A stretch of 43,881 nt of DNA from Azolla caroliniana (lineage: Eukaryota > Plantae > Polypodiophyta), in contig JBHGNT010000259.1 of NCBI GenBank assembly GCA_043228905.1, positions 1-43,881 of the forward strand, read 5' to 3'. The notes below the pieces were generated by a model. That model ran no database searches. It saw only the letters and a list, made by a program, of their open reading frames with translations, and was not told the origin of the DNA. Position numbers and translations under genes: made by a program. Of the stretch, positions 1 through 43,881 are shown in pieces; the first letter of the stretch is position 1, and each line of letters opens with the position of its first letter.

Positions 1-70
1 AGTCATCGCGAACTTCAGTCGGGGGCTCGGGTCGGATCGGACTGCCCGAGTTAGCACAAAGTACAAGACT

Positions 71-2286
71 GTGGGCCGGAAGGTAAGGCCTGTCGCGGCA
101 CCCTTACCGGAGGGCAGCGAGTCCCGGATCAGAGGGGTTGCGTCGGACCCCAGTTTACGAGATCCGGCCTGCATAGGACACACCTTCACCGACGGGACGC
201 TCCGGGAGCTCAAAATCAGTGGGGGCGGGTTCCTACTGCCGGCGGAGGAAGACCGGTTTCAGAGGATGCTCGGAAGGCACGGGAAAGCCTTCGCATTCTC
301 ACCGGAAGAGATCGGGTGCGTAGACCCGACGATCGTGGAGCCGATGGTGATATTCACGGTACCGCATGTGCCGTGGAATCTCAAGCCGATTCCGGTACCG
401 AGAGCTCACATCCCGAAGTTGATGGAGCTATTGAGGCAGAAAGTAGATATGGGCATTCTTGAACCGTCGAGTGCCCCATACTCGAACCGATGGTTTACCG
501 TACCGAAGAAAAACGGAACGTTGCGCTTCATTCAAGACCTACAGCCGGTCAACAGAGTGACCATTCGAAACGCAGGAATCGGACCGACCATAGATGAGTT
601 CGCGGAGGCCTTCGCCGGAAGGTCGATTTACTCGGTCGGTGATCTGTACTCAGGGTACGACCAGTTCCAGCTAGCCGTGGAGAGCAGAGACATTACGACG
701 ATGCGAACTCCCCTCGGCCTAGTGCGAATGTGTACCCTGCCACAAGGAGGGACCAACTCGGTGGCCCACATGGTGAATGCAATGAACAAAGTACTGAGGG
801 ATTGCATCCCGGACATCACCATGCCGTTTCTAGACGACATCCCCATAAAGGGGTGCCCGGTGGAAGAGAAGGACGAGACACTCGGGCCAGACGGATGCCG
901 GCGATTCATAGCAACACACATCGACGACTGCGAGAAGGTGCTACAAAGGCTAGAGGATGCGAGGCTCACCTTCTCCGGGGAGAAATCGGCCTTCGGGCAA
1001 TCAGAAATCCTGGTGGTCGGGCATCTATGTGGACCATATGGCCGGAAGCCGTCTCCGGCAAAGGTAGAAGCCATCTCCGCGATGAAGACCGATTGTAGCT
1101 CGGTTACGGAAGTTCGAAGGTTCCTGGGGGCATGCGCATTCTACCACATATGGATCCCGCATTACGCCCACGTTGCGGAGCCGCTATACGGGTTGCTGAA
1201 GAAGGGGCAAAGATTCGAGTGGCGAGACGAGCACACGGGGTCGGTCCGGAAGCTGAAGGAAGCTCTTGCGGCAGCTCCGGCGCTCCGGAAGGCTGTCTAC
1301 GAGAAGGGTACCCCGGTATACATAACGGTGGATACGAGCTCGACCGGGATCGGATGGGTCGTCAACCAAGAAGACGAGGACGGCACCCGGTTCCCGATCC
1401 GATTCGGCGCTAAGGTCCTCAGTGAGCGACAGCGAGGGTACGCCCAGGTTAAACGTGAACTCTGGGGTATCGTTTCGGCAGTAAAGGCGGACAAAGACTA
1501 CCTGATCGGGACAGAAGTGATTATCGAGACGGATTGCCTGCCGATTCTTGGCATGGTTTCCGGATGCGTGACCCCGGACCTGGCGATGCTCAGGTGGATA
1601 GCGTACATCAAGTCCCTGGACCCAGAGATACGACACATTTCCGGAAAGGACAACACCATGGCCGACATGCTTTCGAGGGCGAGGTTTGATGACGAGGGCG
1701 GCATGGTTTCGGAGGACGAAGAAGTCGGTGTGGACTTCTTCGAGGCGGCGTACGTGACGACCGATGGGACGAGCGCTCTGGCACTTAACGACTTCGACGA
1801 GAGCAAGTACGACGGCGAGTGGCTCCAGATCGGTGGATTCTTGAGGACAATGATGCCGGATGCGTCATGGACGAAGGACGAGGCCAACCGGATCCGGAAG
1901 AAAGCTTACCGATTCTTTCTCCGGGACGGATACTTATGGAAGCACCCGAAGAAGAGGGACGGCGCTCCGCTCCGGGTGGTGGCGATGAAGGAAGAACAGG
2001 AGGAGCTGCTGACGGCCTACCACGACAGCCCTTGGGCCGGACACCGTGGAACCTGGGCCACGTTCGAGAAGATAAAGGGGAAGTACTGGTGGCCGGGACT
2101 GTACCGGGACGTGCATCGATTCGTGACAACTTGCGAGAGTTGTCAGATGCACTCCGTAGTCCGACACCGGGACGAACTTCACCCTACGTACCCTCCGACC
2201 ATCCACTTCAAATGGATGGTAGACCTGGTAACGATGCCGATAGGAGTAGGACAGATGCGGTATCTGGTCCTGGCTCGGGAAGATCT
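71..2286 (+). CDS. pol: G1 pol: reverse transcriptase, RNase H and integrase N-terminus (frame is open upstream of 71; interrupted by a solo LTR)
   Basis: DLYSGYDQ, LPQGGTNS, FLDD (RT); VDTS...RELWG...ETD (RNase H); H..GHRG..C..C zinc finger (integrase). Confidence 0.93.
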
Positions 2287-2908
2287 TGTTAGAAATTGAC
2301 GCTTTCAAAACCTTCACCTCTCGGCCACAACCGAGGAAACACGAGTCAATGCAGCAGTAAATCGAAAGCACAGAGAGAGACTCGAATGCACAGGGTTTAG
2401 CGTGGAAAACCCTAGACGGGAAAAACCACGGGAGTGCAAGACTCCAACTATCACTATACGCAGGGAATGTACAATGGCGAGCTGCAAGGCGACGACCTTG
2501 AGCTCGTTGTCCTCGCCACAGGCGGCGGTATTACACAGAGGCGTCGACCTCTTCCTTTCTCTCTCTCTCGGCTGCTCTCACTTTGCTCCCTCTAAGTGGA
2601 AAACAGAAAAATGAGCAACAACCACAAAACTGTTTGCCCTAAGTCATATTTATACACATATGACTTTCGGGCTATTTACAAATATAGCCTAGAGGGCCCT
2701 TGGCAAACATATTCACAAATATGTCCCCGCATCCGGATCTCTCTCCGGGTACATTCATCATCCGGCTCCGTAGCCGGGGTCTTCATCATCTGGATCCGAA
2801 ACCGGGTCTTCATCATCCGGCTCTGATACCGGGTACTCCTCATTCGGGTCTTCATTCCCGATTCCCGGATATCTGACCATCCCATCCGGAGGGACCGTAA
2901 TCCCAACA
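2287..2908 (-). mobile_element. Copia solo LTR related to the LTRs at 14836 and 19559
   Basis: TG...CA ends; GATCT TSD at 2282-2286 and 2909-2913. The reverse complement aligns with the 14836 LTR. Removing it restores integrase ARED-LTNQVEGR. Confidence 0.95.
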
Positions 2909-2913
2909 GATCT

Positions 2914-3784
2914 AACGAACCAGGTGGAAGGCCGGGCCCTTCAGAACAAAACGACTGCGGCCGTATGTCGGTTCCTGCTCGAGGACGTAATATGCCGGTA
3001 CGGGTGCGTCGGGAAGATCGTGGCTGATCGCGGGGAGTTGGACGCCGAAGAGGCCGAGGAGCTGTTCGACCGGCTAGGAGTCAAGCTCTCGCTTACCACT
3101 GCGTACAATCCGGAGGCGAATGGAAAGGTGGAGCGCGGACACGGACCGATCGTCAAGGCGTTAGTTCGGGCATGCGGAGGTCGGGTCGGGAACTGGCCGC
3201 GGCTACTGCCTTACGCGTTGTGGGCTGACCGGACTACGCACAGTTCGGTAACCGGGTTCATGCCGGCAGAGCTCATGTTTGGGCAGAAGCCGATCATGCC
3301 GATCGAACGTACGGTCTCCTCATGGGCAACCGTGGACTGGAGAGACGAGATGAGCCGGGAGGAACTGTTGACGGCGCGCATACGACAGCTCGAGCGGAGA
3401 CCGGAGGACGTGGAGCAGGCTGCGGAAAAGCTTCGGGAAGCAAGGATGAGGAACAAAGCCCGGTTCGACCGAACACACCGACTCGGACCGAAGAAGATCG
3501 AGGAAGGCGACTGGGTGCTAGTCTACGACAGCAGCCTCGACAACCAGCACCGAGCGACGCGGAAGTTCGCAAGAAGGTGGTTCGGGCCTTACGTGGTACA
3601 AAGCGCCAACGACAACGGGATGTACCATCTGGCGGAACTCGACGGCATGAGAGTGGTGATACCGGTAGCTGGGAAACGGATCAAAGCGTTCAAGAAGCGT
3701 CACGACGACGAGCCGGATCCGGTTGACCTGGACCGGGACGACGAACGATCCGAAACCGAGGAAGAACTGACGGGCGGGGAATGA
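2914..3784 (+). CDS. pol: G1 integrase core and C-terminus (GPY/F motif, no chromodomain)
   Basis: IVADRGE, YNPEANGKVERG, RWFGPY; continues the 71-2286 frame once the solo LTR is removed. Confidence 0.92.
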
Positions 3785-3856
3785 AGGCTGGACCGGTTTT
3801 CTCCGTCCCAACACAATTGGCGCATGCCGGTGGATGCGCGGTTAGGTGGGGGCGGA

Positions 3857-4415
3857 TGTCGTGAAGAAAACCGTCCACAAGCGGAATCGGTGTACCGGAG
3901 CGTAGAAACCAACTCTTCATGCACGTGCGCCTTAAGTTGTACATAGGAGATCCTAGGTAGATTCGGTAGGTAGGGAGTAAAGGGGGGAAACGGCTCCTTC
4001 CTTGCCTATAAAAGGAGGGAGACGAGGAGAGTAAGCGGATGGCGGAGAGTCGAGGACGAAGTGCTGTCGGTTTGCGTGCGAAGGCTTCTCTCTCTCTCTC
4101 TTTCTGGTTGCAAACGCCATAGCTTCCTTCTGTGCAGGTTTCGGGAGGCCCGCGCTGCTCTGAGGAATGCCCGAGTGCTTCCGGCAGCACCTCCAACCTA
4201 CTCATCCCCCTCTGTGCGTTTACGAACAGGTATCGGCATCTGTTCGCCGGCCTGTTCGGTTGTAACCGACTTCGTGTTTTGTTGTCTTCGTGTTCTTGTT
4301 GTTTGTCTTGTCAATACATGCATACTTTCGTGTCTTTCTGTGTCGCTGTCCCACTTGCGTCTTTGCGTCGAAGGGCCGTGTCCCTGTGAATCTACGCTCG
4401 CACGTAGTGGGTCTC

Positions 4416-4455
<40 letters not shown>

Positions 4456-4518
4456 TCTTCGGTACAGGACCCCCGAGGTCCCGCCTCACTCCACGCATCC
4501 GCGAGGAATACCTCGACA
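3857..4518 (+). repeat. G1 3' LTR (~662 bp)
   Basis: TGTCG...CGACA after PPT AGGTGGGGGCGGA; TATAAAA near 4007; (CT)n near 4412-4451; homologous to the 8099 LTR. Confidence 0.88.
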
Positions 4519-7500
4519 ACGGGCAGCGACACGCACCAAGAAGAACTACATGGAGCCTGCCCGAACGTACGGGTGAAAATTGGCAATGTCGAGATCGACC
4601 AACACTTCTTTGTGTTGAAGACGTCCTCACATCCGGTTATACTAGGAGAACCATACATCACGGCGGCATGGATGGAGACCAAGGAGCTAGACAACGGTTC
4701 AGCCTACGCAAGAGTCAAGAGCCAGAACGGGCGTCACTCGGTCCAGTTCTTGACGGTGCGACCAAACCATGAGCGTAACCGTGAGACCCTCGGTGGCGAA
4801 ACCTGAGGGGATTTTTAGAGAGGGCTATCAAGGCGTGGGGCCGCGATAGTCCGAACACCCTGGAAAAACCCCACAAATGTACAGTACGGAAGAAGACATG
4901 TACCATAGGTAGGAAATTTTGGTTCACGACAACGGAGGTTGTACTATGGCCGGCGTCAGCGGCCGGGAAAGGAAGCGAGCAGAGGAGTGGCTCAGGGGAT
5001 GCAGAGTCCTCTCCCCCGACGAAGAGATCAGTAGCGCCGTGGAGGCGGTCTCTTTTGACGACACCTTGGGCGAGTTGCGAAAGGTGATCGATGAAGACCT
5101 TAGAGAAGACCGAACCGTTCCGGTAGGTTCGATGGGAATGTATGAAGTCATTGCGGACTTCGGGGAAAGGATCGGGTCGGATTGGACGGCCCGCGTGAGT
5201 AGAAAGTACAAGACTGTGGACTGAAAGGTAAGGCCGATTGCGGCACCCTTGCCGGAGGGCAGTAAGGAGCGGATAAAAGGGGTCGTGTCAGACCCAAGTT
5301 TACGGAATCCAGCTGGCATAGGGCACCAGTTCACCGACATAATGCTACGGGAGCTCAAGGTCGGTGGGGGTGGCTTTCTACTGCTGGCGAAGGAGAACAG
5401 GTTTCGGATAATGCTCGGAGGAGAATAGGTTTACGTTGCTGAAGAAGAACGACACACTGCGCTTCATTTAGGACCTGCAACCAGTTAATATGGTGACCAT
5501 CCGTAATGCAGGAATCAGACCGACCATAGACGAGTTTGCGGAGGCCTTCGCTGGGAGGTCGATCTATTCGGTCGGTGACTTATACTCGGGGTATGACCAG
5601 TTCAAGCTAGCCGTGGAGAGCAGGGATATCACGACGATGCGAAACCCTCTCGGCCTAGTACGGATGTGTACCCTACGACAAGGCGGGACGAACTCGGTGG
5701 CACATATGGTGAACGCAATGAACAAAGTGCTGAGGGACTGCATCCCGGACATCACCATGCCATTCTTGGACGACATCCTGATAAAGGGGTGTCCGGTGGA
5801 AGATGCGGACGAGACTGTCGGGTCGGACGGATGTCGGAGGTTCGTCGTGATCCACATCAACGACTGCGAGAAGGTGTTGCAGAGGCTCGAGAGCACACGA
5901 CTCACCTTCTCCGGAGAAAAATCGGCGTTCGGGCATTCAAAGATCTTGGTGGTTGGACACCTGTGTGGGTGTTACGGTAGGAAACCACCTCCGAAAAAGG
6001 TAGAAGCCATCTTTGCGATGAAGGACGACTGCGGGTCGATTACGGAGGTCCGCAGATTCTTGGGGGCGTGCATGTTCTACCACATCTGGATTCCACATTA
6101 CGCGCATGTTGCGGAGCCGCTCTACAGGCTATTGAAGAAAGGGCGTAGGTTCGAGTGGAGAACGGAGCATACAGAGTCGGTCTAGAGACTAAAGGAGGCG
6201 CTTACGGTAGCACCAGCTCTCTGTAAAGCGTCTTACGGCAAGGGCGTCCCAATCTACGTGACGGTGGACATGAGCCCGACCGGGATCGGGTGGGTGATCA
6301 ATCAAGAGGATGACGTTGGCACGAGGTTCCCCATTCGGTTCGGTGCGAAGGTCCTCAGTGAGCGACAATGAGGATACGCCCAGGTTAAATGCGAACTCTA
6401 GGGTATTGTATCAACGGTGAAGGTTGATAAAGACTACCTGATCGGGACAGAGGTAATAATTGAGACGGACTACCTGCCAATTCTCGGCATGGTTTCCGGA
6501 TGCGTGACGCCGGACCTGGCAATGCTCAGGTGGATAGCGTACATCAAGTCCTTGAATCCGGAGATACGACACATTTCCGGAAAAGACAATGCCATGGCCG
6601 ACATGCTCTCAATGGCAAGGTTCGAAAACGAGGATGGCATGGTTTCGGAGGACGAGGAAGTCGGCGTAGATTACTTCGAGGCGGCATACATGACGACCAG
6701 AAAGGGGAGCACTCCGGTGCTTAAAAAATTCGACGAGAGCAAGTATGACGGGGAGTGGCTCCAGATCCGCGTATCGATTCTTCCTTGGGGGTGGGTACAT
6801 ATGGAAGCACCTGAAGAAGAGGGACGACATCCCACTCCGAGTGGTGGCGAAGAAGGAGGAACAAGAGGAGTTGTTGGAGGCCTACCACGAGAGTCCTTGG
6901 GCCGGACACCGGTGGAACGTGGGCCACGTTCGAGAAGCTGAAGGGGAAGTACTGGTGGCCAGGACTGTACCGGGACGTGCACCGGTTCGTGACGACTTGT
7001 GAAAGCTGCTAGATGCAGTCCATAGTCCGACACCGAGACGAGCTTCACCTGACCTACCCTCCAACCGTCCACTTCAAATGGATGGTGGATTTGGTGACGA
7101 TGCCGATGGGGGTAGGACAGATGCGTTACCTAGTGCTTGCGCGGGAAGACTTAATGAACTAGGTGGAAGGCCATGCATTGCAGAACAAGACAACCGTGGC
7201 AGTATGCCGGTTCCTGATCGAAGAGGTAGTGTGTCGGTACGGGTGCGTCGGGAGGATCGTGGTGGACCGAGGAGAACTGGATGCACGGGAAGCTGAGGAG
7301 CTGTTCGACCGGCTAGGGTTCAAACTCTCCCTCACTACGGCGTACAATCCGGAGGCGAACGGGAAAGTAAAGCGTGGGCACGGGCCGATTGTAAAGGCGT
7401 TGGTGCGTGCATGCGGAGGGCAGGTCGGGAATTGGCCGTGGCTCCTTCCTTATGCACTATGGGTGGACCGAACTACGCATAGTTTGGTAATCGGGTTCAT

Positions 7501-8023
7501 GCCGACAGAGCTTATGTACGGACAGAGGCCGATCATGCCAATGGAGCGAACCATCTCCTCATGGGCCACGGTGGACTAGAGAGATGAGATGAGCCGGGAG
7601 GAGCTGCTAGCGGCACGGATTCGACAGCTTGAGTGAAGGCCGGAGGACATGGAACGAGCCGCAGAGAAGCTTCGGTTGGCAAGGTTGAAGAACAAAGGGC
7701 GGTTTGATCGGACTCACCGACTGTGACCGAAGAAAATCGAGGAAGGCGACTGGGTCCTAGTGTATGACAGCAGCCTCGACAACTAGCACAGGGCAACGCG
7801 GAAGTTTGCAAGGAGGTGGTTCGGGCCTTACGTGGTGACAGGCACCAACGACAACGGGACCTACCATCTTGCGGAGCTCGACAGTACGAGGATGAAAATA
7901 CCGGTAGCGGGCAAGAGGGTCAAAGCGTTTAAGAAACGACACGAGTGCGAGCCGGATCTAGAAAGTATGGACGGCGACGACGGGCGGTCCGAGGCGGATG
8001 ACGAACCGGAAGACGAGGAGTAA
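4519..8023 (+). pseudogene. pol: G2 Gypsy protease-RT-RNaseH-integrase, degenerate close relative of G1
   Basis: ORF fragments 4573-4806, 5490-6185, 6417-6941, 7163-7579 and 7832-8023 match G1 pol; many stops; deletion near 5420. Confidence 0.92.
4809..4874 (+). promoter_or_regulatory. Putative -1 ribosomal frameshift signal (G_GAU_UUU_stop, stem-loop, possible pseudoknot)
   Basis: Conserved with base-pair-preserving changes at 12114-12176. Confidence 0.7.
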
Positions 8024-8098
8024 AGCATGGGCCGGTTTTCTCTAGCAATAGCCCAATTTTGGCGCATACCGGTGGATGCGCTGTTAGGTGGGGGCGGA

Positions 8099-8795
8099 TG
8101 TCGCGAAGAAAACCGTCCCTAGGCGGAAACTGAGTGTAGCATGTGTAAATCGACCCTTACACGCGATCACACTTTTCGTTGTATGGTAAGTAGGTAGGTA
8201 CAAGTCGGATGAGGTGAAATCCTAGGTAGTGCGCATTTAATAGGGAGAGAATCGAGTTGTGTCTCTGTTCGAAAGGACAGAGAATTAATATGATGTAATG
8301 GATGATAACGGCCTCCCTCCTTGGGCTATAAAAGAGAGGGAGAGGGATGAGAGGGGGTATCGCGCGTTAGAGAGGACGAAGTGCTGCCGGACTGGAACCG
8401 AGCCCTTCTCCTCTGCCACTCTCCATAGCCATTTTTGCGCAGGTTTTCGGGAGGCTGACTCTACTCCGTGGAACGCCCGTGTGTTTCCGACAGAGTCTCC
8501 ATCTCGCTCTTCTATGTGTGTGAGTGAACAGGCATTGGTGTTCACCTTGCCGGCCTGTTAGTTGTAACTGTCTCGATATATATATATATATTTATATACA
8601 TACGTGTTGAGGTGCTCAGACTTCTAGTCGTCTCGCTTTGCTGTGTTGTTGGACCGTGATTCCTGTGTGCTCCCGTGTTTGTGCGTGTGCAAGTGCGTCC
8701 ATTGCCTTTCTATTGTCCTCCTTCTTAGCTATTTCTCGGTCCAAGACCGCGGTGGTCCCGCCTCGTTCGCCACGCACGCGCGTAACAACGCGACA
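8099..8795 (+). repeat. G2 3' LTR (~697 bp)
   Basis: TGTCGCG...CGCGACA perfect 7-bp inverted termini after the same PPT as G1. Confidence 0.9.
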
Positions 8796-8799
8796 ACGT

Positions 8800-9340
8800 T
8801 TGGAGCTTACTCAACATTGGGTCTAGTCTGATGGAGTTGCATCACAATTCATGGCTAGACGTCCATTTTATTTTGTTGGGAGGTATCCTGCTATAATAGG
8901 TTTGGAGATGAGATGGACTTTTTTTGGGTCTAGCCATGGTAAAGGTGAACATGATGATGCAAGTGCTGTTATAAAGCAAGCACTTACCCATGAACAACTA
9001 AAGATAGATGGTGTGCAGATCGTTGAATTGTGCAGCACATGTAGTTGAGTTTTTAAGAGCTAATATGTCAACGAATGCAACTGGTGTTTATTCCTCGCAG
9101 GTCTGAGATATCAAACGTGAATTTTGGGAAGTGAAGATAGATGAAGTAAATAGGGAGAAGCCCTAGGAGTGCCAAGGAATTCCCGAATTCTGATCTCTCC
9201 ATGCCATTCGCGGTTATTCTAGGTTGGATGGTCATTGTATTGTGGTTAGAGAATTAACTTGTTTTTACTTTCCATTGTGTGCAGGGAAATTGGAGGTATT
9301 GTTTAAACAAAGCATATATTCAGAATTGGGTGTATCATAC
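8800..9340 (+). pseudogene. DNA-transposon DDE/D transposase fragment (Sola-like motifs)
   Basis: Decayed frame reading SDGVASQFMARRPFYF...W.FFGSSHGKGEHDDASAVIKQAL followed by a Cys-rich tail; superfamily assigned from recalled motifs only. Confidence 0.55.
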
Positions 9341-9532
9341 TTTTATTCTCTGTCCCTTTGGATAGAGATCCGCTTCAATTTATAGCCTATTAATATATAT
9401 TTCCTAGGATATACACATCATGTCGGCCTATTGCTAGTTATGTACAGTGTGTTAGTTTGACTGCACACGTGTAAGTGCCGTTTCACGCGCCAAATTCTAT
9501 GATTCCACCTTAGGCCGGTTTTCTCCACGACA
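9341..9532 (-). repeat. Truncated U3 portion of a G1/G2-lineage LTR
   Basis: Reverse complement starts TGTCGTGGAGAAAACCGGCC and aligns patchily with the first ~190 bp of the 8099 LTR. Confidence 0.75.
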
Positions 9533-10990
9533 ACGTGAAGACTTGAAGACAGATGCTTTCACCCAAGCCATTGCAGCACAAAATGATCCCTCTCGAGCAT
9601 CTTTTTCACAGTCGCAACAACTAGGTACGGACTATCGACAATTCAAATGTCATGATGGATTACTATTCTTTAAGACTCTCGTGTATATTCCTAAAGGTTC
9701 TTGTCGCCGTCGAGTAGTCCAAAATTGTCATGACACATATATAGTTGGGCATTTCGGTAGTACTAAGACATTCGATTTAGTACAACAACCATTTTGGTGG
9801 CCCTGGATGCGACAATTTGTCGAAGATTTTGTTCGGACTTGGAATACATATTGCAGAGCAAAAATTCGAAGGCATCATCCATATGGTTTATTAGAGCCAT
9901 TACTAATTCCAAGCAAGCCGTGGCAATCCATGCTCTAGATTTCATCACAGATGTTCCAGTCTCTACGGGATTCAATGTGATTTTAACAGTAGTAGATCGA
10001 TATACAAAGATAGCTCATTTCCTACCATATACTAAGGAAATCTCCAGTGAAGAAATCGCCGAAACCATCATGCGTGAACTATGTCGACATCATGGCCTTC
10101 CCGATAATATCATCAGCGACCGTGGACCATAGTTCGTCTCGAAATTCTGGAAGCCCCTTTTTTAAATGCTCAAGGTCACTTGTAACCTCTCCTCCGGCTA
10201 CCACCCGCAAACCGACGGCCAAGCAAAACAAACAAATCAAACGTTGGATCAGTATTTTCAGTGCTTTCTAAGCTATCATCAGCATAACTGGGCGGATATT
10301 CTCCACTTTGCCGAATTTGCCTATAATAACTTTGTCCACTCATCGACTAAATTTATGCCATTTTATGCTTATACGGGTTGTCACCCTTGGTGGTGTGTAT
10401 TTGAAACCATACAGTTACCCACAAATCCTTGCGAAGAGGATCGTTTGGAGCGGTTATGCAAGATACAAGCTGATTTATCTACTCATCTACAACAAGCTCA
10501 ACAAACACACAAGGTTTACGTGGATCGTCATCGGCTTCCATCTAGTTTTAACATAGGAGATTGGGTATGGCTTCTATGACGACACATCAAGACTACTCGC
10601 CCATGCGAGAAGTTGGATTATTGGCGATTAGGTCCTTTCCGTATTATTGGAAAGATTAATGATGTCGCTTTTCGTCTCGATCTACCCCCGCAACTTCGCA
10701 TACATCTGGTATTTCATAGTTCTCTCCTCGAACCCTATGAAGACAGCATCATCCCAGGATGTATTCCACAATCTCCACCCCCGATCGAACTTGAAGATGG
10801 ACCTAAGTACGAGGTTGCCACCATCCTCGATTCCAAGATTGTTCGCAACAAGGTCTACTATTTAGTTGATTGGCTAGGATATAATCCCAGCGAGAGTACT
10901 TGGGAACCAATAGAGAATGTGACCAATGCTCGTGCTCTTCTTGAAGACTTCCATCATCAATATCTAAATAAACTGCGTCCTCAATCCAAA
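9533..10990 (+). pseudogene. Chromovirus (Tcn1/Tf1-like) integrase and chromodomain, copy A
   Basis: H..GHFG, DFITD.P, IISDRGP, YHPQTDGQ, GPF; chromodomain YEVATILDSKIVRNKVYYLVDWLGYNPSESTWEP. Confidence 0.92.
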
Positions 10991-11009
10991 ATGACATGTG
11001 ACATGATAG

Positions 11010-11399
11010 TGTCATGATATGACAAGACTCGAACCCATGACCTTATGTTACATGGTTTGAGCTCTTGACCATTACACTATCTATTATAATACATAAAATA
11101 TTATTTTTATTTAGGTTTTACTATTGAAAATTAATGTATATTCCAGATTTCTCAGGACTACTCCTGAGAACACTATAAACGGAGGCAGAAAGCATTATTT
11201 CCACGCGAGTCTTAAGCCTCCTAGCCTTCCTTGTATATTCTTCTCACATGATATATCGTTGTCATCATCATTTTCTCTCTCTCTCGCTTCCACTCTCTCT
11301 CTGTCCTTCTCTCAAGTGTTTCACACTCTCTATTCATGTTATTACTAATATTCCTCTCTTAGTACTAATTTCTTCTTTGTTTGAGTACTATTCCTGACA
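11010..11399 (+). repeat. Chromovirus copy A 3' LTR
   Basis: TGTCATG...CCTGACA; homologous to the LTRs at 26339 and 30711. Confidence 0.9.
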
Positions 11400-12985
11400 T
11401 CGGCAGGTATATGAGTTGGAAGAGAGAATCTTAAAATGATCAAGCCAGGAGCTTGGTTTTGGCTGACGGTCTTTGAGTGCGAGAAAAAAGGAAAAATCGA
11501 TTCGGAGAATCTTAAACTTGCTGATCAGAATGTGCGACGAGTTACCAGATGTCGGATCCAATGGACAATAATACAAGCTTTGTGGAGGTTGTGTGTGATA
11601 ACTATGAAGCTCTTGTGGAAGAGAAAAGGAAAGGAACTAGTGAAGAAGATGACACATCAAAGCGTCCCAATATGAGGAACGCAGGGAAAGAAGGGCAAAC
11701 CCAACCTACGCCACGAAAAGAGATTGGAGAAACAAGCATGAAGCCTAGTAAATCGAGCCAACTTGCTCGGATGGAAGTCGATGAATCTGCGAAGAAAGGA
11801 AAAGAACGAACGGCCCCGACTTACAAGCTAAGGTCGGACATAGAACAAACCACGGATGGAAGATTCGAGCGGCAACGAAGGCCACGGAGGACTGGTATAG
11901 AGCTTGCCCCAATGTAAATGTCACGATTGGGAATGTGGAGATTGATGAACACTTCTTCGTGCAAGACTCGACTTCACATCCTATCAACCTAGGAAAACCG
12001 TATATAACATCGTCCTAGATGGAGACCAATGTGTTCGATAATGGAGCAGCCTTCCCACGAGTGAAGAGCCTTGACAGTCAAAGGAACCGAGGTAGCCTTG
12101 GAGGAAAATCCTCGGATTTTTAAAGCGGACTATTGAAGCATGGGGCACAAATAGTCTGAGCAATCATAAGTCCCCACAAGGAAGCAAAGAGCGTGGATTG
12201 CAAAGAAATGCAACATGCGTCACACCTAGTGGCGCATGTAAACTAACACTACTCAACAAGAAGGACAAGCGTCTGATACAAGGCTTCGAGAAGGTGTTGA
12301 ACGAAGAAAGCGTAATCGAAGAGGAAGAATTTGTGTCTCATATTCTGGAGAAAGCCTCATTTAACGACACCATCGGCAAAATCGAGGAAGTCGTGGACTT
12401 GAGCTATCTTCACGATCAACATGTGATTTCGGTTAATTCCGTCAACATGTACGCTATCATCGAAGCATCTTGATGGAGGAAGCTAAAGTCAATACAAAAT
12501 ATAAAACGGTGGATAGGAAGATCAAGCCACTTGCAGTTCCGCTACCGAAAGATAGCTGGCAAAAGATGAAGGAAGTTGCTAAAGATCCAAGCTTAGGGAA
12601 TCCGAAGATAGTAGATCACATCTTCACTTAAGAGACAAAAGGAAAGCTAAGAGTTGGAAGGGAGGATTTCCTCCTCCCTGAAGAGTAGCGAATGTTCCGC
12701 GGAATGCTTGAAATCAGATGTGCTAATCTGAGGACGGTAGAACCGATGGTGATCTTCACGGTGCTGCATGTGCCTTGGAATTTGAAACCGATACCGGTTC
12801 TGAGAGTACACCTACCGAAGTTGATCGAGCTCTTATAGGAGAAGGTGAATATGGGAATTCTGGAACCGTCGAATGTTCCTTATTCTAATAGGTGGTTCAT
12901 GGTGCCGAAGAAAAATGGACCGTTACGATTCATCCAAGATCTTCAACCTGTCAACAAGGTGACAATTCAAAATGCTGGAATCGGT
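11400..12985 (+). pseudogene. G3 Gypsy (G1/G2 lineage): gag C-terminus, protease and RT N-terminus, decayed and truncated
   Basis: YKLRSDIE; HGWKIRAAT...IGNVEIDEHFFV; GILEPSNVPYSNRWF.VPKKNG.LRFIQDLQPVN. Confidence 0.85.
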
Positions 12986-14732
12986 CCACTGCACTTCCCC
13001 ATGAGAATGCGTATCCGGATGTGGATCTACGATCGTGGGCATTTCTGGCCCAATCGGCATCCGTGTAGCCGACTAACTGTTCGGCTACACCTGCAAGATA
13101 CAACAACGCCATGTCTTTCGTACCGCTGACATATCATAATATTCTTTGCGCGCACTGAAGGTGTTCGGTCGTGGGCTGCGACATAAATTGACTGATCATT
13201 CTGACCGGATAGCTGAGGTCGGGCTAAGTGATCGTCAATTAAATGAGGCTTCTTACAATCTGTCGAAACCATGTCTGGTCGCACGCATTTCCCGAATCTC
13301 GACGAAGCTTTACGTTTCTATCTAGAGGGGTTGAGATGGGCTTACAATCTATCATCCCGAACTTGAAGAGCATATTCAGCACGTAATCACGTTGACTAAT
13401 CAATATGCCTTCAAGGGAACGGATCACTTCGATCCCGAGGAAGTAATGAAGGTCTCCAAGATCCTTCATTTCGAATGATGCCGCAAGCTGAGACTTGATG
13501 CGGCCGATTTCATGTAGGTCGGCACTAGCGATGACTAAATCATGAACATAAAGTAAGAGGCTAACCGGTCCATGTTTACCTTGCCAAACCAATAATGAAG
13601 AGTCTAACTTGGACGCCTTCATCTACATTTCACGAAGCCGTGGGAAGTTAACGTGGCCAAACTGCTTGTGCCATAGGTCGATATCCAATTCGACCTTCTG
13701 TCCTTTCGCAAACAACACGGTTCCGGGTTGGTTGGTGTCGAGGATGAACATCCTCCCTTCACGGCGCCCTTGCGCGATTACTTTGCCTTCTTCTTCGATG
13801 TAGCACCTGAGGTGCATGAATCGAACTTGCATCCCCTAATCGACGATCTGATCGACCGACACCAGGTTCTTGGTTATTGTCGAGACGTGCAACACGTTCA
13901 TGAGTTTCCCTTTCTGCCTGACGTGGCTGAGGGGAACTTCTCCAACATGTTCGATGGTATGCGGAGTGTCATCTCCCGTTTCGATCACTCCTTGCTTTTC
14001 CGGTTTCTCCAAGTATGAGAACCATTCCTCGTGACTCATCATATGATTCGTTGCTCCGGAATCAACATACCACACCTTGCTCGATTTCAAGGTGTTCACG
14101 GCCATCGAATTGGCCTTGCGCGTCATTACGAAGGTTGGGCCCGATCCACTTCTAGCTTATTCAGAGCCCTCGACGTAGTGCGATTTATGACGCCTTCTTG
14201 TGTCTCTTCTACTCGATCTGGCTTTGTCTGAATCAGATCCTTTCTTCCAACATTCCACTGCAACCTTCTCTTGCCGGCTTCCGGCGCCGCTATGACTCCC
14301 CTTGCTTCCAAAGAATTTGAAATTGCTTTTGGCATTTCGATTATGCCACATGTTCTGCTGTTTTCAACCGCCTCTATTGCGCACCGATCTGCCTTGTCTG
14401 TCACGACCATGGCATCTTGTTATCGCTGTGGGTACTTGTCCATGCACTTGCGTGATTTTCCTCTCTGAGCAACATCGACTGAAGCTCGAAGAACGAATGC
14501 ATAATCTCCCTTGTGCAGACTGCCATCTGGAACGCTCCGAACTTTGATGTTAACCCACCATGACACACCTGCACCATTTCATTCTCCTCAACATTCACGT
14601 TGATAGAGGCGAGAGAGTCGCAGATCTCCTTGATTCGAGCTGTGTAATCGGCCACAAACAGATCTCCTGCCTAAGCTGCAGCTTCCTGGCCGTTGTGCTA
14701 GCGGCTAAAATCCTCTTGAGATTCGCCCACGC
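12986..14732 (-). pseudogene. Copia (Bryco-like) gag-protease-partial RT with a large internal deletion near 13622
   Basis: AWANLKRILAASTTARKLQLRQE, WYVDSGATNHM, LWHKQFGH, LLLYVHDL, FEMKDLGDLHYFLG. Confidence 0.88.
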
Positions 14733-14835
14733 TATCGCGGAGTTCCGTGGGTACGTGTAGGATCTTAGGCGGGACCGCGGGGATTTTTAACTAGGGAGTA
14801 GAGGGGGAATGAGAGCTTAAACTTTACGACCTTTG

Positions 14836-15442
14836 TGTTGGGATTTCGGTCCCTTTCGGATGGGATGGTCGGATATCGGAGATGAATGCCGACAAGCCCG
14901 GTTTCGGTTTCGGATCCGGATGACGAAGACCCCGGCTTCGGTGCCGGATGACGAATGTACCCGGAGAGCGATCCGGATGCAGGGACATATCCGTGAATAT
15001 GTTCGCTACGAGCCCCCTGAGGCTATAGTTGTAAATAGCCCAAAGTCATATAAGTATAAATATGACTTAGGGCAAACAGTTTTTCTGTTGCTTCTCATTT
15101 TTCTGTTTTTCCACTTTAGAGGAGTGAAGAGAGAGCAGCCGTGAGAGAGAGAGAGAGAGATAGAGCGCGAGAGAGAAAGAGGTAGACGCCTCTGTGTATT
15201 TCCGCCGCCTGTGGCGAGGACAGCGAGCTCAAGGTCGTCGCCTTGGAGCTCGTCATTGTATACTTCTCTGTATAGTGTTGTTTGGAGTCTAGTACTCCCG
15301 TGGTTTTTCCCGTTTAGGGTTTTCCACGTTAATTCCTGTGTATCGTGTCTTTCTCTGTATTTCCTATTTTCTGCTGCATTGATCCGCGATTACTCGGTTG
15401 TGGCCGAAGGAAGAAGGTGAATTGTAGCATCAATTCTCAACA
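14836..15442 (+). repeat. Young Copia 5' LTR
   Basis: TGTTG...CAACA; repeated at offset +4723. Confidence 0.97.
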
Positions 15443-15445
15443 AAC

Positions 15446-15457
15446 TGGTATCAGAGC
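15446..15457 (+). promoter_or_regulatory. PBS for tRNA-iMet
   Basis: TGGTATCAGAGC, 3 nt after the LTR. Confidence 0.95.
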
Positions 15458-15471
15458 GACTGTTGCAGAAA

Positions 15472-18400
15472 ATGGAAGGCGGCGGCAGCGGGCAGCCGAT
15501 GATGATGGTGCTGAATGCACAGAATTACGCCGACTGGAAGATCAAGATGGAGGATCTTCTGATTGTTCGGGACCTGTACGAACCGATTGACAGGTCGGAA
15601 ATACCGAAAGGGGTACTTGAGTCGGAGTGGAAGCTCCTGAACCGGAAAGCCGTAGCGACGATCCGACAATATGTCGACGTAAGCGTCCTACAACATGTGG
15701 CGAATGACACCAACGCATACGAGATGTGGAAGAAGCTGTCGGGCCTCTATGAGAGGAAGAATGCGTTGAACCGAACCTCCCTGATGAGGAAGATAGTGAA
15801 TCTCAAGTACCGGGACGGCGAGAGTATGGTGGAACACGTAAGCACGTTCATGGGATTCGTGAATCAGCTTGCGGCGATCAAGTTCCCGTTGGAGGATGCA
15901 ATGCAAGCCATCATCCTGATGTGTACATTGCCGGAAAGCTGGGAGAACTTGGTGGTGACTCTCAGCACCTCGTGCACCGAAGATAACTTGTCCTTACAAA
16001 CTGTAAAGACAAGTATTCTGAATGAAGAAGCGCGTCGGAGAGATAAGGAACCGGCCTCCGACCCGAAGATGCTGTTTACCGAATCGGATCGGGGAAGACA
16101 ATGGAACCGGAGTCCGCAAAGACGGGAGAAGTCGGGGACCCGGTCGCAGTCAAGAGGAAGGCCCACATGCTTCCACTGTGGGAAGCCGGGGCACTTCCGA
16201 AAGAATTGTCGGCATTACCGAAAAGACAACGGAGCCGACGACACCGACTCGAAGAAGTCACCGGAGAGAAACGGTGCATACCGGGGAGCCACGGACCGGA
16301 GAGGTTCGGATCGGCGAGGGCAAGACCGGAAAGGAACAACGGCACTCGCGGCAAGTGAGGAAGAAATCATGCTCATCACCGAAGAAGGTGAGCTAAACGT
16401 TGCCGGCGATGAGACGACCTGGGTGGTCGATTCCGGAGCATCGTTCCACCTGACCCCGGAGAGAAGATACTTCTCATCCTACACAGCCGGTGAGCATGGC
16501 TGTGTTCGGATGGGAAATGAAGGTACGTGCCGGATTGCCGGCATAGGAGACGTGTGGTTGACAACCCCGACCGGATGCAAAATGCTGCTGAAAGATGTCC
16601 GACACGTTCCGGAGGTCCGATTGAACCTGATTTCGGCCGGGAGGCTAGATGATGAAGGCTACACGGGTAGCATCCGGAATGGTGTCATGAAGTTCAGCAA
16701 GGGGAGCTTGATAGTGGTTCGGGCCCGGAAGGTCAACACACTGTACCTGATGAATGCCCGGTTATGTCCGGAAGAGCTGAATGTGGCAGCCGACACTGCC
16801 GGTGAGCTGTGGCACAAAAGACTGTGCCACATGAGTGAGAAGGGGATGAAGAGGCTTGCAAAAGACAACCTCATCCCAGTGAAGCACGTGCACCTGGAGA
16901 AGTGCACCGATTGCCTGGCCGGTAAGCAGAACCGAACCTCCTTCCACTCAAGGCCACCGACGAGACGTAGCGCACCATTGGAGTTGGTGCACACTGACGT
17001 GTGTCAGGTAGAGACGAAGTCACATGGCGGAGCCCAGTACTTCGTAACATTCATCGATGATCATAGCCGAAAACTGTGGACGGCACCGTTGAAGACAAAG
17101 GACCAAGTGTTGTCCGTCTTCAAAGAACTCCACGCGAGAGTGGAAAGGGAATCCGGCAAGAAGCTGAAAGCGATACGAGCGGATAACGGAGGGGAATACC
17201 GGGGGCAGTTCCAGGAGTACTGTCGCTCGAAGGGAATCCGGCTCGAGTTTATTGTGCCGAAGACGCCGGAACTGAACGGGCTGGCCGAGAGGATGAACCG
17301 GACCATAATGGAGTGGGTCCGGAGTATGCTGGCGCATGCGAAATTACCCAAGGGGTTTTGGGCTGAGGCAATGTCGACGGCGACATATGTGATAAACAGA
17401 TCACCCTCAGTTCCTTTGGACGGAGACACGCCGCAGAGAGTGTGGACCGGTAAGGAAGTGTCCTACCGGCATCTGAAGGTGTTCGGGTGTCTCGCATACG
17501 TGCATGTGGCAAAGGACCGGAGAGGAAAGCTAGATCCGAAGACCCGGCCATGCATATTCCTCGGTTACGGCGACGACGAGTTCGGCTACTGAGTATGGGA
17601 CCCGGTCGACAAGAAGATATTCAGGAGTCGAGACATCATCTTCATGGAGGACAAGACACTCGCCGACTGGGAGTCGGAGAAGAAGATGAAGAGCTCCAAG
17701 TCGATCGGTGAGGATCAACTCTACGAGGAGCAGTCCCGACCGGCAAGGGACCGGTTAACACTCGAGGATCCGGCCGAAGACGGTGAAGAAACAGAACCGG
17801 CCGAAGAAGATGAAAATGATACTGGAACCGGCCCCGATCCCGAAATGGATTCGGATGAAGAAGAAGAATCGGAAGAACCGGTTACCGAAGCTCCGGAACG
17901 GAGATACCCTCTAAGAGAGAGAAGGGCCCCCCGGAGATTTCCGGAACCAGAGCACGTGTTGCTAACCGACGAGGGGGAGCCGGAGAGCTTTGAAGAAGCA
18001 AAGCATGACACCCAGAGCCGCAGGTGGTTGAGTGCCATGCAGGACGAGATGGATTCCCTGCATGAGAACCACACATATGAACTTGTGGAGTTGCCGAAAG
18101 GAAAGCGGGCACTGCGAAACAAGTGGGTGTTCAAGCTGAAACCGGGAGATGCCGGAAACCCCCCGAGATACAAAGCCAGGATCGTGGTGAAGGGGTTTCA
18201 GCAGAAGAAGGGCGTCGACTTCGACGAGATATTTGCCCCGGTAGTGAAGATGACCTCCATCCGGACGGTGCTGAGCATAGCGGCAAGCATGGACCTCGAG
18301 GTAGAACAGATGGACGTGAAGACGGCATTCCTTCACGGTGACCTCGATGAAGAGATCTACATGCAGCAACCGGAAGGATTCGAGAAGAAAGGGAAGGAGC

Positions 18401-19548
18401 ACCTGGCATGCCGATTGAAGAAGAGCCTTTACGGACTGAAGCAGGCTCCCCGGCAATGGTACCGGAAGTTCGACTCCTTCATGACCGACGAAGGGTACCT
18501 CAAAACGCAGTCCGACCACTGCGTGTTTGTGAAGGAGTTCGAAGGAGGAGACTCTCTAATACTCCTCCTGTACGTGGACGACATGTTGATCGTCGGACGG
18601 GACCAGGTCAAGATACGGATGCTGAAGAAGGCTCTTCACCGAACCTTCTCAATGAAGGACCTGGGTCCGGCGAGGCAAATACTAGGGATGCACATCATCC
18701 GGGACCGGAAGAAGAAGCAGTTGTGGCTGTCACAGGAGAAGTACGTGACAAAGGTGCTTCAACGGTTCAACATGTCGGAAGCAAGACCGGTCGGATCGAC
18801 CCTCCCGGCAAACTGCAAGCTGACCAGCAAGCAAAGTCCCAAGACAAAGGCTGAAAAGGAGGATATGATGGAAGTGCCGTATGCCTCAGCCGTCGGGAGC
18901 TTGATGTACGCCATGGTGTGTACGAGACCGGACATAGGATATGCAGTCGGAGTGGTGAGCCGGTACATGAGCAATCCCGGCAAAGAGCACTGGAACGCGG
19001 TCAAGTGGATACTCCGATACCTGAAGGGCACGGCAAACGTGTGCCTCCGATTCGGCTCCGGTAAGCCCGAACTCGAAGGCTTTACTGATTCTGATATGTC
19101 GGCTGATGCAGATACCAGCCGGTCCACATCAGGGTATGTGATGACGTATGCAGGGGGAGCTGTTTCGTGGCAGTCGAGGCTGCAGAAGACGGTTGCGTTG
19201 TCAACCACGGAGGCGGAGTACATGGCGGCTGTTGAAGCCGGCAAGGAAATAATATGGATGAAGGACTTCATTAGAGAGCTCGGTATCCGGCAAGAGGAGT
19301 ACCGACTCTACTGCGACAGTCAGAGTGCCATCCACCTTGCGAAGAACGCAGCCTATCACTCCCGGACGAAGCACATCCAGCGAAGATATCACTGGATCCG
19401 GGAAAGGATAGAAGACAAGGAGTTCGTGCTGACGAAGATCCACACCGACGAGAACGGGTCGGATATGCTGACCAAGGTGCTCACACCCGACAAGCTGGAA
19501 GCATGCCGCAAGAGGATCGGATTGGAAAGACATCCCATGCCGAAGTGA
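15472..19548 (+). pseudogene. gag-pol: Copia gag-PR-IN-RT-RH polyprotein with a single in-frame TGA at 17590-17592
   Basis: CFHCGKPGHFRKNC, WVVDSGAS, ADNGGEY, LLLYVDDML, TKHIQRRYHWIRE. The two ORFs share one frame (GY*VWDP). Confidence 0.95.
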
Positions 19549-19558
19549 AGGGGGAGTT

Positions 19559-20165
19559 TGTTGGGATTTCGGTCCCTTTCGGATGGGATGGTCGGATATC
19601 GGAGATGAATGCCGACAAGCCCGGTTTCGGTTTCGGATCCGGATGACGAAGACCCCGGCTTCGGTGCCGGATGACGAATGTACCCGGAGAGCGATCCGGA
19701 TGCAGGGACATATCCGTGAATATGTTCGCTACGAGCCCCCTGAGGCTATAGTTGTAAATAGCCCAAAGTCATATAAGTATAAATATGACTTAGGGCAAAC
19801 AGTTTTTCTGTTGCTTCTCATTTTTCTGTTTTTCCACTTTAGAGGAGTGAAGAGAGAGCAGCCGTGAGAGAGAGAGAGAGAGATAGAGCGCGAGAGAGAA
19901 AGAGGTAGACGCCTCTGTGTATTTCCGCCGCCTGTGGCGAGGACAGCGAGCTCAAGGTCGTCGCCTTGGAGCTCGTCATTGTATACTTCTCTGTATAGTG
20001 TTGTTTGGAGTCTAGTACTCCCGTGGTTTTTCCCGTTTAGGGTTTTCCACGTTAATTCCTGTGTATCGTGTCTTTCTCTGTATTTCCTATTTTCTGCTGC
20101 ATTGATCCGCGATTACTCGGTTGTGGCCGAAGGAAGAAGGTGAATTGTAGCATCAATTCTCAACA
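19559..20165 (+). repeat. Young Copia 3' LTR
   Basis: Same length as, and apparently identical to, the 5' LTR. Confidence 0.97.
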
Positions 20166-20393
20166 CTTTGAGCTCAAGAGGAAGGGAGAAAGAATAAGAG
20201 GTTAGCATGATAGAAAAAATAGAGACAACATACATCAACAAACTATATTAAGAATCCACTATACGATTACAACCATGGCTGCATAGGCCAAATCAAAACC
20301 CTAGAAGAAACCCTAACTGGATAGGTAAAGAAGAAGAAGAATGAAACCCTATGCGAAACCCTAAACCGAAACCCTCAAAATGGTGACTCCCGA

Positions 20394-21468
20394 TGTTGTG
20401 TGGTTTTTCACACACAATATTAAAACTATGTAAAAATAATAATAATGAAATAATTATTTTAGATTAGATTAGTGGCTTGTTATAGAGAAAATAGAACTAT
20501 GATTTATCCCATATAGATAGGAAACTTAAGGCCCTTGCTATATAAGCACATTGAGATCCCTCATTTTTCATTTGTGCTAAGAGCATTTTGGCCACTTTGT
20601 CTAGATGGATGAATGTGGCCAAATTCCCAAAACCGAGTGGCAATAAAATGGAACCGCCTAGTAAGCAAACCGGAACCGGCCGGAAAGCAAACCGGAACCG
20701 GCCAGTAAGCAAATCGGAACCGGCGACCGGACGGGCTGTACGTGGACCGGACGGATTGGATGGGTGGCGATCGAGACGGATAGATGATAGGATCATGTGG
20801 CTAATTAAAGTGACGTAAAGAAAACTAAAGTAAAGGTCATGTGGACGGTCGCATGCAACTAAAAGAAAAAAGCCATGCAACTAAAAGAAAAAGTCATGCA
20901 ACTAAAATGGATGCAGCTAAAAGTAGAGGCCATGCAACTAAAAGTGGACATGCAAAGTAACATTGAAGGCTATGATCAATGGAGAACTCCATATAAAATT
21001 CCATTTTTTTTTCCTACAAAAGGATTCTCTCTCTCAATTTTTATTTTCTTTTCCTTCTTAGCTCCCTTATCTTATCGTAGCCATATCTCTCATAAACCCT
21101 AATTTTCCCTACGGAAGTCATAACACTCAAAAACCCTAATTTTCCCTACGGAAGCCATATCTCTCATATAACCTAATTCTAATTTTCCCTACGGAAGCCA
21201 TAACACTAAAAAGCCCTAATTTTCCCTACGAACGCCATATCTCTCAAAAACCCGTAATTTTTCTTTTCTATTAAACTTAGTAAACCTAAACTTCTGAATC
21301 CCAATCTTGGGACATATTGTAATTTCTTTTCCTTTGCTAATGAAAAATTATTAAATTTCTTCTTTCCATTAATTGTTAAAAATATAAACGCACGAATGTG
21401 ATGTCCTCTGATCGGAGGCCCTTGGGTCCTGCCTCAAGTTCACGTATCCTCGTTGTATTATCGTGACA
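20394..21468 (+). mobile_element. Gypsy-lineage solo LTR X with internal tandem repeats
   Basis: TGTTGTG...CGTGACA; perfect 4-bp TSD CCGA; U5 motif GGGTCCTGCCTC; CATGCAACTAAAAG repeats and ~36-bp CCCTAATTTTCCCTACGGAAG repeats. Confidence 0.8.
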
Positions 21469-21882
21469 CCGAAAGAAAACTCCAAAAAAGTGGAAGCCCC
21501 TCAAAAGTGACCCCTCACTCCGTTTTATAGTAGTAAGGGGTGAGGCACATTACATAAAGAGGAGTCAAATCCCCTTTCCTTTAATGCAGAATATATCCCA
21601 TGATCTTAGATCGGTGGGCCTTTAACTCTCTCCCCTCATGCTTTCATTGCTATTGTCCATCATATTTGTACCCCCACGTACTCCCCTTTCCTACGTGCCC
21701 AAGTGCACACAAGTCCACATCATCATACTTACACTCAACTAATTTTCGTAGAACACCTTACACTTTACATTTGCTTAATTACTCCTAGGTTACAAATTTA
21801 ATAAGTATATGTGCTACATTGCACATCTCATTTTATTCGTTTCGCTCGAGTTTTCTCACTATGGCCGAAAATCCTCACAACA

Positions 21883-22341
21883 ACCCGTCCTTTGGCGTGT
21901 TAGCATCCCGAATATAGCTCAAGAGTTGGTCGCTCACACAGGACGTGAAGTAGTAAAGAACTCTACTTGCCGCTTATTACCAAGCGGAAAAGTCTTTGTG
22001 TGTCGATTCGGGTGTTGTATCGTTAGCTCCTTCGGCATAACTCTAGTAACCATGACGAAGCAGGTACTACTGCATCTTGTATGACCAAGATGCGTAGTTG
22101 TTCCTGTCAAGCTTTTGAGTCCGTAGCGAGCTTCCCAATCCTCTATCGATATTGTTGTCTTATCCTTTCCGAAGGCAATAACTTAACTTTGTCTTTATTG
22201 CAAGCTTTTATGTCGGTTACAGAGGAGTCTCAACCCTTGCGCTCTGATACCATGTAAAAGAATAGGTGTGCGGAAGCGTATGCGTAAGAACACAGAGTAC
22301 ACGGTTCGGATGTATGACAGTTCGGTGAAACACGGAAATCA

Positions 22342-22387
<46 letters not shown>

Positions 22388-22695
22388 AGAAAATACGAAA
22401 CTATATTCAAAATAATTCTCTATAATATGTTCTTTGTACATATTTCGTGCTCAGTGAGCACCTTTTATACAAGCCCCAACTATTGGGCTGACACAAGTAC
22501 TGATAGTACTTAGCCACTCATAAATGAGCATCGTACACTAACTCCCAAAACTATTCCTTACAAGGAATAACAATCTAATGGCCTTTCGGTTTAAACACCG
22601 CCACAACCATATTTTGCATACGGTTTTACGCACCCAGTCTATGTACTGGGTTAAGCACTCGTTTACGCACCCAATGTTCAGCTTGTCTCTCAATA
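21883..22695 (-). mobile_element. 5' end of the Bryco-like Copia: LTR 22253-22695, tRNA-Met PBS 22241-22252, gag N-terminus
   Basis: KLDRNNYASWSYKM...LLSYIRDANTPKD joins the gag at 14732; LTR ends resemble the 42503-42963 LTR. Confidence 0.85.
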
Positions 22696-23520
22696 GGAGC
22701 ACTGAATGACGAGGGTGATTTGGGCTGAACTGTGTGGATGATTTCCTCGGATCCGATTTTGGGTCACGGCTTGATCTGCCATGGCGCACGCCTCGGTTGG
22801 GACAGGTGCGTGCACGGACATGTCAGGGACGTGCACATACGAAGGCGTGCACAACTCGGTCTGGAATGTGTGTGTATAGTTTGGTGGAGGCGTGCACAAC
22901 TTAGTCGGGGATGAGCGCGCACGGTTTGGTGTATGCGCGCACGGCTCAGTCACGAAGCATGGCTCAGTCGAAACGCGCACGCGTGCATGTTTGGTCGCGA
23001 CGATTGTACGGATTGTGCATGAGCCAAATTTTATGGATGATTGGATCATATGGCCAAATATACGGACATCACATGCAACTAAAAGTTGAGGTTATGCAAC
23101 CAAAAGTGGATACATGCAACTAAAGTAAAGGTCATGTGTGGACGCATGCAACTGAATATCAAGGGCCATGATCAACAAAGGACTCCATATATATTCCACT
23201 CTCTTTTTTCTCCATTTTTTTCCCTCTACTCTCGATTCTTTAGGAAAACATCTCTCATATTTATATCGAACCACTCCTTCTAGGGTGGCCTAATCCTTTC
23301 TTTCAAAATTATCTCTCATTTTCATATCCAATCCGTTGTAACACGATTGTTATATTATAAAAGAATCTATTATTTTGATATAAACAAATGTTTTCTTTTA
23401 CCTATGTGTCTTAGGTGTAAATCTTGCTTGTGTTGTATAGGTGAGCTCCAAATCCTTCTAGTCCATAACCTCGACGGTTCCGCCTCACCATCCGCACATA
23501 CTGACGGATTTTTCACAACA
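22696..23520 (+). repeat. 3' part of a Gypsy-lineage LTR (probably the G3 3' LTR)
   Basis: Shares CATGCAACTAAAAG repeats with LTR X; ends with the U5 motif GGTTCCGCCTC...CACAACA. Confidence 0.7.
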
Positions 23521-23614
23521 ACGTTGGCAGCTATCTCCTGATCAGTTGCAGCATCATCAGCACCGGACACCTCATGTGCCAGCCTTAATCCATAAGATTC
23601 TACAACAACATGGT

Positions 23615-24620
23615 CGCTAATTAGCTACTAAGCTACACCTGAGCTAACTAGCTATTCTTCTAGACTATGACACTAGCTAATTAGGTACCTCTGAGCTAAT
23701 TAGCTACTTCACTTAGTTATGGTACTCGCTAATTAGCTACTCTTTGTCAATATGGTAGCAACTAATTAGCTACTCTACTAAAGTATGGTAGTAGCTAATT
23801 AGCTACTTAGCTAAAGTATGCTACTAGCTAATTAGCTACTATAACTAAAGTATGGTAGTAGCTAATTAGCAACCACTTAGCTAATTAGCTACTATAACTA
23901 AAGTATGGTAGTAGCTAATTAGCAACCACTTAGCTAATTAGCTACTATACTAAACTATGGTAGTAGCTAATTAGCTATTGTACTAAACTATGCTAGTAGC
24001 TAATTAGCTACCATTTAGCTAATAATCTATTGTATTAAACTATGGTAGTAGCTAATTAGTTGCCACTTAGCTAATTAGCTACTTAGCTAAAGGATGGTAG
24101 TAGCTAATTAGCTACCACTTAGCTAATTAGCTATTGTACTAAACTAGGGTAGTAGTTAATTAGCTACCATTTAGCTAATAAGCTACTATATTAAACTATG
24201 GTAGTAGCTAATTAGCTACCACTCAGCTAATTAGCTACTGTATTAAACTATGGTAGTAGCTAATTAGCTACTAAGCTAAAGTATGGTAGTAGCTCATTAG
24301 CTACCGCTTAGCTAATCAGTTACTGTACTAAACTATGGTAGTAGCAAATTAGCTACCACTTAGCTAATTAGCAATTGTACTAAACTATGGTAGTAGCTAA
24401 TTAGCTACCATTTAGCTAATTAGTTACTCAACTAAACTATGGTAGTAGCTAACTAGCTACTCAGGTAAAGAGTATGGTAGTAGATAATTAGCTACCACTT
24501 AGCTAATTAGTTACTCAACTAAACTATGGTAGTAGCTAATTAGCTACTCAGCTAAAGTATGGTAGTAGCTAATTAGATACCACTTAGCTAATTAACTACA
24601 TGTTAGCTATTTAGCTACTA
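23615..24620. repeat. Minisatellite built on the palindrome TAGCTAATTAGCTA (mixed ~33 and ~52 bp units)
   Basis: Dozens of AGCTAATTAGCT cores with AAACTATGGTAG and CCACT linkers. Confidence 0.95.
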
Positions 24621-26632
24621 CACTACAACCATAACAACTAAATAGTTCCTACACTGTATACGGCTTACCTAATTAACAAAGATGTAACTAATTAGCTACA
24701 TTATGGTCACAAGCAGCAATTTTACCTGTTAGTTTTCTCCACTCATCTGGGAGACTTGTACTGTAATCCCCCAAATAGAATGCAGCTATGCGACCAGGCA
24801 TATTGAAAACAAACGATACGATATGTGTGTTGGCATGGTTGTAGGTGAACCAACAAAGTAGCAGATTTGTCCTCTACACGTAATCCGCAAGCTATGCAAC
24901 GTGCTTGAACAGTCATTATACCATTTCCTGGTTCTCGTTGATTTGGTAAGGGAGCAAGAATGTTTAGGTCCAATTCTTGTCTGCTCCTTACCATCCCCTC
25001 CACAAAATGTAGTTGCTTCTTAAGGCAGCTAACTACTTGTTCTTGACGGGAGTATTGTTCCTTCAATGTAGCCGAAATTTTCTAATTAATTATTCCTTAA
25101 TGAGGAAGATACAACAACAAGAAACAAGAATCATTAACTTACTTGTAGCTTGTCCAAATTGTAATCAGCGATAATATTTACACTTAGAAGCTCTAGGTTC
25201 ATTGAAAGAACTTGGATCTCTGTCTGCAGTTGAATTTTTCGTTGGGGATCCACCGAGCCCTCAATTTCAAGCTCATGTTGAGCAACCTGTTTCAGATAAT
25301 GCCTCACTAGCACATTTTTATGTACATGTTATTTATAACATATTACATACTAACAAAACAATAGGTACTTGAATCTTATTTTTGATTTTTGTAACTGCCA
25401 AAGTGACTTTGCTCTCCATCGCAGCAGTCAATGTTGCTTTCTCTAAATCAGTCTTAAAAAACTCCAATGCCTCACAGGCTTCATGGACATTTTTTAGCAT
25501 ATAGTTAATCAATGTCTCACCTGTATCATCGACATTGTATTTCATTGTGTGTCAGTGTCGCATATACTTGCATGTTTGTTGGGAGTGGGTAGTCGCATCA
25601 TCAACTGCCATGCTCCAAAATATTGCCATTTTTTGTTGCAAGCTCCCCATGTTCCAGCATCTTTGTACCGATGCCTCACCATAAATTGCCCAAGCTACCC
25701 TATACATTTTAGGGTCACGAGATTCCATCGTTGTTTTCCAATACTCGTATGCAAAAACTCTAGCAAATGAAACGGACAACTCGTTGATTGGGATCTTCTC
25801 ATGTACCTTCTGGTGTAGTCTCATGTAGTCACCATACATGCTTGAGCTTGACCTTGCCTTTCACTCTAGGCACTTTATTTACTGACATCCAGTCTACATC
25901 ACTAATTAATCTATCTGTTAGAACAATTGGGTCAATACCCTCGAGCGACAGACCATATATGTTGTGAAAGTCCTCCTTTGTTTCGCAAAATTTTATGAAG
26001 TTCGGCACTTTAGGATAAGGAGGAACAGGCCACCTGAAATAGAAAATCAATAATCAGAATTGGTGCAGAAACAGAATTTTTAATGTGAATTTGGTGCAAA
26101 ATTACAACACTTTGAGACAATAATCTAAAATTTGTAATCTATCCTTTTCAGCATGTATCAGAAATCAACCAGTTAAAAAATCAGAAACCTTAATCAGAAT
26201 TTCTCATGAGAATTGGTGCAAAATTACAACACATTGCGACAGTAATCAGAAATTTGTAACCAAAAACCCTAAACCACTTAAGGAAAACAAAAACCCTAAT
26301 CCTCACTACGAAATTCTGTCAATAAAAAACACACCTACTGTCATGATATGGCAAGACTCGAACCCATGACCGTATGTTACATGGGTCAAGCTCTTCACCA
26401 TTAGATTATATGTTGTAATACAAAAAATATTATTTTCATCTAAGTTTTACTATAGCAAATTGATGTATATTTCGATTTCTCTGGAACATTCTAGAAACTT
26501 TAGGAGTACTCCGGAGAACACTATATAAGGAGGCACAAGGCATTATTGCGAACCAAATCGGTTCAATGCCAGTCTTAAGCCTCCTAGCCATCCTTGTATA
26601 TTCTTTTCATTTAATATGTTGTTGTCATCAAT

Positions 26633-26668
<36 letters not shown>

Positions 26669-26762
26669 TCTCTTGAGTGTTCTACACCCTCTTTCCCTCT
26701 TAGTACTAATATTCATCTCTTAGTACTAATCTCCTCTATGTCTCAGTACTATTCATAACAGT

Positions 26763-26774
26763 TTGAACAGATTT
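26763..26774 (+). promoter_or_regulatory. Self-priming PBS
   Basis: TTGAACAGATTT is 11/12 complementary to LTR 26555-26566, about 27 nt after TATATAA. Confidence 0.75.
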
Positions 26775-26908
26775 CACACCTCTTTCCTCTTCTTCCTTTT
26801 ATCTTCTTACGTTTCCCTCCCTTCATACTAATATCTTAGTCCTCTTTCCTCTCATCCTATGGCCACTATTAGTGCTCAAGAATCTCAATTCGCTTTCTCG
26901 GAGCTGTA

Positions 26909-29900
26909 ATGCTTGAAAGAGAAGTCCCTTGCTTTGGAACAAGAAAATCAACGGTTGTAGGGGGATCTTCAGCAAATCTCCTTAGAAAAGCAGCTGACGC
27001 GCAACATGGGGAACTAGCGTTACACGTGCAACAACTTGAAGCAACTATAGTAGCGATGCAACAAGCACCCAATACACAAGGGATTCATAAAGAACCAAAG
27101 ATTGGCCTTCCCATGAAATTTGATGGAACGCGATCACAATTTAGAGGATTCCTTAATCAGGTACGATTAGTCATTAAAATGCATCCTTCCCGATATCCCA
27201 CCGATGCATCACGAGTGGGTTTAATAGGCACGTTGTTAGGTGGCTCAACTTTGGCATGGTTCGCTCCGTTGTTAGAAAATGAATCTCCTTTACCAAACAA
27301 TTTTCAAGAGTTTTTAAGTGATTTTAGTGGTTCCATTCCCTCTAAGCAAGTTAGCAATGTGTTCTTAGCCCAAGTAATAGTTAGTACTAAAAGTACCTCT
27401 CCAGTACATGTCTCAGCACTCCTAGATTCCGGAGCTAATTGTTGCTTCATGGATAAGAATTTTGCCCAAGCTGATCAGATATGCCTAAGAAAACTCCCGT
27501 GTCCAACGTCTGTAGTAGTTATTGATGATCATCCCATTGTTTTCGGAAATATCATAGAAGAGTCAGAGCCCGTTAATATTATCCAAGATAATTTAGCGTG
27601 TGTAGTATCATTTAATATAATTAGTATCCCAGAACATCCCATTGTTTTGTGATTACCATGGTTTGAATTACATAACCCAGACATAGATTGGAGAACAAGC
27701 GAAATCCGGTATCGACAAACCTGACATTCTACTCATAAGACAACCTACATCAGTTGTGTGACGAAGGACGCAAGGAAGAAATGTTTCTTTTCGTAGTATT
27801 AGTAAAAACCCTTTAGACCCACTAAAGAGGAGTCCATCGTTCAACTTCCAGAGAAGTATCGTCATTATGCCGATGTGTTCGATAAAGTACAAGCCAATAC
27901 GCTTCCTCACCATCGACCATATGATTGCCCCATCGATTTAAAACTGGGAAAAGCGCCACCATGGGAACCGATCTACAATTTGTCACCAACCAAGCTAGAA
28001 GTCCTTCGAGCCTATATAGAGGAGAATTTGGCAAATGGTTTCATTCAACATTCGAAATCTCCAGCCGACGCACCCATTTTCTTTGTTCAGAAAAAGGATG
28101 GATCACTTCCTCTCGTCGTAGATTATCATGGCTTGAATAAGGTCACCATCAGGAAATGGTATGCAATTCCCCATATCTCAAGTCTTTTAGAATGGATCAA
28201 TGGTGTAAGGTTCTTCACAAAGATGGACTTATGAGGAGCATATAACCTCTTACGGATCCGATGAGGAGATGAATGGAGGACTGCGTTTCGCACTAGATAT
28301 GGGCACTTCGAGTATATGTTCATGCCATTCGGCCTCGCTAATGCGCCAACAGTCTTCTAGCACATGACCAATGATATATTCCAAGATGTCTTGGATGTTT
28401 GTTTGATCATCTATTTGGATGATGTACTGGTTTATTCAAAGACCCAAGAAGAGCATGATTCTCATGTACTGTTAGTACTAAAATGACTTCAAGAACATGA
28501 TCTTTATGAAAAGCTGGAAAAATGTAGTTTTGGGTGCAACCAGGTAGAATTTTTGGGCTATCTCCATCGATCCAGCTAAGGTCAAAACGGTGGTAGAGTG
28601 CCAGACTCCACGTTCGTTGCGAGATGTGTAATGTTTTTTAGGCTTTGCCAATTTCTACTGTAAGTTTATACATGATTACTCAAAGCTTGTTCTGCCTCTC
28701 ACACAGCTTACCAGGAAGGGAAAATTGTTCGTTTGGTTTGAAGAAACAGACATGGCTTTTGATAGCCTTAAGAAGGCATTTACATCAGCTCCTATTCTAG
28801 CTCATCTTGATCTAGAAAACCATTCATCATTGAAGCAAACACATCGGATTTCACCTTGGGTAGCATTCTATCACAACAAGGCGATGATGAAAAGCTACAT
28901 CCTGTGGCTTTTCACTCACGCAAGTTGGACGCCGCCGAAATAAACTATGAAATTCATGATAAGGATCTATTAGCAATAGTGGACTCTTTTACCCAATGGA
29001 GGCATTTTCTAGAGGGATCTTCTCTTCAGGTCACCGTATTCAGTGATCACAAAAATCTTGACTACTTCTAAAATACTTGTGTATTAAATCGACATCAAGC
29101 ACGGTGGGCCCAATTTCCCACTCGTTTCGACTTCAAGATTACATATCGTCTCGGGAAACAACAATGGAAGGCGGACACGTTATCACGGCGCTCGTATCTA
29201 GCACTGCGTCCTGGTGAGCCAACATTTGATAATCAAAAGCAAGTAATCCTAGGACCGACACAACATCAAGCAATGCAGGTCTTTGGTATGCCCTTGAATT
29301 CCCACGTAATTGATACCATACATGAAGACTTGAAGACACTCGAGCATCTTGTTCCCAGTCGTAACAACCTCATGATGGATTACTACTCTTTAAGAAACTG
29401 TTGTATGTTCCTAATGGTTCTTCTCTCCTTCGAGTAGTCCAAAACTATCATGACACATATACAACCAAGCATTTTGGTAGTACTAAAACATTAGATTTAG
29501 TACAACGATCATTCTGGTGGCCCCATATGCGACAATTTGTCAAACATTTTGTTTAGACTCGTGATACATGGTGCAGAGAAAAAAGGCAAAGGCATCATCC
29601 ATATGGTTTATTAGAACCATTACCATTTCCAAGCAAGCCGTGGCAATCCATTGCTCTAGATTTCATCACAAATATTCCGGTCTCCAAGGGATTCGATGCG
29701 ATCTTAACAATAGTAGATCGATATACGAAGATGACCCATTTCCTGCCATGTACTAAGGAAATCTCCGGTGACGAAACTATTGAAATTGTCATGCGTGAAG
29801 TATGTCGGCATAATGGCCTTCCCGATAGTATCATCAGCGACTGTGGACCACAATTTGTCTCAAAATTATGGAAACACCTCTTTAAAATGCTCAAGGTCAC

Positions 29901-30690
29901 TTGTAACCTTTCCTCCGGCTACTACCTGCAAACAAACGGCCAAGCAGAATGAACAAATCAAACGCTAGAGCAGTATCTTCGGTGCCTTCTAACTTATCAT
30001 CAAGATGATTGGACGGATATTCTCCACTTCGCCGAATTTTCATATAATAACTCTATCCACTCATCGACAAAGGTTACACTATTTTATGCTTATGTGGGTT
30101 GTCACCCCCGGTGGTGTGTATTTGAAACCCCAGAGTTACCCACAAATCCTTGCGAAGAGGATCGTTTGGAGTGGTTATGCAAGATACTAGCAGATTTATC
30201 TACTCATCTACAACAAGCTCAACAAACACGCAAGGTTTATGTTGATCGTCATCGGCTTCCATTCAGTTTTAACATTAGAGATTGGGTATTGCTACTACGA
30301 CGACACATCAAGACTACTCGCCCATGCGAGAAGTTGGATTATTGGCGATTAGGTGCTTTCTGTATTATCGGAAAAATTAATGATGTCGCTTTTCGTCTCG
30401 ATCTACCTGCACAACTTTGGATACATCCGGTGTTTAATAGTTGTCTCCTCGAACCCTATCAAGACAGCAACATCCCAAGTCTTATTAAACAACCTCCACC
30501 CTCGATCGAACTTGAAGATGGACCTGAGTACGAGGTTGCCGCCATCCTCGATTCCAAGATTGTTCGCAACAAGCTCTAATATTTAGTCGATTGGCTAGGA
30601 TATAGTCCTAGTGAGTGTATTGGGGAATAGAGTATGTGACTAATGCTCGTGCTCTTCTTGAAGACTTCCATCATCAATATCTAGACAAAC
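26909..30690 (+). pseudogene. gag-pol: Chromovirus gag (partly deleted), protease, RT, RNase H, integrase and chromodomain
   Basis: PMKFDGTRSQFRGFL, LLDSGA, PIFFVQKKDG, YLDD, AFHSRKL, YEVAAILDSKI; many stops. Confidence 0.92.
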
Positions 30691-31599
30691 TAGGTCCTCA
30701 AGGGAGCTAGTGTCATGATATGTCAAGTCTCAAGCCCATGACCTTATGTTATATGGGTTGAGCTCTTCACCATTAGACTATATGTTGTATTACGAAGAAT
30801 ATTATTTTCATCTAAGTTTTGCTATAGAAAATTGATGTATATTCCAAATTTCTTTGGAATATTCTAGAAACTTCAGGAGTACTCTTGAGAACACTATAAA
30901 AGGAGGCACAAGGCATTATTTCGAGCCAAATCGGTTCAACGCCAGTCTTAAGCCTCCTAGCCATCCTTGTATATTCTTTTCACATAATATATCGTTGTCA
31001 TCAACATATTCTCTCTCTCTCTCTCTCACTCTCTCTTTCCTTCTCTCAAGTGTTCTACACCCTCTATTCCTCGTAGTACTAATATTCATCTCTTAGCACT
31101 AATTTCCTCTTTGGCTCAATACTATTCTTGACACCTGCTGCTACACCCAGATCTTCGATACATCCTTGTTTGGGACTCCAACGACTTCGTCCTATTCAAT
31201 TTTTGGGAAAGGTGAATAGGCACCAAAGTTACAGATAGTTATCTGAAAGGAAAAAAATAAAAAATTTATTAGGTAACTAACGTACATGGACGAGGATCGA
31301 ACTAGTCGTGTGTTGTAGCTCTAAAGGTGTAATGTCGATCTCAGAGTTTTTGTGCTGCTGCAGGAGCTTCATCTGGGTTCGTGGTCATAGTACTCCATCG
31401 GTTTGGAGTTTAAACTCGAACTCAGGATTATCAAGAATTTGATGACATTCAAGTCAACCTTAGATGATGGAACTATTCCTCAAGTTCCACTACATCCGAA
31501 ACCAAAGTTCAAATATTTGAGTATTCTCATAAATTAAATGACATGTATTTAACTAATAAAACATAAAATTTCGTAAACCATCATTATTATTTGCCCATA

Positions 31600-31665
31600 A
31601 AAAACTAGCTAAACAAATAGCTAATTCACAGTGGCCATTTTAGTAGCTAATTAGCTATAATAGTG
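31600..31665 (-). mobile_element. Putative CACTA/En-Spm terminus with subterminal AGCTAATTAGCT motifs
   Basis: Minus strand reads CACTATTATAGCTAATTAGCTAC; it truncates a Copia 3' LTR about 27 bp after that LTR's start. The other end was not found. Confidence 0.55.
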
Positions 31666-32372
31666 TTTCCACTCGCATGATTTTACCCAATAATCTCCCC
31701 CTCTGGCCACATAAGGACAAGATTTTGTTGAGCAACTCAATTTGCATCCAATCCAACAACCTTGGCACATAGCTCAAGCTTCTCTTTAGAGACCGATTTT
31801 GTCAAAATGTTATCAACATTATCATCGATGTGAATTTTCTTGAGTTTTAATAGTTGGTCTTCAATTGTCGAGTGTAGCCAATGATACCTCATACCAATAT
31901 GTTTCATGTGGGAATAGTATGTATCAAGTTCCTGCTCAAATCTATTGCACTTTAACTATCACAAAAGATTACATAAGCTGCTAGTTGACGCAAACCCAAT
32001 TACGAAATAAACATTTTCATCCGAAGCATTTCTTTGCCAACTATAGTTGTTGCAATATGTTTTGTTTCTATAGTAGACAAAGCAACACACTTTTGCAACT
32101 TAGACTACTATCATATGGCTCCCCTTGCAAAAGTAATCAAGAAAACGGAAGTAAATTTTCTCCCAACAAGATCCCCCACCACATCTGCATCTGAAAATCC
32201 TTCAAGAATTTGTTTAAAACCTCCAAAATATAAACATAGTCTACATTTACCTTTAAATATCTAAAAATCCATTTTATAGCATCCCAATGGTGCTTGCCAT
32301 GATTGGAGAGATATCTACTTACAACACTAACAGCATGCGCAATATGTGGCCTTGTACTAAACATAGCATATC
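31666..32372 (-). pseudogene. Old Copia RT C-terminus/RNase H, PPT (31695-31702) and LTR stub
   Basis: TRPHIAHAVSVVSRYLSN.GK.HWDAIKWIFRYLK; AGGGGGAG followed by TATTGGG. Confidence 0.8.
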
Positions 32373-32399
32373 TGCTATTGTATTAAATGGTTCCTCTAT

Positions 32400-34300
32400 T
32401 AGAAAACTTAGAGCCATGTGTGGAAATTTCCTTCTTGCCTAGAGAAATTTGAATCATGCCCTTTATTCAATAACATAATATGCAACTTATTAAGTGTGGA
32501 ACTTTCTGTGCATTGGTTGATTATGTATTGGTGTTAGGCTAGCCATATCTAAATTTCCACACGAGTCATCTTAATTTGGAGAAAGAAAAGAAAAAGTTAT
32601 TCAATCCTAGGTAAATCAATTTAATGTGCATGTGTTACATGGTATTGTGTTTTCAACTTTAGGATTCACCAAAAGTAATTTTCTAAAGTCACATTTAGAT
32701 TTCCACCAGTGGGTGATCATGAACCATTTCGAAAAGCCAAATTCTTGAAATCATCAAATCTCTCGTTTGTGATGTTTGATTTTCACACAATGTTTTATAT
32801 AATGTTGTTTTGTCTTGGAGAGAAATAGGGGATGTACATAAATACTTAAGAGGTGATATAGAGAACAAACAATAAAGGAACCATAAATTCAATGCAATCA
32901 ATATTGTAGCGTGTTTTAGTGCAATTACAACATGAAGTCAAAACCACATTGCTTGAGATCATTTAAAAATCCAGTCTTCTGTGGACACTCTATTTGTCTT
33001 CCCATATGTTGGTACCAAATACTTGGATGCGTGGATGATCTTGTTTTATTATTCGAGAGACATTTTCATTAAGGGAATCTCGTATGCATTCTTAGCTTTT
33101 CTCTTTAGTAAATTAGTGCATATAGAGAGATTTAAACTTTAGTGCATATGCATGTGCATTTGTATATAAAGCTATTTTCTTTGTCCTTCAATCAACTACA
33201 ACACAAAGTGAGATATGAACTTGAGCACAGACTTAAGATTTCATATACATTGTGCACAGACTTAAGATCTTTATATCACACACCGTGGAGAAGTAATTGA
33301 TTCTTATTTGCTTCATCAAAACAAATGTATAAGTGGTTGCTCTTTGCCCTAATAATATTGAACTCCAGATATACAAAGCCTCCCACTGCTCATGATTCTA
33401 GTTGGGAGAGATTTTATGTCCTACAACAGGTATGCGTATTTTATTCCATTTCTTCATTTGTCTCATAGTTAAAACTTTTTATTTGCATTTCAATAGAAAT
33501 GCCAATTCGGAATATTTGCATCATGCACCATTTCTTAACATATTCACAAATGTAAGAAAATTATTATTGATATATTCCCAAATGTAAGAAACCTAATTAA
33601 ACACCCAAATTTCTCGTCTCTTTCTTCATCTCCTCTTTCAAAAGATTGCTTGTTGAAATCTAGATCATTGGACGAGAAGTTCTTGTCTAACAAATTTTCA
33701 CCTTAGGTAGCTATTTCCAAATCAGCAAGCAATTTTTGTATTCTAAATTTTGTTATTGCTATCCAATTTAGCAATAACTTTTGTTGCTTCTTTGATAGTG
33801 TTAATTTTTCTTTTAAGATGTGTTGGAATGATACTATTATCTAGGGTTTCACGATAAAAGGTATTGTCTGATTTTAAGCATGTGTTTGCATGAAACACTA
33901 TAATATGTTGAATGGTGATAGGTAAAGTCTTCCGGTCAATCAACTTCTATGTCATCTGGAGCATCACATGCAAATGCATTGGCAAAACTATCTAATTCCA
34001 TTATTTTAACCATGTTGCATATCATAAACTCTTTCATATAGTTTCTTGAAGGTTGCTATGTAGCTCATTCTTTAACTTGCTGATGTGAAATTCTCTCCTT
34101 GTTTCTAAGTGTGATGACACCCAACTTTTAATCATCTATTCTCTAACTTCTTTGTTGATGTCACAAAATGGAGAAAGGATATAAGCCCACCCTAGTTTTG
34201 TCCTTCAAATAACCCTATTGATCTTCTTAGTTTCTTTTGTGGGGATGTTCTTCATGGGTTTCTTTGTTGTCATTTTGTTGAGCATTGTTTCCTCTTTCTA
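32400..34300 (-). pseudogene. Highly decayed AT-rich probable Gypsy pol remnant
   Basis: Faint integrase (VHDHP.GG) and RNase H/RT-like traces only. Confidence 0.35.
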
Positions 34301-35250
34301 AAAAGACTTTCACGAAACATCAAAACATGAAAAATAGCACAAGACACAAAACTCCCTTTTTAGTATACACAAAGCACAAAGACAACAAGATCATATAGGG
34401 AGAAACATATACATATAACAAATGTTCTCACAATCTCTCGCATACATATACACCAAAACACACACAACCAATATAAAATGGGACACATAAAGAGAAATAA
34501 ATACAAATTCTACGATTGTAATCTCTATTTCTTTGTCTCAAGGCATAAACATACATACAAATAATAGAAAAAACAGGAAAATATACATAAGGTTGCGTAC
34601 AAAGAGATGAAACAATGACCAAGTTTAGCAACAACTGGGTTCAAATGTCTCTTGCAAAGCTAGTTGCAAACCATGGTAACTAGCAACAAAGAAACTTTTT
34701 AGTATGCTCATGCATGAGCAACACATGAATACAACATGTTTCCAACCAGAAATATGCACTGCATGAGTAGAGCATGTTTGCAAGAGAAATAATCAGGGCA
34801 TAAGTTCAATATGTTTCTAATCAAAATGGGCAGAAGTAGGCCAAACCAAAACCTAGATCAAAGCATGTGGAAGACCAAAACGTACCAAGTCACATACAAG
34901 AACAAAACATAGCATGCAAAGCATGTGCAAGTATCAAATGTAATGGATCATGTACAAAATAAAAACTTAGCAGATCATGTACAAGAACTAACATAGTGTA
35001 ACATATACAAAATTTGAATATAGGAAAGTAGGTAACCAAGAACACAATGTAGCAGAGCATGTACAAATAAAAATATACTAGATCAAATACAAGAACATAA
35101 TGTACTAGAGCACATACCAAAGCACATTGTAGAGCAAATAACAAAACTTTGAACCACATCACATGTGGCAAAGCACATTGTAGCAATGCACATGGAAGAA
35201 AAATGCAACAAGAGAAGAACTTGGGGCATCTTCATAAAAGAGGGGAACAA

Positions 35251-35286
<36 letters not shown>

Positions 35287-35445
35287 GATGCCCAGATGGA
35301 TGGAGACCAGGTGGTCATGGGTTCAACCCCTACATTCCACAATGGCATCGCACAGTGGCATCTAGTGAAAGATATTATATATATATATATATATGCCGCC
35401 TTCCATCTCTCTGGTTCCACGTCAGCACACGGGCTTGACTGCTGA

Positions 35446-38102
35446 AGTATCTGGAATCAGTGTGGACCTAGGTCTCTTCTCCGCATCCGTCTTTGTCTAG
35501 GCTCACTGGCCCTTGTTGCATCCTCCTCCGGCTAGGCTAACTCATCATTTTCTTGGATTGGTCTCGGCCGATTTCGTCTTCCTCACCCATTGTGGTTTCA
35601 TCTTTGGCCGCCTCACCGGTCTCATCTTCCCTTTCACACACTTTGGCCTCAGGCCATGTCCTCTCACCACCACCTTCCTTCTCTACGGTCTTATGTTGCC
35701 ACGTCGGCCGAACCGTTGAACTCTTCGGATTCGGTGTGGAGGTACCACTTCGTCCGCACTTCATTGCATCGTCGATTCTCGTTCTCCCGCCACCACCTTC
35801 CATATCTCTGATCTCACGTCGTCTCTCGAGCCCGATTGCCGAAGTCTCCGGATCCAGTGTGAGGAGACACCTAGGAACGTCCTTCGTTTCTCCGCCTCGA
35901 TGCCACCTTCCCTCTCTCCAGTCTCACATTGCCACGTCGGCCGAACCGCCCAAGTCTCCAGAAACGGTATGGAGGGATCTCTCCGTCCGACCTCCAACTA
36001 GTCCTTGTCCTCATCATGGGCATTCCCTCGATCTATCTAGTGTCACGTCGGCTCTCGGGCCTGACTGCCGAAGTCTTTGAATATGGTGTGGGGAATGATA
36101 TCATGACTTCGCCCTCCGACGGCTCGTCCATGGCCACCGACTCCTCAATGGTGTTGTCAGTAGCTATTTCTTCTTCGATCGCGCAAGCCTCGCCTGGGCT
36201 TCCTTCTCCAAAACTGTGCCCAAAACCATCAGTCTCTTTCCGAATCCGACCTCTTCCTCGGTCAGTCTTCCTCCACAAGTCCAGAGGGCGTCTTGCTCCA
36301 CACCCGCTCCCGTGGTACCGTGGTACCATCCTCTGGCCTCCACATCGTTTTCAAGAAAACACCTCGGTCTCCATCCTCCAACTCCTTCGTATCCTTCCTT
36401 TCGGCCTTAACTTTCAACTTCTAGCTCTCGTATGCGTGATTTACCAAGGCTTCTATGTCCAGCACCGACGAACCTTCCCGCTTTCAAGATTACTTGGTAA
36501 GGCCATTCGCACCATCGGCATCCTCGAGTATGACTCTGATGGCCTCCATTCCCTTCGATTGGTCTCCTTCGGAAATCATGAAGGCCTCCTCCACCCCCAC
36601 CAATGTTTGAGTCCGCCCCGACAGTATAGCAAACGATTCTCAACCACTAGGAACCACACGTATAGCGCTTTGGTGGGTGCTTGTCGATGACTTGTGCCAG
36701 CTCCATTCCTTCGATCCCTCATGCCCGTGCATCTTTTGTACCATTTGCCAAACACCCTAGCCTCATTGCTTCTTATACTTCCCCTTGATCGAACCCGGCA
36801 TCGTAGGCTTTAAAATTTTTGGGACTCCGTCCCCGGTTAACTAGTTGACTTCTTCGATCGCGCTCTCAACGGCTTCTGAGCTGTTTCTCGTCATCCCTTA
36901 TCCACGCTTGTCCATCATCGCCTTCGACCTTGCCTTTACCACGAAGTCCTCTCCATCCACCTCCATCCTCCCTTTCCGCCTTTCACGTTGGGTTCACCAA
37001 AGATGTCGCGGAAATCCACGTGCAGGTGTCAGATCAAGCGGGATCACCGGAATCACGGACAGGGGGGAGATGGATACCGGAATGCATTTTCCTCTAGGGC
37101 CGGTTACACCGGTTGTGGCCCCAACTGGGACGATCCTGGATGCGAGCCGGAAGAAACCGAACCGGATAGATATGGATGCATTCTAGAAGCAACCGGATTG
37201 AAGATAGGGAGAGCACACGCACACACGCTGGGTCTCACATGTACAAAGAAGGGAAGACCAGAAATCATGCGGCCCGACTGGGACCTGGTATATCCAAGAC
37301 AACGAGTCTCTGGACTGAAAAGAGGAGACACGCTGCGACTAAGAACGACTCAACACACACACACATCACAAGCACATCTGGACAGAACGAAAACCCAAAG
37401 ACATCAACACAAACCTATGCACACCAAAGTTTTCTCATGTGTATTTATAAGGGAGACAAGATACAATGCCGATTTCAGGCCGGTCCAATACCAAACAGAT
37501 ACAACAACCGTCTACAAGCAAGCTCCAATCGGGGAGCACTCAGGCTCGCCTACTCAAGTGGAAGCCTTGCGCTGAAGACAGGCCTTCTTACCGAACCACA
37601 CCAGTTGTTTGCTGCCAAGCCGCCAGTCAGGGAGCACTCGGGCTCGCCTACGCGAGTGGGGTCTTGCACAGGAGACAGAACTACGAACGGAAACCCTCAG
37701 AGCACAAGAACTCAAAACCATGCAACCCTAACAGAAGGGAAACAATGCACCCTAGTATATGAACTAACAAGACTCCACTCAAAAGAGAAACCCAACCCAA
37801 CGACCACGATGAAGAAGACCCCAAATGAAACCCTAAAGTAGAAACCCTAAGGAAAATAGGAAGAAGAGAAAATTACCAAACCCTAGATCCAAGTGGTATA
37901 CCCTCCTAACTCAAAATGGGCAACCCCTTCACAAAAGATCCCTCCCTCCTCTTATAGTCAAGGAGGGAAGGACGCTACAATGTGGGATTAATATCCCCTA
38001 TTTTTTAAATACATTTCCTAATGTACATGTGCATATGTTGCACATCAGCGACTTTGCCCATTCGATCCAGTTTTCTCACAGTAGCCGGAAATCTTTACGA
38101 CA
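35446..38102 (-). mobile_element. G4 Gypsy-lineage 5' end: LTR 37004-38102, tRNA-Trp PBS, decayed gag-like region
   Basis: Minus strand TGTCGTA...CGCGACA, then TCTT, then TGGTGAACCCAACGTGAA; inserted in Copia gag. Confidence 0.8.
36982..36999 (-). promoter_or_regulatory. PBS for tRNA-Trp
   Basis: 17/18 match to the complement of the plant tRNA-Trp(CCA) 3' end as recalled (TGGTGAACCCGACGTGAA). Confidence 0.8.
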
Positions 38103-41100
38103 ACAGAAGATTTCCGCGGCCAGCACAACCACAAGAAAGCTTCAACTCCGCCAAGAGGTGAATAATATCCAACAAAGGGATATGTCGATCACAACCTACA
38201 CCTTGAAGATCAAGGAGTTTTGTGACTCGCTTGGCTCAATAAGCATCAATGTGGACGATGATGAGATGGTTCAAATATGCCTCAATGGCCTTGCACCACA
38301 GTTTGGCGTGATGAGGACCACCATACTAGCATGGGAGAATCATCCCTCTTTCTTCGATCTTCAATCCATGTTGTTGGTTGAAGCATAGTACGAACCATAC
38401 GTACCATATGTGCATTCGCATTCGTGAATGTTTCAATCATTCGCGTAAGGAAAACACCCTCAAAGAATGATAAATACCATACTTTTGGATTAACTATTTA
38501 TTATGAGGTAAATAAGCCAAAAAAATGGAAAAAAACAAAAAAATAACATTTAAAAAATGGGAAAAAAACAAAACATAACTGTACAAGAATGTTTAAATAA
38601 CATTCACATTCGGTTTCCAACATAGGAAAATAAATGTTATGCTAGACAAACACGAATTTTACGTACTATGGGTTGAAGAAAACCATGTTCGAACAAGGAG
38701 CAATGCCTCGGAATGCCACATGCTCTACACGCATTTGAAGGGAGGAAGAGGATGTGGCCGAGCGAGAGGCCGATTCGGCCAAGGACGAGGCCCGAATTAC
38801 GAAAACAACTCACAATTTCGGCGGCAATACGAAAGCCATCGAGGAACCTTCAGAAGAAGAGGGAGCTTCCATTCTGGTCCGAGCCAACAAACCTCAATCA
38901 AATGCATACATGGAAAAATCAGCCATCCCAAAGAAGAGTGCCGAAAGAAGAAGCGTGAGTCGGCTTCCACAAGCCGACAACTCACCAATTACGCCACCAA
39001 CTCCGACTATGACAATCGTGACGGAATGTTCGCGATGAGACATAGAGAAAATTCTATGGTGGCTTCAACTTCGAATGGTGCTGCTATTTCAGAAGATATA
39101 TGGTTCATCGACTCCAGTGCCTCGAACCATATGATGCCTCATCAAGAATGGTTCTGAGATCTTCGAGAGTTGGACCAACCTGGCTATGTTGAAACCGGAG
39201 ACGACACTACTCATTTGATTCGGCACATTGGTAATGTTGTATTCGGCAAAGAAGGTAACCAAACTTATATTAAGAATGTCTTGCATGTACCAACCATTAT
39301 GAAGAATTTGGTCTGCATTGGCCAAATTATTGAACAAGGGATGCAAGTTCAGTTTAATCAAGGCAGTTGCTTCATTGAGAAAGAGGGTTGATTCATCGCT
39401 CGCCTAACGAAGAGAGGACCGAATGTTCATTCTCGACTTGCACGAGATGAAATTGACCATGTTTTCAAAAGGCACCAAAGCCGACACAGACATAGAGTTG
39501 TGGCACAAGAGGATTGTCCACATCAACCTCCAAAAGCTCAAGGCAATGCAATCGAAAGGAGTCGTCCTTAGACTCTCCACTTTCAAAGAGAAAGAGATTG
39601 AAGGCATATGCCTGCTAATTCGGCAAGCAACATCGACACCCGTTTCCGAAGGAGAGGAACGTGAGCAAAGTCATACTCGACGTAATTCATTCCGATGTAT
39701 AGGGACCAGCTCAAACGGCTGCATTCGGCGGATGCCGATACTACGTGGGCTTCATCAACGACTTCTCCAGGCACATCTAGATCTACCCCATGCGGCAAAA
39801 GAACGAAGTGTTCGGACACCTCAAAAAAATTCAAGAGTGGAGTCGAGAAGGAAACAGGTCAACATGTACGATGGATTTGGTCTAATGGAGGAAAAGAGTA
39901 CCTCTCCAACGAATTTTCAGCATTTCTTCGGAAAGCCGGACTTCGGCGAGAGTTTTCTTGTCTACATACGCCACAATATAATGGAGTAGCCAAACGAAAG
40001 AATCAGCACATCCTCGAAGTAACATGGGCCATGCTTCACGAGAAGCACATGGCGAAGTCGTATTGGGCAGAAGCCGCCAACATAGCTGTCTACCTAATGA
40101 ACCGGTGTACAACATTCGGCGTGCATGAGGTTAACCTACACGAGAAGTTTTCCAAAAAGATGCTTGATCTATCACATGTTTGAATATTCGGCCCCATTGC
40201 ATATGTGCACATCCCTGATGAGAAGCGACAAAAGCTTGACTCGAAGTCGGAGAAATGTATCCTCATAGGATAGTCACTGGTCAAAAGGGGTACAAGTGTT
40301 ATAACCCCTTGACTTGGAAGGTTCATGTGAGTCCAGATGTAGTCTTCGACGAATCGACATCATGGTACGAACCCGAGCCGACTCCTCCCGAATCATTTCC
40401 AGTCAACTTGGAATCCGTTGAACAAGAAATAGAAGATGGAGATAGACTCGAACACATGTTTAAAGAATGTTCGATTACAACAAGGCTAAGTGGGCCTCAA
40501 GATCCCCCGAGTGACCAAAGCACATCTTGGCCTAGTCCGAAGATGGACAAAGGCAAGGCGAAGATGCCGGATTATGAAGACGATCAATTCGATGGAAACG
40601 AATCGACTCACTCCCTCGACAATGAGTTCGGTGGCTTCAATGTACTTATCATGAGGACACCTGGCGTAAAGAAATCCATTGCCACGGCCAATGAAAAACA
40701 ATGTCCCTCCACTTGTGAGAAGAATCTTGTTAGCCGATTTGGCTACAACGATTATATGGCATATCACTATGCCTTTATGATAAAGGTGGTGACAGTTTGA
40801 GAACCGGAAAGTTTTTCGGAAGCAGCCAAGGATCCATGATGGGTCGAAGCAATGAACGAGGAGATGCAGGAACTATGCAAGAACGAGACATGGGATCTCG
40901 TCCCCAACTCACCGCAGAAGAAGGCAATCTCCTGCAGATGGATTTACAAAGTGAAGTATGATGTTGACGGCTCCGTAAACCGCTACAAAGCTTGACTTGT
41001 GGCGAATGGATACACACAAACACATGGAGTCGACTATGGAAAGACCTTTGCCTTGGTGGCAAAGATGAGGACTGTGCGGACCGTAATTGCACTTGTAGCG

Positions 41101-42376
41101 ACGAAAGGGTGCCACCTCCACTATATGGACGTCAAGAACGCCTTTCATCAAGGTGAATTAGAAGAGGAGGTATACATGGTACAACCACCCGACTTCGAAT
41201 CTAGCATTTATCCAAAAGTTGTCTACCAACTCAAGAAGCCTCTCTACAGCCTTAAGCAAGCACCACGTGCTTGGCGTTCGAAGATAACGCACTATCTTCA
41301 TCAAATCGGCTTTCGAATGTCGAAATCTGACGACTCCCTCTATGTACGAAACGACTCTAGAAGCCTAATTTTCATCATCCTATACGTGGATGATCTGGTT
41401 ATTGGAGGTGAGCATTTAGTTGACATCAACAAGGTGAAGTCCCTCCTCTCCAAAAAATTTGAGATAACGGATGTGAAGGAGCTCCATTACTTCATTGGCA
41501 TTGACATAATTCAGACTCCGGCCGGCATTATGATCTCTCAACGGCACTACATCCTCAACTTCTTATACAAGTTCAGGATGACTGAGTGCAAATTTGTGGC
41601 AACCCCTCTCGATGGAAACCTCAAAATGGATGTTGACTCCAACACAAAAGAGTGTAAGCCGACTCAATATCGACAACTGATTGGGAGCCTCATCTATCTC
41701 ACGGTCACTCGACCTGACCTCAGCCTCCTTAGCCAATTCATGCAAACTCTGCAGGATATTCATTTCGATTGTGCTAAGCGAGTGTTACGATACGTGAGTG
41801 AAATGATGGACTATGGAATTCTCTACACATCGGCCACACCAATTCGACTCGAAGTCTACACAAATGCCGATTGGGCCGGCTATAGAGCTGATCGATGATG
41901 GACCTCTGGATTTGTCTTCCCACTCGGCATGAGCAATATCGTGGAGTAGTAAGAAGCAGCCTACAGTCGCACTTTCGAGCATTGAGGCCGAATACAGGGG
42001 CGCAACCGTGGTTGTATGTGAAGTGCTATGGGTCAAGAGGATTTTGAAGGATCTTAGTGTTCCCATCAAGGATCCAACTCCCCTTTATTGCAACAACATG
42101 CATAGTATTTATTTGCCTCGGAACCTAGTGTTCCACGCACGCACAAAGCATATCGAAGTGCACTATCACTTCATTCGAGAGCATGTACAAGCCAAACATG
42201 TCAACCTTCAACACATCAACACGAATCTTCATACAACCGACATCTTCACCAAGGCCCTAGGAGCCGACAAGCTTTGGCAATTCATGTCAAACCTTGGATT
42301 GACAGTCCCTGACTTGCCAAGCTTGAGGGGGAGTACAAGAGAGAACCGGACACCGTCTAAACCTGGTACCAACTAA
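38103..42376 (+). pseudogene. gag-pol: Copia (Bryco-like) gag-pol, decayed
   Basis: RKLQLRQE, WFIDSSASNHM, SNGGKEY, MDVKNAF, ILYVDDL, FHARTKHIEVHYHFIRE, SLRGS. Confidence 0.92.
38384..38670. mobile_element. 287-bp MITE with an 8-bp TSD (hAT- or P-like)
   Basis: TIR CATAGTACG...CGTACTATG (15/19 when extended); TSD GGTTGAAG at 38376-38383 and 38671-38678; removal restores LLVEENH. Confidence 0.93.
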
Positions 42377-42502
42377 AGCGGACACCGGAGATTGTTTGAA
42401 TCGGATATGAGCCAAAGCAAACACTGGAGATCCTCCTGATCGGATATCAGCCGAAGCGGACATCAACCGAAAGGAACTGACCCGAGTTGAGCTTGCGGGG
42501 TG

Positions 42503-42963
42503 TGTTGAGAATCAAGCTTAACCTAGTGCAACATGTGAACACACCGTTTGATAATCTATGATCACTCAAGGTCAAGAGTCACACCACTACTCTCTACACA
42601 TTAACTATGTGTCATAGAATCATATTCTATGACACATAACTAATGTGTTCCATATTCCCCATGACTATGAGTCTTCGCATTCCCCAAGAGAGAGTAGTTG
42701 TTGTAGTGAGTTAATGAAGAGAGAGGGTGAGCTTATATAAATCAACCTCCTCCTACTTCCTATTGTGTTGGTTGTGACTCCTTGTAATGCTACATTTTTG
42801 CATCTCATATTCTCCTTGTGAATATACATCTTTTTCTTTTTGAGTATTTCAATTCTCTGGCTTATCTATCTTGTGTTTCTCTTTTCTCATCTCTTTTCTC
42901 TCACACATACACACATAACTCATATCTCTTCCGCTACACAAGAATCATATCAGATTCTTTACA
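42503..42963 (+). repeat. Bryco-like Copia 3' LTR
   Basis: TGTTGAGAATC...GATTCTTTACA after a G-rich PPT. Confidence 0.82.
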
Positions 42964-43881
42964 AACCTTAAAACTAGGTCCCAAGAGTTAGTTTAACTGC
43001 CAACTAACTTAGGGTAACTGCCCTTTCCACTATTTACTGAAATAGCCTAAACCTAGTGTGTCCAATGGGAGAGTGTGAATATTGACCTGTATTCAACATT
43101 CCCCAGTAATGGGTGCATATTACAAAATCTGTAATGAAAGAGAATAAACAAAGTTACAAATTTATACAAAGTTGTTAGACAAATCGACTTTGTTCGAATT
43201 GCAAAATTTGGGACCAGAAGGCCGGGTTGACTAGAGCAAGAGAAGATGAAACCTAATATTGAACTATCAATGTTGCGTGTCCGAAAATATCCTGAATCTT
43301 CGACTCAATTCGACTAATTTTCCATTACGCCCATTTCTTCCTCTAGGGACCGGAATCGATCAGCCGAAAGACACTTGGTCATCCCATCTAAAATGATGCA
43401 GTCCTGAATGAAGTGATACCTCACATCTTTATGCTTCAAGGAATTGTGCTTGACCGGATTTCTTGATAGAGCGACAACACCCTGACTGTCACTATAGACA
43501 ACTAGAGTCGAGTCGAAGTCGACTTGGGGAAACATGTGCACTAGCCGGCTGAGCCATAAGGCTTCTTTCCCCACATCAGACACAACTACATATTCGGCCT
43601 CGGTTGTTGATGTAGCAGTGCACTCTTGAAGTTTTGACTTCCATGAGATTGCTGCATTTCCGAATTTAAAGCAATATTTGGTTGTCGATTTTTGACTATC
43701 CACACAGTCGACAAAGTCCAAGTCAGTATAATTGACTACGCCTGAAGACTTTATCGTTCGGGCTAAATAGAATGCCATAGTCTTTTGTGCCCACCAAGTA
43801 TCTGAACACATGCTTTACTATGTTCCAATGCAATAGTCCAGGATTGTGCATAAATCGGCTGACGACTCCTATGACACGAGC
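42964..43881 (-). pseudogene. Copia RT C-terminus/RNase H (43314-43881) with a probable 3' LTR stub (42964-43098)
   Basis: GVVSRFMHNPG, AISWKSKLQ, STTEAEY, KHKDVRYHFI; GGGGAA followed by TGTTGAA. Confidence 0.82.

Follow-up and report, generated by a model that had tools for sequence, protein, structure and literature searches.

The window, i.e., the whole stretch of 43,881 nucleotides analysed here, raises the question of why a protein-coding LTR retrotransposon should carry, at the outer tips of its LTRs and in antisense orientation, the A and B boxes of a tRNA-type Pol III promoter.

Reversed tRNA boxes in three related LTRs

The window consists of repeat-rich plant DNA, in which three related LTRs, all on the plus strand, were located at positions 11010–11399 (LTR a), 26339–26760 (LTR b) and 30711–31133 (LTR c). 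LTRs b and c are the 5' and 3' LTRs flanking one degraded Ty3/gypsy chromovirus (26339–31133, 4795 bp); LTR comparison gave 88.9% identity (K2P 0.119) between them, and the element is bordered by a near-perfect 5-bp target duplication (CCTAC/CCTGC). Its interior (26873–30710, plus strand) holds a broken gag-pol region, in which Pfam recognized Ty3 capsid-like, RNase H, integrase core and SH3 segments, together with a decayed polypurine tract. LTR a is the 3' LTR at the end of a second, truncated copy, of which the integrase zinc finger, core, SH3 domain and chromodomain were found in pieces at 9456–11017 (plus strand, Pfam). Taken together, the Pfam matches in the chromovirus copies showed the Ty3/gypsy domain order with a C-terminal chromodomain (Chromo, E = 5.7e-15, with SH3_Tf2-1 and rve). 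The window also holds a very young Ty1/copia element at 14836–20165, with two identical 607-bp LTRs, a 5-bp target duplication and one reading frame that has a single stop codon between integrase and reverse transcriptase; the named matches of its protein were to seed plants, at 50–68% only. A tandem array with a 52-nt period and many palindromic TAGCTAATTAGCTA units lies at 23622–24704, and degenerate repeats with periods of ~120 and 37 nt lie at 35399–36094 and 21062–21290, respectively.

The boxes were located using patterns that we take to be the general Pol III consensus (A box, TRGYNNARYGG; B box, GGTTCRANYC). As a preliminary description of this DNA had claimed, a minus-strand A/B module was found in all three LTRs, and the distance from T8 to G52 was 44 nt, i.e., tRNA spacing, in 3/3. 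In LTR b, the B box (tRNA positions 52–61) at 26355–26364 is intact, the variable-loop motif (tRNA positions 44–48) at 26368–26372 reads CGGTC, and the A box at 26398–26408 has one mismatch, with the predicted tRNA +1 at 26415. In LTR a, the A box (11069–11079), AGGTC (11039–11043) and the B box (11026–11035) are all intact, with 0 mismatches in either box. In LTR c, the A box (30770–30780) has 0 mismatches and AGGTC is present at 30740–30744, and the B box (30727–30736) has decayed to 3 mismatches. The B boxes that had been singled out in LTRs a and b are thus both without mismatch. The A box of LTR c, previously regarded as the cleanest, is equalled by that of LTR a, which carries the sole fully intact pair of boxes, and the AGGTC motif that had been ascribed to the module was present in LTRs a and c, with CGGTC in its place in LTR b. 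Sites with at most one mismatch numbered two in the window (LTRs a and b), versus a mean of 0.0 over 100 block shuffles. At 3 mismatches there were four sites versus 1.87 expected, so that LTR c is by itself not sufficient.

Occurrence and conservation among relatives

Relatives were fetched through an alignment of 39 integrase-chromodomain proteins, with the last frame of 9456–11017 as the query, a procedure that is blind to the LTR sequence. The resulting 76 loci represent the best 80 of 130 confirmed stretches; an LTR start was located in 70 of the 76 (6 were without one), with at least 100 nt of LTR in 66 (4 were shorter). Every one of the 49 ingroup loci belongs to one of 15 assemblies in a single accession block, so that they may represent one host genus. 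A head was scored as passing when both boxes together had at most 2 mismatches at a spacing of 43 or 44. By this rule, 39 of the 52 ingroup heads passed on the minus strand (43/52 at 3 mismatches), compared to 0/52 on the plus strand, 0/92 at LTR positions 141–280 and 0/17 among outgroup LTR heads. The A and B boxes therefore stand in order, on one strand and at tRNA spacing, which is the arrangement of a type 2 Pol III promoter, and these counts bear out the proposal that a protein-coding chromovirus lineage carries a tRNA-derived module resembling a SINE head.

Passing members were found in 10 of 16 ingroup sequence clusters, and protein identity to the query was as low as 56–59% among the passing families. 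Nine of the 52 heads failed at more than 3 mismatches: L039 and L060 are rearranged copies, and others have kept the B box, with an A box that is worn or displaced. Family F14 failed in both copies, which have the B box alone. Over 330,198 bases, 45 pattern matches were found, all on the minus strand and 42 of them at LTR tips; one of the remaining matches is a module with a deleted tip, and two are off-target. In a tree of the protein region, built from the fetched loci only, 50 rows were separated from 17 at a 99/95 branch, and the module-bearing rows form one side of this branch, with two nested losses. In a viral collection, no relatives were found by protein, and the single pattern match there was unrelated and lacked the module.

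Across 21 subfamily representatives, T8, R9, A14, R15, T16, G18, G19, A44–Y48 and R52–C61 are kept, with T47 and T54 invariant, and C71, C72 and A73 are retained in 14–15 of the 21. U33 was present in 4/21 and a purine at position 37 in 7/21. The positions at which the pattern is degenerate vary freely (57 is A in 12 and G in 9 representatives; 59 is A in 11, G in 5 and T in 5). Among 14 hand-picked family representatives, the mean pairwise identity was 0.77 in the B box, 0.80 at 44–48 and 0.64 in the A box, versus 0.37 upstream, 0.48 after the A box, 0.39 at 27–43, 0.38 at 49–51 and 0.36 at 62–73, the box values being inflated by anchoring on the best matches and by the hand-picking of representatives. 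The main refutation test of the preliminary description was whether the boxes are more conserved than the neighbouring U3, and it failed to refute (0.64–0.80 versus ~0.37 in the flanks). In 17/21 representatives, G52 is preceded by an A box at 43 or 44 nt; no other spacing between 36 and 54 occurs in more than 2/21, and a spacing of 55 occurs in 4/21. The distance from the B box to the LTR end varies about five-fold (11–63 nt). For the B box of LTR a, no variant at 12% or more was listed in two DNA runs of the host group, but within this one family the terminal 16 nt were about as invariant, so that the comparison does not set the two apart. Overall, this sequence evidence indicates that the module is real and under selection.

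The same cannot be said of the stems of a cloverleaf. In 18 representatives, 47/126 acceptor, 37/90 anticodon, 60/90 T and 43/72 D positions were paired, which did not exceed column shuffles (p = 0.13, 0.33, 0.50 and 0.09, respectively); Watson-Crick pairs alone brought the D stem slightly above the shuffles, with an uncorrected p of 0.015 among related rows. ARAGORN detected no tRNA in the window or in 60 of the 76 loci, and a window-wide Rfam scan detected no tRNA. When six heads were tested singly against the Rfam tRNA model RF00005, one scored 15.8 bits (gathering threshold 29) and five, including LTR a, were missed, so that the covariance-model signal by which the preliminary description was to be judged is weak and sub-threshold, and absent from LTR a. 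A functional tRNA gene was rejected on these grounds, i.e., no ARAGORN match, a sub-threshold RF00005 score and stems that are not kept. The pattern is that of a promoter recognized at the DNA level, comparable to SINE heads and Helenus elements, rather than that of a folded tRNA.

The poor cloverleaf and likeness to a SINE head noted earlier hold for the stems, but the subfamily of the window folds as one long hairpin (z −1.8 to −2.9). A hairpin common to the lineage was considered and rejected, as the fold is strong in this subfamily and in L010 only. At 11026–11060 in the window (subfamily F0), the spacer complements the B-box side, giving a 16–20 bp hairpin and a second imperfect B-like box; this complementarity is partly present in L026 and L019.

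Promoter layout, priming and the proposed role of the module

In LTR b, a predicted Pol II promoter with a TATA box at 26522–26527 (plus strand) lies 114 nt inside T8, and across the lineage the TATA box lies 95–255 nt inside T8. A repeat of three units, GAAnnTTCnnGAA, at 26484–26496 matches a pattern that we assume to represent the heat-shock element; LTR c carries such a repeat at 30857–30874, ahead of a TATA box at 30895, and in LTR a the repeat is deleted. The three matches to this pattern in the window are confined to LTRs b and c, between the module and the TATA box. Within the first 330 nt, perfect three-unit matches were found in 33/48 ingroup LTRs, versus 11/2400 shuffles and 1/16 outgroup LTRs, which suggests that the promoter is heat-inducible in part of the lineage. 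The GAA/TTC arrays in U3 that resemble heat-shock elements reach up to 6 overlapping matches and are absent from families F6–F14.

The primer-binding site after LTR b (26761–26774, plus strand) is decayed, but of the self-priming type and without the tRNA-type TGG. It is complemented by a predicted self-primer at the RNA 5' end (26555–26566, plus strand), as judged from the perfect 12-nt match in less decayed relatives. Such a match, between the site after the LTR and a site 32–33 nt after the TATA start, was found at 9 of 13 ingroup LTR/internal junctions, in five families and in three sequence versions that change together; the junction search was restricted to [AG]TTTG starts, the junction assigned to L022 is spurious, and a contig end truncates the match in L017. 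No Ty3-type primer site, which would pair with the 3' end of the same tRNA, was present at these [AG]TTTG junctions. Judged from their sequences, the elements self-prime, which weakens any role of the module in pairing with a tRNA primer. Self-priming and the heat-shock element between module and TATA box are features that go beyond the preliminary description. In L004, L024, L033 and the window (26549–26566), a short inverted repeat spans the predicted start of Pol II transcription, with a mirror copy of the self-primer immediately upstream. A ACTCGTCG-type motif is conserved upstream of the polypurine tract at most ingroup loci and encodes a TRxTRR-like integrase tail.

We propose that the reversed tRNA boxes at the LTR tip likely serve, at the DNA level, as a binding site for TFIIIC, which is predicted to protect the Pol II promoter of the same element; we give this reading an even chance. 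That a TFIIIC-type site, acting either as a barrier or as a promoter, is what selection keeps we regard as probable. The fuller proposal is tentative: a fern lineage of autonomous, self-priming Pol II chromoviruses may have captured a tRNA promoter a single time and kept it as a portable TFIIIC barrier, such that each insertion would bring an insulator keeping a heat-shock-inducible promoter open in heterochromatin. In such a scheme, an ancestor of the lineage would have captured either a tRNA gene or the head of a tRNA-derived SINE, and purifying selection would have acted on the boxes after the capture. TFIIIC would bind the A and B boxes. Given the outward orientation of the module, TFIIIB would assemble interior to it, on the side of the heat-shock element and the TATA box, and any Pol III at the 5' LTR would transcribe outward from the element. 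The bound factors would hold the edge of U3 open and block silencing or read-through from the flanking DNA, which would be relevant to an element that is probably directed to heterochromatin by its chromodomain; Pol III RNAs, short and either outward or antisense, would be a possible by-product. Plain TFIIIC binding tolerates varied spacing between the A and B boxes and is not known to need the AGGTY loop; a TFIIIC site therefore accounts for neither the strict spacing nor the retention of this loop. It also counts against a barrier that, at the 3' LTR, such a complex would stand in front of Pol II transcribing the element itself. In yeast, assembled Pol III complexes are described as stopping Pol II read-through (PMC4228148), and the moss chromovirus RLG1 is described as located in heterochromatic islands (PMC7466625); it is from yeast and from RLG1 that we infer the predicted binding, barrier action and heterochromatin targeting.

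The boxes might instead form a working Pol III promoter whose RNA is the selected product, either a short antisense RNA over the 3' LTR tip, the polypurine tract and the integrase end or an RNA running outward from the 5' LTR, which tunes silencing or copy number. We consider this unlikely. Both boxes are kept at gene-like spacing, and in 10/21 representatives a T4 run lies 60–76 nt from the predicted start; however, the first T4 lies at 94–142 nt in 6/21, is missing for ~400 nt in 5/21 and falls inside the module in 4/21, so that no terminator position is shared, and no common fold was found on the tRNA strand (z < −2 in 3/21 only). Since neither terminator position nor RNA structure is kept, insulation would fit better than a defined antisense RNA. 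Poly(A) RNA runs from a related species placed 57 and 34 reads on 26200–26900, and 8 and 6 reads on 10900–11170. Over the LTR head, coverage did not exceed 6 reads; these had loose ends that continued into other sequence, and in most of them the first mate mapped to the minus strand. Libraries of this kind are uninformative on short uncapped RNA.

A second alternative is that the module acts within the element's RNA, where U3, complementary to the D, variable and T loops of a tRNA, would pair with a packaged tRNA for strand transfer or packaging. The position in U3 and the antisense orientation agree with what is described for Ty3 (PMC5371799) and HIV-1 (PMC6468702), and what is kept coincides exactly with the universal tRNA loops, AGGTY among them. 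Against this stand the perfect self-priming matches at 9 of the 13 [AG]TTTG junctions and the free variation of positions 49–51, 59 and 62–65, which a single partner tRNA would constrain. Because the kept segments also correspond to universal tRNA loops, this explanation is weakened and not removed, and we rate it as distinctly unlikely.

There is a slim chance that the module is a tRNA or SINE remnant carried along neutrally close to the integrase attachment end, or that its conservation reflects a hairpin or the site of an unrelated Pol II factor. The weak Rfam signal in one of six heads, the long hairpin of the window's subfamily and the loss of the A box in some families are what such an explanation predicts. 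It is largely refuted, as we read them, by the conservation and the box counts: the boxes reach 0.64–0.80 identity versus 0.36–0.39 in the spacer and in the stretch from B box to LTR end, the spacing is fixed while the distance to the LTR end varies five-fold, and the hairpin is missing from most families. Finally, it is very improbable that the boxes, by attracting Pol III factors, serve as a landing pad for insertions of the same or other elements beside existing LTRs, as the 14 of 56 head-containing LTR matches that stop early do so at no recurring distance from T8 (a comparison of low power, the contigs being collapsed repeats) and 60 of the 76 loci had no tRNA gene by ARAGORN.

Comparison with known elements

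The closest known system, on present comparison, is that of the Helenus TRIMs (TRIMp3), of which the elements described here are not members. As described in PMC10886601, Helenus elements have tRNA-derived sequence in both LTRs, for which a SINE2 insertion is the proposed origin, with the A and B boxes kept and the cloverleaf mostly lost; they are short and non-coding (311–1263 bp), and Pol III is proposed to make their genomic RNA. The same source states that "not a few LTRs" hold tRNA-like parts, in an analysis restricted to TRIMs, and argues that the autonomous partners of TRIMs must use Pol II (PMC10886601). The elements described here share with Helenus the tRNA-derived A and B boxes in the LTR and the mostly lost cloverleaf. 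Unlike Helenus, they encode gag-pol, reach 4795 bp, and have a TATA promoter and a self-primer instead of a tRNA-complementary primer-binding site, and their module lies antisense at the U3 tip, where it cannot drive genomic RNA. Cassandra, which had been offered as the parallel, and Ajax are likewise TRIMs with a captured small-RNA-gene Pol III promoter in the LTR, Cassandra in plants; in contrast to the module described here, their boxes are 5S-derived and drive the RNA of elements that are non-autonomous (PMC10886601, PMC12786077), so that Helenus is the closer of these comparisons. The bipartite primer-binding site of Ty3 and the tRNA-Lys3-like stretch at the U3-R border of HIV-1 also provide a tRNA-complementary U3 (PMC5371799, PMC6468702). 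Ty3 and HIV-1 are primed by that very tRNA, whereas the elements described here self-prime, and what they keep is the set of box positions common to all tRNAs, not the sequence of any single one.

In the full-text literature searched, with most subscription journals and Repbase notes outside its scope, no description of such a module was found, and the available portions of PMC13570524, PMC3350952, PMC12786077, PMC8282616 and bioRxiv 2022.12.06.519325 contain no such LTR module. Pol III promoters in LTRs are known from short non-coding TRIMs, where they drive the element's RNA; the lineage described here is protein-coding and keeps a Pol III-type promoter where position and direction rule out this use. 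Since the module cannot drive element RNA, selection must serve another job. SINE-borne TFIIIC insulators are known, in which A and B boxes, or B boxes, act on neighbouring Pol II transcription and chromatin. The tDNA and ETC barriers of yeast, described as acting on their surroundings in the same way (PMC4228148), also resemble what is predicted here, but these are host loci, and the SINE insulators belong to non-LTR elements, whereas here the predicted site is built into an autonomous LTR element. If the module is a barrier, it would suggest, in a form open to testing, how chromodomain elements can remain expressible after insertion into silent chromatin, and TFIIIC sites would be scattered over the host genome.

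With Tcn1 chromoviruses (Tf1/sushi), the elements share a chromodomain integrase, self-priming and a 5-bp target duplication (PMC2864245, PMC6317226). By eye, they also share an R-start motif and a TTTG-type primer site with SM-Tcn1 of Selaginella, which, unlike them, has no reversed boxes at the LTR tip (PMC2864245, supplement S3). Self-priming is described as the rule in Tcn1, at 83% of 1500 elements (PMC6317226). By eye, the LTR of SM-Tcn1 contains a 12-nt stretch that complements the site following the 5' LTR, although the available text of PMC2864245 reports no evidence of self-priming. In the available text of PMC2864245 and PMC6317226, Tcn1 is reported from mosses and Selaginella, not from ferns, and no tRNA-like LTR module is mentioned; a PCR survey is described as finding no Tcn1-like elements in ferns (PMC2864245), and a later survey as finding Tcn1 in mosses and club-mosses only (PMC6317226). 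The host is likely a fern, and Tcn1-like elements thus likely occur in ferns, because the host exon in L001 is closest to fern KEG, although this is one gene on a possibly collapsed contig. The exon (L001, 1528–2352) lies beside an LTR of the closest family, and its KEG identity is 84% to Adiantum, 64–65% to liverwort and Selaginella, and 54–64% to seed plants.
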